A DNA stretch of 59,535 nucleotides, the filler included, from Sandaracinaceae bacterium (GTDB taxonomy: Bacteria; Myxococcota_A; Polyangia; Polyangiales; JADJQN01), in NCBI GenBank assembly GCA_947483975.1. It is 4 parts of 4 records of this genome, joined end to end, with 100 filler letters (N's around TTAATTAATTAA, not from the genome) between each part and the next. Parts side by side here need not be neighbours in the genome. Positions count along the whole stretch, not along the records: positions 15,121 to 29,990 come from CANKOL010000103.1; 3 more parts are not named here. One strand, written 5' to 3'. Position 1 is the stretch's first letter; every line of letters starts with the position of its first letter. Below, piece after piece: positions 1 through 59,535 of this stretch. The position numbers were made by a program, and so were the translations under genes. The notes under the pieces are model-generated. The model saw nothing but the letters and a program-made list of their open reading frames with translations, had not been told where the DNA came from and made no database searches.

Positions 1-1309
1 AGCGGGCCCGCAGGGGCCGGCGGCGGCGGCCGCCGCTCAGCCGCGCAGCGTGCGCATCGAGCAGGCGAAGCTCGACGTGCTGATGGGCGCGATCGGTGAG
101 CTGCTCGTCGCGAAGAACGCGCTGCCGGTGCTCGTCTCGCGGGTGCGCAGCTCCGACCGGCAGGTGAGCAAGGAGATCAACGAGACCGTCGCGCGCATCG
201 CGCACATCGCGGACGACCTGCAGAACGCGATGCGGCAGATCCGCATGATGCCGATTCGGGCCGCGTTCCAGCGCTTCCCGCGCATGATCCGCGACCTCGC
301 GCGCAGCGAGAGCAAGCAGGTGCAGCTGATCATCTCGGGCGACGACACCGAGCTCGACAAGACCGTGCTCGAGCAGATCGGCGACCCGCTCGTGCACTTG
401 GTGCGCAACGCCGTCGACCACGGGATCGAGCTCCCCGGGCAGCGCCTGGCCGTGGGCAAGCCCGAGCAGGGGACAGTGGCGCTCGAGGTCCTCAAGGAGG
501 GCAGCAACGTCATCATCCGCATCAGCGACGACGGCCGCGGCATGGACCCGAAGCGCCTCCGCGCCAAGGCGCTCGAGAAGGGGCTCTTCTCCGACGTCGA
601 GCTCGCGGCGATGTCGGACCAAGCCGCGCTCGAGCTGATCTTCTTGCCGGGTTTTTCGACGGCGGAGAAGGTCACCGACGTCTCCGGGCGCGGCGTCGGC
701 ATGGACGTCGTGCAGAGCAACATCCGTCAGCTGCACGGGACCATCGCGCTCTCGAGCGAGCTCGGGAAGGGCAGCGTGATGTCGATCAAGCTGCCGTCGA
801 GCCTGATGGTCTCGAAGGGCATGCTGATCGAGTGCGGGACCGAGCAGTACGTGCTCCCGATCGAGGGCGTGCGCGAGATGGTCAAGCTCCGGCGCGAGCA
901 GGTGCGGCACTTCCGCGGCATGGCGATGACGAGCATTCGCGGCGCGATCTGCCCGATCTTCTCGCTCGCGAGGCTGCTCGGGCTCGAGGCAGAGAGCGCC
1001 GACGGCACCCTGATGACGGCGGAGGAGTCGAACGCCGTGATCGTCTCGACGCGCAGCGGTGACCTCGCCGTGCTCGTCGATCGGCTCGTCGCGGAGATCG
1101 ACGTGATCGTCAAGCCGCTGAGCGCGGGGCTCGACAAACTGACCATGTTCCAAGGCGCGACGATCCTCGGCGACGGCAGCGTCGCGCTGATCCTCGACGT
1201 CGGCAGCCTCGACACGCTCGTCGGGCACGGTCAGCGCGCGCTGGCCGCCCGCGCCCTCGCCGCGGCGGACGAGGCCGCAAGAACGCAGCCCGTTGCGCGC
1301 GCGCGCTGA
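1..1309 (+). CDS. cheA: Chemotaxis histidine kinase CheA, 5'-truncated (dimerisation, HATPase and CheW-like P5 domains)
   Basis: Motifs KLDVLMGAIGELLV, DPLVHLVRNAVDHGIE, DDGRGMD, FLPGFSTAEKVTDVSGRGVGMDVV, GATILGDGSVALILDV; the Hpt domain lies upstream of the window. Confidence 0.95.
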   Translation, partial: AGPQGPAAAAAAQPRSVRIEQAKLDVLMGAIGELLVAKNALPVLVSRVRSSDRQVSKEINETVARIAHIADDLQNAMRQIRMMPIRAAFQRFPRMIRDLARSESKQVQLIISGDDTELDKTVLEQIGDPLVHLVRNAVDHGIELPGQRLAVGKPEQGTVALEVLKEGSNVIIRISDDGRGMDPKRLRAKALEKGLFSDVELAAMSDQAALELIFLPGFSTAEKVTDVSGRGVGMDVVQSNIRQLHGTIALSSELGKGSVMSIKLPSSLMVSKGMLIECGTEQYVLPIEGVREMVKLRREQVRHFRGMAMTSIRGAICPIFSLARLLGLEAESADGTLMTAEESNAVIVSTRSGDLAVLVDRLVAEIDVIVKPLSAGLDKLTMFQGATILGDGSVALILDVGSLDTLVGHGQRALAARALAAADEAARTQPVARAR

Positions 1310-1314
1310 GCGCG

Positions 1315-1743
1315 TCAGTCGTCGCCGACCTTGCCGCGCCCAGCCTTCGTGCGCGCGTCGTGCCGCTTGCCCTCGAGGCGGCGCTCCTTCGAGCCGCGGC
1401 TCGGCTTGGTCGGGCGGCGCGGCTTCGGGACGAAGAGCGCGCGTCGGATCAGCTCCGCGAGCTTCTCGCGCGCGTCGGCGAGGTTCTTCACCTGATCGCG
1501 CGTGCGCTGGCTCGTCAGCAGGACGCGCCCCTCCGCGTCGAGCTTGCCCGCCGCGATGGTGCGCAGCCGCGCCTTGACCTCGACGCCGAGCGCGCGCGTC
1601 CCCGGCAGATCGAAGCGAAGCTCAACCTTGGACGCGACCTTGTTGACGTTCTGCCCGCCCGGTCCGCCCGAGCGCACAGCCGTCCACGACAGGTCGCCAC
1701 CAGGCAGCGTGACGCGCGGATCGATGTAAAGCGGCGAGGTCAT
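1315..1743 (-). CDS. arfB: Alternative ribosome rescue factor ArfB (peptidyl-tRNA hydrolase)
   Basis: RSGGPGGQNVNKVASKVELRFD (GGQ motif) and basic tail PKPRRPTKPSRGSKERRLEGK; ATG at 1743. Confidence 0.93.
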   Translation of the reverse strand: MTSPLYIDPRVTLPGGDLSWTAVRSGGPGGQNVNKVASKVELRFDLPGTRALGVEVKARLRTIAAGKLDAEGRVLLTSQRTRDQVKNLADAREKLAELIRRALFVPKPRRPTKPSRGSKERRLEGKRHDARTKAGRGKVGDD

Positions 1744-1881
1744 GGTGCAGCGAGGGTGTGCGCAGCGCGCGCGCGGGGCAAATGGGGGCGGGGTGGGCGG
1801 GGCCCCAAGCCGAGATGCCCCTTCAGCGCGGGCGCGGGTGAGCGCAGCGTGGGCGCTCACGCCGACCAAGGGTGGCGATGA

Positions 1882-3009
1882 TCACTTGCGCGGTCGGTCG
1901 GCGAAGGACTTGACCGCCGCACCGAGCTCGGAGAGCGCCTCACCCACGCTCGCAATGATGCTCGCCGTCACGTGGAGCACGACAAACGAGACCATCATAG
2001 AGCCGCCGATGGTGACGAGCTTGCCGAAGGTGAACGTTCCGAGCGGCAGCACCTCTCGGACTTCCTGCTCGGAGGTCACGATGAATTGGAACATGAGCCC
2101 GATGACCACCGCGCTCGCGCCGAGAATATGGGCCTCGATCAGCGACCGGACTCCATAGACGACCCACCGAATCTGAGAGGCCGCTCGCAACGTCGCGCCG
2201 CGCATCTCGAGGAGTCGGTAGAAGCACACTTGAAAGGCCACGATGCCGCCGCCGAACAACGCCAGCAGGAGCATCCATGGCTGCTTGGGAGCGTCGTTTC
2301 TCGCCCGAACGACGGTCATGTTCTGGTCGTATTGAGCAAGCCATTGAGCCGCGAGCGGGCGAATTGCGGCGGCAGCGGCGGTACACGCCGTGATGTCGTT
2401 GGTGATTTGCTGTCGAGTGGCCGTGAGGAGAGCTTCACAGCCAGGGCGCGTGTCAGTGTTGTTTTCACAGGCGCATCCCCAGCTACACGTCGACAGCGCT
2501 TGGTTGGCGAGTAGCGCCCGGTTCGCCGGGAGCAGCATGGCACGCTGTGCTGCGACGTTCTGGCACTCTGGAACGAAAGACTCGGCCGCCGTAGCCCCAG
2601 CCGCCGGTGCGGTGGCTAAGTACCCTCGTGCAGTCTCGGCAGGGTTTCCGTTCGCGATTTCGGGCAACGGATAAGAGAGGGTCATCACATTGAGCGTCTG
2701 GCGCTGAAAGCGAGCCTCGCGGAACGAATCAAACACGCCATGAAAGCCGATCGGAGCCACGATGGCCGCGAATAGCGATACGGCGGAAAACGCTGCGAGA
2801 GCCAGCGGAACGAGCCCCCCCGCGTCTACGAAACGAAGCAGAAACCCCGTGGGCAGAGCGGCAAAGCCGAGGACCTGGAACAATTCATTCGCCTTCGGTG
2901 GAGGCGTCGGCGGTTGGGGCGGCGCTTGCGCGGGTTGTTCCACCTGCTGCCCAGGTACATTGTACGGGCCCGGCGACTGCGAACCGTCCGACTCGACTAC
3001 ATTCGACAT
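1882..3009 (-). CDS. Hypothetical multi-pass membrane protein with a Cys-containing extracytoplasmic loop
   Basis: ORF of about 375 aa with several hydrophobic segments; codon usage visibly more AT-rich than the flanks. Confidence 0.65.
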   Translation of the reverse strand: MSNVVESDGSQSPGPYNVPGQQVEQPAQAPPQPPTPPPKANELFQVLGFAALPTGFLLRFVDAGGLVPLALAAFSAVSLFAAIVAPIGFHGVFDSFREARFQRQTLNVMTLSYPLPEIANGNPAETARGYLATAPAAGATAAESFVPECQNVAAQRAMLLPANRALLANQALSTCSWGCACENNTDTRPGCEALLTATRQQITNDITACTAAAAAIRPLAAQWLAQYDQNMTVVRARNDAPKQPWMLLLALFGGGIVAFQVCFYRLLEMRGATLRAASQIRWVVYGVRSLIEAHILGASAVVIGLMFQFIVTSEQEVREVLPLGTFTFGKLVTIGGSMMVSFVVLHVTASIIASVGEALSELGAAVKSFADRPRK

Positions 3010-3331
3010 CAACGCACCCCCGCGCTCCGTTTAGGGTCCGGAGCAAATATGTGCCGACCCTTACGCAAATCCGTGAATCAGGCGCTGGCCGCGCCCCAGA
3101 GTCCGCATCACGCAGACTTCCTGTGCCCTCACTCCTAGTCTACGTTGTCCGGGAACACAAGAACATTCCCGTCCGCGCGACGGCGCGCGGCTCGGCGCGA
3201 CCCACGCTGCGCGTCATTCGCGCGGCCTGCAGCGCTCCGCCCGGAGGTCCTCGGCCAGGAAGATGACGTCGGCATTGCCGATGCGCGCTTGGAGCCCGTA
3301 GGCGCCGCGACCCGATGAAGCCGCGCTCGTG

Positions 3332-4564
3332 TTAAGGGCGAGTCGAGATCACCACGTCGTCGACCGTCGCGTTGACGGCGGACGCACCATACAGGTCGAG
3401 ACCCCAAGTGCCGTTGAGGGAGCCCACCATGGCCGTGCCGGAGGCCATCGTGAAGCCGTCGATTTGCACGTAATAGGAGCCCGCCGCCCGATCGATCACG
3501 ACAGACCACAAGTTCGTGGCGGGGCGCGCCGGAAGCGTCACGACAATGTGGCTATCAGTGATCCAGACACCGCCCACCAAGCGGTCGTAGTTGATGCTGC
3601 CACCGCCGAAGTCGACGGACACGCCCTCCTCCGGGGTACCGAGGCGACGGATCGCGAGAAGCGTCAACGAGGTAGTGGCCGCCAAACGGAAGTCGAAGCG
3701 AATGGCCGTGTCGGTCGACACACCGATGCTCGGAGTGCAGGGCTTGTTCCAGTCACCGGGATAACGGTAGCTGCCGCTGCTGACCGAGGGGCAACCAAGT
3801 CCTGCGCAGCCCCGGCACATCGTCCAGCCGTTGGCGATCCCGTCATCGAAGTTCTCGCTGAGCTGAACGACCCATCCGCTCGCGGGCGTCGCACACGTAC
3901 TCGAGCAACCATCTCCATTGAGGGTATTGCCGTCGTCGCAAGTCTCGCCCATGCCGACGATGCCATCGCCGCAGCGCACCGCGCACGCTCCCGCGAGACA
4001 ACTCTGCCCGGCCTCGCAGACGATCGTCGTGTAGCCGAGGCCATCGTGGTTGCAGGTCTGAGTCACGATCGTGGTGGCGCACGAGGTGACACCATCGTAG
4101 TCAGTGGGATCCGAATCGTCGCAGTCGCCGCCGACGGCGACGTAGCCCGATGGCGAGGCGCAAGCGGGCATCGTCATCAAGGGCGAGCCGTAGCCATCTC
4201 CGTCGTTGTCTAGGTAGTACGTGCGCAACGTGCAGGCGTCGGTGCCAGCGTCGAGGGGAGTCCCGGCGTCGACTCCAGCGTCGATGGGGCCGGCGTCGAC
4301 TCCGGCGTCGATCGGACCAGCGTCGACGGGCATCGCCGCGTCGGGTCCACCGTCCTCCGGTCCACCATCGTCGGACATCGTGGCGTCCATGCCCGCGTCA
4401 CCCGAGCCTGCGTCGCTCGGCATATTCGCGTCCTTGCCGCCGTCGCTCGGGCCGGAGTCCTGCGGGCCGCCATCGACGTCGGTGGGGCGTATCGAGATGG
4501 CCTCGAGGTCGAGGCTGCAACCCGTCATCAACACCGCGAGCAGGAGTGTGGTCGTCGCACGCAT
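3332..4564 (-). CDS. Secreted lipoprotein with DAG-rich linker, MopE-like putative metal-binding motif, Myxococcus Cys-rich repeat and beta-rich C-terminal domain
   Basis: Lipobox MTGC; YYLDNDGDGYG...GDCDDSDP; CGDGIVGMGETCDDGN; its ATG overlaps the stop of the upstream TPR gene (TGATG). Confidence 0.8.
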   Translation of the reverse strand: MRATTTLLLAVLMTGCSLDLEAISIRPTDVDGGPQDSGPSDGGKDANMPSDAGSGDAGMDATMSDDGGPEDGGPDAAMPVDAGPIDAGVDAGPIDAGVDAGTPLDAGTDACTLRTYYLDNDGDGYGSPLMTMPACASPSGYVAVGGDCDDSDPTDYDGVTSCATTIVTQTCNHDGLGYTTIVCEAGQSCLAGACAVRCGDGIVGMGETCDDGNTLNGDGCSSTCATPASGWVVQLSENFDDGIANGWTMCRGCAGLGCPSVSSGSYRYPGDWNKPCTPSIGVSTDTAIRFDFRLAATTSLTLLAIRRLGTPEEGVSVDFGGGSINYDRLVGGVWITDSHIVVTLPARPATNLWSVVIDRAAGSYYVQIDGFTMASGTAMVGSLNGTWGLDLYGASAVNATVDDVVISTRP

Positions 4565-5538
4565 CAGAAGCTCCCTCGTACGACGAGTCCGCCGAGGCCT
4601 ACGCCCGCAGCGACGCGCACATCCTCGGGGCCGTCGTCCCCGCCCTCCACGAAGAACAGCACCACGCCCGTCAGCGCCGCGGCGCCGCCCACCGCGAACA
4701 GGATGTTCGTCAGGGTCACGCGCATACCGAGGCTGGCGTCGTCCACCTCGGCCTGCGTACAGCCGCCCTTCGCGGCGCAGTCCGTGACGAGCTTGTCGTA
4801 GTCGGACTGCACGAGGACGCCGACGACCGCGCCTCCCACGCCCGCCGCGACGCCCGCGCCGAGCGCGAGCCAAGTGAAGAGGCGGCCGCCTCCGTGCTGC
4901 TCGTCCGCTGCTGGCGCGTCGGTATCGGTCGGGCCGCGGGTCGCGTCGAGGCGCGCAGGCTCGACGTTCGCGCTGGTCGCGACGGTCGGCGTCACCGCTG
5001 CGACCGTCGGCGTCGTCGCGGCGACGGGTCGAGTCACCGTGGTGGTCGCCGGCGTCACCGCTGCGGCGGTCGCGGTCACTGGCGTGGTCGTCGGCGTCGT
5101 CGCGACCGGAGGCGTGCTCACGGTCGCCCGCTGTGCGCGAGCGTCGAGGAGCGCGCGCAGGCGACTATCGACCTCCGCGCGGTTGAGGGCGTCGGGGGCG
5201 GACTCGCGCAGGTAGCGCTGGAAGGCCTCGACGGCCTCGTCGTCGCGGCGCAGTCGGTCCGCGGAGATACCCACGTTGTAGAGGAGCGCGGCGCGTCCGG
5301 AGAGCGCGTGCGCGCGCTTGAAGTAGTCGAGGGCGTCCGCGTAGTGACCGCCCCGGAAGGCTTGCTCGCCGGCTTGAAACAGCCCCCGCGCCTCGCCGTC
5401 GCGCGACGCGTCGGGGGCCGCCTGGGCGACGCTCCCGGTCTGCTGAGCGCACGCGCGTGAGGGGGGCGCGGCGGAGAGAAGGGCAAGCACCCAAAGGACG
5501 CCAAGCGCGCATGGGACCAAGGTTCGACGAAAACGCAT
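4564..5538 (-). CDS. Secreted TPR protein with Thr-rich linker and hydrophobic C-terminus
   Basis: Signal peptide; EARGLFQAGEQAF..YADALDYFKRAH..LLYNVG TPR pattern; ends GLVVRGSF. Confidence 0.8.
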   Translation of the reverse strand: MRFRRTLVPCALGVLWVLALLSAAPPSRACAQQTGSVAQAAPDASRDGEARGLFQAGEQAFRGGHYADALDYFKRAHALSGRAALLYNVGISADRLRRDDEAVEAFQRYLRESAPDALNRAEVDSRLRALLDARAQRATVSTPPVATTPTTTPVTATAAAVTPATTTVTRPVAATTPTVAAVTPTVATSANVEPARLDATRGPTDTDAPAADEQHGGGRLFTWLALGAGVAAGVGGAVVGVLVQSDYDKLVTDCAAKGGCTQAEVDDASLGMRVTLTNILFAVGGAAALTGVVLFFVEGGDDGPEDVRVAAGVGLGGLVVRGSF

Positions 5539-5702
5539 CGTGGGGCGGACGGTATCGTAGCTGTCCGAAATACTCCACCGTCGCAGGCAGCGTTTCGCAT
5601 TGGTGACGCGGCCTACAACCCGCGTCGCGCGCCTCGAGAGAGCGCGGCGAGTGAGTGAACCGACCCACACGCCGCACAGGCACATCCCAACTCGCTCCGT
5701 TC

Positions 5703-6044
5703 AACTCCGAGCACTTCGCGCCGAGTCCGTCGCTGTGCACGCCCGACTCGGAGCAAGTCGCCGCGCGTCGCGCCCCCGCGCGGACCACTCGGACCCTTCG
5801 CCGCCGATGGCGCACGCGCCCGCGCACCACTCCGAGTGACCGTCGGCGCCCCCCGAGGTGCTCCGGGACCGCTCGGAGTGAGGCTGGCGCCGTCGCGCGC
5901 CCGGGCAGTGCGGTCGGAGTGACTGCGCCTCGGCGCGAGCCTTTTGGGCATCGCTCGGAGCGGGTCGGGGCGGTTCTTTGGGCGGGCGAGATCGCTCGCG
6001 CTCAGCGACCGAAAGATCGCACGCAACTGAGGGAACTCCGAGCC
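5703..6044. repeat. Phased array of short palindromes, core CTC[CG]GAG (best copy CACTCCGAGTG), period 41-42 bp, non-repeated spacers
   Basis: Cores start at 5705, 5747, 5788, 5830, 5872, 5913, 5954, 5995 (degenerate) and 6036. Confidence 0.8.
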
Positions 6045-6052
6045 GACAAGGG
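6022..6052 (+). promoter_or_regulatory. Bipartite motif CGCAACTGA-N12-CCGACAAGGG, putative ECF-sigma-type promoter
   Basis: Same boxes and same spacing at 16402-16432, upstream of the paralogous gene. Confidence 0.65.
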
Positions 6053-6095
6053 AGGCGTAACGCGGGCTGGACAGGTTCTCTCACCAACAGGAGCA

Positions 6096-6968
6096 ATGAT
6101 CATGACGAACTCAGCAAGTAACGATGTGATGGCGAACGAGGCGCTGACGTACCGGAGCGCGCTCGATGGGATGCGGCAGAGCCTCAAGGAGATGCCGGAG
6201 CAGGAGGTCGAGCGGCGGGTCACCGTGGACGCGAGCGCCGCGGCGCTGATCGTCGGCGCGACGGTGACCAAGGTTGAGCCGTTCCGCGCGGAATTGATCG
6301 GCGCTTTCGGCGAGGCGGCTCGGCAGGTGCTCGACGCGCTGCCGGTGGTGGCGCTCGCGACGCGGCAGGCGGACATCGAGCTCGCGATGAGCGGGACGAT
6401 GAACGACCTCTCGGGGCTGTTCGAGGAGGTCCGCGCGACGCATCAGCTCCTGATCACCGACGCGGCCTCGCTCGCCAATCGGAAGCTCCTCGATCCGAAG
6501 CGCCTCGAGCCCGCGCGCAACGTGCAGGGCTACCTCGCGACGGTCGACAGCGTGGAGCGCTTGGTGTCGCTGCTCCGCGAGAGCTGGGCCACGCTCGGGG
6601 GACACACGCCGCTCGTCGAGGCCGACCTCGACCGCGCGGTCGTGCTCGCGAAGCGGCTCTCGGCGGCGGTCGCGGCGCGCGACAACGGCGTCGCGCGGGC
6701 CCCGGCGCTCGAGACGCGCCTGCGCGTGATCAGCCGGCTGCTCCGCCTCTACGACGAGCTGCGCCGGATGATGACGTACCTGCGCTGGCGGCAAGGCGAC
6801 GTGGACCTGTTCGCGCCGTCGCTCTGGGCGAGCCGCGGCCGCCGCTCGCGCGCGCAACGGGGCGGCGACCCGAACCTCGCTGACCCGACCGACGACCCGA
6901 CGCTCGACGCAGACGGCCCCGCGTCGCCCGCGGTCCCGACCAACGGCGGCGGGCCCTTCATCTCTTGA
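6096..6968 (+). CDS. Uncharacterised alpha-helical protein (paralog of 16460-17269)
   Basis: SD AGGAG before ATG 6096; C-terminal motif LYDELRRMMTYLRWRQGDVDLFAPSLW is shared with the paralog. Confidence 0.8.
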   Translation: MIMTNSASNDVMANEALTYRSALDGMRQSLKEMPEQEVERRVTVDASAAALIVGATVTKVEPFRAELIGAFGEAARQVLDALPVVALATRQADIELAMSGTMNDLSGLFEEVRATHQLLITDAASLANRKLLDPKRLEPARNVQGYLATVDSVERLVSLLRESWATLGGHTPLVEADLDRAVVLAKRLSAAVAARDNGVARAPALETRLRVISRLLRLYDELRRMMTYLRWRQGDVDLFAPSLWASRGRRSRAQRGGDPNLADPTDDPTLDADGPASPAVPTNGGGPFIS

Positions 6969-6996
6969 GGGCGGACTCACGCTGCCAGCCGCCGAC

Positions 6997-7081
6997 GCGC
7001 GCCGCTCAAACACCGCGCGTCGGCGGCAGCAGCGCGTCGGGCACTCCGAGCCTGCGCAGCGCGTCGCTGAGGTCGGCGGGG
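6997..7081. repeat. 85-bp direct repeat of 9109-9193 (3' end of the pseudouridine synthase gene)
   Basis: Alignment by eye: offset 2112 bp, 2 mismatches. Confidence 0.95.
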
Positions 7082-7095
7082 CGCCGTTGCGTGCA

Positions 7096-9006
<1,911 letters not shown>

Positions 9007-9108
9007 GCGCCGAGACTACTCGATGTGTGCGGCGAGAATGTTCGTGATCGAGGTCGCGCTCGAGGATTCGGAGAGGATGAGGGCCGTCGGCGGGAGGAGG
9101 CTCGCGCT

Positions 9109-9193
9109 GCGCGCCGCTCAAACACCGCGCGTCGGCGGCAGCAGCGCGTCGGGTACTCCGAGCCTGCGCAGCGCTTCGCTGAGGTCGGCGGGG
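9109..9193. repeat. Second copy of the 85-bp direct repeat (current 3' end of the pseudouridine synthase gene)
   Basis: Matches 6997-7081. Confidence 0.95.
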
Positions 9194-9825
9194 AGCGGCG
9201 CGGCGACGCTCATCGGCGCGCCCGTGCGCGGGTGTGGGAACACCAGCTGTGCCGCGTGGAGCGCGAGGCGAGTCAGGGCGTACTCGCTGCGGAATCTGCG
9301 GTTCGTCGCGCCGTCGCCGTAGTTGGTGTCGCCGACGATCGGGTGATGGAGGTGCTTGAGGTGCCGCCTGATCTGATGGAAGCGCCCCGTCTTCGGCTTC
9401 GCCTCGACGAGCGAGCAGTGCGGGCCCTCCCACAGGCGGCGCAGGTCCGTGACGGCGGCGACGCGCTCGCCGCCCTCGTCCTTCGGCACGGGGTAGTCGA
9501 CGACGAGGTGCTCGGGCGCGACGCCGCGGACGAGCGCGAGGTAGGTCTTCTCGACCTCGCCTTGCTCGAAGCTGCGCGAGAGCGCCGTCGCCATCTCGGG
9601 CGAGAGCGCGAGCAGCAGCGCGCCGCTCGTCGCGCGGTCGAGGCGATGCACGGTGTAGACGTGCCGGCCGAGGGTGTCGCGCGCGCGCACCATCGCGACG
9701 TCGCGCTCGCGCGTCATGCCGCCGCGGTGCACGAGCAGGCCCGACGGCTTGCACACGACGGCGAGGTCGTCGTCGGCGTAGAGCACCTCGATCGTCGGCC
9801 CGGCGCTGGGCTCAGTCGTCGTCAT
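9118..9825 (-). CDS. RluA/TruC-family pseudouridine synthase
   Basis: KPSGLLVH, VHRLDRATSG, KTGRFHQIRRH, HPIVGDTNYG, LALHA. Confidence 0.93.
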   Translation of the reverse strand: MTTTEPSAGPTIEVLYADDDLAVVCKPSGLLVHRGGMTRERDVAMVRARDTLGRHVYTVHRLDRATSGALLLALSPEMATALSRSFEQGEVEKTYLALVRGVAPEHLVVDYPVPKDEGGERVAAVTDLRRLWEGPHCSLVEAKPKTGRFHQIRRHLKHLHHPIVGDTNYGDGATNRRFRSEYALTRLALHAAQLVFPHPRTGAPMSVAAPLPADLSEALRRLGVPDALLPPTRGV

Positions 9826-10396
9826 CGCGCGGGACGTGCACGACGCCGAGGTCGGCGGACACGAGCGAGAAGAGCACCATATCGTGCCGCTCGCCCTTGA
9901 TCGCGCGCGCCGAGCGCAGCACTCCCTCGCGCACGAAGCCCGCGTTGAGCGCCACGCGCTGCGAGGCCTCGTTGTTCACGTCGGCGAACAGCTCGAGGCG
10001 CGCGAGCCCGAGCTCGAGCAGCGCCCACCGCGACAAGAGCCGCACCGCGCGCGTCGCCGTGCCGAGCCCGCGCATCTCGCGCACGACCCAGTAGCCGATC
10101 TCGCCCTTGTGGCTGCGCCAGTCGAGCTCGTGCAGGCCGCACGAGCCCGCGAGCAGGCGCGTCGCCGAGTCGATGATCGCCATCGGCATCGCGTTCCCCG
10201 TGATGCGCAGCAGATCGTGCGACTCGATCCACGCGCGCGCGTCGCGCTCCGTGTACGGCGTCGGCACGACCGTCCAGCGCGGGATCTCGGGGTCTTGGCA
10301 CGCGGCGACGACGGCGGGGATGTCGTCCTCGTCGAGGCCGCGGAGGGACACGACGCCATCGTCGAGGGCAGGGCTCGGGTGTTGGATCAGGTGCAC
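9812..10396 (-). CDS. GNAT N-acetyltransferase, RimJ/RimL family
   Basis: EIGYWV..RGLGTATRA, NEASQRVALNAGFVREGVLR. Confidence 0.9.
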   Translation of the reverse strand: MHLIQHPSPALDDGVVSLRGLDEDDIPAVVAACQDPEIPRWTVVPTPYTERDARAWIESHDLLRITGNAMPMAIIDSATRLLAGSCGLHELDWRSHKGEIGYWVVREMRGLGTATRAVRLLSRWALLELGLARLELFADVNNEASQRVALNAGFVREGVLRSARAIKGERHDMVLFSLVSADLGVVHVPRDDDD

Positions 10397-10496
10397 GCCC
10401 GGCTACGTTAGCGCGAGTGGCCGGGTCCGCTCGCCCCGTGTCATCATCGCGCTCTGACTGCGCGGCCCCCGCGCGCCCTGCTCCCGAGAAATACCC

Positions 10497-11207
10497 ATGA
10501 CTTCCCTTCGCGCCTCGCTCCTCGCGCTCTCCGCTCTTTCCCTGCTCGTCGCCGTCTCCGCTTGCGGCGGGGGCAGCACCACCCCGCCTGACGTCGACGC
10601 CGGGGGCGCGACCGATATGAGCGCGCCCGTCGACGGCAACGTGCCCGACGGCGCGCTGCCCGAGGACGCGGGCTCCGACGTCGACGCGAGCGCCCCCGAC
10701 GACGGCGGCTCGACCGATGGGCAGGTCTCGGGCGATATGTGCGTCTCGCCGCGCTGCCCGCCGATCCCGCCCGGCTGTCGCGTCGAAGCGCCGCTCGTCC
10801 CGTGCACCTGCGGCGAGATCAAGTGCGACGACGGCGGCGGCGTGCCGGGCACCGGCTGCGGCGGTCGCTTGGGCTCCTGCGCGGGCACGCTGTTCTGCGA
10901 CTTCACGGTCGCCTTCGACTGCGGCTTCGCCGACGGCACCGGCACCTGTCAGCCACGCCCGGACGTCTGCCCGAGCCTCTACTCGCCCGTCTGTGGCTGC
11001 GACGGCGTCACCTACTCGAACCTCTGCATGGCGAACGCCGGCGGCGTCGACGTGGCCGCTGACGGCGTCTGCGCGGGCCCGCCGCCGCCGCCCCCGCCCC
11101 CGAGCGACTGCCGCACGACGGGCTGCAGCGCGGGCAGCAGCTGTCAGCCGTGCCGCGGCATCGGCGGCGCGACCTACGTCTGCATCCCCGACGGCGCCGT
11201 CTGCTGA
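10497..11207 (+). CDS. Cys-rich lipoprotein with a Kazal-type domain
   Basis: Lipobox VSAC; CPSLYSPVCGCDGVTYSNLCMA. Confidence 0.85.
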   Translation: MTSLRASLLALSALSLLVAVSACGGGSTTPPDVDAGGATDMSAPVDGNVPDGALPEDAGSDVDASAPDDGGSTDGQVSGDMCVSPRCPPIPPGCRVEAPLVPCTCGEIKCDDGGGVPGTGCGGRLGSCAGTLFCDFTVAFDCGFADGTGTCQPRPDVCPSLYSPVCGCDGVTYSNLCMANAGGVDVAADGVCAGPPPPPPPPSDCRTTGCSAGSSCQPCRGIGGATYVCIPDGAVC

Positions 11208-11288
11208 AGCGCGAGCCCTGGCCCGCGAGCCCTGCTCCGCGAGCCTTGATTCGCTGAGTGAAACGGCGCCCACCGCGGCGCCGTTCGC

Positions 11289-12344
11289 TCAGGCGATCTC
11301 TTCGAGCTCCTCGAGCTCTTCCTCGTCGAGGCTCGCCGTCGTGTCGTCGAAGTGCACGTGCGACGCCTCGTGCGCCTCGGGGAAGAAGTGCGAGACGTAC
11401 GCGCCGATCTGCTGCGCCTTGTAGACGACGCCCCAGTCCCAGATGACCTCCTCGAGCGCGTCGAGGAAGTCCTGCGCGCTCTGGTAGCGCGCGTCGCGGT
11501 CCTTCGCGAGCGCCGTCAGCACGACGCGATCGAGCTGCGGTGGGATCACCTGGTTGAGGCTCGAGGGCGGCTCGACGTGCGCCTCGTGCACCTTGCGCAG
11601 CGTGTCGAGGTCGGTGTCCGCGTAGAAGAGCCGCTGCCCGGTGAGCAGCTCCCAGAGCACGATGCCCGCCGCGTAGACGTCGACGCGCGGGTCGAGCGGC
11701 AGCCCGCGCATCTGCTCGGGCGCGAGGTACGCGAGCTTGCCCTTGACGACGCCCGCCTGCGTCGCGTGCGCGCGCCCCTGCGCCTTGGCGAGCCCGAAGT
11801 CGACGATCTTCACGTCGCCCTCGAACGACACGAGGATGTTCTGCGGCGTGACGTCGCGGTGGATGAGATCGAGCGGGCGCCCCATCCCGTCGACCGCCTT
11901 GTGCGCGTGCGAGAGCCCCTCGAGCGCCCGGGCGATCACATGGCAAGCGATGCCGGCGTGCGGCGGCGCGCGCCACTCGCGCTCTCGCTCCCAGAGGATG
12001 CGCAGATCGCGCCCGTGCACGTAGTCGAGCACCAGGTAGCAGGTGCCGTCGATGCGCCCGAGGTCGTGGACCGCGGCGATGTTCGGGTGCGAGAGCTGCA
12101 CCGCGATCTTCGCCTCGTCGATGAACATCGAGACGAACTCTTCGTCGGCGGCGAGGTGCGGCAGGATGCGCTTGACGGCGAGCACCCGCTCGAAGCCGTG
12201 CTCGCCCGCGCGGCGCGCTTTGTAGACCTCCGCCATGCCGCCCGAGCCGATGCGCTCGAGTAGCTCGTAGTCTCCCAGCCGACCGAGGCGCGCTCCCGAA
12301 GGACCCACACGCACAGAGTTCTCCCTCCGGGCCCTCGCCGTCAA
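11289..12344 (-). CDS. Cytoplasmic Ser/Thr protein kinase (start uncertain)
   Basis: IGSGGMAEVY, HRDVTPQNIL, DFGLAK, KGKLAYLAPE; acidic tail. Confidence 0.92.
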   Translation of the reverse strand: MTARARRENSVRVGPSGARLGRLGDYELLERIGSGGMAEVYKARRAGEHGFERVLAVKRILPHLAADEEFVSMFIDEAKIAVQLSHPNIAAVHDLGRIDGTCYLVLDYVHGRDLRILWEREREWRAPPHAGIACHVIARALEGLSHAHKAVDGMGRPLDLIHRDVTPQNILVSFEGDVKIVDFGLAKAQGRAHATQAGVVKGKLAYLAPEQMRGLPLDPRVDVYAAGIVLWELLTGQRLFYADTDLDTLRKVHEAHVEPPSSLNQVIPPQLDRVVLTALAKDRDARYQSAQDFLDALEEVIWDWGVVYKAQQIGAYVSHFFPEAHEASHVHFDDTTASLDEEELEELEEIA

Positions 12345-12349
12345 CGTCT

Positions 12350-12373
12350 ACTTCCTGTTTCGGGACAGGAAGT
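12350..12373. promoter_or_regulatory. Perfect 9-bp inverted repeat (terminator or operator)
   Basis: ACTTCCTGT-ttcggg-ACAGGAAGT between the Kazal/antistasin gene and the kinase gene. Confidence 0.45.
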
Positions 12374-12464
12374 GCCGCGCGCACGACGACGGAAACGCAC
12401 ACGGCACAAGGGCTAGGTGCCGATGTGCCGTGTTCGTGTCGCGCGGCGCGAGGCGCCGCCAGCC

Positions 12465-13763
12465 TCAGCGGGGGAGCGGGACGCCGGCGTCCGCGCTGCC
12501 GCTGCCGGCGTCTGCACCGCCGCCGTCCCAGACCCCGGAGCACGCGCCGTAGCAGACGCTCGTGCCGGGCACGGCGAAGCAGGTCGTGTGGTCGCAGTAC
12601 TCGCTGGCGCTGCAGCCGGTGTCGTCGAGGCAGAGGCGGATGGGCGGGGGCGGCGGGGGCGGCTCGTTGCAGGCGCAGATCTCGCAGCCCGTCGCGTCAC
12701 GGGCGAAGCCGAACTCGCAGAAGAGCAGGCAGGCGAGCGGCGCGCAGGTCACGCCGGTGCGGCAGGTGCCCCAGCACATGGACGGCGGGCAGGGCGCGCC
12801 GGGCAGGCAGTCGGGCGCCGCGCAGATGGGCATCGAGTAGTCGCAGAAGCCGCCGGGGCCGCACTCGGCGTCGCTCGAGCAGAGGCTGCTCGGGGGGGGC
12901 GGCGGGTTGCACTCGCAGAGGGGGCAGCCCGTCGGGTCGGTGGCGTAGCCGAACTCGCAGTAGAGGCCGCAGAGCTCGCCGGTGCAGGTCGGGGGCGGGT
13001 TGCACGCGCAGAGGGGGCAGCCCGCCGGGTCCACGACGTAGCCGAACTCGCAGTAGAGGTCGCACGCGAGGCCCCCGCAGACGGGCGGCGGGTTGCACGT
13101 GCAGGTCGGGCAGCCGCTCGGGTCGGTGGCGTAGCCGAACTCGCAGTAGAGGCCGCAGCGCGGTCCGGGGCCACAGGTCGGGGGCGGGTTGCACTCGCAG
13201 GTCGTGCAGCCAGCGGCGTCGACGACGTTGCCGTACTCGCACCAGATGGGCGGGCAGGCGAGCGCCACGCAGGTGCTGCCGCAGGTGCCGCTGCTCGCGA
13301 CGGTCGTGTGCCCGCAGGTCGCCTCGCAGGAGTTGCCGTAGGTGAGGCCGTCGGCGCCGCAGACGGGCGAGTAGATCTCCGGGCAGGCGCACGCCTCGCA
13401 CGAGCCGGCGCCGTCGCCGCAGGTCGGGTAGCCGGGGCCGGGCGGGTAGCCCGGGCCGCCGTCGACGTCGTAGCAGCGCGGCAGCACGCAGGTCGCGCCG
13501 ATGTCGCACTGCTCGTCGGTCACGCACATATTGCCGACGTTGCAGGGCCCGCTGTGCGCGACCGTCGCGCCAGCCGCTTCGGCCATGCACGGGTTGGCGT
13601 AGGTCACTCCGTCGTCGCCGCAGACGGGCGCGAACTCCGTCGTGCAGGCTGACGGCGTCGGCTGGACCTCGTAGCAGCCCGCGAGGGCGGTGGCGCCCGC
13701 GAGGGCGGCGAGCAGGGTCAGGAGCCCAGTCTGCGGTCGGTGCGTGTTGATGCGGTGAGCCAT
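12465..13763 (-). CDS. Cys-rich lipoprotein with two Kazal domains and about five antistasin-like repeats
   Basis: Lipobox LAGC; PVCGDDGVTYANPC and PVCGADGLTYGNSC; repeated CxLYCEFGYxxDPxGCPxCxCN. Confidence 0.85.
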   Translation of the reverse strand: MAHRINTHRPQTGLLTLLAALAGATALAGCYEVQPTPSACTTEFAPVCGDDGVTYANPCMAEAAGATVAHSGPCNVGNMCVTDEQCDIGATCVLPRCYDVDGGPGYPPGPGYPTCGDGAGSCEACACPEIYSPVCGADGLTYGNSCEATCGHTTVASSGTCGSTCVALACPPIWCEYGNVVDAAGCTTCECNPPPTCGPGPRCGLYCEFGYATDPSGCPTCTCNPPPVCGGLACDLYCEFGYVVDPAGCPLCACNPPPTCTGELCGLYCEFGYATDPTGCPLCECNPPPPPSSLCSSDAECGPGGFCDYSMPICAAPDCLPGAPCPPSMCWGTCRTGVTCAPLACLLFCEFGFARDATGCEICACNEPPPPPPPIRLCLDDTGCSASEYCDHTTCFAVPGTSVCYGACSGVWDGGGADAGSGSADAGVPLPR

Positions 13764-13978
13764 GGCGATCCTCCGAGCAGGCACTAGAGCACACGCTGTG
13801 CCGCACCCAGTATCCGCGAAGATTTGGCGAGATTGCAAGGGAAGCGCGCGTCGGAGGCAGATCCATGGCGCAGTCGTCTGTGCCGACCTGTGCCAACGTG
13901 GGTGCCCCTCGGCGGGTCGCCGTGACGCGGGCCGCGCGTCTTGCGCGGACGCCGCGCGCCACGTAAGCAGGCGGGGTC

Positions 13979-14590
13979 ATGCGCCAAGAGCTTCTTCCGG
14001 CGGTGTTCGTTCTGGTGCTCGGGGTTCCGCTCGGGGTCGCCTTCTTCCAGGCGGCGGGCGACGGGGGGGCGCGCGCCCGGGAGGCGCCGCTGCGCGGGAT
14101 GCTCGGCAACCTCACCTACGACGCGATCGCCGCGGGGCACACGCCCGAGATGGGCTACTTCGGCGACGACCGCCTCGCGCCGGACTTCACGCTGCGCGAC
14201 AAGGACGGGCGCCCGTGGCGGCTCTCGGATCGCCGCGGCAAGAAGGTCGTCATCATGAACTTCTGGTCGATCACCTGCAGCGAGTGCGTGCAGGAGATGC
14301 CCACCGTCGAGGCGCTCGCGCGCGTCCTCGAGCGCCGCTACGACGACGTGGAGCTCGTCGCGATCAGCACCGACGCGGGCTGGCCGACGGTCGCCTCGAT
14401 GTTCCCGCCGGACTCCGCGCTGCACGTGCTCTTCGACCCGGACCGCAGCGTCGTCCTCGGCAAGTACGGCACGCGCCTCTTCCCGGAGACGTGGGTGATC
14501 GACAAGGAGGGGCTGATCCGCGCCCGCATCGACGGCGCGCGCGACTGGTCGAGCCCGCTCGCGCTCGACTTGTTCGAGCTCTATCGCTGA
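13979..14590 (+). CDS. TlpA/ResA-like membrane-anchored thiol-disulfide oxidoreductase
   Basis: APDFTL, NFWSITCSECVQEMP (CxxC), FPETWVIDKEG. Confidence 0.88.
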   Translation: MRQELLPAVFVLVLGVPLGVAFFQAAGDGGARAREAPLRGMLGNLTYDAIAAGHTPEMGYFGDDRLAPDFTLRDKDGRPWRLSDRRGKKVVIMNFWSITCSECVQEMPTVEALARVLERRYDDVELVAISTDAGWPTVASMFPPDSALHVLFDPDRSVVLGKYGTRLFPETWVIDKEGLIRARIDGARDWSSPLALDLFELYR

Positions 14591-14654
14591 GCCCGCGGCG
14601 CTCGCGGTCGCGCCGCTTGAGCCCTGTGGCGCGTTGGGCCATCCTCGCCGCGCC

Positions 14655-15020
14655 ATGTGGATTCGTTTCCTCCTCGTGCTCTCGGTCTGCGCGCTCCCGT
14701 TGGCCGCGTCGGCGCAGGTCGCGCCTCGCTCGTCTGCTGCGGAGGACGCTGAGGCGCGCGCGCTCTTCGACCTCGGCACGGCGGCGTTCAACGAGTCGCG
14801 CTACGCAGACGCGCTCGGGCACTTTCAGCACGCGTACGATCTGAGCCATCGCGCGGGGCTGCTCTACAACGTCGGGCTCTGCGCGGACCGCCTGCGGCAC
14901 GACGCGGAGGCGCTCGTCGCCTTCGAGCGCTTCCTCGAGGAGGTGCCGGAGCACCCGGTGCGCCGCGACGTCGAGGCGCGGGTCGCGGTGCTGCGCGGCG
15001 CGCTCGCGGACTCCGAAGCG
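14655..15020 (+). CDS. Secreted TPR protein, 3'-truncated (paralog of 4564-5538)
   Basis: EARALFDLGTAAF..YADALGHFQHAY..LLYNVGLCADRLR. Confidence 0.8.
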
Positions 15021-15120
15021 NNNNNNNNNNNNNNNNNNNNNNNNNNNNNNNNNNNNNNNNNNNNTTAATTAATTAANNNNNNNNNNNNNNNNNNNNNNNN
15101 NNNNNNNNNNNNNNNNNNNN
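15021..15120. other. Artificial contig linker
   Basis: N44-TTAATTAATTAA-N44 (stop codons in all six frames). Confidence 0.97.
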
Positions 15121-15266
15121 CCGTCCGCTACCCGGAGGCTGCGTAATGCTGTGTCCCGAGAGACCATCGGTAAGCCGTGTGCGGGAAATCCGCACGCACG
15201 GTTTGAAAGGGGGTCCTGCCCTTTCACTGATGAACTTCATCAAATGAAAGAGCAGGATCTACCAAT
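15121..15266 (+). mobile_element. 3' end of a group II intron (end of the intron-encoded ORF, domain V, domain VI)
   Basis: ORF tail VRYPEAA* ends at 15146; domain V AAGCCGTGTGCGGGAAATCCGCACGCACGGTTT (15172-15204) with AGC triad; domain VI stem TCCTGC..TTTCA/TGAAA..GCAGGA with bulged A near 15261; terminal AY (AAT). Confidence 0.9.
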
Positions 15267-15552
15267 GAGCGGCTCGACGACGATGAAGGCCAGCGAGTTC
15301 AAGGCGCAGTGTCTCGAGCTGATGGATCGCGTCGCCGCGTCGGGCGAGGTGATCGTCATCACGAAGCGAGGCAAGGCGGTCGCGCAGCTCACCGCCTTGC
15401 CGGTGGCGAAGCCGCGGACGCTCGCGGGGTACTTCAAAGACAAGCTCGACTTCATGGGCGATGTGCTCTCGCCTATCGACGTCGCCTGGGGACCGGCGGA
15501 GCCCTCGATCGCGCCGCCCAAGGCGAAGCAGCGCCGCGGAGCGAAGCGGTGA
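15265..15552 (+). CDS. Phd/YefM-family antitoxin (alternative start 15283)
   Basis: MKASEFKAQCLELMDRV..GEVIVITKRGKAVAQL; stop overlaps the toxin GTG. Confidence 0.9.
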   Translation: MSGSTTMKASEFKAQCLELMDRVAASGEVIVITKRGKAVAQLTALPVAKPRTLAGYFKDKLDFMGDVLSPIDVAWGPAEPSIAPPKAKQRRGAKR

Positions 15553-15950
15553 TCCTGCTCGATACGCACGCGATGCTGTGGCGAGCGATGGACGACCGGC
15601 GCCTCGGGCGACGCGCGGCCCGACGGATCGACCAAGCGCTCAACGCGGGCGAGCTCGCGGTGTCGGCGTTTTCGTTCTGGGAGGTGGGCCTGCTGGTGGC
15701 CGCGGGGCGCTTGCAGATGCGCGCCACCGTCGACGAGTTCCGGCTGGCGTCTCTCGCCGCCGGGATCACGGAGGTCCCCGTCGACGGCAGGATCGCGCTC
15801 CTCGCCACGCGCCTCACGGGGATGCACTCGGACCCGGCAGACCGCCTCATCGTCGCGACCGCGCTCGAGAGGGGCGCGACGCTCGTCACCGCCGACGCGA
15901 AGCTCCTCGCGTTGGCCGCCGGGCCGGACTGCCTCGACGCGCAGACGTAG
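15549..15950 (+). CDS. vapC: VapC/PIN-domain toxin
   Basis: ILLDTH, SAFSFWEVG, HSDPADRLIVATA, LVTAD; GTGA translational coupling. Confidence 0.9.
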   Translation: MILLDTHAMLWRAMDDRRLGRRAARRIDQALNAGELAVSAFSFWEVGLLVAAGRLQMRATVDEFRLASLAAGITEVPVDGRIALLATRLTGMHSDPADRLIVATALERGATLVTADAKLLALAAGPDCLDAQT

Positions 15951-15993
15951 AGTCCGCGTGGCTGGCACGGGACGAGCGCCGCACGCGCGGCGT

Positions 15994-16091
15994 GGAGACC
16001 GACCAAGGTTGACCGGAGACCGACCTGACCGGAGACCGACCAAGGTTGACCGGAGACCGACCAAGGTTGACCGGAGACCGACCAAGGTTGA
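15994..16091. repeat. Tandem repeat of GGAGACCGACCAAGGTTGACC (21 bp, about five copies; the second has a 5-bp deletion)
   Basis: Copies start at 15994, 16015, 16031, 16052 and 16073. Confidence 0.95.
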
Positions 16092-16388
16092 GCGCTCGCG
16101 GCGCGCGGTCGGCTCACGCCGCCGCCGCTCCACCGCCTCCGCAGCGTGCTCGGAGTTGCGACCGACGACGGTGGACCGCCCCTGGCGCGTGCGCGGCGTT
16201 TCGCAGAAGGCACTCGCGGGCGCGCGCTGCCAACCCGACGATGACCTCGTCGGCGCTCGACCTCGCTGGTTCGAACCGCGAGCACGGGCTCCGCACGGTC
16301 GCGCTTCGTGATTCCAGCCGTGGGTTTGTGCGCGGAGCGGTCGAGTGGCCTCGTCCAAGCGGTGGGTTGGGAGAGCGCGCGCTCGACC
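16044..16388. repeat. Degenerate phased array of GSTCGASC-like palindromes, period about 42 bp
   Basis: 16044 GGTTGACC, 16086 GGTTGAGC, 16127 GCTCCACC, 16170 GGTGGACC, 16212 (weak), 16255 GCTCGACC, 16297 GGTCGCGC, 16339 GGTCGAGT, 16381 GCTCGACC. Confidence 0.6.
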
Positions 16389-16401
16389 GCCCGCGTTCGT
16401 T

Positions 16402-16432
16402 CGCAACTGATCGCGGGAGGCACCGACAAGGG
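16402..16432 (+). promoter_or_regulatory. Bipartite motif CGCAACTGA-N12-CCGACAAGGG, putative ECF-type promoter
   Basis: Same boxes and spacing as 6022-6052. Confidence 0.65.
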
Positions 16433-16459
16433 GCGCCACAACGTCCCCGGAGGTCCCCC

Positions 16460-17269
16460 GTGTCCCACGCGCCCTATCGCAAGTCCTACGAACTCATCGA
16501 AGCCGAGCTCCTCGCCGTGCCGGAGAGCGACCTCCGGCACCCCAACGTCGACGCGCCGTCCGCCGTGCTGACGGTGATCGGCGCGCTGCCGAAGCTGCTG
16601 ACGCTGCGCCCGCTCATCGAGCGCGAGCTACCGCGCTTCCCCCTCGACAGGCTCGACAAGCTCGAGGCGTACGCGAAGGGCTTCGGGCACGCGCACGCGC
16701 TCTATCTCGCGTCGCGCGCGCCGAGCACGACGGTCGCGGGGCTCGCGGCGCAGGCCGAGCAGGCCTCGGCGCAGCTCGAGGAGGCCGCGCGCCCGCTCGC
16801 CGCGCGTGGCCTACTCGACGCCGGACAGTGCGCGCGCTTGACCGTCAGGGCGCCCGGCAGGCGCTCCTACAAGACGGCCGTGTTTCGGCTGATCGGCTTC
16901 GTGGAGCTCTTCCGCGAGGGCGCCGCGCGGGTGGTGGGCAAGACCTTGGTCACCGACGCCGACCTCGCGGACGCCGAGCGCCTCGCCGCTGCGCTCGGGG
17001 ACGCCATCGGCCTGCGCGAGCACGGCGACCCGGAGGAGGGCGCGTCGAACGACTCCGCGCGCAACCGGCGCCGCGCCTACACGCTGTTCTGGAACGCCTA
17101 CGACCAAGTCCGCCGCGCGGTCCTCTACCTGCGCTGGGACACGCAGGACGCTGACCGCTTCGCGCCGTCGCTCTACGCCGGGCGCAGCAGCGCGCCCGCC
17201 CCGCTCGACGACAGCGCGCCCGCGTCGGACGGGCCGCCGTCGGTCTCGGGGCCGAGCGCGGAGCCGTGA
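16460..17269 (+). CDS. Uncharacterised alpha-helical protein (paralog of 6096-6968)
   Basis: SD GGAGG before GTG 16460; RRRAYTLFWNAYDQVRRAVLYLRWDTQDADRFAPSLY. Confidence 0.8.
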   Translation: MSHAPYRKSYELIEAELLAVPESDLRHPNVDAPSAVLTVIGALPKLLTLRPLIERELPRFPLDRLDKLEAYAKGFGHAHALYLASRAPSTTVAGLAAQAEQASAQLEEAARPLAARGLLDAGQCARLTVRAPGRRSYKTAVFRLIGFVELFREGAARVVGKTLVTDADLADAERLAAALGDAIGLREHGDPEEGASNDSARNRRRAYTLFWNAYDQVRRAVLYLRWDTQDADRFAPSLYAGRSSAPAPLDDSAPASDGPPSVSGPSAEP

Positions 17270-17326
17270 CGCTCGGCCCGCGTCAGGTTCGGCGCACGCG
17301 CAGCTCTTCAGGCCGCCGACGTCAGC

Positions 17327-18184
17327 TCACTGCGCCGTGTCGAGGTAGATGCGCGCGCCGAGCGACGCGACCCACGAGCTGGCGGAGATCGTGTCGCCGC
17401 CGCCGCCCGCGATGAACGACGTGAACTGCCAGGAGCCGACGAGGTCGACGAGGGGCGCGCCGCCCGAGTCGGCGACGGCGTAGCCGAGCTCGAGGCCGAG
17501 CGGGACCGTCAGCGTGTCGCCGGGGCCGGGGTCGGACACAGCGAAGGAGAGGCCTGTCGAGATGCCGAGCCAGAAGTTGTCGGTCGCGTTGACGACGAGC
17601 GCGACGGGGATCGAGACGACCATCTGGTTCGGGTCCGAGGCGACGAACATCAGGAACGCGCCCGTGCGGAGCGCGACGGACGGCGACGCCTTCCACCAGA
17701 TGGGCGCGCCCACCTGCAGCCGGAAGTCCCCCTCGACCGGGAGCCAGACCTCCGCGCGGGCGGCGACCTCCACGTCCCCGCCCACCATGCGGTACTGCCC
17801 ATACACCGACGGATTGCCGTACTTGACCTCGGGTGAGAGCGTCAGCGGCAGCACCATGGCGCCGACCTCGAGGTCGTCGGTGATGCCGTAGCTGGCGCCC
17901 GCGGCCAGCCCGACGAAGACCTCCGTGCACGCCGAGAGCGTCCCCGCGGAGAAGCAGACTTTGACGAAGCCGAGCGACGCGTCGATGCGCAGCCGCCCTT
18001 GGTCGAGCGTCAGCGGACGCTGCGCGTTGACGAGCGAGTAGCCCTGCGCCGGTACGACGGCGCCTTCACCCGCCGGCATCACCGAGCCGTCCTGCGCTGC
18101 CGCGACGTTGCCCGCTCCACCCACCGCGACGACCGCGGCGAGCCACAACCACGACGACCCCATTCGACGATTCGATGAACGCAT
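17327..18184 (-). CDS. Secreted protein, probable outer-membrane beta-barrel
   Basis: Signal peptide; QRPLTL motif; alternating amphipathic beta strands; C-terminal LGARIY. Confidence 0.65.
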   Translation of the reverse strand: MRSSNRRMGSSWLWLAAVVAVGGAGNVAAAQDGSVMPAGEGAVVPAQGYSLVNAQRPLTLDQGRLRIDASLGFVKVCFSAGTLSACTEVFVGLAAGASYGITDDLEVGAMVLPLTLSPEVKYGNPSVYGQYRMVGGDVEVAARAEVWLPVEGDFRLQVGAPIWWKASPSVALRTGAFLMFVASDPNQMVVSIPVALVVNATDNFWLGISTGLSFAVSDPGPGDTLTVPLGLELGYAVADSGGAPLVDLVGSWQFTSFIAGGGGDTISASSWVASLGARIYLDTAQ

Positions 18185-18289
18185 TTCCCCTGGCCTCTCT
18201 ACCGCCCCAACGCGGGCGGAAGCGAGTCTGCGGGCACACGCTCGCAGACTCGTGAGAGGACTGTACCCACGGTCCCCCGGAGTACAAGA

Positions 18290-18308
18290 AGGCGGCACGG
18301 TGCCGCCT
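18290..18308. terminator. GC-rich hairpin downstream of the ABC-F gene
   Basis: AGGCGGCA-cgg-TGCCGCCT, next to three CTTCGCG heptamers. Confidence 0.45.
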
Positions 18309-18341
18309 CCCTTCGCGCTTCGCGCTTCGCGCCTCGTGCCG

Positions 18342-19982
18342 TCAGCCGCGTGCGCCGTCCAGGCGGGCGAGGCGGGCCTCGTCGGCGAGGTACTCTTCGT
18401 AGCGCATGTGCAGGTCGAAGATCTTCGGCTTGCCGTCCGGGCCGTGGCCTAGCTCGAGCACGCGCGTGATCAGCGAGTCGACGAATTGCACGTCGTGGCT
18501 GCTGACGATCAGGCAGCCTGGGAACTTGAGCAGGCCGTTGTTGAGCGCCGTGATCGACTCGAGATCGAGGTGGTTCGTCGGGCCATCGAGCAGGAGCACG
18601 TTCGGGTCGGTCAGCATCAGGCGCGCGAGCATGCAGCGCACCTTCTCGCCGCCGGAGAGCACCGACGGCGACTTCTTCGACTCGTCGCCGGAGAAGAGCA
18701 TCCGGCCGAGGAAGCTGCGCACGAAGTTCTCGTCCTTGTTCTCCGAGAACGTGCGCATCCACTCGATCAGGTTCGGCTGCGAGCCGGCGCCCGACGCCGC
18801 GAAGTACTCGTCGTACTCCTTCGGGAAGTAGCCGAGGTTCACCGTGCGCCCCCAGCGCACCTCGCCCGCGTCCGGCTTCACCTCGCCGGACAGCACCGCG
18901 ATCAGCGCGGAGGTCGCCGCCTCGCTCCCGGCGAGCGCGAGCTTCTCGCCGCGCGAGATGGAGAAGCTCAGGTTCTCGAACAGCACCTCGCCCTCGCGCG
19001 ACTTGCTGAGCCCCTCGACGAAGAGCACCTCGCGCCCAAGCTCGCGCGTCGAGTCGAAGACGACGTACGGGTACTTGCGCGACGACGGCTTGATGTCCTC
19101 GAGCGTGATCTTCTCGAGCTGGCTCTTGCGCGAGCTCGCCTGCCGCGACTTGCTCGCGTTGGCGCTGAAGCGCTGCACGAACGCCTTCAGCTCCTTGATC
19201 TTGTCTTCCTTCTTCTTGTTCGAGTCCTGCCGCTGCCGGAGCGCGAGCTGGCTCGACTCGTACCAGAACGAGTAGTTGCCGCTGAAGAGCGTCACCTTGT
19301 GGAAGTCCACGTCGGCGACGTGCGAGCAGACCTTGTCGAGGAAGTGCCGGTCGTGGGAGACGACGATGACGGTGTTCTTGAAGTCGTAGAGGAAGTTCTC
19401 GAGCCAGAGGATCGAGTCGACGTCGAGGTGGTTCGTCGGCTCGTCGAGCAGGAGGATGTCCGGCTCGCCGAAGAGCGCCTGCGCGAGCAGCACGCGCACC
19501 TTCTCGCCGTCGTCGAGCTCCTTGACGAGCTTGTCGTGTCGGTCGGTGCCGATCTGCAGCGCGCTCAGCAGCGTCGCGGCCTCGGACTCGGCGTTCCAGC
19601 CGTTGAGCTCGCTGAACTCCGCCTCGAGCTCCGCCGTGCGCGCGCCGTCGGCGTCGTCGAAGTCGGCCTTCGCGTAGAGCGCCTCCTTCTCGGCCATCAC
19701 GCGGTAGAGGCGCTCGTGGCCCATCAGCACGGCGGTCAGCGTCTTGACCTCGTCGAAGGCGAAGTGGTTCTGCCGCAGCATGCTGAGCCGCTGCCCCTTG
19801 CCGATGACGACCTTGCCGGAGGTCGGCTCCTGCTCGCCGGAGAGGCACTTGAGGAACGTGGACTTGCCCGCTCCGTTGGCGCCGATGAGGCCGTAGCAGT
19901 TCCCGGGCGTGAACTTGATGTCCACGTTCTCGAAGAGGATCCGGCTGCCGAACTGGAGAGAGAGCTTGTCGGTCGAGATCAT
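18342..19982 (-). CDS. ABC-F family ATPase (YbiT/YkpA-like ribosome-associated factor)
   Basis: GANGAGKST, LLLDEPTNHLD, VSHDRHFL, FSGNYSFW linker; second NBD LSGGEK; no TM domain. Confidence 0.93.
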   Translation of the reverse strand: MISTDKLSLQFGSRILFENVDIKFTPGNCYGLIGANGAGKSTFLKCLSGEQEPTSGKVVIGKGQRLSMLRQNHFAFDEVKTLTAVLMGHERLYRVMAEKEALYAKADFDDADGARTAELEAEFSELNGWNAESEAATLLSALQIGTDRHDKLVKELDDGEKVRVLLAQALFGEPDILLLDEPTNHLDVDSILWLENFLYDFKNTVIVVSHDRHFLDKVCSHVADVDFHKVTLFSGNYSFWYESSQLALRQRQDSNKKKEDKIKELKAFVQRFSANASKSRQASSRKSQLEKITLEDIKPSSRKYPYVVFDSTRELGREVLFVEGLSKSREGEVLFENLSFSISRGEKLALAGSEAATSALIAVLSGEVKPDAGEVRWGRTVNLGYFPKEYDEYFAASGAGSQPNLIEWMRTFSENKDENFVRSFLGRMLFSGDESKKSPSVLSGGEKVRCMLARLMLTDPNVLLLDGPTNHLDLESITALNNGLLKFPGCLIVSSHDVQFVDSLITRVLELGHGPDGKPKIFDLHMRYEEYLADEARLARLDGARG

Positions 19983-20053
19983 GACGCGCCCCCACTAACC
20001 GCTCGGGGAGGTGGAGGCAACACGCCCGCGTGAGAGGTCGGCGCGCGCGGCGC

Positions 20054-21394
<1,341 letters not shown>

Positions 21395-21436
21395 GGGCAG
21401 AGCATCGGGGCTCCGCGGGAGGAGCGCAAGATCGGC

Positions 21437-21518
21437 TCGCGGGCGAGCGCGCTCAGAACGTCGCGGGCGAGCGCGCTCAGAACGTCGCGCCGCGCGCGCT
21501 CAGAACGTCGCGCCGCGC
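21437..21518. repeat. Triplication of a 19-bp segment spanning the stop codon of the upstream gene
   Basis: GCGCGCTCAGAACGTCGCG at 21447, 21471 and 21494. Confidence 0.9.
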
Positions 21519-22924
21519 ACGATCGTGCGGTCCGCGCCGCCGAGCGGGGCGTCGCTCTGCCCGACGCGCGCCCACGTCACGCCATCCGTCGAGAAGCGCA
21601 GCGAGTACGTGAGCGTGCTCCAGGGCTCGCGCGTCATGCGCTCGCGCGGGAGCGCGAAACGGTAGCGGTAGTCGTTGCCGACGCGCTCGACGAACGTCAG
21701 CGGCTCGAGCTGCGGCGCGCCGCCGTCGAAGGCCCAGAGCGCCTCGGCGTAGAGCCACTCGGCGGGCGCGCCGGCGTCGGTCAGCCCGGGCACCCAGACG
21801 TCCGCGTCGACGAACATACAGGCGCGCTCGCGCGAGTAGGAGTCGACGACGGTGGGCTCGGCGAGCCCGCTCGTGTGCGCGCACGCGCGGCTGAACGAGC
21901 CGCCGACGCCGCCCGCCCAGCCGACGGCCGCGGGCGCCGCGGGGAGCACGTCGAAGCGGTAGTTCGCGCCGAGGTTGGAGTCCCAGGTCACGCAGCTCGA
22001 GCCCGCCCCGCTGCGGTTCTCGAACCAGAGCTCGACCGACGTCGCGCCGCGCGGGAGCGCGACCTCGAAAGGCACTGGGCGCGCGGCGCTCGTCGGGGTG
22101 CCGCCGACGGAGTCGAAGGCTCGGACGCTGCCGCTGGTCTCTTCGCCGGAGGGCGAGAAGCGCGCGTGCGCGATGAGGTCCCACGCGGGGTAGCCGTTGT
22201 GCGTGTGGCGGCACTCGGGGAGCCGCTCGAGGGCGTAGTCGATGACCGCGGTGCCGCCCGCGACGAGCGCGCCGCGCTGCGCCGTCGTCCAGCCAGCGCG
22301 CAGCGAGAGGTGCGCGACGGAGGCGACGGGGTCCTGCGCCGGGCAGACCGCGGGGGCCTCGCCGACCGACCAGCCGTTGGCGCTCGAGAGCGTGTAGTTC
22401 TCGAAGTCGCCGGCGCGCCGGTTGTGATCGAAGCGCCGCGCGCCGTCGGGCGTGCGCACGAAGGGCGAGACCTCGAGCGAGGTGCGCGAGAAGCTCGTCG
22501 TCGACACTCCCTCTGCGACGGTGTGGTCGAAGATGCGGAAGCTGTACCGCTGAAAGCCGGGCCCCGCGCCATCGGCGAGCGTCGCGGGGACCTCCCACCA
22601 CTGCGTCGAGCCGGAGAGCGCGTAGAGCACCGCGGGCACGCCGCCGGCGTCGAGCAGCGCGTCGGAGACGTCCATCGTGCCTGCCCAGACGAGCCAGCAG
22701 CTTCCGGCGACGCACTGCGTCTGGTAGCCGCCCGTCGTGTTCGGGGGGCGCCGGAGCGCGCGCAGGGCGACGCCGCACGCGTGATCAGCCGAGTCGAAGC
22801 CGTCCGCCGCGCCGAGCAGCGGACCGTCCGCCGCGCTCGCGGCTGCGGTCACGGCGAGGGACGGACCGACGTCCGCGCAGGCGGCCAGGAACATCGAGCA
22901 CACGAGCAGTCGGGCGACGCGCAT
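21500..22924 (-). CDS. Lipoprotein, DUF6209-like myxobacterial family
   Basis: Lipobox LAAC; CRHTHNGYPAW..VELWFEN..WDSNLGANYRF; family name from recall only. Confidence 0.65.
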   Translation of the reverse strand: MRVARLLVCSMFLAACADVGPSLAVTAAASAADGPLLGAADGFDSADHACGVALRALRRPPNTTGGYQTQCVAGSCWLVWAGTMDVSDALLDAGGVPAVLYALSGSTQWWEVPATLADGAGPGFQRYSFRIFDHTVAEGVSTTSFSRTSLEVSPFVRTPDGARRFDHNRRAGDFENYTLSSANGWSVGEAPAVCPAQDPVASVAHLSLRAGWTTAQRGALVAGGTAVIDYALERLPECRHTHNGYPAWDLIAHARFSPSGEETSGSVRAFDSVGGTPTSAARPVPFEVALPRGATSVELWFENRSGAGSSCVTWDSNLGANYRFDVLPAAPAAVGWAGGVGGSFSRACAHTSGLAEPTVVDSYSRERACMFVDADVWVPGLTDAGAPAEWLYAEALWAFDGGAPQLEPLTFVERVGNDYRYRFALPRERMTREPWSTLTYSLRFSTDGVTWARVGQSDAPLGGADRTIVRGATF

Positions 22925-23086
22925 CGGGCCTCCAGGGGAGTCTTCCCGCAGGAAGGTCCGGACCCTACCCCCGCCGACACCCGGCGTCGATGTGGGAACG
23001 TACGTATCGGTAGGTCGACGCGGCGCGTCGTCCTCCGCGCGGCTCCGCGTCGTTCCGCGCGGCACCAGCAGCACCGCAGGCCACGG

Positions 23087-25123
23087 CTATGCGCGGGGCC
23101 GCCGAGCGTACAGCGCGGCGAGCTCCGCGAGCTTGTACGGCTTCTGCAGCCAGGCATCAGGCTGCACTTCGCGCGGCTCTTCCCGGAGCCGCGCCACGTC
23201 GTAACCGCTCGCTACGACGACGTGCAGGCTCGGGCGCAGCAAGCGGAGCGCCGCGAGCACCTCCCAGCCGTCGAGGCCGGGCATGCTCAGGTCGAGCAGC
23301 ACGCTCGCGATCACTGCGCCCGGCGCCGCGAAGGCGGCGAGGGCAGCCTCGCCGCTCGCGACGGTGACCGCCTCGAGGCCGAGGCGCCGCAGCATCCGCG
23401 CGCTCGCGCGCAGCATCCCGGCGTCGTCGTCCACGACCAGCACCGTGCCCGCGGGCGCGGGGGTCGCTACTGCCGGCCAGTGCGCGTCGCGCGGCGCGGG
23501 CCGCCCAGGCGTCTCGGGCACCTCGTCTCGGCGCAGCTCGGGCAGATAGGCGCGCACCGTCGTCCCGCGGCCGAGCGCGCTCTCGACGACGATCGCCCCG
23601 CCGCTCGCGCGCATGATGCCTTGCGCGACGGGGAGCCCGAGGCCCCGACCCGCGGACTTCGTCGTGAAGAACGGCTCGAAGAGCCGCTCGCGCGTCGCCG
23701 CGTCCATGCCGGGGCCGTCGTCGCGCACCTCGAGGCACGCCCAGGCGCGCGTGCCGTGCGCGGCGCCGGGCTCGAGACCCGCCTCGGCGGGCCACGCGCT
23801 GACTCGCCGGGCGGTGACTCGTACGGTCCCGCCCGCGGGCGCGATGGCCTCCCACGCGTTCGTGACGAGGTTGATGACGACGACGCGCAGCGCCGCCGGG
23901 TCGACCGCGCAGACCGGCAGGCCTCCGTCGAGCTGAAGCGCGAGGTGCACGCCGGGCGGCAGCGCGGTGCGCAAGTACGGCAGCAGGGCCGTGACCTCGC
24001 GCTCGAGCCGCCCGGGTCGCAGCGGGTGCCGGTCCTCTCCGAGGTAGGTGAGCAGCCCGCCGCTGAGCGCCGCCGCTTGCTGTGCCGCCCCCTCGGCGTC
24101 GGTGAGCATCGCCTCGACCGCCGGGCTCACCTCGCCGCGCGCGAGCTCGAGGTTCCCCTGGATCGCGCCGAGCAGGTTGTTGAGCTTGTGGGCGATCCCC
24201 GCCGCCATCACGGCGAGGCTGTCGCGCCTCTGCGCCTGCGAGAGCTGACGCTCGAGCACGCGCTGCGTGCGCTCGGTCTCGCGGAGGGCTTCGTTCGCCG
24301 CGACGGTCGCCGTGATGTCGACGTAGGCGACGAGGACGGCGCCCTTCGGCTCTGCGATGGGCAGGGCGCGCATCGTGTACCAGCGCCTCACGCCGTCGGG
24401 GCTGTGGCACGCGCCCTCGGTGGAGAACCGCCGTAGCTCGCCGCGCTGGACCTTGCGGACGCCTCCCTCGGCTTCGAGGGCGCGCGTCGTGTCTCCCCAC
24501 GCGGGGTCGACTCGCACGAAGTAGTCAGCCCCCACCCCCCAGGTACGCTCGTCGCCGGCGCCGTTCTCTTCGGCGAAGCGCCGCCAACCCGCGTTGATTC
24601 GGAGGAGCTTGCCGTCCGGTCCGACGACGGCGACGTTGGCGTCCGTCGCGTCGAACATGTACTGAACGACGTCGGCCTCGTGCACGAGCGCCCCCGCCGC
24701 GCGCTTGCTCGCGGTGACGTCGGAGACGGTGAAGCAGACGCCGCGGACGGCGCCGTCAGTGCGCATCGGCTCGTACTCGACGTCGAAGTGCAACGTGTCC
24801 GCGCCCGCCGCGAACGACCTCTCGACGCGCGTCGCCTCGCCGTCGAGCGCGCGCTGAAAGTGCTTGTCGAACTCGGCGCGGTCAGCCAGCCGCAGGACCC
24901 GATCGATGGAGTCGCCGCGGCGGAGCGCGAGCCCGTGCACGGCGAGCGCCTTCTCAGCCGCCGTCCGGTTGAAGTACCGGACCGAGCGGTCGGGATCGAC
25001 CCACAGGAACACCTCCGGGCTGTGCTCGAAGACCTCGGCGAGTATGCGCTCAGCCTCCGCTTGGGGGGCCGAGGCCGTCGCGCTCTCCTCGGAGCGCCGT
25101 GCAGCCGGCTCCGTCGTCGTCAT
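23087..25123 (-). CDS. PAS-domain hybrid sensor histidine kinase with receiver domain
   Basis: Two PAS-like regions, GIAHKLNNLL, NLVTNA, DDGPGM, FEPFFTTK..GRGLGL, receiver VLVVDDD..LLDLSMP..QKPY. Confidence 0.92.
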   Translation of the reverse strand: MTTTEPAARRSEESATASAPQAEAERILAEVFEHSPEVFLWVDPDRSVRYFNRTAAEKALAVHGLALRRGDSIDRVLRLADRAEFDKHFQRALDGEATRVERSFAAGADTLHFDVEYEPMRTDGAVRGVCFTVSDVTASKRAAGALVHEADVVQYMFDATDANVAVVGPDGKLLRINAGWRRFAEENGAGDERTWGVGADYFVRVDPAWGDTTRALEAEGGVRKVQRGELRRFSTEGACHSPDGVRRWYTMRALPIAEPKGAVLVAYVDITATVAANEALRETERTQRVLERQLSQAQRRDSLAVMAAGIAHKLNNLLGAIQGNLELARGEVSPAVEAMLTDAEGAAQQAAALSGGLLTYLGEDRHPLRPGRLEREVTALLPYLRTALPPGVHLALQLDGGLPVCAVDPAALRVVVINLVTNAWEAIAPAGGTVRVTARRVSAWPAEAGLEPGAAHGTRAWACLEVRDDGPGMDAATRERLFEPFFTTKSAGRGLGLPVAQGIMRASGGAIVVESALGRGTTVRAYLPELRRDEVPETPGRPAPRDAHWPAVATPAPAGTVLVVDDDAGMLRASARMLRRLGLEAVTVASGEAALAAFAAPGAVIASVLLDLSMPGLDGWEVLAALRLLRPSLHVVVASGYDVARLREEPREVQPDAWLQKPYKLAELAALYARRPRA

Positions 25124-25243
25124 GGGTGAAGCTCCGCGAAATCAGGCGACTCGCGGCGTGTTCGGCACGACGCGCGATGGTCCCGCTCGTCCCGGCAGGT
25201 ACGCACCGGGAGCGCTCGCGCCGTAAAGAATTCGCCTCGGCGA

Positions 25244-25900
25244 CTACAGGTTCGCGGGGTCGACCATCGCCGGCTGCGCGTCGGGGATCCAGCCGAACAC
25301 CAGGCGATAGCCGCCGGGCGCGGGCAGCTGCGCGACGACCCGGCCGGTCGCCGGATCGTGGTGCGCGTCGAGGGTGCGCCAGTGCGAGCAGAGCGGGCCG
25401 CCGAGGCGGGCTGTGTGGGTCGCGTTGCAGATGCCGGCGATCTCCATCGCGAGCACGAACTTCATGTTCGGACGCGCCGTCAGCGTGCGCTGCCGCATCG
25501 AGACCTCGACCGGCGCGCGGGAGGCGTCGATCTGGCCGTCGAAGGCGAGCACGGCGCCCTGCCGCACGAAGCCGACGAGGACGTCGCTCGGGCGGAACGG
25601 GGTGCGGCTCGCGCTGAAGTTGAAGGTCTGAGAGGAGCTGATGCGGTTGCCGGCGGGCAGCACGAGCACGGCGCCGTTGCCTAGCTCGAAGCGGGCGCCG
25701 AGCGCGTTGCCCGCTTGGCCGCTCGCGCGGTCGCGTCCGGTGAAGACGGGCTGTGGCGGGGGCGGAGGCGGAGGCGGCTCGACGTCGTTCCCCGGGTTGT
25801 CTTGGGCGCTGACGCCGACGGCGGTGAGCGCGAGCGCGGTGCTGCAGAGGAGCAGGGCCGCGAGCCACGAGCGACAGAGAGAGGCGGTGTGGTGGCGCAT
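25244..25900 (-). CDS. Secreted hypothetical protein
   Basis: Signal peptide, poly-Pro linker, beta-rich domain. Confidence 0.7.
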   Translation of the reverse strand: MRHHTASLCRSWLAALLLCSTALALTAVGVSAQDNPGNDVEPPPPPPPPQPVFTGRDRASGQAGNALGARFELGNGAVLVLPAGNRISSSQTFNFSASRTPFRPSDVLVGFVRQGAVLAFDGQIDASRAPVEVSMRQRTLTARPNMKFVLAMEIAGICNATHTARLGGPLCSHWRTLDAHHDPATGRVVAQLPAPGGYRLVFGWIPDAQPAMVDPANL

Positions 25901-26064
25901 GGTTTGACTCGGAGAGACGCGCGACAGCGCGGCTCGATTCAGATGGTGGAGACGGTAGCGCGGATGGGCGGCCGAAGCGACGACGACGGATTGCGTCGGC
26001 GAGGCGCTCGTTTTGTCGAGGGAACGCCCCGGACGGCCGGGCGCAAGAATGGTAAGAAGGGGAG

Positions 26065-27318
26065 ATGACGTCGTCTCCTACCGTCGCACGCCGCTTTTCT
26101 TTACTGCTTCTGCTCGCCGCAACGCTCGCTATCGGGGCGTGCAGCAAGCGCACTCCGGGGCGCGTGGTCCCGTCGCTCCCGGACGCCTCGATGTTCACCG
26201 ACCTCGGCGGAAACGCGCCGGATCTCGGGCCCGTCGACGCCTATGTGCCGCCCCTCGATATGCCGTTCGATCCGGACATGGCGTGCACCTCGTCGAGCGC
26301 CGCGGCGGTGCTCGAGCGCTTGCCGGCGGACATCATCTGGGTCGTCGACAACTCCGCGAGTCTTTCGCAGGAGATCGAGAACGTGAAGGCGGGCATCAAC
26401 GCGTTCGCCGCGTACATCGACTCGTCGGGCGTGGACTACCGCGTGATCATGCTCTCGAAGCGCGGCACCACCGTGTCGGGCAGCATCTACCCCGTCTGCG
26501 TGCCGCCTCCGCTCTCGGGGGACGACGCGTGCGGCAACGGCGCGCGCTTCTTCCACTCGGACGTTCAGATCCTCAGCACGCAGCCGCTCGAGCAGGTCCT
26601 CGGCACGCTCGGTCAGAGCACGGGCTACACCGCGACGGACGCCCGCGGCGGCGAGCCCTGGCGTGACTGGCTGCGCCCGACGGCGAGCAAGATGTTCGTC
26701 GTCGTCACGGACGACAACGCGCGCCTGACGGCGAACAACTTCGAGCACTTCCGCGGGCCGGGCCCGGCGACCGAGTGGCACAACCCCGCGACGTCGGCGA
26801 CCTCGCTCTATCTGCCCGCGGGCATCCTCGAGCCCGAGTGGGGCGGCCTCTTCACGGGCTACAAGATGAGCGCGATCTACGGCTACGAGTGCGCGACCGC
26901 GGCGGACCCCGGCGCGACGTACACCGAGCTCGTCACCTCGACGGGCGGCGTGCGCGCCGACATCTGCGCGCCCCCGAGCACCTGGGGCACGTTCTTCGAG
27001 TCGATCGCCGCAGAGGTCGTGCGCGCGACGCGCGTCTCGTGCGAGCTCGATGTGCCGCCGGCGCCCGAGGGGCTCACGTTCTCGCCGAGCCAGATCAACG
27101 TGGAGCTCGTCAGCGGCGGGACTCCGACGCTCCTCTACAAGACCGTCGGCGGCGCCGCGGGCTGCGCGAGCACGCCGAACGGCTGGTACTACGACGACGA
27201 CGTCATGCCGACGAAGGTGATCCTCTGCCCGGGCGCGTGCGACCTCGCGCAGGGCACGCCCGGCGTGACCGACACGAGCGTGCAGATCCAGTTCGGCTGC
27301 CAGACGCTCTTTCTCTGA
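26065..27318 (+). CDS. VWA-domain lipoprotein
   Basis: Lipobox IGAC; MIDAS-like DIIWVVDNSAS; VVVTDD; Cys-rich C-terminus. Confidence 0.8.
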   Translation: MTSSPTVARRFSLLLLLAATLAIGACSKRTPGRVVPSLPDASMFTDLGGNAPDLGPVDAYVPPLDMPFDPDMACTSSSAAAVLERLPADIIWVVDNSASLSQEIENVKAGINAFAAYIDSSGVDYRVIMLSKRGTTVSGSIYPVCVPPPLSGDDACGNGARFFHSDVQILSTQPLEQVLGTLGQSTGYTATDARGGEPWRDWLRPTASKMFVVVTDDNARLTANNFEHFRGPGPATEWHNPATSATSLYLPAGILEPEWGGLFTGYKMSAIYGYECATAADPGATYTELVTSTGGVRADICAPPSTWGTFFESIAAEVVRATRVSCELDVPPAPEGLTFSPSQINVELVSGGTPTLLYKTVGGAAGCASTPNGWYYDDDVMPTKVILCPGACDLAQGTPGVTDTSVQIQFGCQTLFL

Positions 27319-27376
27319 GCGCGAGGGTTTGCGGCGACTCGTGTAGCCTCTGAGGCTCCTTCCTCGGAGGCACTCG

Positions 27377-29080
27377 ATGTCAGCAGCGGCGAACCGGCTT
27401 CGTCTTCCTCGTCTCCGTGTGCCGTGCCTCGTCGGCGCGGCGCTCCTCGCAATCGGCTCGTTCGGCTGCGGCTCCAACGTGCTGCCGGTGCACAGCCGCG
27501 ACGCCGGCGCGCGTGATGGCGCGACCGCGGTGGACGCGTTCGTCGACCCGGGCACGGACGCGGACGGCGACACGCTCAGCGACGCGCAGGAGGGCGGCGG
27601 CGCGGTGGACACCGACGGCGATGGCACCGCCGACGTCGCGGATCTCGACAGCGACGGGGACGGACTCCTCGACGCCGACGAGGCGGGCGACGCCGACCCG
27701 AGCACGCCTCCCGTCGACACGGACCTCGACGGGCGCCCGAATTTTCAGGACCTCGACAGCGACGGCGATGGGCTCCCCGACGCCGACGAGGTGACGGCGG
27801 GCACGGACCCGCTCAACCCCGACTCGGACGGCGACGGCGTCGGCGATCTGGTCGAGGTCGCGGCGGGCTCCAACCCGAACGACGCGACGGATAGCCCGCG
27901 GACGCGCGGCGACTTCTTCTTCCTCGTGCCGTACGGCGCGCCGCCGGAGCCGCTGCGCGACACGCTGGTGTTCGGCACGCGGATTCAGCGCGCCGACGTG
28001 CACTTCATGATCGACACGAGCATCTCGATGCAGGCGTACATCGACACGGTGCGCACCTCGCTGACGAGCGTCGTCGTGCCGGGCGTGACGGCGGCGATCC
28101 CCGACGTCGCGTTCGGCGTCGGGCAGTTCGATCAGTGCCCGCAGTCGACGCACACGCTCGGCGTCTGCCGCGGCATCGAGCAGGACCTGACGAGCACGGC
28201 GGACGCGGCGGCGGTGACGGCGGCGCTCGCCGGGCTGACGGCGGATTGCTCGGGCGTGCACGAGCCGTACGCGCAGTCGATGTGGGTCTGGGCGACGGGT
28301 GACACCTCGCGCTGGCCGAGCATGACGCCGCCCGCGTGCGCGGCGGGGGAGGTCGGCCTCGGCTGTGTGCGCGCCGGGGCGCTGCCGATCCTCGTGATGA
28401 TCGGCGACGAGCCGTACAGCGAGAGCCACAACGTCGCGGGCGGCTCCTGCTCGGGCGGGATGTGCACGACGTGCCAGACCTTCCCGAGCGAGGCGGAGAT
28501 CCTCTCGGCGTTCGCGGCGATCCGCGGGCGCGTGATCGTGCTCGGCGCGACGGGCACCTCGCGCGAGTGGGCGCCGATCGTCACCGGCACGGGCGCCGTC
28601 GGCGCGACGGGCGCGCCGCTGATCTTCCCCGCGGCTGGCTCGGCGACGGTGGACGCGCAGATCGTCAGCGCGATCACGGAGCTTGCGGCGAGCACGCCGC
28701 TCGACATCACCGCGCGGGCGCGGGACGTGGACGACGGCGCAGGCGACGGCGTCGACGCGACGGTGTTCATCGAGCGCATCGAGCCGAACACGGCGGGCGG
28801 CGTCGCTGATCCGCTCGATCCGTCGGTGATCTGCGTGGGCGGCTTGCCGACGACGGACACCGACGGCGACGGCTTCGCGGACACGTTCCCGGGCGTGACG
28901 CCGGGCGTGCCTGTGTGCTTCGACATCCTCGCGCGCCGCAACGACACCGTGATGCCGACGAGCGAGCCGCAGGTCTTCCGCGCGCAGATCGACGTCGTCG
29001 GCGACGGCATCACGGTGCTCGACACCCGCGATGTCTACTTTCTCGTTCCTTCCATCGATGGGTCGAGTATCCCGTTTTGA
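27377..29080 (+). CDS. Lipoprotein with Asp-rich Ca-binding (thrombospondin type-3-like) repeats and a VWA domain
   Basis: Lipobox SFGC; repeated Dx[15 protein letters not shown]. Confidence 0.8.
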
Positions 29081-29170
29081 CGGTGCGCCGCGGAGGACTC
29101 TCGCGGGGCCAGCCGCGTTCGACGTAGAGTGGCGCGCCCGGGGGCTGCCTCGGGCTCTGAGGAGACGAGC

Positions 29171-29617
29171 ATGGAAGCGCTCTGGCAGTTCGCCGCAATC
29201 AAGGTCTACGCCATCGTCGCGGTGGCGCTGGCGCTGCAGTCCATCGCGCTCGCGTTCGGCACCGCCGCCGTGCGGACGAAGCGCAAGCAGATCGTCAACC
29301 CCGAGGACGCCGCGGTCGTCAAAGGCGGCAAGGTCGACGCGCTCGATCACGCAGACGTGCTGCGCGTGAAGCGCGCACACCAGAACCTGCTCGAGAACGT
29401 CGTGCCGTTCTACGCGGTGGGCTTGCTCTACGCGCTGACGAACCCGAGCGCGCTCGGCGCGCAGGCGTACTTCTACACGTTCCTCGGGACGCGCCTGCTG
29501 CACAGCGTCTTCTATCTCTGGGGCCGCCAGCCGTTTCGGACGCTGGCGTTCGTCGTCGGCGTGCTCGCGCTGCTCGGGATGTGCGTGCACGTGCTCCGCT
29601 TCGCCGTCGCGCTCTAG
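29171..29617 (+). CDS. MAPEG family membrane protein
   Basis: NPED..RVKRAHQNLLEN..RLLHS..QPFRT; SD GAGGAG. Confidence 0.9.
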   Translation: MEALWQFAAIKVYAIVAVALALQSIALAFGTAAVRTKRKQIVNPEDAAVVKGGKVDALDHADVLRVKRAHQNLLENVVPFYAVGLLYALTNPSALGAQAYFYTFLGTRLLHSVFYLWGRQPFRTLAFVVGVLALLGMCVHVLRFAVAL

Positions 29618-29651
29618 GGACGGCGTCGCGGTGTCGGTGAGGGCGTGGCGC

Positions 29652-29990
29652 TCACTCGGCCGGAGCGGAGAGCGACAGCACGCGCGGGGCGAGGATGGTC
29701 ATGTCGTCGGGGGCGGCGGCGGGGTAGGCGACGACGCCGAGGCCGCGCAGGCTGCCTGAGCCGCTGAAGCGGAGCGGGAGGGGCAGGAGCGCGCTGACGC
29801 CGCTGTCGAGGCTGCCGAGGGTGACGCGCACGAAGCCGGGCTCGCGCGCCTCGACGTGCGTGACGTAGGGCGCGCCGCGGAGCGCGGAGAGCAGCGCGTC
29901 GTCGGCGCGGACGCCGGCGGGGAGCTGCAGGTCGAGGACCGACGCGCGGAGGGCGCGCTTGGCCTCGATGGTCAGCTCGAGCGCGGCGAC
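29652..29990 (-). CDS. C-terminal fragment of a 5'-truncated protein (missed by the ORF track)
   Basis: Open frame with GC3-biased codons: VAALELTIEAKRALRASVLDLQLPAGV...VVAYPAAAPDDMTILAPRVLSLSAPAE*. Confidence 0.65.
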   Translation of the reverse strand, partial: VAALELTIEAKRALRASVLDLQLPAGVRADDALLSALRGAPYVTHVEAREPGFVRVTLGSLDSGVSALLPLPLRFSGSGSLRGLGVVAYPAAAPDDMTILAPRVLSLSAPAE

Positions 29991-30090
29991 NNNNNNNNNN
30001 NNNNNNNNNNNNNNNNNNNNNNNNNNNNNNNNNNTTAATTAATTAANNNNNNNNNNNNNNNNNNNNNNNNNNNNNNNNNNNNNNNNNNNN
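29991..30090. other. Artificial contig linker
   Basis: N44-TTAATTAATTAA-N44. Confidence 0.97.
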
Positions 30091-30091
30091 C

Positions 30092-30220
30092 CTCGACGGC
30101 GGCGTCGACGCGGGTGGGCACGTGCTCCCCGCGCCGCACCACCCGCAGCCGCGCGGCGGAGCGCGGATGGTTCGCCCCCCCGGCGCGGCACCGCGGGTCA
30201 CCCCGGAGATGGACCTATGA
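30092..30220 (+). CDS. C-terminal fragment of a Pro-rich protein, coupled (ATGA) to the next gene
   Basis: LDGGVDAGGHVLPAPHHPQPRGGARMVRPPGAAPRVTPEMDL*. Confidence 0.5.
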   Translation, partial: LDGGVDAGGHVLPAPHHPQPRGGARMVRPPGAAPRVTPEMDL

Positions 30221-31005
30221 GCACGCCGCGCAGCAAGAAGAAGACGCCTCGGAAGCCGACGCTCGGCGGGGCGCGCGAGCAGGCGCGGCCGCTCGAGCCG
30301 CTCGCGCAGGCGCCGGAGTTCGCCGCGCGACGCGCGTATCCGTCGGCGCACGAGCTGTTCTCGCAGGGCTCGGCTTGGCGCGCGTACGTCACGGAAGCGC
30401 TGCGCTCGTTCGTCGGCCCGGCTGCGCTCGCCGGCGCCGTTGGCCTCGCGGGCTGTGCTGGCACCGGCGACGCCGCGAACAGCAACCTCGGGGGCGAGCC
30501 GCCCGCGGCGACGCTGACGCCGGTCGGGCAGCCGACGTCGCCGCCGCAACCGCCGCTGAACGGGGGCGGGCAGGTCGTCGTCACGCCCATCCCGAATGCC
30601 ACGCTGACGCCGCTGCCGCCGGGCATGCAGGTGCTCCCGCCGCCGCCCGCGAACCCGACGCCGCCAGGTCGGATTCGGCAGGTCGTGCCGCCGATCCAGC
30701 CGACGCCGCAGCCCCCGGCCATTCGCGGCGACATGCCCGCTGTGCAGCCCGACCCGCTCCCGCCGACAGTGAGCGGTGGGCTCAGCATCGTGGAGCCGTC
30801 CCCGCAGCCCATCCAGCCTCCGGTCCAGCCGCCCGCGCTCGGCGGGGAGCCCCCGCAGGTACTGCCGAATCCGCCGCCGCCACAGCCGCAGCCGAATCCG
30901 AACCCGCCCGCGGTCCCCGGCCAGGCGATGCAGCCCCAGCCGCCGCCCACCGTCCCGCAGAGGCCGCTGCCGAGGCCACCAGATCAGGCGATGCCCTCGA
31001 GCTGA
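30217..31005 (+). CDS. Pro/Gln-rich putative lipoprotein with repeated Gly-centred motifs
   Basis: Long basic N-region, LAGC lipobox, repeats such as LGGEPP, IRGDMPAVQP and VSGGLSIVEP. Confidence 0.65.
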   Translation: MSTPRSKKKTPRKPTLGGAREQARPLEPLAQAPEFAARRAYPSAHELFSQGSAWRAYVTEALRSFVGPAALAGAVGLAGCAGTGDAANSNLGGEPPAATLTPVGQPTSPPQPPLNGGGQVVVTPIPNATLTPLPPGMQVLPPPPANPTPPGRIRQVVPPIQPTPQPPAIRGDMPAVQPDPLPPTVSGGLSIVEPSPQPIQPPVQPPALGGEPPQVLPNPPPPQPQPNPNPPAVPGQAMQPQPPPTVPQRPLPRPPDQAMPSS

Positions 31006-31029
31006 GTCGAGGGCGGGCTGTCCGCGCTG

Positions 31030-32424
31030 CTACTTGCCGGCGAGCGTCATCGCGCTGACGCGGAACGTCGGCGACGCGATGGAGGTGCGCAGGTCGAGGT
31101 CGCTCGCGACCGCGTCGATGCGCTGGAAGATCTGGTCGACGTTGAGCGAGATGGTCACCTCGCTCACGGGGAAGACCTTCTCGCCCTTCTCGATCCAGAA
31201 GCCGCTCGCGCCACGCGAGAAGTCGCCCGTCACCGCGTTGAAGCCGAAGCCCATCATGTCGGTCACGTAGAGCGCGCGCTCGGTCGAGCGGAGCAGCTCT
31301 TCCGGCGTCATCGTGCCCGGCTGCAGGATGAAGTTCGTGCTGCCGGGTCCGACGCCGCCCGACGAGCCGCGCGAGGCGCTCGCGGTGCTCTGCTTGCCGA
31401 GCTTCTTCGCGCTGTAGGTGTCGAGCAGGTACGTCTTGAGGATGCCCTTCTCGACGACGACGTTGCGGCGCGAGAGTAGGCCCTCGCCGTCGTAGGGGCG
31501 CGAGCCGGGGCCGGCGATGAGGAACGGGTCGTCGACGACGTCGACGAGCTCGGAGGCGACGCGCGTGCCCTCGCGGTCGACGAGGTAGCTCGACTTGCGC
31601 CAAATCGAGCTGCCGTTGACGGCGCCGGCGAGCAGCCCGAGCATCGCGCGCGCGGCGTCCTGATCGAAGATGACGGCGACCTCTTGGGTGTCGACCTTGC
31701 GCGCGCCGAGCTTGGCGAGCGTGCGCCGCGCGGCCTCTCGACCGACGTCGCCCGCGTCCTCGAGCGCGCTGAGCTTGCGGCGCGCGGCCCAATAGTGGCC
31801 GCTGCGCTTCTTGCCAGCTTGGTCACCGACGCCGGGCTCCTCCGCGACGGGCGAGACGACGATGGACGCGTAGGTGCCCTCGCCTCCCCCGCGAAAGCCG
31901 CCCGAGGTGACGAGCGCGCTCGCGCCCGACGCGCGCGTGAACGAGCCGCCCTCGCTGTTCGTCAGGCGCTTGTCGACGGCGAGCGCCGCAGCCTCGCCCG
32001 CCTTCGCGCGCCGCAGCGCCTCGGCGGCGTCGAGCGCGCTCATGTCCGGGTCGAAGAGCTCGAGGTCGGCGTGCTGCTCGCGCGTGGAGAGGAGCGACGC
32101 GTCGGGCGGTCCGGCGAACGGGTCGGGCTGCGAGAGCTTCACGAGCTCCATCGCGTCCTCGACGAAGCGCTGAATCCCCTGCGCGGTCAGGTCGCTCGTG
32201 TAGGTGACGGCGACCTGCTGGCCGACCATCACGCGCAGCCCGACCGCCTTGGAGCCGGCCTCTTCGACGAGCTCCGGGTGCCCCATGCGCACCTTGACGC
32301 TCAGGTGATCGCCCTGTCGAACGCTGCACTCTGCGACGTCGGCGCCGGCCTTGCGGGCCTTCTCGACGATGCGCTCGCCGAGCGCGAGCAGCGCGTCGAC
32401 TCTCTCGTTGGATTCTCTGGACAT
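31030..32424 (-). CDS. pmbA: TldE/PmbA metalloprotease subunit
   Basis: SRPYDGEG, YLLDTYSAKKLG, GFNAVTGDFSRGASGFWIEKGE; follows tldD. Confidence 0.92.
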   Translation of the reverse strand: MSRESNERVDALLALGERIVEKARKAGADVAECSVRQGDHLSVKVRMGHPELVEEAGSKAVGLRVMVGQQVAVTYTSDLTAQGIQRFVEDAMELVKLSQPDPFAGPPDASLLSTREQHADLELFDPDMSALDAAEALRRAKAGEAAALAVDKRLTNSEGGSFTRASGASALVTSGGFRGGGEGTYASIVVSPVAEEPGVGDQAGKKRSGHYWAARRKLSALEDAGDVGREAARRTLAKLGARKVDTQEVAVIFDQDAARAMLGLLAGAVNGSSIWRKSSYLVDREGTRVASELVDVVDDPFLIAGPGSRPYDGEGLLSRRNVVVEKGILKTYLLDTYSAKKLGKQSTASASRGSSGGVGPGSTNFILQPGTMTPEELLRSTERALYVTDMMGFGFNAVTGDFSRGASGFWIEKGEKVFPVSEVTISLNVDQIFQRIDAVASDLDLRTSIASPTFRVSAMTLAGK

Positions 32425-32446
32425 GGTGTGCTTTGCCAAGGAGCGC

Positions 32447-33895
32447 CTAGCCGATCTGCGAGCCGCCGACGGTCACGGCAGAGAGCTTGATGGTGGGACA
32501 GCCGACGCCGACCGGGACCGATTGCCCGTCTTTTCCGCAAGTCCAGATGCCGTCCGAGACGGCCATATCGTGCCCGAGCATCACGACCTTGCGCATCACA
32601 TCCGGGCCATTGCCGATCAGGTTCACGTCCTTGAGCGGCGCGGTGATCTTGCCGTTCTCGATCAGGTAGCTCTCGGTCAGCGAGAACACGAAGTCGCCGT
32701 TGGAGATCTCGACCTGGCCGCCGCCGAACCGCTTGGCGTAGATGCCGCGCTCGACCGAGCGGATGATGTCCTCGGGGTCGTCTTGGCCGGCGAGCAAGAG
32801 CGTGTTCGTCATGCGCGGCAGCGGGTGCGAGCGGAACGACTCGCGCCGCCCGTTGCCCGTCGGCGTCGTGTGGAAGAAGCCCGCCGAGTGACGGTCCTGC
32901 ATGTAGCCGCGCAGGACGCCGCGCTCGATCAGCATGGAGGAGACTGGCTCGTTGCCCTCGTCGTCCACGTTGATCGTGCCGCGCGAGAACGGGAGCGTCG
33001 CGTCGTCGACGACGGTGCAGAGGTCGCTCGCGACCTTGGTGCCGACGGCGTCGGAGTAATTGCTCGTCTTCTTGCGGTTGAAGTCCGCCTCGAGCCCGTG
33101 CCCGACCGCCTCGTGCAGCAGGATCCCGCTGTCGCCCGGCGCGAGCACGACGGGCAGCTCACCCGCGGGCGCCTCGCGCGCGTCGAGCATCGCGACGGCT
33201 TGGCGCACAGCCTCCTGCGCGTGCCACTCCGGGGTGTGCCCCTCGAAGTACTCCATGCCGAAGCGCCCGCCGCCGCCCGACGAGCCCGACTGCCGCTTGC
33301 CGTTCTGCTCGACGATCACGCGCACGCCGAAGCGCATCAGCGGCTGCACGTCGTGGACGAGCTTGCCGTCGGATGAGGCGATCAAGATCTCGCGCACTTC
33401 CTCGTTGAACGAGGCGTCGACGCGGACGACACGCGGGTCAGCGGCGCGCGCGGTGCGGTCGGCGCGCGCGAGCAGCTCGCGCTTCTCGAGGCCGGCGACG
33501 TCGAGGGTCAGCGTCGGGACGTCGTAGCGGCTCGGCAGCGCGCGCGAGGTGACGGCGACGGGCGCGGGGGCGCCTCCACCCTCGGCGATCTGCGCGGCGG
33601 TGCGAGCGGCGCGGTCCATCGCCTCCGGCGTCAGCTCCTCGACGTAGGCGTAGCCCGTCGCGTCGCCCTTCATCACGCGCACGCCGAGGCCCATCGTCAC
33701 GGCGCGGCCGGCGCCCTTGAGGATGCCCTCATCGTAGGAGTAGCTGCCCGACGCGCCGTACTCGTAGAACAGGTCGGCATAGTCGCCGCCACGCGAGAGA
33801 GCGAGCGTGAGCAAGCGGCGCGCGAGGTCCGCGTCGACGGGCGCCTGCCCGCCGGGCGCGAACGGGGCCTTGTACCGAATCGAAGACGTCGTCAT
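32447..33895 (-). CDS. tldD: TldD metalloprotease
   Basis: LLHEAVGHGLEADFNRK, TGNGRRES..PRMTNT, CGKDGQSVPVGVG. Confidence 0.95.
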   Translation of the reverse strand: MTTSSIRYKAPFAPGGQAPVDADLARRLLTLALSRGGDYADLFYEYGASGSYSYDEGILKGAGRAVTMGLGVRVMKGDATGYAYVEELTPEAMDRAARTAAQIAEGGGAPAPVAVTSRALPSRYDVPTLTLDVAGLEKRELLARADRTARAADPRVVRVDASFNEEVREILIASSDGKLVHDVQPLMRFGVRVIVEQNGKRQSGSSGGGGRFGMEYFEGHTPEWHAQEAVRQAVAMLDAREAPAGELPVVLAPGDSGILLHEAVGHGLEADFNRKKTSNYSDAVGTKVASDLCTVVDDATLPFSRGTINVDDEGNEPVSSMLIERGVLRGYMQDRHSAGFFHTTPTGNGRRESFRSHPLPRMTNTLLLAGQDDPEDIIRSVERGIYAKRFGGGQVEISNGDFVFSLTESYLIENGKITAPLKDVNLIGNGPDVMRKVVMLGHDMAVSDGIWTCGKDGQSVPVGVGCPTIKLSAVTVGGSQIG

Positions 33896-34010
33896 GTGCG
33901 CGCCAATGTAGTCCGCTCAACTGGGCGTGACCAGGGACGGCAGAGCGGCGAGCCGTCGCGCGCAACAGCCTTGTAGCCTGCAAGCTCGCGAGCCCGTAGG
34001 CTCCGGCTCC

Positions 34011-36527
34011 GTGGCGCAGTCTCCCGATCGCAGCCCGCCCCCGACCAACGACTCGATCCTCGACGAGCTCGACGGCTTCGAGGAGCTCGAGGAGTTCGAG
34101 GACGAGAGCGACACCGGCGGTCCGGTCGTGGGCAGCATGTTCGGCGCGCGCTATCGAATCGAGGCGTTGCTCGGTCGGGGCGGGATGGGCGCCGTGTACC
34201 GCGCGGTCGATACGCTCGTAGGCGACCGCATCGCGCTCAAGACGCTCGACCTCGGGCGCGCCGCGTCGGCGTCGGCGATCGATCGCTTCAAGCGCGAAGT
34301 GCGCCTCGCGCGGCGCATCTCGCACCCGAACGTCGCGCGCGTGCACGACCTCGGTGAGCACGGCGGGCTGCACTATCTGACGATGGAGTACGTCGAGGGC
34401 GGCGACCTCGACGCGCTGCTCGAGCGCGAGAAGCAGCTGCCGCTCGAGCGCGCGGTCCGCACCGGGCTCGCCGTCGCGGAAGGGCTCGGCGCGGCGCACG
34501 CGGCCGGCGTCGTGCACCGCGATCTCAAGCCCGCGAACGTCCTCGTCGACCGGACCGGGCGCATGGTCCTCACCGACTTCGGCATCGCGCGCGGGCTCGT
34601 CGACGACGCGGCCATGCACCGCACGGTCGGCACCGTCGGCACCCCGCTCTACATGGCGCCGGAGCAGGTGCAGGGCTTGGCCGTCGACGCGCGCACGGAC
34701 GTGTACGCGCTCGGGCTGCTCCTCTACGAGATGCTCGTCGGCACGCACGCCTTCCAGGCGGACACGCCGATCGCGACGGCGATCGCGCGCCTCTATCGAC
34801 CTGCGCCGGATCCGCGGGCGGCGGTCGCCCTCGACGACGGGCTCGCGGACCTCGTGCTCGCGTGCCTCTCGCGGGAGCCGGAGGGGCGCCCCGCCGATGG
34901 GCGCGCCGTCGCCGACATCCTGAGGCAGTGGCTCGCGTCGCGGGGGCTCGCGGTCGACGCTGGGCCGCGCCCGCTCGTCGGGACCGCGCCCGATCTGTCG
35001 GGCGCGCCGCGCTCGTCGGTCGACGTCACGGCGCACACGGAGGCGCACGCGAGCGCGCTCGTGACGGCGGCACCGACGCCGCTCTCGGGTGCGCCCGGCG
35101 TCAGCGGCTCGCAGAGCCTTCCGGGGCTCGGCCGAGCGAGCCGCGCGCTCGCGGTGCTTCCCTTCCGCTATCGCGGCCCGAGCGAGCACGCCTACCTCGG
35201 CGACGGGCTCGCGGAGGAGCTGACCGATGTGCTGTCGCGGACGCGAGGCCTGCGCGTCAAGGGCAGCGGCGCGACCGCGCGCTTCCGCGACGAGCGGGAT
35301 CCGAAGACCGTGGGCGACGCCCTCAGCGTCGACGCCATCGTGGACGGCTCCGTGCAGAGCACGGGGCAGCTGCTGCGCGTCAGCGTGCGGCTGCTGGACG
35401 TCGAGTCGGGCACGCAGCTCTGGAGCGACAAGTTCGAGGCGCCGCTCGAGGAGCTCTTCGAGGTCCAAGAGACCGTCAGCCGACGCGTGGCCGAGGCGCT
35501 GCGCGTCTCGATCGACGCGGGCGCGACGCGGGGCGATGCGCCCGCCGAGGCGGTCGACGCGTACCTGCGCGGGCGGCGCGCGCTCTCGCTGTCGAAGCTC
35601 GGCGGGCCAGGGGGCGCGGTGTCGCTCTTCGAGGAGGCGCTCGCCCTCGCGCCGAGCTTCACGCCCGCGGTCGCGGCGCACGCCGTCGCGACCTTGCGCG
35701 GCTGGTTCACGCCGGGCGAGGGCGATCCGCGCGATTGGGCGCAAGAGGTCGAGCGCAGCGTCGCGCGGGCCAAGGCGCTCGCGCCGGACGTCGCCGAGAC
35801 GCAGCTCGCCGCGGGGCTCTACGCCGTGCACACGGCGAGCTACGCCGAGGCGGGGCAGGCCCTCGGCCGCGCGCTCGCGATCGCGCCGACGTTCGCCGCG
35901 GCGCACCACGCGCTCGGCTCGATGGCGATCGAGACCGGGCGGCTGCAGCGCGGCGTCAAGCACCTACGGGCGGCGATCGACCTCGACCCGACGCTCGAGC
36001 TCGCGTTCATCGACCTCGCGCGCTCGCACGCCCTCGCGGGCGACCGAGAGGCGACCCGCCGCGTGCTCGCGCGCCACGAGGCGGAGGGCCACCCGACGCC
36101 GCTGCCGCTCCGGATGCGGATCGCGGCTTGGTACGGCGAGCTCGACGAGCTTCTCTCGCTCCTGCCGGCGATCGAGGAGAGCGCGCAGCCGCTGACGCGC
36201 TTCGCGGCGATCTACGCGCGGCTCCTCCTCCGGCACGTCTCGATCGACGAGGGCGAGGCGCTCTTCGAGCACAAGATCCCGAAGGGCGCGAGCCCGCGCT
36301 TCGTGGCGCTCGCGATGCAGAGCGGCGCGGAGATCTTCTCCGCGATGGGGGACCTCGAGCGCGCGGAGTCGTACCTCGGCCGCGCGGTCGCCGCGGGTAT
36401 GGTCGACGTCGAGTGGCTCGATCGCTGCCCGATGTTGAGCCCCCTGCGCGGGCGTCCGATCTTCCTCGAGGCGCGTCGGCAGTGCCGTCAGCGCGCCGAC
36501 GCGTTCTGGTCCGCCGTCCACGAGTGA
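34011..36527 (+). CDS. Ser/Thr kinase fused to a TolB-N-like domain and TPR repeats (start uncertain)
   Basis: LGRGGMGAVY, HRDLKPANV, DFGIAR, GTPLYMAPE; LAVLPF..DGLAEEL..GSV..LRVSVRL..LWSDKF. Confidence 0.9.
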   Translation: MAQSPDRSPPPTNDSILDELDGFEELEEFEDESDTGGPVVGSMFGARYRIEALLGRGGMGAVYRAVDTLVGDRIALKTLDLGRAASASAIDRFKREVRLARRISHPNVARVHDLGEHGGLHYLTMEYVEGGDLDALLEREKQLPLERAVRTGLAVAEGLGAAHAAGVVHRDLKPANVLVDRTGRMVLTDFGIARGLVDDAAMHRTVGTVGTPLYMAPEQVQGLAVDARTDVYALGLLLYEMLVGTHAFQADTPIATAIARLYRPAPDPRAAVALDDGLADLVLACLSREPEGRPADGRAVADILRQWLASRGLAVDAGPRPLVGTAPDLSGAPRSSVDVTAHTEAHASALVTAAPTPLSGAPGVSGSQSLPGLGRASRALAVLPFRYRGPSEHAYLGDGLAEELTDVLSRTRGLRVKGSGATARFRDERDPKTVGDALSVDAIVDGSVQSTGQLLRVSVRLLDVESGTQLWSDKFEAPLEELFEVQETVSRRVAEALRVSIDAGATRGDAPAEAVDAYLRGRRALSLSKLGGPGGAVSLFEEALALAPSFTPAVAAHAVATLRGWFTPGEGDPRDWAQEVERSVARAKALAPDVAETQLAAGLYAVHTASYAEAGQALGRALAIAPTFAAAHHALGSMAIETGRLQRGVKHLRAAIDLDPTLELAFIDLARSHALAGDREATRRVLARHEAEGHPTPLPLRMRIAAWYGELDELLSLLPAIEESAQPLTRFAAIYARLLLRHVSIDEGEALFEHKIPKGASPRFVALAMQSGAEIFSAMGDLERAESYLGRAVAAGMVDVEWLDRCPMLSPLRGRPIFLEARRQCRQRADAFWSAVHE

Positions 36528-36613
36528 GCGCGGCGCGGCGGCCGGCCGTAATGCGCGCGCTTCCCGTCGGCCTGGCGTCTCTGCTACGGTGGCGACCCAG
36601 AGGAGCTCGGCGC

Positions 36614-36997
36614 ATGCAGGAACACCAAGAAGCCATGCTGAAGTCGCTCGTCGCCGTTGCGTGGGCCGATGGCCGCATGGAAGGCGAGGAGCACGAGGTC
36701 ATCGAGGCGCTGCTGTCTGCGTTCGAGGTGCAAGGCGAGGACGCGGACAAGATCCGCGAGTTCGCCAAGGAGCCGCGCACGCTCGCCGACGTGCCGCTGA
36801 CGGATCTCAGCGCCGAGGACCGCCGCGCGCTCTTGCAGCACGCGCTGATCCTGACGTTCATCGACGGGAGCCAGTCCGAGCAGGAGAAGCAGATCCTCCA
36901 GGACCTCGTCGTGAAGCTGCGCGTGCCGAGCGAAGAGGCGACGGAGCTCCTCGCCGCCGCAGAGATTCGCGCCAGGCGGCTGCTCGAGCTGCTCTGA
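36614..36997 (+). CDS. TerB-like (tellurite resistance fold) protein
   Basis: LVAVAWADG..E and FIDG..SEQE duplicated motif; SD GAGGAG. Confidence 0.8.
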   Translation: MQEHQEAMLKSLVAVAWADGRMEGEEHEVIEALLSAFEVQGEDADKIREFAKEPRTLADVPLTDLSAEDRRALLQHALILTFIDGSQSEQEKQILQDLVVKLRVPSEEATELLAAAEIRARRLLELL

Positions 36998-36998
36998 G

Positions 36999-37760
36999 GT
37001 GAGCGACGTGGGCGCGCTCGGCGCGCAGCGGCTCGGCGCGCAGCGGCTCGACGCGGCGCTCGTCGCCGGGCTCGACGCGGTGCTGCTCGACGCGGGCAAC
37101 ACGCTCGTCTTTCTCGATCACGAGGCGGTCGCGGAGCTCGCGCGCGCGGGGGGCTTGTCGGTGACGGCCGACGCGCTCCGCCGCGCAGAGTCGGTCGCCA
37201 AGCGCCGCTACGAGGCGCTCCTGACGGCAGGCGGCGCGCACGAGGACGGCTGGTCGCTCTACTTCGTCGCGCTCTTCGGCGCGCTCGGCGTAGGCGAAGC
37301 GGAGGCGCGCGCGCTCGTGCCCGCGCTGCGACGCTCGCACGACGCGCTCAACCTGTGGCGGCGCGTGCCGGACGGCGTCGCGGCGGCGCTCGCGCGCGCG
37401 AAGGCGGCGGGCGTGCGCCTCGGCGTCGTGTCGAATTCGGAGGGCAAGCTCGACGCGCTCTTCGCGCACGTCGGGCTCGCGGAGTACCTCGAGTGCGTCG
37501 TGGACTCGGCGCACGAGGGCGTGCGCAAGCCCGACGCGGAGATCTTCCGGCGCGCGCTCGCGCGGCTCGGCGTCGACGCGGCGCGGGCCCTCTACGTCGG
37601 CGATCTGCCGACGGTGGACGTCGAAGGAGCGCGCGGCGCCGGGCTGCGCGCCGTGCTCGTCGATCCGCTCGGGCACTACGCGCAATACGCGGACGCGCCG
37701 CGCGTCGCCTCGGTCGTCGAGGTGCTCGACGCGGTCGTCGCGGCGCACCTCGCGCGGTGA
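36999..37760 (+). CDS. HAD-superfamily hydrolase
   Basis: LLDAGNTL, VVSN, KPDAEIF, YVGD..DVEGA. Confidence 0.9.
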   Translation: MSDVGALGAQRLGAQRLDAALVAGLDAVLLDAGNTLVFLDHEAVAELARAGGLSVTADALRRAESVAKRRYEALLTAGGAHEDGWSLYFVALFGALGVGEAEARALVPALRRSHDALNLWRRVPDGVAAALARAKAAGVRLGVVSNSEGKLDALFAHVGLAEYLECVVDSAHEGVRKPDAEIFRRALARLGVDAARALYVGDLPTVDVEGARGAGLRAVLVDPLGHYAQYADAPRVASVVEVLDAVVAAHLAR

Positions 37761-37792
37761 GCCGATCGCGCGGAGCCGACCGCGCCGCGCGG

Positions 37793-39028
37793 CTACTCTT
37801 CGCGCTCGAGGATGACGGCGAGCCCCTGCCCGACGCCGATGCAAAGCGTCGCGAGGCCATAGCGCGCGCCGCGCCGCTTCATCGCGTGCGCGAGCGTGCC
37901 GAGGATGCGCGCGCCGCTCGAGCCGATCGGGTGCCCGAGCGCGATGCCGCCGCCGAGGACGTTGACCTTCGCCGGGTCGAGCCCGAGCTCACGGACGCAC
38001 GCGAGCGACTGCGCCGCGAACGCCTCGTTGAGCTCGATCAGGTCGAGGTCCGCGACCGTGAGCCCCGCGCGCGCGAGCGCGATGCGCGTCGCCGTCACCG
38101 GCCCGATGCCCATGAAATTCGGCTCCACGCCCGCGACGCCGCTGGCGACGAGCCGCGCGAGGGGCTTCGCGCCGTGCGCCTCCGCCCACGCGCGCGAGCC
38201 GACGAGCACCGCGCTCGCGCCGTCGTTGAGCGGCGAGGAGTTCCCCGCCGTCACGCTGCCGCCCTTGCGAAACACGGCCGCGAGCGTACCGAGCTTCTCG
38301 ACGGTGGCGTCGGCGCGCACGCACTCGTCCTTCGCGACGACGGTGGGCTCGCCCTTCTTCTCGGCGGGCGGCACCGTGACCGGCACGACCTCGTCGGCGA
38401 ACTGCGCGCTCTCCCAAGCGGCCGCCGCGCGGCGATGCGACTCGACCGCGAACGCGTCCTGATCGGCGCGCGAAATGCCGTATTTCTCCGCGACATTCTC
38501 GGCCGTCTCGCCCATCGAGACGAGCGGGAAGCGCGCCGCCATGCGCGGGTTCGGGTAGCGCCAGCCGATGCTCGTGTCGTAGACGGGCGGCGGCGTGCGC
38601 GGGAACGGCTCGTCGGCCTTCGGCATCGAGTAAGGCGCGCGCGTCATCGACTCGACGCCGCCCGCGACGAGCAGGTCCGCCTCGCCGAGGCGGATCGCGC
38701 GCGACGCCTGCACGACCGCCTCGAGGCCCGAGCCGCAGAGGCGGTTGACCGTCACCGCCGTGACCTCGTACGGCAGCCCGGCGAGGAGCGCGGCCATGCG
38801 CGCGACGTTGCGATTGTCCTCGCCCGCTTGGTTCGTGGCGCCGAGGATCACCTCGCTGACGGCCGCGCGCGCGTCCGGCGTGCGGGCGAGCAGCGCGGAG
38901 ATCAGGTCTGCGGCGAGGTCGTCGGCGCGCACGCGCGCGAGCCCCCCGCGGTGCCGCCCGATGGGCGTGCGGACGGCGTCGAGGACGAGTGCATCGGTGG
39001 CGCTGCGGGCGGTCTGGGGCGTGGACAT
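37793..39028 (-). CDS. Acetyl-CoA C-acyltransferase (thiolase, PaaJ/PcaF-like)
   Basis: [43 protein letters not shown]. Confidence 0.95.
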
Positions 39029-39120
39029 GGCCCGCAGTATGGAGAGGCCTGTCGGCGCGATCAACGCCTGCCGAACACGTCGGCAGGCGGTTGGCTCAGC
39101 TCAGCGAACGGCCGACCGGC

Positions 39121-41805
<2,685 letters not shown>

Positions 41806-42011
41806 TGGCTGTCTTGTGACCGGAACCGAAGGCGCCACCGGATCGAAGGCGCCACCGCCACCGACGAGAGTTGCGACAGTGTGGAGAGCCGGGTCTTTGG
41901 GTGTCAAGCACGGCTTGACCTCGCGCGCGCCAGCAACGTATCGTGCCGCCCGTCCGAACCGGGCTGCTATTGCAGCGCCGAGGTCCTGCTGGACCGACTC
42001 CTGGAGGGAGA

Positions 42012-42485
42012 ATGACGAACCGCCATCGCGCGCTCACTGCATCGCTGTCCAGCCTCGTCGCGTCGATCGCCGTCGTCGGTGGGCTCCTGAGCACGACCCT
42101 GCTCGGGACGACCGTGCTCGCCACGAGCGCCTGCGGCTCGGCCAAGGGCGACCCGGCGATCCTCAACGTCGATCCGCGCGCGGGCGCCACGATCGGAGAG
42201 CAGCCAGTCAAGATCCTCGGGACGAACTTCCGCACGGACATCGGGTACACGGTCTACTTCGGCACCAAGCGCGCCGGGAGCGTGACGATCCTCGATCCGC
42301 AGACCCTGCTCGCGGTGACGCCGCAGGTCGACGAGCCGGGGCCCGTAGACATCACCATCCGCGCCGACAACGGCCCGGCGTGGCGCATCAGCAAGGCTTT
42401 CCGCTACGAAAACATGGGCGGCAGCGTGGTCGAGGGCCTCGGCGAGCACACCGGCCCGTCGAGCGCCAAGAAGCAGAACTACTGA
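42012..42485 (+). CDS. IPT/TIG-domain lipoprotein
   Basis: TSAC lipobox; ILNVDP..G..G..VKILGTNF..VYFG..AFRY. Confidence 0.8.
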   Translation: MTNRHRALTASLSSLVASIAVVGGLLSTTLLGTTVLATSACGSAKGDPAILNVDPRAGATIGEQPVKILGTNFRTDIGYTVYFGTKRAGSVTILDPQTLLAVTPQVDEPGPVDITIRADNGPAWRISKAFRYENMGGSVVEGLGEHTGPSSAKKQNY

Positions 42486-42495
42486 GGGGGACCCG

Positions 42496-43734
42496 ATGAA
42501 TCGACTCAAGTTCGGCGTAGTTTTGTGTGCGGCAGTGATCCTGTCCGCGGCTTGCGGTGGCGGCTTCGGCGGCATGGGCGGCACGGGCGCGCTCAGCGGG
42601 CACGGCGTCGGGGATGTGTCGGCGGTCGGCGGCGGGCAGACCGCCTGCGACGGCGACTTCGGCGAGACGGCAGCGGCCGGCAAGCTCGAGGCCTTCCTCG
42701 CCGCGACGACCAAGTTCACGAGCACGGCCGACGAGCTGCAGAGCTCGCTCGAGACGACCTGCAAGCAGATGGGCGCAGAGCTCGGCATCCCCGAGAGCGA
42801 GATGACCGGCTCGGGCTCGACGCCGGGCGCGAAGGCCGCGTGCGACGCCGTCGCCGCCAAGCTGCGCTCGGAGCTGAGCGATCTGCGTGGCTCGGCGCAC
42901 CTGCGCATCGCGATCGTCGCGACGCCGCCCGTCTGCGAAGTGCGCGTCGATGCCTACGCGCAGTGCGCGGGCAGCTGCGACGCCTCGTTCACGCCGGGCA
43001 GCGCGCAGATCCAGTGTGAGGGCGGCGAGATCCGCGGCGGCTGCTCGGCAGAGTGCACCGGCAGCTGCTCGGTCGAGGCGAGCGGCAGCTGCTCGGGCTC
43101 GTGCGAGGGCTCCTGCTCGGCGAGCTGCACCGGCGTCTGCCAGGGGACCTGCGAAGGGACCTGCGCGACGCGCGCTGCGGACGGCTCGTGCAACGGCGCC
43201 TGCCGCGGCACCTGCCACGGCACCTGCTCGGCGGGCTGCACCGGCTCTTGCCAGGGACACTGCGTCGCGCAGGCCACGGCGAGCTGCTCGGGTGAGTGCC
43301 GCGGCGGCTGCTCGGTCGAGATGACGGCGCCCCGCTGCACGGGCACCATCACCCCGCCGCACGTCGAGGCCGATTGTCAGGCTTCCTGCGACGCGCGCAT
43401 GAGCGCCGAGGCGGAGTGCACGCCCGGCTCGGTCCAGGTGACCATCACCGGTCGCGTCTCGACGAACCTCGAGGAGCGCGTCAACCACCTCAAGGCGGCC
43501 ATCCAGCTCGGCCTCGGCAACATCCTCGCGGCCAAGCTGAAGCTCGAGCGCCTCGCGCGCTCCGGCGAGGCGATCGTTCACACGGCGGGCGAGCTGCCTG
43601 GCGCGGTCGTCTCGCTCGGCCTCGGCGCGGCCTCGTGCGTCACGTCGGCGGCGGCTGCGCTGCCGCGCGCGACCGCTTCGATCAGCGTCAGCGTCGAGGT
43701 CTCGGCCTCGGTCGGCGGCTCCGTCGGCGGCTGA
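42496..43734 (+). CDS. Cys-rich lipoprotein with CxGxC repeats
   Basis: Lipobox SAAC; long run of CSGSCEGSC-type repeats. Confidence 0.82.
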   Translation: MNRLKFGVVLCAAVILSAACGGGFGGMGGTGALSGHGVGDVSAVGGGQTACDGDFGETAAAGKLEAFLAATTKFTSTADELQSSLETTCKQMGAELGIPESEMTGSGSTPGAKAACDAVAAKLRSELSDLRGSAHLRIAIVATPPVCEVRVDAYAQCAGSCDASFTPGSAQIQCEGGEIRGGCSAECTGSCSVEASGSCSGSCEGSCSASCTGVCQGTCEGTCATRAADGSCNGACRGTCHGTCSAGCTGSCQGHCVAQATASCSGECRGGCSVEMTAPRCTGTITPPHVEADCQASCDARMSAEAECTPGSVQVTITGRVSTNLEERVNHLKAAIQLGLGNILAAKLKLERLARSGEAIVHTAGELPGAVVSLGLGAASCVTSAAAALPRATASISVSVEVSASVGGSVGG

Positions 43735-43782
43735 TCATCCACGGACGAGGTCGGCGGCTGCACGCCGACCATAGTTCACGAA

Positions 43783-43815
43783 GAAGGCCGGCTCCCCTCG
43801 CGGGGGTCGGCCTTC
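43783..43815. terminator. Hairpin between convergent genes
   Basis: GAAGGCCGGCTCCC / GGGGGTCGGCCTTC 14-bp stem with two G-U pairs. Confidence 0.65.
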
Positions 43816-44536
43816 AGCGTTTCTGGCGAACGGCGCGCGCTGTCCGCGGGGGCGCGCTGCTCGGCGGCGGAGCGAGCAGCCCCATCGCGAGAAAGCGCAT
43901 CATCTCGTCGACGAGCACGTCCGCGCTCCGCGGCATCGCCCCGCGCACCGCGTCGTAGACGAGCTCCTTGAGCCCGCCGAGCCCGATCGCGACCATCACG
44001 CGCCGGTCGCCGTCGCGCACGAGCCCGATGCGCTGCCCGAGCTCGAAGCTCTCGTCGAGCAGCTGATGGAGGCCGACGTAGAACGCGTCGAGCTTGCCGC
44101 CGAGCTCCGGCGCGAGGCTCGCGACGTCGCGGAGCACGAGCGTCATCAGCGCCGGCTCCGAGAGCGCGAGCGACACGATGCGGTGCAGGTTCGCCCGCAG
44201 CTGCTCGACCGGCGTCTCGGTCGGATGCGCGACGTCGATCGAGCGAATGCTCATCGCGAGCCGCGCGAAGAAGTCGTCGACGAGCGCGCCGAACACGTCG
44301 CGCTTGTCCTTGAAGTAGAGGTAGAAGGTGCCGCGCGCCGCGCCCGCGCGCGCGACGATGTCGTCGACCGTCGCCGCGGCGTAGCCCTTCTCGGCGAACA
44401 CGTCGCGCGCCGCGAGCAGCAGCTCACTGCGGCGCTGCGCTTTCTTCGCCTGCGCCTGCGCCTGCTGCGGCTGCGACGGCTGAGGCGGCAGCGGCTTGGG
44501 TGGCCGGGGCCGCGAGGGCTTTCGAGGCGACGACAC
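43814..44536 (-). CDS. TetR/AcrR family transcriptional regulator
   Basis: AARDVFAEKGYAAATVDDIVARAGAARGTFYLYFKDK. Confidence 0.93.
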   Translation of the reverse strand: MSSPRKPSRPRPPKPLPPQPSQPQQAQAQAKKAQRRSELLLAARDVFAEKGYAAATVDDIVARAGAARGTFYLYFKDKRDVFGALVDDFFARLAMSIRSIDVAHPTETPVEQLRANLHRIVSLALSEPALMTLVLRDVASLAPELGGKLDAFYVGLHQLLDESFELGQRIGLVRDGDRRVMVAIGLGGLKELVYDAVRGAMPRSADVLVDEMMRFLAMGLLAPPPSSAPPRTARAVRQKR

Positions 44537-44571
44537 GGCGCGAACGTACCACAGCCGTGCTAGGGTCCCCG

Positions 44572-44595
44572 GCTGACACTGACGTCAGTGCCAGC
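44572..44595. promoter_or_regulatory. Candidate TetR operator, 24-bp near-perfect palindrome
   Basis: GCTGACACTGACGTCAGTGCCAGC (perfect core CACTGACGTCAGTG) between the divergent tetR and activase genes. Confidence 0.7.
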
Positions 44596-44645
44596 AACGA
44601 CAAACTCGGCGCAGCTGGCGCCTGAGGGCGGGGGGCGGTTTCTCG

Positions 44646-44765
44646 ATGCGCGAGCTCGTGATCGGAATGGACGTTGGCTCGACGACGGTGAAGGCGGTCG
44701 TCGTCGATCCGGAGACGCGCGCGATCCTGTGGAGCGACTACCAGCGCCACCACACCAAGCAGCCC
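44646..44765 (+). CDS. BadF/BcrA-type ATPase (CoA-substrate enzyme activase), 3'-truncated
   Basis: MRELVIGMDVGSTTVKAVVVDPETRAILWSDYQRH. Confidence 0.8.
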
Positions 44766-44865
44766 NNNNNNNNNNNNNNNNNNNNNNNNNNNNNNNNNNN
44801 NNNNNNNNNTTAATTAATTAANNNNNNNNNNNNNNNNNNNNNNNNNNNNNNNNNNNNNNNNNNNN
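44766..44865. other. Artificial contig linker
   Basis: N44-TTAATTAATTAA-N44. Confidence 0.97.
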
Positions 44866-45155
44866 GCCGTGCCGAGCTCGTAGTGAGGCTCGAGCGCGTC
44901 GAGGCGGGCGAGGTCGCGCGCCATCGCGTCCATGTGCCCGAGCGCGAGGTCGACCGCGGCGCGGCTCGCGTAGAGGCGCACGACCTCGGCGCGCGAGAGG
45001 TCCGAGCCGGCCTCCGCTGCGTCGAGCAGCCGCGCCGCCGCGTCGAAGTCCGCCTCATCGACGCGCGCAGCCGCTTGGTCGAGCGGGCGCGCTTGCGCGA
45101 ACGCCGCCGTCGGCGCGAGCAGGGCGAGCACGACGATCAGTGCGCTGCGCGTCAT
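44866..45155 (-). CDS. Secreted TPR-like protein, 3'-truncated
   Basis: MTRSALIVVLALLAPTAAFAQ signal peptide; helical repeat; ATGA coupling to the upstream gene. Confidence 0.65.
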
Positions 45156-46438
45156 GGGCACGCTCCGCCGGTGTCGCCCATGCACACGGCCCCCGAGGTG
45201 CCGTAGGTGCAGCAGGTCGAAGAGCCCGTGCAAGCGCCGCAGCCCGCGCAGCTGCTGCACGAGAGCGCCGGCTGATAGCCGACGCACGATCCAGCGACGC
45301 ACACGTCCTGCGTGTCGCAGCGACGCCCGCACCCGCCGCAGTTCCGGCTGTCGGCGTCGAAGTTGACGCACGCACCGCCACAGTCCGTCAGGCCGATGGC
45401 GCAGCTCACGACGCACGCACCGCGCGAGCAGACGGTCGCAACGCCGCAGCGGAAGCCGACCGCGCCGCAGTTGCTCGTCGACGACTGCAGGTCGACGCAG
45501 AGCCCGCCGCCGGTCCGCGTGAGACCGGGCCGGCAAACGCAGGCGCTCGCCGCGCAGGCCTCCCAGGTCGCGCAGGTGTTCCCGATGGAGCCGCAGTTGC
45601 GCGCGTCGCGCGTCACATCGAGGCAGCCGCCCCGCGTGGTGTCCCACGTCAGCCCCATCGGACAGACGCACGCCCCGCTCGCGCAGGTCGCCAACGCTCC
45701 GCAGACGCGCCCGCAAACCCCGCAGTTGAGCGGGTCGGTCGCGCTCCCGACGCACGCATCGACGCCCGCGTCCGTGGGCATCGGGCCGGCGTCGTGGCCG
45801 CCGTCGACGGGCCGTCCGCCATCGAGCGCGCCGCCGTCGGGCATCGACGCATCGACCGTCCCCGCGTCGACCGTCCCGGCGTCGACCATCCCGGCGTCGA
45901 GCGTTCCGGCATCGACCAATCCCGCGTCGGTCGTCCCCGCGTCGGTCGCTCCGGTGCAGACCCCCGCCGAGCACTCCGACGCCGCGCAGGCTGGCGTCTC
46001 ACTCACAGCCGCGAGGTCCACGATCGCCGGGCCGTCCGCGGGCAGCTCCAGCTCGAGGCAGCCCGCCGCGAACCACGCGCAGCTCCCGTCGCGCGCGCGC
46101 CCGGTCAGCGCGTAGTGCCCTGGTCCGAGCCGCGCGGGGGTCGCCATGCCCACGCCCGACGCGATCAGGATCTCGTCGGAGAAGACGACCGGCCCGGTGC
46201 AAGAGCCCGTGTGGATCGCCGCCTCGGCCCAGACCGCGCGCGCTTGGTCGGCAGGCGACGCGAAGCGCAGCCCCCACTCGAGCGCCTGTGGCTCAGAGCT
46301 ACACGCAGCGAGCGCGAGCGCCGCGAGCGCGATCAGCCACCTCGGTGCGAGGCGTCTCGAGGCTCGGCGCGAGCCCACGCCGGGTCGGAGCGGCGCACTT
46401 TTCAAGACCGCGGTTCGAGCGAGGCGTACGTCCGTCAC
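45152..46438 (-). CDS. Cys-rich lipoprotein with DxxNCGxCGxxC repeats (start uncertain)
   Basis: LAAC lipobox, DAG linker, four NCG repeats. Confidence 0.8.
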   Translation of the reverse strand: MTDVRLARTAVLKSAPLRPGVGSRRASRRLAPRWLIALAALALAACSSEPQALEWGLRFASPADQARAVWAEAAIHTGSCTGPVVFSDEILIASGVGMATPARLGPGHYALTGRARDGSCAWFAAGCLELELPADGPAIVDLAAVSETPACAASECSAGVCTGATDAGTTDAGLVDAGTLDAGMVDAGTVDAGTVDASMPDGGALDGGRPVDGGHDAGPMPTDAGVDACVGSATDPLNCGVCGRVCGALATCASGACVCPMGLTWDTTRGGCLDVTRDARNCGSIGNTCATWEACAASACVCRPGLTRTGGGLCVDLQSSTSNCGAVGFRCGVATVCSRGACVVSCAIGLTDCGGACVNFDADSRNCGGCGRRCDTQDVCVAGSCVGYQPALSCSSCAGCGACTGSSTCCTYGTSGAVCMGDTGGACP

Positions 46439-46532
46439 CGCCGCAGAATACCGGAAGCGCTGTCTCCCGCCCCAACTATCGGGGCGCGCGCCCGCTCCGC
46501 GCGCCTCCGGGCCTCGAAGAAATGCCCCGCGC

Positions 46533-48254
46533 TCAGGACCCCGTGTACCAGACGACGTACGCGCTCAGCGCGATGTCGCCGCCGCGCGGCGTGCCGACGC
46601 CGAGGTGCCCTTGCAGCGTGACCTCGTTGGCGCTGCCCGGCGTCACGAGGCTCGTGATGTCGGTGCGCACCGCCTGCACCGCGAGCCCAGGGCACCAGTA
46701 CGCGCGGGACTGCGCCCAGTTGCCCCACTGCCCGGGGATGACGCCCTCTGCCGCCCGCGCCGCGCAGCCGCGATCGCTCCCGATGGGCGCGCCCGTGTAG
46801 CGCAGCTCCGGCAGCGCCGTGCCGTTGACCGAGAACGTGTCCCGGTGATCGCACCACTCCGCGCAGCCGTCCCCCGCCGTCTGCCCGTGTCCGCTGAGGA
46901 TCGTGACGAGCTCCACGCGCGTCACGCCCGCCGGCGGCGTGAACGAGAACGCCGGTCGCGCGTTGTACGACGCGTCGAACGCGCCGCCCGTGAAGGCGCG
47001 CACCGCGCCCGTCGCGAGCGGTCGCGCGCTCTGCGTGCGCAGCCGCAGCGAGACCTGCGCGTCCCACTCCGTCGCGCGCTCCCAGTCCGGCCCGAGCTCG
47101 ACGAAGAACGACTGCGCGCCGCCCGCGCGCAGCAGCCCGAGGAACGGCGTCGCGTCGATCAGGTAGTGCTGCCGCCCGCGCCGCCAATACGGCGTGATCC
47201 AGCGCGCGATCTCCTGCTTGTCGGTGCACGCCGCGCCGTCCGCGCAGAGCTGCACGTCCGCGATCCGATCCCACTCCGAGCAGCCGAACGGGTTGCCGTT
47301 CTTGCACGTGATCTCGACGTCCACCTCCAGCGTGTCGAACGCCGCCATCTCCGCCGCCGACGGCAGCGTCACCTCGCGCGTGAACACGCGCCCCGTCGTC
47401 GTCTCGTTCACGAGCGACACCACCGTCGTGTCCGTCTCCGCGGCGAGCCGCGCCTCGAGCGCCCCGCGATACTCGTAGAAATGGCTGAGAAACGCCGCCA
47501 TTCCGACGAAGTCTGCCGGCGCGCCGACCGCCGGGCTCAGGCTGTCGCCCGGGTCCCAGGTCTGCGCGCGGTCGATGCCGAACACCGTCGGAGGCGGCGC
47601 CCCCGCTCGCCCACGGTCGCCGAGATCGACCACCGACGCCGGGCTCCGCGCGTACGCGAGGTAGTCCGTGACGTATCCGCCGACGCTGCCCTGCACCGCG
47701 CTCGCCTCGTCGGTGACGTAGTGAAAGCGATCGCGCCAGAACTGCTGCGCGACGGGGTCCGTGATCCCTTGGAAGACGAACGTCTCCTCGAGCCCCGCCG
47801 AGAGCTCCGTCATCAGCGCCGTGCGCGTCGCCTCGTCGGGCGCGGTCGACAGGAAGAAGTAGTGCACGTTGCGCCGCCCCTCGGTGAGCAGCCGATCGAC
47901 CGGAGTGCGGATCACGTCGTCGGAGATCCCCGGCATGTGCACGAAGAACACGTAGCTCTCGCAGCCGCTCCACTTCTCGGCGAGGGTGAACGTGCCGCTC
48001 AGCGTGTGGACCGTGAAGTCGCCCGCGACCTCGCCCATCCCCGTGCCGGTGCCCGTCGTGCGCATCGGCGTGCGCGTGAGCCCGAGCTCGTCGCAGACGT
48101 CCGGCGCGACGGGTCCAGCGTCGAGCCCCGCGTCGGTCGGTTCGACGTTGCCATCGACGCCACCATCGGCGGGCTTGGTCGCGGGCGAGCCGCAGCCGTA
48201 GGTCAGCGCGGCGAGCGCGAGGAGTGCGAGCGAGAGGGAGGTGCGTCCAGACAT
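46533..48254 (-). CDS. Lipoprotein with a peptide-N-glycosidase F-like C-terminal domain
   Basis: CSEWDRIA, RWITPY, SGHG..CAEWC, RAYWCPG. Confidence 0.75.
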   Translation of the reverse strand: MSGRTSLSLALLALAALTYGCGSPATKPADGGVDGNVEPTDAGLDAGPVAPDVCDELGLTRTPMRTTGTGTGMGEVAGDFTVHTLSGTFTLAEKWSGCESYVFFVHMPGISDDVIRTPVDRLLTEGRRNVHYFFLSTAPDEATRTALMTELSAGLEETFVFQGITDPVAQQFWRDRFHYVTDEASAVQGSVGGYVTDYLAYARSPASVVDLGDRGRAGAPPPTVFGIDRAQTWDPGDSLSPAVGAPADFVGMAAFLSHFYEYRGALEARLAAETDTTVVSLVNETTTGRVFTREVTLPSAAEMAAFDTLEVDVEITCKNGNPFGCSEWDRIADVQLCADGAACTDKQEIARWITPYWRRGRQHYLIDATPFLGLLRAGGAQSFFVELGPDWERATEWDAQVSLRLRTQSARPLATGAVRAFTGGAFDASYNARPAFSFTPPAGVTRVELVTILSGHGQTAGDGCAEWCDHRDTFSVNGTALPELRYTGAPIGSDRGCAARAAEGVIPGQWGNWAQSRAYWCPGLAVQAVRTDITSLVTPGSANEVTLQGHLGVGTPRGGDIALSAYVVWYTGS

Positions 48255-48356
48255 TCGCCGAGGGTATCCGCGACGGGCGACCGTCACCAGCCCCTCTCGA
48301 AGCCAGTCCCCTGAGCGACCGCTCGGGGCTCAGCCGTTGGCGCCACAGCGCCTCCA

Positions 48357-48527
48357 TGCTATAGGGGCGCCGCCCTCGCGGGCCGGACCGAGTGAATCCT
48401 CTCTCAGCCCGAAAACACCCACGTCTCCCGGCTCAAACGGCCGGTGCGGTGCCGCAAACAGGCTGTCCTGCCTGCGGTCATCGGTCGAGGGAGACGGCGG
48501 AATCAACCGCATCTATGGAGCGATCTC
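48357..48527 (+). promoter_or_regulatory. rpsB promoter (extended -10) and structured leader
   Basis: TGcTATAGG at 48357-48365; ACACCCACGTCTCCC...GGGAGACG pairing upstream of rpsB. Confidence 0.55.
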
Positions 48528-49592
48528 ATGAGTGAAGTGACCGGCACCGAAGTTCAGGCAGCGCAGGCGGAGACGATGGCGACGGCGGGCGTTGGCAGCG
48601 GGGACCTCCCGATCGGGCTTCGCGCCCTGATCGACGCGGGCGTCCACTTCGGCCACCAGACCAAGCGCTGGAACCCGAAGATGCGCCCGTTCATCTACGG
48701 CGCGCGCAACGGCATCCACATCATCGACCTCGACCAGACGGCGCAGCTTTTCCGCCGCGCGTTCGACTTCGTCTCGGAGGCGGTCGGCCGCGGCGGCCAC
48801 GTCCTCTTCGTCGGCACCAAGCGCCAGGCGGCGGACGTCGTCGTCGAAGAGGCGACCCGCTCGGGTCAGTTCTTCGTCACGGGCCGCTGGCTCGGCGGCA
48901 CGCTCACGAACTTCCGCACGGTCAAGACCGGCATCGAGCGCCTCCGCAACCTCGAGCGCATGCTCGAGGACGGCTCCTTCGACGCCGTGACCAAGAAGGA
49001 AGCGCTCGGCCTCGACCGTGAGCGCATCCGCCTCGATAAGTACCTCGGCGGCATCAAGATGATGAACGCGCTCCCCGCGGTCATGTTCGTCATCGACCCG
49101 CACCACGAGCACATCGCGATCAGCGAGGGCCGCAAGCTCGGCATCCCGATCGTCGCGATGACCGACACCAACTGCGACCCCGACCTCATCGACTTCGTGG
49201 TCCCCGCGAACGACGACGCGATCCGCTCGATCAAGCTGATCACGGGCCGCATCGCCGACGCCGCGGTCGAGGGCCAGCAGCGCCGCCGCGAGTTCCAGCA
49301 GGGCCGTGGCGAGCGTGACCGTGGCGATCGTCCGCAGCAGGGCGGCGGCGACGGCACGCAGGTCGAGTTCGCGCGCACCCGTCGCGTCGGCCCCGGCGGC
49401 CGCATCGAGGGTGGACCTGGCGATCGTCGTCCGGGTGGCCCCGGCGGTCCCGGTGGCGGTCGTGGTCGTGGTCCGGGTGGCCCGGGCGGCGGTGGCGGCG
49501 GCGGGATGCACGGGCACAGCGCGCCCGTCGCGCCTCCGGTGGACGTCTCGTCGAGCGCCCCCGCGGCGACCGACGGCGAGCCGGCGGCCTGA
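48528..49592 (+). CDS. rpsB: 30S ribosomal protein S2
   Basis: [42 protein letters not shown]. Confidence 0.98.
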
Positions 49593-49637
49593 GCCCTCTG
49601 CACTTCTTCCCCCACTTCTAGAGAAGAGAGAACCTCG

Positions 49638-50315
49638 ATGGCAATCACCGCTGCGATGGTCAAGTCGCTCCGCGATCGTACGAGCGCGGGCATGATGGAC
49701 TGCAAGAACGCCCTCGATGAGACGGGCGGCGACGAGGACAAGGCCGTCGAGGTCCTCCAGAAGAAGGGCCTGCTGAAGGTCGCCAAGAAGGCGGGCGCGA
49801 TCGCCGCCGATGGCGTCATCCACTCGTACATCCACGCCGGCGGTCGACTCGGCGTGCTCGTCGAGATCAACTGCCAGACGGACTTCGTCGCCCGCAGCGC
49901 CGAGTTCCAGAGCTTCGCGGAGCTCGTCGGCCTGCAGATCGCGTCGATGGGGCCCGAATTCGTGCGCCGCGACGAGATCCCAGACGCCGCGAAGGCCAAC
50001 CAGCTGCGCTTCTTCGCCGAGTCCATGGCCGAGGAAGAGGCCGCGTCCGGCAAGTCGCGCCCCGAGGCCGCGAAGGCCAAGATCCTCGAGGGCAAGCTCG
50101 ACAAGTGGATGGCGGAGAAGTGCCTCGAGGAGCAGTCCTCGGTGCGCGACACCGACACCGGCACGGTCAAGGAGATCTGCGATCTCCTCAGCGTGAAGAT
50201 CGGCGAGAAGATCGCCATCCGTCGCTTCGTGCGCTTCGAGCTCGGTGAGGGCATCGAGAAGAAGAAGTCGGACCTCGCCGCCGAGGTCGCCGAGCAGCTC
50301 AAGAGCGTCGGCTGA
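49638..50315 (+). CDS. tsf: Elongation factor Ts (short form)
   Basis: [38 protein letters not shown]. Confidence 0.97.
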
Positions 50316-50326
50316 ACACGATGACC

Positions 50327-50346
50327 ACGGGCCCTTCGGGGCCCGT
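50327..50346 (+). terminator. UUCG-capped hairpin after tsf
   Basis: ACGGGCCC-TTCG-GGGCCCGT. Confidence 0.6.
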
Positions 50347-50409
50347 CGTCTGTCACCCGTTTCCAAAGTTTCTGCCGCAGCGGGGGCGCTCGCGGACAAG
50401 GAGAATCGA

Positions 50410-51147
50410 ATGCCGATGACGTCGCCTCTCGCGCACAGACGGTTTCTCCTCAAGCTCTCCGGTGAAGCGCTCTGCGGAGTGCCCGGTGGCTTTGGCGTCG
50501 ACCCGGGCACGCTCCGCGAGATCAGCGCAGAGCTCGCCGAGGTGCACGCGTTGGGCGCCGAGATCGGCGTCGTGATCGGCGGGGGCAACATCTTCCGCGG
50601 GCTCAAGGGCTCGACCGCCGGCATGGACCGCGCGAGCGCCGACCACATGGGCATGCTCGCGACGATCATCAACGGCATCGCCCTCGCGGACTCGATGGAG
50701 AAGCTCGGCGTCGCGACGCGCGTGATGAGCGCCGTCGAGATCCGGCAGATGGCCGAGCCGTACATCCGTCGGCGGGCCGTGCGGCACCTCGAGAAGCGCC
50801 GCCTCGTCATCTTCGTCGCCGGCACGGGCAACCCGTACTTCTCGACGGACACGGCGGCGGCGCTCCGCGCGATGGAGATCGGCGCGACGCTCCTCTGCAA
50901 GGCGACGAAGGTCGAGGGCGTCTACGACCGCGATCCCGCCGTGCACAAGGACGCGACGATGTACCGCCGCCTCGCCTACGATCGCTTCCTGCAAGAGCGC
51001 ATCGGCGTGATGGACTCGACCGCCGTCACGCTCTGCCGGGACAATCGCCTGCCGATCCGCGTCTTCGCGCTCGCAAAGCGTGGCAATATCCAGCGCGTCG
51101 CTCTCGGCGAGGACATCGGCACTCTCGTCACCGAATCGGCCACTTGA
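50410..51147 (+). CDS. pyrH: Uridylate kinase
   Basis: [34 protein letters not shown]. Confidence 0.97.
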
Positions 51148-51157
51148 GGAGAACCCC

Positions 51158-51724
51158 ATGAGCGAGATGATCGAGGAGACGCTCTCCGAGCTCTCGACCG
51201 CGATCGTGAAGGCGCACGAGGCGCTCAAGCGCGATCTGTCCAAGCTCCGCACCGGGCGCGCGAACGCGTCGATGCTCGACGGCGTGCGCGTCGACTATTA
51301 CGGCGTGCCCACGCCCATCGCGCAGATGGCGACCGTCGCCGTGCCCGAGGCGCGGATGCTGACCGTCAAGCCCTGGGAGAAGGGGCAGGCGAAGGCCATC
51401 GAGAAGGCGATCGTCGAGGCGAACCTCGGGCTCAACCCGCAGGCGGACGGCGACTTCATCCGCATCCCGATGCCGTCCCTGACGGAGGAGCGCCGCAAGG
51501 ACCTCGTCAAGATCGCCAAGAAGAACGGCGAGGACTGCAAGGTCGCCATCCGCAAAGCGCGGCACGAGGCGAAGGATATGCTCGCGGCGCTCGAGTCCGA
51601 GGGCGACGCCTCGCAGGACGAGGTCGAGCGCGGGATGGAGAAGCTCGAGAAGATCGTCCAGGGGGGCGGCGCCGAGGTCGACGCGATCATTCTCCGCAAG
51701 GAGAAGGACATCCTCGAGGTCTGA
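51158..51724 (+). CDS. frr: Ribosome recycling factor
   Basis: LRTGRAN, VDYYGVPTP, LTEERRKDLVK, KEKDILEV. Confidence 0.97.
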   Translation: MSEMIEETLSELSTAIVKAHEALKRDLSKLRTGRANASMLDGVRVDYYGVPTPIAQMATVAVPEARMLTVKPWEKGQAKAIEKAIVEANLGLNPQADGDFIRIPMPSLTEERRKDLVKIAKKNGEDCKVAIRKARHEAKDMLAALESEGDASQDEVERGMEKLEKIVQGGGAEVDAIILRKEKDILEV

Positions 51725-51729
51725 CGTCG

Positions 51730-51970
51730 CCGCCGAGGGCGCGTGCCGCTCGTCGGGCGCGCGCCCGGGGGCCCCGAGGCGCTGCAGGTACTCGTCCTCG
51801 TAGGTGAAGTGGACGCGCGACTAGTCGATCAGCGCGAGCGCGACCCGGGCGATGTCCGAGCTGGCTCCCGCCTCGACGGCGGCGGACAGATCGTTGATGT
51901 GGCCGAGCAGCCTCTGGTGCTGCTCGTCGATCACGGGCAAGCCGACGCCGACAGGACATAGATCATAGCC
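51730..51970 (-). pseudogene. Hemerythrin remnant (boundaries approximate)
   Basis: VGLPVIDEQHQRLLGHINDL..LID*SRVHFTYEDEYL: in-frame TAG (51821-51823) at the usual Tyr position; C-terminal His ligands absent. Confidence 0.75.
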
Positions 51971-52143
51971 GTCGATCGCTCGGGGCTGAGGCAGGGCTCG
52001 GCCCTCCACGCACGGAGGGAACCGTCGCAGGCGCCGTCGTCGTCTGTGGGCTTCGGGAAACGTGCAGCGCGCGTGTTACCCCGCAGCCCATCCGCCTCCT
52101 TTGCTCGGTCCAGGCTCGTCGCTCCCTCCTCGGTACGACCTCG

Positions 52144-53643
52144 TTGCTCGCCGCCGGGCTCGCCGCGTGCACGACGACCCCGCCCGCGGCCCCGCCCTCG
52201 GGGACGGTCGAGGAGCGAGTCGCGCGGGAGGCGACGGGACCGGCCATCGTGGAGCGCGACGTCGACGCAGACGAGGCGGTCGCCGCGACGACGCACACGC
52301 CTGACGCCGCGCCGCCGGCGAGCACGACCCCGAGCGTCAGCGAGTCCGCGGCCCGCGGCGTGGTCGAGGCGAGCCTCGCCGGCACCGTGACGAGCCCGGG
52401 AGAGTTGACCATCCTGAACGTCGGCTTCCTCACCGGCGAGGACGGCGGGACGAGCCGCCTCGCCTGGAAGCTCCAGGGCGAGGCGCTCGGCACCGCGAGC
52501 GCGCCGCTCGTCTTCATCGACGCGCTCGATGGGACGGAGCTGCTGCGCCTCGAGCAGATGTGCTCGGCCCGGCACCGCAAGACCTACGACGCGCAGAACA
52601 GCGCCGACATCGCGAGCCTCCGCACCGGCGGCGGGCTGCTCGTCTACGAGGAGAGCGGCCTGGTCGCGGGCGTGACGCCCGTGGGCGAGGTGACCACCGT
52701 GCACGACCTCGTCGGCGGGATGTGGTCGTACTACTGGAACACCTTCCAGCGCGACGCGCACGACGGTCGCGGCGGCACGGTCACGAGCTTCGCGAACTTC
52801 GACACCGCGCGGAACAACGCCTTCTGGTACCGCGACGCGCTGTGGATCATGGGCGGGCTCGCGACGACGGACATCGTCGGGCACGAGCTGACGCATGGGC
52901 TCGTCGAGAAGACCGCGCGCCTGCCGTATGTGTCCTGGTCGGGCGCGCTCAACGAGCACTACGCGGACGTGTTCGGCGTGACGTACGACCGCGACGACTG
53001 GGACGTCGGCGAGGGCAGCGCGCTCGGCGTGATCCGCAGCTTCTCGGACCCGACCGCGCACAGCCAGCCGCGCGCGATGAGCGGCGCCGCGACGTGGCCC
53101 GCGGGCACGCTGCCCTCGAGCGCGAACGATCAGCTCGGCGTGCACGGCAACAGCGGCGTGTTCAACCACGCGACGTACCTGATGTCAGAGGGCGGCACGC
53201 ACGCGGACTCCGGCATCGTCGTCCGCGGCATCGGGCGCGAGAAGACCGAGCAGATCCACTTCCGCGCGCTCACCTGGTACATGGGCGGCGCGTCGCGGCC
53301 CGTCGACGCGCGCATCGCGACGCGGCTCGCGGCGTACCGCTTCGCGCAGAAGGGGCTGCACGGCGTGACGCCGGAGGACTGCGGCTCCGTCATCAACGCC
53401 TACGCGGCGGTCGGCATCGGCGGCGTGGACACCGACAACGACTGCTTCGCGGACACCGTCGACAACTGCCCGATCGACGCGAACTTCGATCAGGCGGACG
53501 CGAACCACAACGGGCGCGGCAACGTCTGCGAGCCTGACGCGGGCCCGCGCTGCCAGCGGCATCTGCAGACCTGCATGCTCGACACCGACTGCTGCGGCGC
53601 GAACTTCTGCCAGGCCGACGGCACCTGCGGCACCGGGCCCTGA
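52144..53643 (+). CDS. M4 (thermolysin-family) metallopeptidase lipoprotein with TSP3-like and Cys-rich tail
   Basis: NNAFW, VGHELTHG, ALNEHYADVFG, GVHGNSG; DNCP..NFDQAD. Confidence 0.9.
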   Translation: MLAAGLAACTTTPPAAPPSGTVEERVAREATGPAIVERDVDADEAVAATTHTPDAAPPASTTPSVSESAARGVVEASLAGTVTSPGELTILNVGFLTGEDGGTSRLAWKLQGEALGTASAPLVFIDALDGTELLRLEQMCSARHRKTYDAQNSADIASLRTGGGLLVYEESGLVAGVTPVGEVTTVHDLVGGMWSYYWNTFQRDAHDGRGGTVTSFANFDTARNNAFWYRDALWIMGGLATTDIVGHELTHGLVEKTARLPYVSWSGALNEHYADVFGVTYDRDDWDVGEGSALGVIRSFSDPTAHSQPRAMSGAATWPAGTLPSSANDQLGVHGNSGVFNHATYLMSEGGTHADSGIVVRGIGREKTEQIHFRALTWYMGGASRPVDARIATRLAAYRFAQKGLHGVTPEDCGSVINAYAAVGIGGVDTDNDCFADTVDNCPIDANFDQADANHNGRGNVCEPDAGPRCQRHLQTCMLDTDCCGANFCQADGTCGTGP

Positions 53644-53686
53644 GCCCGCCACAGCGCGCAGTGCCCTGCGCGCGACTCTCAGCACC

Positions 53687-56590
53687 TCAGAACGGTGAGC
53701 CGATGTTCGCGTAGAACTGCGTCTCGCCGCCGTCGCTGAGGCCGCGGGCGACGCCGAGGCGCAGCGTGAACGGCAGAAAATAGCCGAGCGTGAAGTCGAG
53801 GAAGACCTCGGCGCCGGTGCCGAACAAGAATTTCGACAGGTCGATCGGCCCGTTGAAGGCGTCGCCGACGTCGAGGAACACGCCGCCGTAGAGGCGGCTG
53901 ACGTAGACGGGGACGGTCGCGGGTCCGGCTTCCACGGTCACGATCGGGAAGCGATACTCGGCCTGCGCGAGGTGGAACTGCGTGCCGTAGCGGACGTTCG
54001 GCGCGTAGCCGCGGAGCGCCGTGCCGCCGACCAGGATGAACTTCGTCAGCGAGTCGAGGATCGCGACCTCGGGGTAGCCGCCGATGGCGAAGACGCCGCG
54101 CCGCCCGAGATCGCCCTCGCTGATGCCGCCGGCGTAGCGCAGCGCGAGCACGTGCCGCCGCCAGAGCGGGTTGCGCAGGAACGTCTGCGCCACGAACGAG
54201 AGCGACACGCTGCGGAACTGCGAGCCGAGCAGCGGGTCCGCCGCGGCGACGGTGACGCCGAGGTACGCGCCCTCCGACGCGCTGATGTCGAAGCCGAAGC
54301 GGCGCACGCTCGAGTACGCCCAGCCGAGGCGCAGCTGCGCGAGCAAGCCCTGCTCGGGCAGGATGGGCGCCGGATCGTTCGGGTCGAGCGCGCCGCCGAA
54401 CGGCTCGCCTTGGCCGAGCCAGGTGAGCGAGTAGCCCGCGGTGAGCGAGTCGGACGAGAGCGCGCGCCGAAACGAGTAGCCCGCGCTCACGTCGACGCCG
54501 ACGTCGTCGGTGATCCACGCGCGATCGACGCCGCCGATCTGCAAGCCACCGCCCGGCGACACCACGCGAAACGCGTGCACCCCGAGCGCGACGGGCAGCC
54601 CGTGATAGCCGTACGACAGGTCCACGCTGAGGTCGCCGCGCGTCAGCCCGACGCCGAGGCGCGCCGCGTAGGAGTGCAGCCCGACGACGTCGCCGCCCGT
54701 CGTGCTCACGCCGAGCTGTTGCCCGAAGCCGTCCGGCGTCAGGTCGAGCGTGTACGCGAACGGGCGCAGCGTCGGCCACGGGTCGTAGGGCGTGCTCACG
54801 AGCGCGTCGGCGGTCTCCTCGCTCTCGGTCGGCGCGGGGCGGGTGTCGACGTACTCGGGCGCGTCGCGGAAGCGCGCCGGGTCGAGCGCGAGGGTGAAGA
54901 GATCGAAGCCGCGCGACGTGTAGCCGACGTAGACGAGGCGCGCGCCGTCGGGCGAGATGGTCGGCTGAAACGCGCCCGCGAGCACGTTCGTCACCTGTCG
55001 CAGCGTCCCCGTCGCGCGCTCCCACGCGTAGATGTTCGAGACGCCCGTGCGGTCCGACGCGAAGTACAGCGTGCGCCCGTCGGGGGACCACGCGGGCCCG
55101 GTGTCCTGCGCGCGGTCGCGCGTCACGCCGGTCACGCGCCCGCTCTCGACGTCGACGAGGCGGATGTCCCGGTAGCCGCCCTCGCTCCAGCACGAGTACG
55201 CGACCGTGCGTCCGTCGGGCGAGAAGCGCGGCGAGTAGATCTGCTCGAAGCGCCCGCTCCGCACGAGGACGCGCTGCGTGCCCGGCACGTCCGCGAGGTC
55301 CGCGATGGCGAGGTGCGTCGTCGCGGCGGAGTTGACCGCGTACACGACGCGCCGCCCGTCGGGCGAGACGTCCGGCTCCTGCGCGCGCGCGCCCTGCGTC
55401 AGCCGCGTGCTCTCGCGCGTCGCGAGATCGAGCACGAAGAGGTCGTTGAAGGCGTAGAGGTCCCGGTGCGTGTCGAGCGCGCTGTAGACGACGCGCCGAC
55501 CATCCGGATGCGGCGCCGCGGCGCCTAGCCCCGCGACCTCGACCAGCGTGTCGACGCCCGCGCCCGTGCGCGCGTCGAGCGCCCGGAGCGCCCCGACCGA
55601 GCGGTTGTCCCCCGCGAAGTACACGACGCGCCCATCGCGCAGAAAGCGCGGCGTGCGCGCCTCCTCGCCGTGCCGCGTGATTCGCTCGCCCTCGAGGAGC
55701 CCGCTCGCGCGCACCGCGTCCGCCTGCGCCGCGTAGTGCGCGCGCCGCTCCGCGAGGAAGTCCGCGTAGAGCTCCGTGAACGTGCGCCCCGTCGCGCGAT
55801 GCACCATGCGGTTGAGCCCGTACGGCACCACGTCGTCCGCGTAGTCGTCGATCATGCGCGCGATGGCGTCCATGCCGTACGCCCGCGCGATGTACTGCAT
55901 GAAGTACGAGCCGTAGAGATACCAAGCGTTGCCGTGCGGCCAGCGCTCAACGTCGTTCGAGATCTGATCGAGGCGCAGGAGGCGGCCCTCGAGCGCGTCC
56001 ATGCGCAGGTACATATCCCAGGTGGACGAGCGCAGGCGACCCGCGGAGGTCTGCTCGGTCTCGACGTAGACGGCGAGCCCCTCGAGGAACCAGCGCGGCG
56101 CGACGGCGTTCGGCAGCCAGGTCTTGCCGAGCAGCGCGTTGAAGAGCGCCGGCAGCCCGCGCACCTGATCGAGGTGCAGCACGTGCGCGCCCTCGTGGAA
56201 GATCAGCTCCGTCAGCCAGTCGTCGTAGTCCCCGAGCGGGGAGAGGTCCTCGGGCGCCGTCGCGTAGAGGCGGATCGTGTTGAAGGGCGCGGCGTTCGCC
56301 GAGCCGTTCGCGAAGTCCGTGTCGTCCGTCAGCACGATGTGCGTGAGGGCGTCGGGCGTGTGCCGCAGCATCGGGCCGACGGCCGTGTACGCGCGCTCGG
56401 CGACGACGGCGATGCGGCGCGCGATCGGGCCGAGCGGCTCGTGATAGTGGATGGCGAAGCGCCGCGTCGTGACCGTGCGCCACTCGAGCGTCGGGTCGGC
56501 GTTCGCCTGCGCGCGGGCGCCCGTCGGCGCGAGGGCGCTGACGGCGAGGCAGACGAGCGCGCTCGCGAGCGCGGCGGACAGGGAGCGCAT
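53687..56590 (-). CDS. Outer-membrane protein: zincin-like domain + PD40/TolB propeller + Omp85-like barrel
   Basis: FHEGAH..WFLEGLA; repeated P..SPDG; LRGY..QAEYRFP; terminal Phe. Confidence 0.8.
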   Translation of the reverse strand: MRSLSAALASALVCLAVSALAPTGARAQANADPTLEWRTVTTRRFAIHYHEPLGPIARRIAVVAERAYTAVGPMLRHTPDALTHIVLTDDTDFANGSANAAPFNTIRLYATAPEDLSPLGDYDDWLTELIFHEGAHVLHLDQVRGLPALFNALLGKTWLPNAVAPRWFLEGLAVYVETEQTSAGRLRSSTWDMYLRMDALEGRLLRLDQISNDVERWPHGNAWYLYGSYFMQYIARAYGMDAIARMIDDYADDVVPYGLNRMVHRATGRTFTELYADFLAERRAHYAAQADAVRASGLLEGERITRHGEEARTPRFLRDGRVVYFAGDNRSVGALRALDARTGAGVDTLVEVAGLGAAAPHPDGRRVVYSALDTHRDLYAFNDLFVLDLATRESTRLTQGARAQEPDVSPDGRRVVYAVNSAATTHLAIADLADVPGTQRVLVRSGRFEQIYSPRFSPDGRTVAYSCWSEGGYRDIRLVDVESGRVTGVTRDRAQDTGPAWSPDGRTLYFASDRTGVSNIYAWERATGTLRQVTNVLAGAFQPTISPDGARLVYVGYTSRGFDLFTLALDPARFRDAPEYVDTRPAPTESEETADALVSTPYDPWPTLRPFAYTLDLTPDGFGQQLGVSTTGGDVVGLHSYAARLGVGLTRGDLSVDLSYGYHGLPVALGVHAFRVVSPGGGLQIGGVDRAWITDDVGVDVSAGYSFRRALSSDSLTAGYSLTWLGQGEPFGGALDPNDPAPILPEQGLLAQLRLGWAYSSVRRFGFDISASEGAYLGVTVAAADPLLGSQFRSVSLSFVAQTFLRNPLWRRHVLALRYAGGISEGDLGRRGVFAIGGYPEVAILDSLTKFILVGGTALRGYAPNVRYGTQFHLAQAEYRFPIVTVEAGPATVPVYVSRLYGGVFLDVGDAFNGPIDLSKFLFGTGAEVFLDFTLGYFLPFTLRLGVARGLSDGGETQFYANIGSPF

Positions 56591-56744
56591 GCGCAATGCC
56601 GTTGTAGCAGAGCGTCACCACGGTCGGTGCGCCCGTCGCGCGGCGCGCTGCGCGAAGAACATCGCGCGCGACCTCTTCCCCATCCTTGACCAGCGGCGTC
56701 GCGCGCCGATACGCTAGCCGAGCGCCAAGACGCGCAAAGGCTGG

Positions 56745-57710
56745 ATGGAGCCCCGGACCCCCAAGATCACCCCCCCACCGCCGACTCGGCCTGCGAAGCA
56801 ATTCGCGCTCCGCTTCATCAGCGGGAAGTACCAGGGCGGAGAATTCCCCCTCCCGGCGAACAAAGAGATCGTCGTGGGGCGGTCGAGCGAGCTCGACATG
56901 GTCCTCGTCGAGGACATGGTCTCGCGTCGTCACGCCAAGATCACGGTGACGGGCGACCAGATCTTCATCCAGGACCTCGGCTCGACCAACGGCAGCTTCG
57001 TCAACGGCGAGAAGGTCAAGCGCGCCCGGCTCAACGAGGGCGACCGCATCCTGATCGGCACGAGCATCATCAAGCTCGTCGCCGCCGAGGGCGCCGCGGG
57101 GGACAACGCCCTCCGCGCCAACGCGCAGCTCGAGGAGGTCGCGCAGGGGCGCCGTACCTCCCAAGTGCGGACGATGTCCGGCACGATCGAGGAGGTCCCA
57201 CTCCCGGATCTGCTGCAGCTCTTCTCCACCTCGAAGAAGAGCGGCGTGCTCGTCGTGCGCACCGACGCGGACGTCGGGCGGCTCTTCCTCGACAAGGGGC
57301 GCCTCGTCTTCGCGACGGTCAACGACAACTTCGACGTGCAGCCGCTCAAGAGCGTCATCCGCATCATCACCTGGGATCACGGCACCTTCGAGATGGACCC
57401 CCCCGAGGAGCGCGAATTCCTCGAGACGATCAAGATGTCCACCGAGGGCGTGCTGATGGAGGCGATGCGTCAGCTCGACGAGCTGAAGCGCCTCGGCGCC
57501 GATATGCCGGCGATGCACGCGACGGTGCAGCTCGCGATGCCGCTGATCCCGCCGCTGCGCGATCTCTCCCCCGAGGAGATCGACGTGCTCCAGCTCGCGT
57601 TCAACTACGGGCACGTCGAGACGGTGCTCAACAAGAGCCTCGCGAACGACCTCGACACGAGCCAGATCCTCGTGAAGCTCCTGAAGACCGACTACCTCCG
57701 CCGCGAATAG
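56745..57710 (+). CDS. FHA-DUF4388 protein
   Basis: VGRS..VSRRHA..DLGSTNGSFVNG; MSGTIEEVPLPDLLQ..KSGVL. Confidence 0.88.
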   Translation: MEPRTPKITPPPPTRPAKQFALRFISGKYQGGEFPLPANKEIVVGRSSELDMVLVEDMVSRRHAKITVTGDQIFIQDLGSTNGSFVNGEKVKRARLNEGDRILIGTSIIKLVAAEGAAGDNALRANAQLEEVAQGRRTSQVRTMSGTIEEVPLPDLLQLFSTSKKSGVLVVRTDADVGRLFLDKGRLVFATVNDNFDVQPLKSVIRIITWDHGTFEMDPPEEREFLETIKMSTEGVLMEAMRQLDELKRLGADMPAMHATVQLAMPLIPPLRDLSPEEIDVLQLAFNYGHVETVLNKSLANDLDTSQILVKLLKTDYLRRE

Positions 57711-57741
57711 GCGGCGGTCGCCCGCGCGCGAGGCACGCTCC

Positions 57742-59049
57742 TCAGCGCGCCCAGTACGCCTCTTCGTCGAGTCCGTCTTCGCGCTCCGGCAGCCCGCGCG
57801 TGAGGCGCGGCGAGGACTGCGCGAGCACCTCGAAGCTGACGCGGTTCGCGTAGCGGCACACCTGGCTCATCGACGAGTACGTGAGGAACGCGCGCACGTG
57901 CTTGGCCGAGTTGGGCACGCTCGAGCGGTGGAAGCGGTTGGCGCTCATGTCGTGCAAGAGGGCCGCGAGCGCGGCGTCGCCGGCGCCGTTCGTGCTCGTG
58001 ATGCGGTCGGGGCCGCCGTGATAAGGCCCGATGTGCGCGAAGACCTTGGTCGGGTTCGCGCAGCTCCCTCGCAGCATCGGGCGGCTGAACTCGTAGCGGT
58101 TGAACTCGGGGATCGCGCCGGGGAGCAGCGGATAGCGCGTCTCGCGCTTCACGGCGTCGTCGGTGTGCCCCGCGAGATAGAGCCCCGTCGGCCCCGCCGT
58201 GCAGAGCACCATATCGGTGAAGTCGAGCGCGCGCGCGCAGGCGAGGAGCGGGTCGGCCTCGCCGGTCAGCGCCTCCGCCTCCTCCTCGTTCATCGCGACG
58301 ACGTTCACGTGCTCGGCGATGAACGCGCGCCAGAACTCCGGGCGCTCCGCGATGACGAAGCGCGTGCCGAGCGTGAGCACGACGGGCACGCCGCGCTCCT
58401 TGGCGAGCGCGACCGCGCGGCGCGTGGCGTCCGGCATCGGGTCGGACTCCTTGCCGCGCATCAGATACGCCGAGATGACGAGGCTCGACGCGCCGTCGAA
58501 GATCGCCGGCGGCACGCTCTCTGGGCGGAGCGCGTTCATCAGGCCCTCGCTGATCGCGAAGGTGCGCTCGCCGTCGGGCGTCACGAGCGCGAAGCAGCGC
58601 CCGATGGGCCCATCGACGGGCTGCAGGTGGTCGAGGTTGACGCGGCTCGAGGTGTTCGAGAGGTAGCGATAGCCCGAGGTGCCGAGGCGGATCTCCGCGC
58701 TCATCACGCCGAGCAAGATCGAGGTGTCGTCGGCGAGCGTCGAGTAGTTGTGGAGCGTGTTGCCGACGGTGCCGCCCGCGAACTCGTAGGAGATCAGCTG
58801 GTCGCGCAGGAGCTCGTCGTAGAGCGCCGTCGCCTGCTCGTTCGGGATGACGAGCGACGCGCCCTTCGCGAGCCCGTAGCGCGCGAGCAGCGCGTCGGGC
58901 ACGCGCGCGTCGATGTCGACGAGCGTCTGATCGACCCCGACGACGTGCGTCTTCGCCGACGGCGCGGCGAGCCCAGCGAAGAGAAACAGCGGGTCGCGCG
59001 CGTGGACCGGGAAGTAGTGCTTGTGCTTGCGGCGTCCGGGGAAGCGCAT
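57742..59049 (-). CDS. gsk: Inosine/guanosine kinase
   Basis: N-terminus MRFPGRRKHKHYFPV..RDPL, GVDQTLVDI, AGGTVGNTLHNYS, TNGAGD and C-terminal GLPEREDGL..YW closely resemble E. coli Gsk. Confidence 0.92.
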   Translation of the reverse strand: MRFPGRRKHKHYFPVHARDPLFLFAGLAAPSAKTHVVGVDQTLVDIDARVPDALLARYGLAKGASLVIPNEQATALYDELLRDQLISYEFAGGTVGNTLHNYSTLADDTSILLGVMSAEIRLGTSGYRYLSNTSSRVNLDHLQPVDGPIGRCFALVTPDGERTFAISEGLMNALRPESVPPAIFDGASSLVISAYLMRGKESDPMPDATRRAVALAKERGVPVVLTLGTRFVIAERPEFWRAFIAEHVNVVAMNEEEAEALTGEADPLLACARALDFTDMVLCTAGPTGLYLAGHTDDAVKRETRYPLLPGAIPEFNRYEFSRPMLRGSCANPTKVFAHIGPYHGGPDRITSTNGAGDAALAALLHDMSANRFHRSSVPNSAKHVRAFLTYSSMSQVCRYANRVSFEVLAQSSPRLTRGLPEREDGLDEEAYWAR

Positions 59050-59180
59050 GGTCGAGGTCCGCGGCGAGGGGGAGTGGAAGGGTGAACCTCCTTGCGCCCG
59101 GTGGACAGCCCGATCATGCGCGAGCGCAGCGTCCGCGCCGCGTCGCCGGCGCGCCCGCCCCATGCGAGCATGGCGGCACC

Positions 59181-59535
59181 ATGCGCCGTCTCGCGTTCGC
59201 GCTCGCGCTCGTGCTCCTGCTCGTGCTCCTCGGCGCCGCCTGCTCCTCGACGTCCACGCCGGGGGTCGGCCTCATGCCGAGCGGGCCGGATCCGCTCGCG
59301 TGTCAGGTGGACACGGACTGCCGCGCGGGCCCGCTCGTCAACCCAGACCAGCCCTGCTGCGACACGGGCGTAGACCGCGCGGTCTTCAGCGTCGAGTACC
59401 TCGCCTGGCGCACGCGCTGGAAGGCCTCGCACTGCGCCGACGTGGAGTGCCCGATGATGCCGCCCCCCGCGCCGCCGCTCCCATGCGCCCTCGCCGGGCG
59501 CTGCGCCGCGGGCCGGTGCGCGGACACCTGCGACC
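59181..59535 (+). CDS. Small Cys-rich lipoprotein, runs off the window (missed by the ORF track)
   Basis: MRRLAFALALVLLLVLLGAAC..ACQVDTDC..PCCD. Confidence 0.75.
   Translation, partial: MRRLAFALALVLLLVLLGAACSSTSTPGVGLMPSGPDPLACQVDTDCRAGPLVNPDQPCCDTGVDRAVFSVEYLAWRTRWKASHCADVECPMMPPPAPPLPCALAGRCAAGRCADTCD

Follow-up and report, generated by a model that had tools for sequence, protein, structure and literature searches.

A helically phased palindrome array beside an all-helical protein gene: an apparently undescribed kind of module in Myxococcota

Results

The array and the gene at the window locus

The DNA analysed here, which we call the window, is a 59,535-nucleotide stretch from a Sandaracinaceae bacterium genome (G000) in which four records are joined by filler. 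One of its intergenic regions, between a divergent TPR/membrane gene (4564..5490, - strand) and the gene for a 288-aa helical protein (6102..6968, + strand), carries nine copies of a short site, P1, with the core CTCSGAG. The array spans 5700..6045, has no assigned strand, and is recognized by its motif positions, its phasing, a paralogous copy and the constraint on its cores. The cores start at 5705, 5747, 5788, 5830, 5872, 5913, 5954, 5995 and 6036, all lying within 5705-6042 at successive spacings of 42, 41, 42, 42, 41, 41, 41 and 41 bp. Six of the nine are exact; those at 5788 (CTCGGAC) and 5913 (GTCGGAG) each match six of the seven bases, and the weakest, at 5995 (CTCGCGC), matches four. 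The original prediction, made from the sequence of this region, had described nine sites 41-42 bp apart, three of them imperfect, at these same positions, and this description holds. Its extended motif, CACTCCGAGTG, occurs in full only at 5828-5838, the remaining window copies sharing parts of it. A second, AT-rich palindrome has mostly decayed in this array, leaving T-rich remnants near 5937, 5978 and 6013.

The start of the helical-protein gene (+ strand) is more probably at 6102 than at the 6096 first proposed for a gene of 6096-6968, because an AGGAG ribosome-binding site (6089..6093, + strand) lies 8 nt upstream of the ATG at 6102 and because the N-termini of homologues align to the Met encoded there. 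The promoter-like motif that had been placed around the last P1 copy was not recovered: a sigma-70 consensus scan of 5500-7150 returned 0 sites.

Across the whole window the CTCSGAG heptamer is not enriched (26 observed vs 27.7 expected), and six of these 26 copies are packed into 338 bp. By Poisson, six or more copies in a 338-bp stretch have a probability of 1.7e-9, which becomes 2.7e-5 once all windows are considered. Periodicity against shuffled sequence was a check proposed with the original prediction, and the result is significant: 20,000 mononucleotide shuffles of 5600-6099 never contained more than 4 copies (mean 0.11), and the P1 sites have a phase coherence R of 0.997 at a period of 41.4. 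The assembly (5,287,670 bases in 524 contigs, 71% G+C, 81% complete) holds 1647 copies of CTCSGAG, and only two clusters reach at least four per 400 bp, namely the window array and C163:5976-6225, in which the 41/42 phasing is identical. Tandem Repeats Finder (TRF) did not report the window array, which fits the mutual dissimilarity of the spacers within it. The nine-site phased array is real and non-random.

A translated 14-aa repeat, which had been named among the outcomes that would refute the original prediction, does not apply here. G+C content is flat by codon position over 5655-6095 (0.73/0.71/0.69), whereas the gene has 0.73/0.50/0.94, and no single frame holds the sites (2,2,1,1,1,0,2,1,0; all three are used), so that a repeat-encoding open reading frame is ruled out.

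Paralogous copies and constraint on the cores

The second cluster belongs to a longer copy, C163:5974-6281, which aligns with the window array over ~310 nt at 80% identity, spacers included. The copy lies on another contig, after the 3' end of a + strand gene, and is followed by non-coding DNA and then a - strand ORF; an HMM search of G000 found no helical-family gene on that contig. A third array of the CTCSGAG class in this genome, C250:6715-6804, has three units. Between the window and C163 arrays, 53/56 core positions are identical, vs 190/250 of the spacer and remaining columns (Fisher p = 0.0009). An independent lake metagenome supplied a strain contig with 11 array variants, 10 of them in spacers; the single core variant, 5794 C>G, converts the imperfect third site to the consensus CTCGGAG, and one 1-nt deletion turns a spacing of 42 into 41. 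No change in array copy number was seen in the two sequencing contigs that span the window array. These comparisons indicate that constraint is stronger on the P1 cores than on the DNA between them.

When the array was used as a BLAST query against 40 relatives, only GC-rich noise was returned beyond the two G000 copies; the homologous arrays in relatives described below were located through the protein and the motif pattern.

Architecture of the repeat unit in relatives

The homologue in the same-genus genome G001 (65% identity) has six near-perfect units, each consisting of GAACTCCGAGTTC followed ~21 bp on by GATTTTGAAATC. A homologue in G045 (42% identity) has seven units, in which GAATCTCGGAGATTC alternates with GGATTCGAAATCC or GATTCTAGAATC, and the 41/42 alternation is explained by a true period of 83 in this array. 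In general, the clean arrays of relatives contain 4-10 true tandem units, each bearing two palindromes about 21 bp apart. The arms measure 6-11 bp, and in 5 of 10 units the distance between centres is 20-21 bp. These palindromes are loop-less, the central gap being 0-2 nt in 19 of 23 (taking the two best per unit in 14 arrays). Paralogs share this geometry with different palindromes, and even units of unrelated sequence keep a period of 41-43. A distance of 41-43 bp amounts to four helical turns at ~10.4-10.6 bp/turn.

Palindromes were also counted among the G000 arrays under a strict definition (arm of at least 6, gap of at most 2), and a perfect palindrome was present in 13/53, as compared to 257/3000 (8.6%) of random 42-mers, an enrichment that is modest at about three-fold. 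Judged against the clean arrays, that of the window appears to be a decayed member in which the P1 cores have been kept and the second palindrome largely lost. The unchanging period of 41-43 bp, the two-turn distance between loop-less dyads and the constraint on the cores together point to recognition as double-stranded DNA, on one face, by symmetric protein units.

We consider it very unlikely that the array is instead transcribed as a structured RNA, either as tandem hairpins or as a repeat-spacer RNA, that works on the mRNA leader in cis or else in trans. Copies of CTCCGAG and CTCGGAG are complementary and are paired in predicted folds, but the fold z-scores are only -1.40 (+ strand) and +0.62 (- strand), and Alifold compensatory counts are alike on both strands (8 and 9). 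Although opening of the central pairs would allow clean units to fold into hairpins with 7-bp stems, the palindrome centres are only 0-2 nt, the orientation of the central base relative to the gene differs between loci, and clean arrays have no unique spacers. A search of the window and C163 with the Rfam covariance models at gathering score matched a group II intron domain at 15170-15227 and nothing at the array. The repeat-spacer RNA raised in the original prediction is disfavoured by the same fold scores, by the silence of Rfam, and by the repetition of the whole unit in clean relatives. A CRISPR array was rejected as well, the conserved core being 7-11 bp and clean relatives repeating the entire 41-43 bp unit without unique spacers. 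The reported absence of cas genes was confirmed in the four flanking genes scanned, which contain no Cas families, and none recurs across 34 family loci.

Phased arrays accompany the protein family

We searched for periodicity in the 700 bp upstream of genes at 30 family loci (29 distinct, window included) by autocorrelation at lags of 10-99, with 400 random G000 genes as the control. The strongest lag was 41-43 or 83-85 in 21/30 family loci, and in a second sample, which included other orders, 5/8 loci had such a lag and a sixth had a TRF period of 123 bp. Pooling the samples, the best periodicity is 41-43 bp or double that in 26/38 family loci vs 29/400 control genes; at z >= 4.8 the numbers are 14/30 family loci vs 3/400 controls. 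TRF reports arrays with a period of 41-43, or two or three times that, at 12/30 family loci. A general lack of phased arrays among homologs had been named as a result that would refute the original prediction, and the pooled counts turn out in its favour. From this comparison of loci, the pairing of array and family is judged to be general in the family and to recur across myxobacterial genomes.

The palindromes follow the protein phylogeny loosely. In the tree, the CTCSGAG-linked protein of G045 is in a different well-supported subclade from the pair formed by the window and G001 proteins, and closer relatives of the window protein (L084 and the one on G000 contig C51) adjoin other motifs, with GTCCGAC-type or other cores. 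P1 thus seems to vary on a (C/G)TC-S-GA(G/C) theme and does not cleanly track orthology.

Periods of this length are also prominent in the genome as a whole. With gene calls from a crude GC3-based caller, 43 of the 215 intergenic tandem-repeat loci in G000 (TRF score >= 100) have a period of 41-43, vs 4 of 201 coding tandem repeats, which makes this the dominant intergenic period (2 loci at period 40, 10 at 41, 26 at 42, 7 at 43 and 1 at 44). The many unrelated units among these loci, along with the diverged spacers of the window array, would be expected if the arrays were largely neutral minisatellites, duplication of ~42 bp being a mutational habit and the family association arising from shared variable regions. 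We regard this as quite unlikely: cores are conserved over spacers, the period is kept despite differing unit sequences, palindromes are enriched about three-fold under the strict test, and family loci are enriched for the arrays over controls by the pooled counts above.

A large family of all-helical proteins

The 288-aa protein begins with a helical core (residues ~4-237). After it come a basic segment, PSLWASRGRRSR, and a disordered linker, and the C-terminus carries a conserved NGGxPF motif. In an AlphaFold2 model built from 19 sequences (mean pLDDT 81.5), nine long helices extend to residue 227 and are followed by a short helix, past which come the basic PSLWASRGRRSR stretch and a disordered tail ending in NGGxPF. 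Sixteen positions are nearly invariant, of which six are arginines at residues 193-228, and the basic RGRR segment follows these. No Pfam, NCBIfam, PHROGs or PADLOC family matches the protein, and a Foldseek search of the PDB with the helical model gave no match at E <= 1e-3. The wide VIA structure search reached a best Z of 7.9, to generic helical bundles, and the ESM Atlas neighbours are exclusively Myxococcota clusters with neither a name nor a Pfam family.

An exhaustive HMMER search at E <= 1e-3 places 1903 representative clusters (50% identity) in the family, of which 1086 remain at E <= 1e-10, and all named relatives of the protein are called "hypothetical protein". Relatives with organism titles come from Polyangiales, Sandaracinus and Sandaracinaceae MAGs. 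The family is multi-copy, with ten strong and two weak HMM matches in G000; it is matched in 18 of 61 relatives' genomes and, in a sample of 301 Myxococcota genomes that includes other orders, in at least 17. A tblastn search with the protein against plasmid and phage collections produced no match. By these searches, the protein is a member of a large, unnamed, apparently all-helical Myxococcota family.

An ATPase gene follows the family gene in fuller loci

Neighbouring genes, called with the crude caller, were clustered over 37 loci (34 distinct), most with ~1.5 kb of flank. Only two families recur in the 34 distinct loci: the helical protein itself and a protein of ~455-510 aa, encoded in 11 of them by the next gene downstream, on the strand of the family gene. 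This partner matches Pfam HerA_C at 37-45 bits (cut-off 22) and DUF87, and more weakly TrwB, FtsK and AAA_10; it also matches HerA in the PDB (E 3e-7) and in PADLOC (E 4e-14). On these profile matches it is assigned to the HerA/FtsK superfamily of ATPases. Three G000 contigs, C131, C206 and C123, have a HerA-like ATPase gene after the family gene. On C47 such an ATPase gene is preceded by two arrays and by a 257-aa protein from outside the family, and an hhalign comparison of that protein with the family matched only the C-terminal PF tail, weakly (31% probability).

At the window locus, a scan of the neighbouring genes found no HerA-family ATPase, the neighbours being a TPR protein, a Ser/Thr kinase (convergent, and the next gene) and a pseudouridine synthase. 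A Ser/Thr kinase adjoins the family gene in three loci (window, L053 and L098). Ser/Thr kinases are common in this bacterial order, and the kinase was set aside as a partner because its occurrence was judged compatible with chance. The region ~1740-9110 of the window is an insertion relative to G001, in which the two genes on either side are neighbours. The G001 module resides elsewhere in that genome among unrelated neighbours; neither it nor the array loci in general are syntenic between the congeneric G000 and G001. Because an ATPase gene is lacking and the spacers and second palindrome have decayed, the window locus is a reduced, and probably degraded, solo copy.

Distribution of array classes

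G000 contains 58 intergenic arrays, 17 of which are between convergent genes, with a 3' end on either side. Thirty-eight G000 genes have their 5' end facing an array within 600 bp, and the sole family that recurs across these loci is the helical family, with seven genes. The arrays form 43 sequence classes. Seven classes have an adjoining family gene, never at two arrays, such that each class having any has exactly one. Classes far outnumber family genes, and many are without one; G000 is 81% complete and its arrays are often at contig ends, a caveat that applies to such orphan classes. Arrays of the CTCSGAG class occur at three loci in G000, six in G001 and four in G045, with one gene-linked array per genome; the six G001 arrays, of the form AACTCSGAGTT, accompany just one family gene in that genome. 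Five of the nine unlinked arrays of this class are between convergent genes, where there is nothing for an operator to regulate. Since same-class arrays exist at unlinked loci that have no family gene, the window array is not simply the operator of the adjacent gene.

Two further explanations bear on this distribution. The arrays might be operator or enhancer platforms for other, class-specific factors, with the helical protein merely regulated and not the binder. Each class would then need a separate factor, and beside the arrays there is no second recurrent family that could supply one, the helical protein and the ATPase being alone in the 34 loci and the helical protein alone in G000. We therefore view this explanation as improbable, even with the points that speak for it: no known DNA-binding fold is recognized in the protein, family genes are missing from many array classes, and motif and protein tree are not in strict agreement.

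Alternatively, the arrays could be selfish or mobile repeats with a captive protein, non-autonomous elements that have spread to permissive intergenic sites and are copied or maintained by the one family gene of their class, possibly with the HerA-like motor. Such spread would agree with the several loci per class and single linked gene in G000, G001 and G045, with the convergent placement of 17 of the 58 G000 arrays and of most unlinked CTCSGAG arrays, and with the lack of synteny of array loci and module between G000 and G001. There is also a parallel in REPINs, for which the RAYT study describes a distinct cluster adjoining each single-copy RAYT (PMC3116915). However, neither the sequence nor the fold of the helical protein bears the mark of an HUH enzyme, transposase or recombinase, the copies per class number 2-6 and not hundreds, no target-site duplications or excision junctions were seen at the window locus (the one locus inspected for them), and mobility alone leaves the fixed four-turn period unexplained. 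In our judgement this origin is unlikely.

Discussion

If the arrays were simple autoregulatory operators, each would be expected to stand before the gene that it controls, and five of the nine unlinked arrays of the CTCSGAG class, lying between convergent genes, do not. The association of arrays with the family, the loop-less palindromes and the constraint on cores, all found by comparison, fit the cooperative platform of the original prediction, which is thereby partly supported. The reading that we favour, and to which we would give about an even chance, is that the array is a dsDNA protein-binding platform whose cognate is the adjacent helical protein, with a HerA-like motor as the partner of that protein at other loci.

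Under this platform reading, dyad-symmetric sites four turns apart would all present themselves on one face of the helix, and the platform would belong to a Myxococcota-wide class of modules in which a 41-43 bp palindrome array is directly upstream of a helical-family gene. The helical protein is proposed as the binder because it is the sole consistently linked gene; probably a dimer or higher oligomer, it would recognize P1, the palindrome that varies between arrays and is CTCSGAG here, and would spread cooperatively from site to site and regulate its own gene; it may also occupy the same-class arrays elsewhere in this genome, at C163 and C250. The cluster of nearly invariant arginines and the basic segment after it are in keeping with such binding. 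Fuller modules have, in addition, a second AT-rich palindrome ~21 bp from P1 in every unit and, as the next gene, one for a HerA/FtsK-like ATPase, which the conserved C-terminal NGGxPF peptide may recruit. Several observations count against the platform reading: the protein has no recognizable DNA-binding domain or fold, orphan array classes are many, strict palindromes are modest in number (13/53), CTCSGAG and the protein tree are not strictly concordant, five of the nine unlinked arrays lie between convergent genes, and the window locus, having neither the ATPase nor the second palindrome, may be decaying.

A bolder version, which we hold to be possible but doubtful, is that these are new chromosomal modules of cis-site, adaptor and motor in Myxococcota. 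The arrays would serve as loading platforms on which the helical adaptor polymerises, NGGxPF would recruit a HerA/FtsK hexameric translocase, and orthogonal specificities would mark sets of loci that are organised, moved or policed jointly. The arrays would then play the part of a centromere, clt or pac, with the window locus as an adaptor-only member still addressing three arrays.

Among known systems, theta plasmids have iteron arrays, in which phased repeats are directly upstream of the autoregulated Rep gene. The locus is similar in that phased repeats directly precede the gene of the presumed binder, but there is no match to a Rep family, the sites are palindromes in place of direct 17-22 bp iterons, and the setting is chromosomal and multi-copy, with unlinked arrays and no match to plasmids by tblastn. 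Streptomyces TraB with clt, and adenovirus packaging A-repeats with IVa2, each combine a motor of the FtsK-HerA superfamily with a repeated cis motif, much as relatives of this locus pair an array and helical protein with a HerA-like ATPase. Unlike in those systems, no conjugation or virion genes recur near family loci, site recognition would sit in a separate helical protein, and the window locus has no ATPase. With respect to HerA modules (HerA-NurA, SIR2-HerA and DUF4297-HerA defence), HerA is absent from the window and present in 11/34 relatives' loci, but no known effector partner (NurA, SIR2 or DUF4297) is recognized, the helical proteins matching nothing in PADLOC or Pfam.

Two further comparisons are with plasmid partition sites and with REPINs. 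In the sopC site of the F plasmid a 43-bp repeat is present 12 times, and SopB binds the 16-bp inverted repeat that each copy contains (PMC3177203). sopC/SopB/SopA shares with the modules both the tandem direct repeats of about four turns that bear inverted-repeat sites and the encoding of array, binder and NTPase together. The clustering of dyad-symmetric sites that typifies ParABS/sopC is seen in the nine P1 sites and in the 4-10 units of relatives. In contrast to those systems, the window has no protein of the ParB/SopB family, its helical protein having no Pfam or NCBIfam family and no fold match, and no ParA/SopA ATPase, the NTPase of relatives being HerA/FtsK-like and absent in the window. 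The modules also differ from sopC in being chromosomal, in having up to ~10 paralogous copies per genome with several arrays per class, in carrying two different palindromes per unit, and in lacking tblastn matches to plasmids. With REPIN/RAYT the arrays share dispersed intergenic palindromic classes, each with one cognate adjoining gene and many in convergent positions; they differ in that the cognate protein is predicted to be all-helical, with no match to IS200-like Y1/HUH transposases, in that the arrays are head-to-tail at a fixed 41-43 bp and not hairpin doublets, and in having 2-6 loci per class vs hundreds. The window locus resembles sopC/SopB and REPIN/RAYT in layout but has the defining proteins of neither.

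No description of such arrays or of the family was found in the literature searched, a search with subscription journals outside its scope. We conclude that this is a real and apparently undescribed kind of module, of which the window holds a reduced example. If the arrays proved to be selfish repeats, the case would keep its interest, since an association like that of REPINs and RAYTs would have been assembled from unrelated components. If the platform and motor readings are true, an unannotated family of at least 1903 clusters at 50% identity would gain a testable role, and the conspicuous 41-43 bp arrays, which make up 43 of the 215 intergenic repeat loci of this genome, would gain an explanation. 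The modules would constitute a fourth kind of array, binder and NTPase system beside those of ParA, ParM and TubZ, built on a HerA/FtsK-type motor, and they would provide many natural orthogonal pairs of protein and site with a fixed geometry, useful for the study of cooperative DNA recognition and for synthetic biology.

Organization of the segment carrying the helical gene

Two window genes, the one at 1315..1677 and that for pseudouridine synthase (9118..9825, minus strand), have orthologues that are near neighbours in a genome of the same genus (G001), so that a window segment of about 7.4 kb (approximately 1740-9110) is absent from that place in G001. This segment contains genes for a membrane protein, a secreted repeat protein and a TPR protein, followed by the phased array, the helical gene and a Ser/Thr kinase gene (7096..9006, minus strand). 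The kinase gene is flanked by two copies of an 88-nt direct repeat (6997-7084 and 9109-9196) that are 97% identical; the first copy starts 29 nt past the stop codon of the helical gene and contains a further CACTCCGAG, and the pseudouridine synthase gene has its 3' end within the second. This arrangement suggests that insertion or duplication brought the kinase segment to a junction marked by the direct repeat.

Other repeated sequences occur in the window. Three copies of a 42-bp repeat (4979-5104, minus strand) lie inside the TPR/membrane gene and encode a linker rich in Thr, Pro, Val and Ala; this is a coding repeat with no relation to the intergenic arrays. A contig other than that of the array carries a perfect tandem repeat of 18 bp × 5.3 (39538-39633) and a second tandem repeat, of 15 bp × 9.2 (40075-40212). 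N runs (15021-15120, 29991-30090 and 44766-44865) connect the four contigs of the window, and just past the first of these runs stands a match to a group II intron (15170-15227; Rfam RF00029, 42.5 bits vs. a gathering score of 40).

Related arrays and HerA-like loci

Across the whole assembly of the window's own genome (G000), arrays with a period of 41-43 bp are the dominant intergenic tandem repeat, accounting for 43 of the 215 loci (e.g., C218:1961-2349, C147:3044-3348, C41:18132-18471 and C54:9543-9806). They fall into about 43 sequence classes, and most are without an adjacent family gene. A pattern search in a relative (G045) recovered five near-identical 42-bp units (C1:2754661-2754877), each starting with CTCGGAG, the remainder being unlike the GAATCTCSGAGATTC class.

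Two further loci in G000 bear on the HerA-like ATPase. At L095 (C47:9080-11985), a gene for a 257-aa protein comes after two 43-bp arrays and is itself followed by one for a HerA-like ATPase. At L096:2266-5049 (on C154), a HerA-like P-loop region begins at about residue 184 of a 928-aa protein, which could be an extended or fusion version of the partner ATPase. The 257-aa protein lies outside the helical family but has a C-terminal PF tail similar to that of the family; it may represent a second adaptor type, in the same layout as the helical-family module.

Follow-up and report, generated by a model that had tools for sequence, protein, structure and literature searches.

Positions 15121 to 15300 of the DNA analysed here, a stretch of 59,535 nt from a Sandaracinaceae bacterium (the window), raise the question of what precedes an antitoxin gene at the very beginning of a contig, and why that sequence ends on the start codon of the gene. 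Four contigs make up the window, with N runs and TTAATTAATTAA linkers as the joints between them. The second of these contigs begins at 15121, directly behind one such artificial joint (15021–15120), and the features of this contig described below lie on the plus strand. At the junction the sequence reads ...GAGCAGGATCTACCAAT|GAGC, with an ATG at 15265–15267, a second ATG at 15283–15285 and the motif AGGA at 15254–15257. A sequence-only reading had proposed that a group II intron ends here, that its end supplies the start codon and a Shine–Dalgarno-like motif to a Phd antitoxin gene, and that it might couple toxin–antitoxin balance to splicing. We conclude, with a probability of nearly four in five for the explanation as a whole, that a mobile group II intron of ~2.0 kb, whose 3′ end occupies 15121–15267, was inserted at the start codon of a leaderless phd–vapC operon.

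The final 147 nt of the intron occupy 15121–15267 and comprise the end of the reverse transcriptase (RT) ORF, domain V and domain VI; the 5′ ~1.9 kb of the intron and its 5′ exon lie outside the window, because the contig begins inside the intron. As a result of this break, only the last 8 codons of the intron-encoded ORF are present (15121–15146); they end ...VRYPEAA*, with TAA at 15144–15146, and full-length relatives end ...IRYPEAA* (blastn against nine reference introns). Domain V (15172–15204), recovered both by Rfam and by alifold of 37 distinct sequences, is a hairpin of the size and make-up expected of group II introns (~34 nt, AGC triad, 2-nt bulge and GNRA loop, here GAAA). The Rfam match to RF00029 (Intron_gpII) spans 15170–15227 and scores 42.5 bits (gathering score 40, E 5e-05), with its domain VI portion badly aligned. 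In the minimum-free-energy fold, domain VI is an extended hairpin (15209–15263) with a bulged, branch-point-like A at 15261, placed as is typical of group II introns a few nucleotides from the 3′ end (5 or 6 nt before it, depending on the splice register discussed below). Because its basal pairs covary across the 37 distinct family sequences (UA in 25 and CG in 7 at one pair, CG in 34 and UA in 2 at another), this hairpin is a real domain VI. Search, fold and covariation thus agree on a group II intron end at the contig start, as the earlier reading had supposed. The SD-like AGGA (15254–15257) indeed sits 7 nt before the ATG, as can be read directly in the sequence; it belongs to the 3′ strand of domain VI and is paired with UCCU in the folded ribozyme. 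The intron tail, CCAAUG, ends at 15267. The 147-nt piece matches 76 of the 401 genomes sampled from one Myxococcota class (in GTDB, the class with a MAG titled Polyangiaceae; E ≤ 1e-3), and a CTACCA(A/G)TG tail is near-invariant; the intron tail is therefore not a chance resemblance. No intron piece was found at the window's other contig ends.

From the junction onwards, the contig has the layout of a Phd/YefM–VapC type II toxin–antitoxin locus. A phd/yefM-family antitoxin gene of 95 aa (15265–15552) is followed by a PIN-domain (VapC-type) toxin gene (15549–15950; Pfam PF01850, 56.7 bits), the GTG of which overlaps the phd stop (GTGA, 15549–15552). The PF02604 match of the antitoxin falls just below the cut-off (29.5 against 29.8 bits), and most of the listed homologues, 83 in number, carry a precomputed PF02604 assignment. 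The ten closest are 66–98% identical to the antitoxin; eight of them are 95–96 aa long, with the same N-terminal length and full query coverage. Were Phd instead to start at the ATG at 15283, with signals of its own, the intron would merely occupy a 5′ untranslated region, and two database homologues of 89 aa (P0002 and P0009) are called from that Met. However, 25 of 27 aligned homologues reach at least 6 residues upstream of it, and the column that it occupies holds M in 13 of the 27 and V or I in the other 14, so 15283 is not the conserved phd start. Against this start there is also the Pfam match, which begins at residue 6 of the long form, corresponding to profile position 3; no SD-like purine run was seen before 15283; and in the intron-less allele described below the upstream ATG follows a −10 box after just 8 nt, with no room for a leader. 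We therefore regard a start at 15283 as highly improbable: translation beginning only there, the case that the earlier reading had set against its own proposal, is not supported by the 27-homologue alignment. The native start conserved in this family of antitoxins is instead the ATG at 15265–15267.

Intron-less and intron-bearing alleles of the locus were both found when 15121–16000 was compared with contigs of four lake or freshwater metagenome runs. The empty allele, present in contigs from two other lake metagenome runs, reads TATGCT-N8-ATGAGC: a contig of 1391 nt (X6 record 24) and X7 record 31 match the window from 15265 on and are preceded by ...CAGATCGCCTCGTGACTATGCTTCGTGACC, with ...CGTGACTATGCTTCGTGACC standing directly before 15265. 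The intron thus sits on the phd start codon, as had been proposed, since without it the sequence runs ...GTGACC|ATGAGC; the spare start codon carried by the intron at 15265–15267 takes the position of the native phd start, and in unspliced DNA this ATG comes wholly or two-thirds from the intron tail. In other intron-less loci of phd homologues the ATG is preceded at 7–8 nt by TATGCT or CATACT, with GTGACC repeats flanking this motif, and we read this upstream region as a probable promoter/operator that abuts the start codon, the layout of a leaderless gene. Intron sequence before the start was absent from the 13 other phd homologue loci whose upstream region was read.

Both the start of the contig within a multicopy repeat and the make-up of the window, contigs placed end to end, would suit an assembly or binning artefact in which a repeat fragment was wrongly joined to the phd contig. 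Against this, X7 record 25 (1207 nt), from an independent run, bridges intron and phd over 15121–15294 with zero differences, and X4 record 9 covers 15121–15268. X7 record 25 represents the filled allele, so that filled and empty alleles are both present in one run (X7), and we consider an artefactual junction scarcely credible. Word depth is 110–500 over the intron part and 5–22 over phd, and other metagenome contigs share the intron tail but run into different sequences directly behind 15267–15270. The intron is therefore multicopy, which in turn explains the contig break at 15121. The earlier reading had found that break to fit a multicopy element, and two draft genomes (G320 and G185) show the same behaviour, the intron being the place where many of their contigs start or stop.

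The genuine intron end at phd belongs to a widespread family. In a phylum-wide sample, 24 of 401 genomes contain a match to the intron piece at E ≤ 1e-6; five genomes carry 7–17 matches each, and 59 further genomic stretches were examined besides the first set. Pairs of introns from the same genome are 99–100% identical over ~2.02–2.07 kb. Full-length relatives measure 1979–2075 nt, start GTGCG and match Rfam group-II-D1D4-4 at 72–98 bits; they contain the 5′ GUGYG, domains I–IV and an RT/maturase. This protein consists of RVT_1 and GIIM by Pfam, lacks an endonuclease domain and ends ~35 aa past GIIM; it matches TIGR04416 at 409.8 bits, and its neighbours in the PDB are the GsI-IIC RT (3.6e-57), another IIC-type RT and T.el4h. 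There are also derivatives of 731 and 893 nt without an ORF, and deleted remnants of 317 nt (L243) and 325 nt (L183). Near-identical copies at different sites and the filled/empty polymorphism are indirect signs that the intron may be retromobile, and we take it for a distinct and prolific lineage that is, as judged from its insertion sites, specialised on leaderless start codons.

The insertion sites follow a common pattern. A domain V pattern parsed 75 of 91 loci, and the counts given here rest on these; 16 loci stand outside them (L162, L174, L177, L178, L184, L201–L203, L232, L233, L236, L244–L247 and L249). Where the ends of these uncounted loci are visible they also read ...CCAATG-like, with the exception of L236, which is disrupted. 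After deduplication there are 60 distinct 3′ junctions, 47 ending ATG and 13 ending GTG, and across them the tail ...CTACCA(A/G)TG leads in phase into a host ORF. Of the 60 host frames, 52 run for 58 codons or more before any stop, compared with 24 and 33 in the other two frames; the eight host frames that close earlier are those of L163, L167, L175, L180, L210, L230, L238 and L240. G and C are enriched at each third position of the host sequence, in phase. Among 12 host ORFs compared with Pfam, three had no match, and for several the alignment begins near profile position 1 (ORF residue to profile position: BacA/UppP 6 to 1, adh_short 6 to 1, ArsC 9 to 3 and the TlyA S4 domain 10 to 2; TyrRS was also matched). 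The genes concerned are unrelated: tyrS, uppP, SDR, GST-like, arsC-like, tlyA-like and many lipoprotein genes. Insertion at start codons is a systematic habit of the lineage.

The 5′ side of the insertions is equally regular. In 40 distinct 5′ junctions (L169, in which the contig ends inside the intron, was left out of this set) the exon ends ATG in 23, GTG in 16 and ACG in 1. A TAnnnT motif occurs 5–9 nt upstream of the host start in 38 of these 40 exons, compared with 160 of 38,963 background positions (0.41%); the spacer is 6 nt in 27, 7 nt in 8, 8 nt in 2 and 9 nt in 1. Positions −9 to −4 are G/C-rich. A G at −17, present in 28 of the 40 exons, resembles an extended −10 element. A −10-like TAnnnT just before an ATG or GTG is the layout of leaderless genes, which these hosts probably are. 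At uppP, ten intron-less orthologues read ...TGTTAGCGTgtccgcATG|GCGCTGTGG (the set excludes one more, which comes from an unpublished genome), and in a filled allele (L242) 2008 nt stand between exons that are the same on both sides. We considered whether the −10 box is part of the element and rejected this, because intron-less uppP alleles, like those of phd, carry it; the box is host DNA. A 3-bp target-site duplication was likewise rejected: six ATG-tailed copies have a GTG 5′ exon, and the 3′ triplet is therefore borne by the intron and is not a duplicated target. The introns L226 (5′ exon GTG) and L227 (5′ exon ATG), for example, are 99.9% identical and both end ATG.

How such sites might be recognised is suggested by a hairpin loop at intron nt ~250–262, which reads (C/A/G)UCAUG.. 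in most copies and AUCACUUCG in the 11-copy G310 subfamily, where all ten readable 5′ exons end GTG. The exon base that precedes the start codon and the fourth base of the loop change together: CAU-G goes with c-ATG, CAU-C and CAU-U with g-ATG, CAC-U with g-GTG (10 of 10) and CAC-G with c-GTG. Of 37 copies, 35 can form the complete set of four pairs (one site being counted twice). We identify the loop as EBS1, with an IBS1 of only 4 nt. As one IBS1 nucleotide lies upstream of the presumed leaderless transcription start site, the target would be DNA rather than RNA. Three 100% identical introns (L197, L198 and L212) occupy sites that share nothing beyond the −10 box, and either the promoter context must then be read as well or selection after insertion must be strong. 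The −10/ATG pattern could indeed partly reflect the survival of harmless insertions rather than active targeting.

Because a G is repeated at both junctions, two splice registers are possible, AT|GGUGCG...CCAAU|G and ATG|GUGCG...CCAAUG|N, and the ligated exons are identical in either. The 3′ end of the intron would be AAU (site after 15266) or AUG (site after 15267) and, in one proliferating subfamily, GU|G or GUG. The register after 15267 keeps the canonical GUGCG 5′ end, leaves 6 nt after the branch A and tolerates the A-to-G change of the GUG-tailed subfamily; that after 15266 keeps an AY end in most copies, together with a constant +1 G. Rfam places the 3′ end inconsistently between intron copies. 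An alifold of domains II–III suggests a J2/3 of (C)GA, the C of which could pair with the terminal G, the helix assignment being uncertain. We lean, by something like two to one, towards a site after 15267. The 3′ splice site may thus lie at 15267 rather than at the 15266 given by the sequence-only reading; both registers fit the junction sequences.

The 5′ part of the intron also bears on how its RT might be made. In 28 of 36 full-length copies, the frame phased with the captured start is open from nt 1 through domains I–III to the RT stop, a length of 630–678 codons; it is broken in 7 of the 36, and 1 copy is without any stop. The broken-frame copies are near-identical siblings of open ones, and some of the breaks may be assembly indels. 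Across 12 representatives that are 63–96% identical over this stretch, frame 1 has no stop column, compared with 14 and 19 in the other two frames (12 and 18 of these, respectively, being lineage-specific). A conserved motif at the start of domain IV lies 553, 565, 571, 580 or 589 nt from nt 1, always in the same phase. A GC3 signature is absent from frame 1 here, which fits RNA-structure constraints dominating the stretch. The conservation of the frame points to selection for keeping it open, and on the simplest reading the RT would be translated from the captured, probably 5′-terminal, AUG, although an internal Met (..GKREGMA..) could serve as an alternative start.

A start codon at the other end of the intron would allow the host gene to be translated without splicing. 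Three loci speak for such use of the spare AUG. The 317-nt remnant L243, which lacks EBS1, domains II–III and most of domain I, is followed by a host ORF that meets no stop before the locus ends, a length of at least 75 aa; the 325-nt remnant L183 precedes an ORF of 470 aa; and in L210 an ACG replaces the start codon of the 5′ exon while the tail ATG is kept, in a locus whose host frame, however, is among the eight that close early. The AUG might instead go unused, host genes being wholly dependent on splicing and the tail being kept for the sake of the ribozyme, for instance as an IBS1 mimic pairing with EBS1 or as a 3′ splice-site determinant. The tail triplet is complementary to EBS1 (CAU:AUG), and in the G310 subfamily the two have changed together, all 11 copies having CAC as EBS1 and GUG as the tail; the burial of AGGA inside the domain VI helix points the same way. 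Yet L237 and L241 keep a tail AUG with an EBS1 of CAC, so this covariation is not strict, and the remnants still precede open host ORFs even though EBS1, domains II–III and most of domain I have been lost. We thus hold it unlikely that the AUG is idle, and favour its use as a spare start. Whether AGGA assists as a Shine–Dalgarno sequence is doubtful, because it is buried in the domain VI helix and because, of 37 distinct tails, 31 have an AGG 8–9 nt ahead of the terminal triplet and 6 have none.

These observations suggest the following course of events. Copies of the intron sit directly after the ATG or GTG of genes that have a −10 box 6–8 nt upstream and in which the start codon would lie at, or adjoin, the transcription start. 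The 4-nt EBS1 loop (5′-CAUG-like) would pair with the start codon and the base before it, and the promoter context would presumably be read too. With the intron ORF open from nt 1 and phased with the captured start, the host promoter and the leaderless AUG would probably drive RT synthesis. At its other end, the AUG of the conserved ...AGGAUCUACCAAUG tail is fused in phase to the host ORF; splicing would restore AUG–phd and, without splicing, the spare AUG could open phd. Upstream of 15121 in the genome we would expect the rest of a GTGCG-type intron, preceded by ...GTGACCATG; the predicted 5′ junction of the phd copy is ...CGTGACTATGCTTCGTGACCATG|GTGCG. We advance more tentatively, at somewhat short of even odds, the broader proposal that the lineage parasitises leaderless genes, finding them through the 4-nt EBS1 and the promoter context (possibly the open complex), making its RT from the captured AUG and keeping the gene translatable by means of the spare AUG and AGGA.

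A toxin–antitoxin locus invites the different thought, already present in the sequence-only reading, that the intron is a dedicated regulator in which splicing efficiency sets the antitoxin:toxin ratio. Its position is suggestive, between an autoregulated promoter/operator (TCGTGAC repeats around the −10 box) and phd, and antitoxin synthesis would now depend on splicing or on the spare AUG. However, the lineage sits at the starts of the many unrelated genes listed above, among which phd is one leaderless target of many; the coexistence of filled and empty alleles in one run is what a recent selfish insertion would produce; and the 13 other phd homologue loci have no intron before the start. 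There is already a hint that phd/vapC loci carry the intron no more often than other leaderless genes do. A role specific to the toxin–antitoxin pair is therefore not supported, and we rate it as quite improbable. On the reading that we prefer, a mobile intron inserted at a leaderless start codon, identical introns in different genes would expose the recognition rule, namely one base plus the start codon through EBS1 and a −10 box 6–8 nt upstream, and the lineage would offer dozens of natural insertion sites per genome for studying how start codons are found. If true, this would be a retroelement that captures a promoter and a start codon for its own RT, and its built-in replacement start codon would make insertion nearly harmless. 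Its targeting would also mark leaderless genes in Myxococcota and provide a compact rule for trials of intron-based gene targeting. For annotation, such introns would account for places where myxobacterial MAGs have broken contigs or wrongly called gene starts.

Several known systems share parts of this behaviour. In yeast mitochondrial cox1 introns of the aI1/aI2 type, the RT ORF is in frame with the upstream exon, and in the present lineage too the RT frame runs upstream through the ribozyme domains, phased with the 5′ exon; unlike in those introns, the host is a bacterium and the ‘exon’ part is a start codon alone. ORFs encoding bacterial intron proteins are normally confined to domain IV. 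To our knowledge, an RT ORF overlapping the ribozyme is known only from organelles, and the present lineage, if correctly read, would provide one in bacteria.

A published description of this lineage, or of leaderless targeting, was not found in the literature searched (Michel et al. 2007 lying outside the comparison), and passages of PMC8919778 do not mention start-codon targeting. The nearest precedent for insertion at codons is a proteobacterial IIB1 clade (Michel et al. 2007, as cited in PMC12584367) that includes Avi.groEL and EcKTE56.groEL; it is monophyletic, its members insert at or next to start or stop codons and each has a subdomain Ia of 300–700 nt (PMC12584367). The member studied there is 3228 nt long, encodes a CL1 RT with an endonuclease domain and is specific for groEL, where it rebuilds the codon, UA|A becoming UAG through the first G of the intron; the same text calls the codon-targeting mechanism of group II introns unknown (PMC12584367). 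The present lineage resembles the clade in inserting in or next to an initiation codon and in having an intron end that rebuilds the codon. It differs in that subdomain Ia is missing, domains I–III lying within 537–573 nt with a ~40-nt variable hairpin after the 5′ end; in its RT, which, judged by Pfam domains, has RVT_1 and GIIM only, in contrast to the CL1 RT with endonuclease; and in being a ~2.0-kb intron with identical copies in many genes and a 4-nt IBS1, unlike the ~3.2-kb introns confined to one gene. The same source describes IIC introns as having a very short IBS1–EBS1 pairing, recognising a structural or functional DNA context and occupying many sites per genome (PMC12584367). The present lineage is like IIC introns in its short IBS1–EBS1 (4 pairs, covarying), combined with recognition of context, and in its many sites per genome. 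Unlike IIC introns, which use a terminator or attC hairpin, it has 5′ exons with TAnnnT and a G/C-rich spacer of 6–8 nt and without a T run, and it has a larger ribozyme with an ORF that extends from the first nucleotide of the intron.

Start-codon placement and the intron's own terminal triplet are seen in GUG as well as AUG form. In one genome (G310), relatives of the window intron form an eleven-copy subfamily (L214-L224), with identity of about 99% among the four copies compared, in which the tail is GUG in place of AUG and EBS1, the intron loop that pairs with the start codon and the base before it, reads CAC, not CAU. The 5′ exon ends in GTG in all ten copies in which it is readable, and domain VI is 15 nt longer in this subfamily. 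Start-codon position and the tail ATG are kept in every one of the shortened and ORF-less copies at L243 (G063:C18), L183/L211 (G073:C35), L191 and L168/L206, which include 731- and 893-nt derivatives without the ORF and remnants of 317 and 325 nt that lack most of the ribozyme. At four further loci (L230, L234, L235 and L241), the usual RT stop before domain V is absent and the frame continues through domain V into domain VI; in these lineages the first stop is codon 658 of 663 or codon 678 of 683.

The nearest matches to the window's intron piece in the phylum-wide sample of 401 genomes were G446:C74 and G446:C60 (94% over positions 3-97). One of the two lies at a contig start, so G446 is a further draft genome broken inside the intron.

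Direct repeats (TCGTGAC/GTGACC) flank the −10 box and adjoin the ATG, both in the 5′ exon of the phd allele that has no intron and upstream of the phd homologues at L081, L001 and L082. These repeats are likely to be a Phd operator overlapping a leaderless promoter.

Just 3′ of vapC, about four tandem copies of a GACCGACCAAGGTTGACCGGAGA-like unit of roughly 22 nt occupy positions 15996-16090. Contigs from the lake metagenome runs X6 and X7 turn loose from the window at 15998, which suggests that the copy number of this unit varies.

Elsewhere in the window, a 457-aa ORF (12465-13838, minus strand), present in the ORF list only, has a signal-like N-terminus and numerous repeated Cys-rich modules (..PVCGxDGxTYxNxC.., ..CxLYCEFGY..), which we take to be Kazal-like.

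Follow-up and report, generated by a model that had tools for sequence, protein, structure and literature searches.

In the partition cassettes ParMRC (R1), TubZRC (pBtoxis) and type Ib ParFGH, phased repeats upstream of a two-gene operon serve as both the operator and the assembly site of that operon. A small, fast-evolving adaptor binds the repeats and recruits a more conserved NTPase, a task that ParR performs via its C-terminal tail. Motors of the FtsK family also make use of short DNA words. FtsK, SpoIIIE and Streptomyces TraB are membrane-anchored and read KOPS, SRS and clt, respectively, by their own winged-helix domain. Iterons are directly repeated, same-face sites (~21-22 bp) bound by the product of the adjoining gene, which is autoregulated. 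We know of no described defense system with a phased palindrome array.

The cassettes considered here belong to soil myxobacteria and constitute a very large, undescribed class. A complete copy consists, in order, of an array of repeats, a promoter-like element, a gene for a rapidly evolving helical protein and a tightly coupled gene for a conserved ATPase of the HerA/FtsK superfamily. The target locus, in the genome of a Sandaracinaceae bacterium (GenBank assembly GCA_947483975.1), is a degenerate orphan of this class, and its value is that of a pointer to the family. It keeps the helical-protein gene, a promoter-like element and a decayed array, and has lost the C-terminal tip and the ATPase.

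The window, by which we mean the whole 59,535-nucleotide stretch of DNA that was analyzed, consists of four contigs separated by N spacers, and the target gene (contig C103) and its paralog at locus 1 (contig C102) lie on different contigs. The target gene (16460-17269, plus strand) was delineated by its open reading frame and translation. It starts with GTG and encodes a 269-aa, all-helical protein of the class-1 'adaptor' family, for which AlphaFold2 returned a model composed of nothing but helices (pLDDT 90.0, pTM 0.70). A GGAGG ribosome-binding site, read from the sequence (16449-16453, plus strand), stands 6 nt 5' of the GTG and is aligned in the 73%-identical copy on contig C206; a profile search gave 10 matches to the target's family in this genome. 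Searches of Pfam, NCBIfam and PADLOC matched the target protein to no family. The paralogy with locus 1 proposed in the first-pass annotation was borne out by tblastn, in which the target open reading frame aligned with positions 6150-6941 at 29% identity over 275 aa (E 8e-16). The locus 1 gene (6096-6968, plus strand) encodes 290 aa, including a C-terminal Pro-Phe (PF) tip, and has no ATPase gene 3' of it. The target protein has no PF at its end and is an orphan copy lacking both tip and ATPase; similarity to the ATPase was absent at E ≤ 1 from C103 and likewise from C102. The ATPase partner, the C-terminal tip and the orphan status of both window loci did not figure in the first-pass annotation.

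Two kinds of periodic DNA lie upstream of the target gene. The first, at 15994-16091, repeats a 21-bp unit in tandem (4.9 copies, 87% matches, TRF score 161); it is a member of a separate, genome-wide dispersed repeat and stands outside the family array. With at most one mismatch allowed, the genome contains its 13-nt core 97 times, against ~3 expected, mostly in short intergenic arrays (contigs C333, C38, C171, C5, C151 and others). BLAST located the repeat at 12 places in its own genome, and none of the 20 relatives searched in this way contained any copy. The strongest repeat between 15994 and 17269 is one other than the family array.

The second is a decayed array of ~seven units with a period of 42-43 bp (16117-16413, plus strand), supported by weight-matrix peaks, a comb test and alignment to the related array of C206. 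A matrix built from the C206 array only gave peaks at 16117, 16160, 16245 and 16329; a further peak, at 16283, was 4 bp off. A six-tooth comb of period 42-43 bp, whose profile came solely from the array of the same paralog, scored -128.1 at the target, against -187.8 ± 12.5 for shuffles and -195.2 ± 15.0 for random genome windows. The decayed array is real, because this score was reached by none of the 300 shuffles and none of the 300 random windows. The upstream regions of the target and C206 also align pairwise.

Nine palindromic sites spaced 41-43 bp apart had originally been listed here, and the locus had been presented as an independent copy with a different array motif. Four of these sites (16127, 16170, 16255 and 16339) stand, each displaced from a matrix peak by a constant 10 bp, and the core that had been flagged is the better-kept part of each unit. 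Two others (16044 and 16086) fall in the 21-bp repeat, and no peak fitted 16212 or 16381. The independence and distinctness of the motif were overstated, since the array is a decayed relative of the C206 array and two of the nine sites are part of the dispersed repeat instead. Autocorrelation at 21 and 42 bp had been proposed as a check: between 16092 and 16459, 42 and 43 bp were the two strongest lags, albeit weakly (z 2.25 and 2.22, where the maximum in dinucleotide shuffles is typically 2.5), and the 21-bp lag gave no peak (z -1.3).

A promoter-like element (16402-16430, plus strand) precedes the target gene and comprises a six-base -35-like word (16402-16407), 16 intervening bases and a seven-base -10-like word (16424-16430), all of which align with the C206 copy. 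The same pattern lies upstream of 7 of the 10 family loci in this genome and is visible at many loci of other genomes. On sequence grounds, the element is a candidate promoter.

The recurring architecture that had been proposed from the two window loci, a 41-43-bp array followed by the helical protein, was found at other paralogs in this genome and in other genomes, including that of Sorangium cellulosum So0157-2. Across 46 distinct loci from many Polyangiaceae, the strongest upstream lag was 41-43 bp at 25, or at 28 when the doubled lag is included, as compared with 20 of 600 random genome windows (binomial p 4e-25). The remaining 18 loci had no such top lag, which misplaced start estimates may account for in some cases. 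Arrays of complete cassettes contain from 3 to more than 10 units, and their 41-43-bp period corresponds to ~four turns of the helix. Within each unit is a mostly loopless palindrome whose arms measure 6-11 bp, and in many units a second, T/A-rich palindrome lies about half a unit away. The first of these palindromes differs from array to array, as had been anticipated, so that each cassette carries its own.

Closely related copies have motifs in common. At locus 1, nine copies of a 7-8-bp near-palindromic core are spaced 41-42 bp apart (5705-6050, plus strand), with the last copy (6036) situated between the -35-like and -10-like words (6022-6050); this core is common to locus 1 and a 64%-identical relative, L005, and is repeated in both. 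The units of the target are recognizably related to those of C206. The co-evolution of protein and array that had been suggested goes further than these data, as shared descent alone yields the pattern: gene and array are adjacent and inherited together, and motif sharing among relatives is therefore expected from linkage alone. Arrays were present at 10 of 19 orphans and at 16 of 24 ATPase-linked loci, and among 12 other genes with the promoter pattern, none had a 41-43-bp lag among its top three. Since orphans keep arrays and the other promoter-pattern genes have none, what the arrays track is the gene for the helical protein, rather than the ATPase or the type of promoter.

In most family copies, a gene for a HerA/FtsK-type ATPase (~460-480 aa) follows 3' of the helical-protein gene. 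The two are closely spaced at C206, where 3 nt separate the stop of the helical protein from the ATPase start. Helical proteins (~270-320 aa) have a disordered tail, which in complete cassettes ends in a short Gly-x-Pro...Pro-Phe tip. By eye from printed tails, PF was counted within the last 12 residues at 23 of 25 ATPase-linked loci versus 5 of 21 orphans (Fisher p 2.4e-6). The same ATPase has a second upstream partner, designated class 2 (contig C47), which is unrelated to the helical-protein family and shares only the PF tip with it (hhalign, 15 columns). In that cassette, 43-bp and 21/43-bp repeats lie upstream, and the ATPase start overlaps the stop of the partner gene. In 17 ATPase sequences the P-loop residues G47, S48, G49 and K50 and the acidic pair D334 and E335, which we read as Walker B, are invariant, so the ATPase is likely active. 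Its Pfam matches are confined to HerA_C (PF05872, E 8.5e-10), DUF87 (PF01935) and related ATPase families, and HerA and YjgR are the closest proteins of solved structure. The five genes 3' of the cassette at five loci showed no resemblance to one another, i.e. no conserved third gene, and no terminal inverted repeats were present in the flanking stretches examined at C206 and C47.

Partition cassettes, as outlined above, share with these loci the repeats upstream of a two-gene operon, the variable adaptor and the conserved NTPase. The repeated sites that adjoin a partition operon have their counterpart in the 41-43-bp arrays, which are candidate binding sites. The NTPase, however, is of the HerA/FtsK superfamily rather than a Walker (ParA), actin-like (ParM) or tubulin-like (TubZ) protein, and the period is 41-43 bp as opposed to 11-12 bp. 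Furthermore, at least four ATPase-linked cassettes, along with orphan adaptor copies, occur within one genome, and neither the helical protein nor the ATPase had a match in 72,556 plasmid records. Fold searches of the adaptor listed generic helical bundles only, with no hit to a ribbon-helix-helix, helix-turn-helix or ParB fold. With FtsK-KOPS, SpoIIIE-SRS and TraB-clt, the cassettes have in common a motor of the same superfamily and short repeated DNA words. They differ in that each array is private to its cassette and sits at its promoter, and in that the ATPase starts ~30-40 residues before its P-loop and has only HerA/DUF87-type Pfam matches. The FtsK_SpoIIIE domain (PF01580) scored 16.3 bits in the ATPase against a cut-off of 24, and no DNA-reading gamma or further domain was detected.

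The HerA defense systems (Sir2-HerA, DUF4297-HerA and MADS, as named in PADLOC and NCBIfam) are approached on two counts. The ATPase weakly and partially matches mad8 (E 1.8e-13) and several HerA models of PADLOC, and the cassettes are patchy and multi-copy in variable neighborhoods with a toxin-antitoxin pair, nucleases and transposase-like genes. The NCBIfam model HerA_antiphage gave E 1.4e-9 at 37.1 bits, short of its cut-off of 800. Unlike those systems, the cassettes lack a partner of the Sir2, DUF4297 or NurA-like type and share no third gene, and no PADLOC model matched the upstream partner proteins. Iteron-Rep modules resemble the cassettes in having same-face direct repeats by a gene, and half of a 42-bp unit is ~21 bp. 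The cassettes differ in their many copies per chromosome, and searches of plasmid and phage collections turned up none (for phages, with the ATPase only as query). The helical protein matched no Rep initiator family, and no Rep structure was among its fold-search results.

We tentatively favor a reading, to which we give somewhat less than an even chance, in which a two-gene Polyangiaceae cassette with an array-binding, promoter-controlling and ATPase-docking mechanism is represented in the target region by an orphan copy in partial decay. The sites are palindromic, several of them (L001, L034, L043, L032 and L047) being, by eye, variations on one theme with changes mirrored in both arms, and a dimeric reader is therefore proposed: the helical protein would bind its own palindromes as a dimer. 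Given the same-face spacing, many such dimers could assemble cooperatively into one nucleoprotein complex. This complex would sit beside the promoter, or in some copies over it, and would set the expression of its own cassette. In complete cassettes, the tip would then dock the ATPase at the address given by the array. The target would be at most a self-regulated DNA-binding remnant. Against this reading stand the failure of all searches to reveal a DNA-binding domain or fold, the acidic-to-neutral character of the helical proteins, the unequal arms in the target and C206, and the 18 loci with no 41-43-bp top lag.

A plausible competitor, to which we assign a lesser though still substantial probability, holds that the target array is a relic whose units have been drifting, functionless, since the ATPase and tip were lost, with the gene kept for other reasons or itself vanishing. 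The target units are far more degenerate than those of C206, C123 or locus 1, and their autocorrelation alone is not significant. The T-tract that stands 5' of the -35-like word in other copies is degenerate here, and the protein tail is truncated relative to the family, as the profile alignment continues past the TGA stop. Against pure decay, the frame is intact, and an equally long protein of 96% identity is known from elsewhere (P0001, 11 member sequences). The ribosome-binding site and the promoter-like words also persist, and at four to five positions the core word has kept its phase.

Improbable, in our estimation, is an explanation in which the arrays belong to the promoter and are recognized through DNA shape or by a host factor. 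DNA bent by phased T/A tracts would serve as the upstream element of a shared promoter class, and the palindromes would differ through local tandem duplication and drift. Such an account draws on the T/A-rich palindrome, which is alike where the specific palindromes differ (L005, L006, L013, L017 and C304), on the T-tract that many copies have 5' of the -35-like word, and on the near-identical units of C123 and L037, which are recent duplications. The promoter pattern also precedes unrelated genes, but the absence of a 41-43-bp lag at all 12 of those analyzed speaks against a general promoter feature. The specific palindrome is the best-kept part of the units while the linkers vary, which argues for selection on the palindrome word, and one host factor cannot read the many different palindromes found per genome.

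We consider it quite unlikely that the palindromes are recognized by the variable segments of the ATPase or by the product of some other locus, with the helical protein serving the ATPase solely as regulator or substrate. The helical proteins are indeed acidic to neutral (12 members; pI 4.9-6.3, core net charge -8 to +1), and neither partner protein showed a DNA-binding domain or fold in Pfam, NCBIfam, PADLOC or fold searches. The ATPase does have variable segments (residues 11-30, 87-141 and 406-421 in C206 numbering), and some motors of the FtsK family are known to recognize short words in repeated form. However, ATPases vary far less than palindromes, no conserved third gene accompanies the cassettes, and orphans without a nearby ATPase (locus 1 with its nine sites, C304 and L010) keep well-formed arrays. 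In 120 cassette pairs, mean identity was 66.7% (60-80) for the ATPase and 39.1% (28-50) for the helical protein, which was the more conserved of the two in none of the pairs.

Recognition of DNA structure, to which we accord an equally slight probability, would have the palindromes extrude as cruciforms or hairpins, so that any palindrome would serve and protein-DNA co-evolution would be unnecessary. Symmetry is kept even though the sequence differs completely between cassettes, and by eye, one C206 unit has mirrored changes in both arms of its central 8-mer. On the other hand, the arms are short and mostly loopless. In the target and C206, one arm is kept better than the other, so that a half-word is better conserved than the symmetry; strict dimer symmetry is not obvious in these two arrays.

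Further candidates were discarded. A divergent ECF sigma factor that controls its own promoter was dropped because searches matched neither a sigma family nor a sigma fold, and coding repeats because the 41- and 43-bp periods are not multiples of three. A transcribed structured RNA is at odds with the loopless palindromes and the lack of an Rfam match. The arrays are also no CRISPR arrays, in which unique spacers of similar length separate constant repeats: here each full 41-43-bp unit is copied head to tail, and the variable linkers are short. Between 15121 and 17600, the sole Rfam match up to E 1 was a group II intron piece (15170-15227). At the Sorangium locus L037, RNA-library contigs of a 90-96%-alike relative covered the coding part only (2311-3196) and none lay on the array; transcript starts are not readable from such contigs, and an uncovered stretch proves nothing.

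Binding of the helical protein to its array, as the favored reading proposes, would imply a new DNA-binding fold with naturally diversified specificities. Foldseek gave best E values of 0.14 (PDB) and 0.18 (BFVD) for the helical protein, and the best VIA-align hit (Z 8.3 over 99 residues; Z 8.0 for the class 2 partner) was a generic helical bundle. We further hypothesize, as a speculative and rather unlikely extension, that these are 'addressed motor' cassettes, in which a private palindrome array is read by a diversifying, new-fold adaptor onto which an ATPase is loaded via the Pro-Phe tip. Many copies would coexist on a chromosome without interference, as a new chromosome-positioning or genetic-conflict system, and orphans would be spin-off array-binding regulators. 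Reading of their own arrays by the helical proteins would, if true, also represent a new way to address a HerA/FtsK-type motor to defined DNA sites, with many mutually independent protein-site pairs per genome as a possible toolkit.

The titles and abstracts returned by literature searches held nothing relevant on 42-bp repeats or palindromes in Sorangium or other myxobacteria, nor anything linking HerA to centromeres, iterons or Sorangium, or FtsK-HerA to Myxococcota. The family members seen are all unnamed and have neither a Pfam family nor a known fold. The family is extensive, as a profile search yielded 4,444 cluster representatives (50% identity) at E ≤ 0.001, of which 1,811 were at E ≤ 1e-30, and it accounts for a conspicuous class of tandem repeats between the genes of Sorangium, Polyangium and related bacteria, whose genomes are large. 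Cultured carriers include S. cellulosum So0157-2 and Sorangium sp. So ce176, and the second partner class is carried by Polyangium species and Sandaracinus amylolyticus.

The source assembly comprises 5.29 Mb in 524 contigs at about 72% G+C, with a marker-gene completeness of 81%, and four of these contigs, separated by N spacers, make up the window. Locus 1 is carried by contig C102 (1-15020) and the target by contig C103 (15121-29990). The target ORF (16460-17269, plus strand) has a GTG start with GGAGG six bases upstream and encodes 269 aa. Over 275 aa it is 29% identical to locus 1 (6150-6941; E 8e-16), which bears out the paralogy proposed in the first-pass annotation. A profile search gave 10 family matches in this genome, the nearest paralog of the target being the copy on contig C206, at 73% identity. 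The target protein matched no family in Pfam, NCBIfam or PADLOC. Its AlphaFold2 model is confident and consists of helices only (mean pLDDT 90.0, pTM 0.70). Foldseek searches returned best E-values of 0.14 (PDB) and 0.18 (BFVD), and the top score of an exhaustive structural aligner was Z 8.3 (99 residues aligned), in the range reported for unrelated helical bundles.

Upstream of the gene lies a clear 21-bp tandem repeat of 4.9 copies (15994-16091). The first two of nine palindromes that the first-pass annotation had placed in a single 41-43-bp series (16044 and 16086) fall within this repeat, which does not belong to the family. The 13-nt core of the repeat has 97 copies in the genome with at most one mismatch, against about 3 expected, mostly in short intergenic arrays with a period of 21-24 bp (44 bp once) and a linker specific to each array. 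An irregular partial unit present at the target recurs in the array on contig C151. BLAST placed the 21-bp repeat at 12 sites, all in this genome, and in 0/20 relatives, the same-genus relative included. The repeat at 15994-16091 and arrays on contigs C333, C38, C171, C5, C151, C15, C460 and C523 form a dispersed tandem-array family with a shared core of about 14 bp.

Between this repeat and the gene (16092-16459), 42 and 43 are the two strongest autocorrelation lags (z 2.25 and 2.22). By the autocorrelation criterion given in the first-pass annotation, the periodicity claimed for this stretch would be borderline, the lags ranking top with z no higher than the typical shuffle maximum. The upstream regions of the target and the C206 copy are alignable, best across the promoter-proximal 90 bases. 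A weight matrix built from C206 units alone gave peaks at 16117, 16160, 16245 and 16329 and a further peak, 4 bp off, at 16283. Four of the seven later palindromes proposed (16127, 16170, 16255 and 16339) agree with these peaks at a constant offset of 10, and those at 16212 and 16381 are unmatched. A six-tooth comb with a period of 42-43 scored -128.1 at the target, compared with -187.8 ± 12.5 in shuffles and -195.2 ± 15.0 in random genome windows; the observed score was reached by 0/300 of each. Since the comb score lies beyond both controls, the target array is real. It has about seven units, is related to the C206 array, and is the most decayed among the arrays inspected.

TRF reported repeats with a period of 42-43 upstream of the C206, C131, C196, C123 and C304 copies. 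At locus 1, which TRF missed, a near-palindromic core occurs nine times at a spacing of 41-42 bp. Further loci were gathered by searching 40 related genomes as well as a set of named genome records. With this genome included, 10/41 genomes carry the family, and the named records yielded 30 loci from Polyangiaceae MAGs, Sorangium cellulosum So0157-2, Sorangium sp. So ce176 and So ce1128. Lags were counted for 46 distinct loci, each matched over 150 residues or more and preceded by no less than 250 bp of sequence; left out were duplicates (L021, L036), loci with less than 250 bp upstream (L026, L041, L049) and loci with fewer than 150 matched residues (L009, L027, L054-L057). The strongest lag was 41-43 bp in 25/46 loci, or 28/46 when the doubled lag was included, and 18/46 lacked a 41-43-bp lag. 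Among 600 random 680-bp windows of this genome, the top lag was 41-43 bp in 20, and nearly all of these top lags were divisible by three, which is typical of coding sequence. A coding repeat as the origin of the arrays is excluded by the periods of 41 and 43 found in many of them. The 41-43-bp array is a hallmark of the helical-protein family, which numbers 4,444 representatives at 50% identity. Four proteins of about 570-618 aa (P0054, P0055, P0056 and P0187) contain the family domain twice, with two matched stretches each. In S. cellulosum So0157-2, the orphan locus L037 has a nine-unit 43-bp array, and its next gene (3459-4556) is ECF-sigma-like, with matches to sigma-70 regions 2 and 4.

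Every array has an inverted repeat of its own, with arms of 6-11 bp. Five loci (L001, L034, L043, L032 and L047) share, by eye, one palindrome theme in variants whose changes are mirrored in both arms. In a subfamily (L005, L006, L013, L017 and C304), each unit has an extra T/A-rich palindrome, offset by roughly half a unit, which is alike between cassettes with differing specific palindromes. In many copies the interval between array and gene contains, by eye, a T-tract, a six-base word, 16-17 bases and a CGA-containing word. This promoter-like pattern, which we take to resemble ECF sigma factor promoters ('AAC' at -35, 'CG' at -10), lies upstream of 7/10 own-genome family loci, and 53 of its 60 occurrences genome-wide are outside family loci. 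It may represent a promoter class of Sandaracinaceae bacterium. At 12 non-family pattern sites, a 41-43-bp lag was among the top three in 0/12; the array is therefore tied to the family and not to the promoter type. The pattern stands without arrays ahead of unrelated genes on contigs C147, C169 (two sites), C81, C56, C148, C495 and others; these genes, labelled by eye, include an FHA-like regulator and an Rpn/transposase-like gene in two copies. At locus 1 the last array site lies between the two promoter-like words, which suggests repression.

At most loci the next gene after that of the helical protein encodes, on the same strand, a P-loop ATPase of 455-484 aa, and this architecture of array, promoter-like element and two genes is conserved as a cassette. 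Among the 46 loci, 24 have the ATPase gene, 19 lack it (orphans) and 3 are truncated at a contig end. In Pfam the ATPase matches HerA_C and DUF87. Its matches to the mad8 and HerA models of PADLOC are only partial, and its hits to three kinds of NCBIfam model (HerA, CedB and TraD) score far under their cut-offs; among proteins of solved structure, HerA and YjgR are closest to it in sequence. All 17 ATPase sequences compared have identical P-loop residues and an invariant acidic Asp-Glu pair (D334, E335), which we read from sequence as a putative Walker B motif. On contig C206 the ATPase ATG lies three bases past the helical-protein stop, and on contig C47 the two genes overlap. Five genes downstream of the cassette, from five loci, bore no mutual resemblance and thus gave no sign of a conserved third gene. 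Three cassettes have nearby a gene that looks nuclease-like by eye (L033 4826-5710; more weakly L035 and L045). The neighbours at L031 include an AAA ATPase (scanned) and a second gene, and those at L036 a transposase-like gene (by eye). Over 120 cassette pairs, mean identity was 66.7% for the ATPase and 39.1% for the helical protein, which was the more conserved in 0/120. Cassette-type ATPases scoring above 600 bits occur in 5/201 sampled Myxococcota genomes, all belonging to the same order. ATPase matches at E<=1e-60 occur in 75/201 in all, the lower-scoring version being commoner and nearly always present once per genome; that of this genome (contig C154, ~6203-8551) has about 780 aa, with about 320 extra C-terminal residues.

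Many family members have a proline-rich disordered tail that ends in a short Gly-x-Pro...Pro-Phe tip. When the tails were read, PF was found in the last 12 residues at 23/25 ATPase-linked loci versus 5/21 orphans (Fisher p 2.4e-6), the two ATPase-linked exceptions having PL and SF. On contig C47, a different helical protein of 259 aa precedes the same kind of ATPase, with 43-bp and 21/43-bp repeats upstream; the parts of this second-class cassette (L058, G000:C47:8400-12100) lie at 681-836, 1092-1252, 1437-2213 and 2213-3625. Profile comparison aligned this protein with the family over its last 15 residues only, namely the tip. Polyangium, Sorangium and Sandaracinus contain 91 relatives of the second partner class, for which neither Pfam nor the fold searches gave a match. 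That two otherwise unrelated partners of one ATPase have the tip in common is the strongest comparative sign here that it may act as a docking element.

The target is a degenerate orphan member of the family. Its reading frame is intact, but its protein ends short of the tip, and the profile match continues past the TGA stop. Elsewhere, a protein of equal length and 96% identity is on record. No ATPase similarity was found anywhere on contig C103 at E<=1, and likewise none on contig C102. The neighbourhood is variable, with a Phd/YefM-like antitoxin and PIN-domain (VapC-like) toxin gene pair (15265-15950, plus strand) directly upstream of the repeats and, at the very start of the contig, a 3' piece of a group II intron matching domain V/VI (RF00029; 15170-15227, plus strand; 42.5 bits, E 2e-6).

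We tentatively propose, at slightly short of even chances, that the helical protein reads the palindromes of its cassette, assembles on one DNA face and controls the promoter, and that the tip recruits the ATPase. The helical protein would bind as a dimer, the four-helical-turn spacing would put all sites on one face and favour cooperative assembly, the resulting nucleoprotein would govern the promoter, and the tip would bring the ATPase to the array site. That the helical protein is the reader we infer by exclusion: the palindromes within a single genome are many and different, and the reader would therefore be encoded by the cassette. In its favour, good arrays are kept in orphans without the ATPase, and the helical protein is the variable component of the cassette; counting against it are the lack of a recognisable DNA-binding fold and the acidic to neutral character of the family proteins. 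The motor might serve in DNA positioning or segregation, complex remodelling, or conflict with mobile elements. A conflict or selfish role fits the patchy, multi-copy, fast-evolving distribution better than housekeeping does.

The closest analogies are partition cassettes of plasmids, in which a repeat centromere lies upstream, and FtsK-family motors that are guided by DNA words occurring in repeats. The cassette differs from these in NTPase class, period and copy number and probably in adaptor fold, and it is absent from the plasmids searched. With HerA-based defence systems it has only the ATPase superfamily in common. The titles and opening lines of abstracts covered by a literature search held nothing relevant, and all source names seen among the listed relatives of both partner classes were 'hypothetical protein'.

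Other repeats occur in the window. A cysteine-rich modular ORF (12465-13838, minus strand) contains a 93-bp tandem repeat of 3-4 copies (12901-13274, minus strand), a perfect 18-bp repeat is present in 5.3 copies with 100% matches (39538-39633), and a 15-bp repeat in 9.2 copies with 91% matches (40075-40212).
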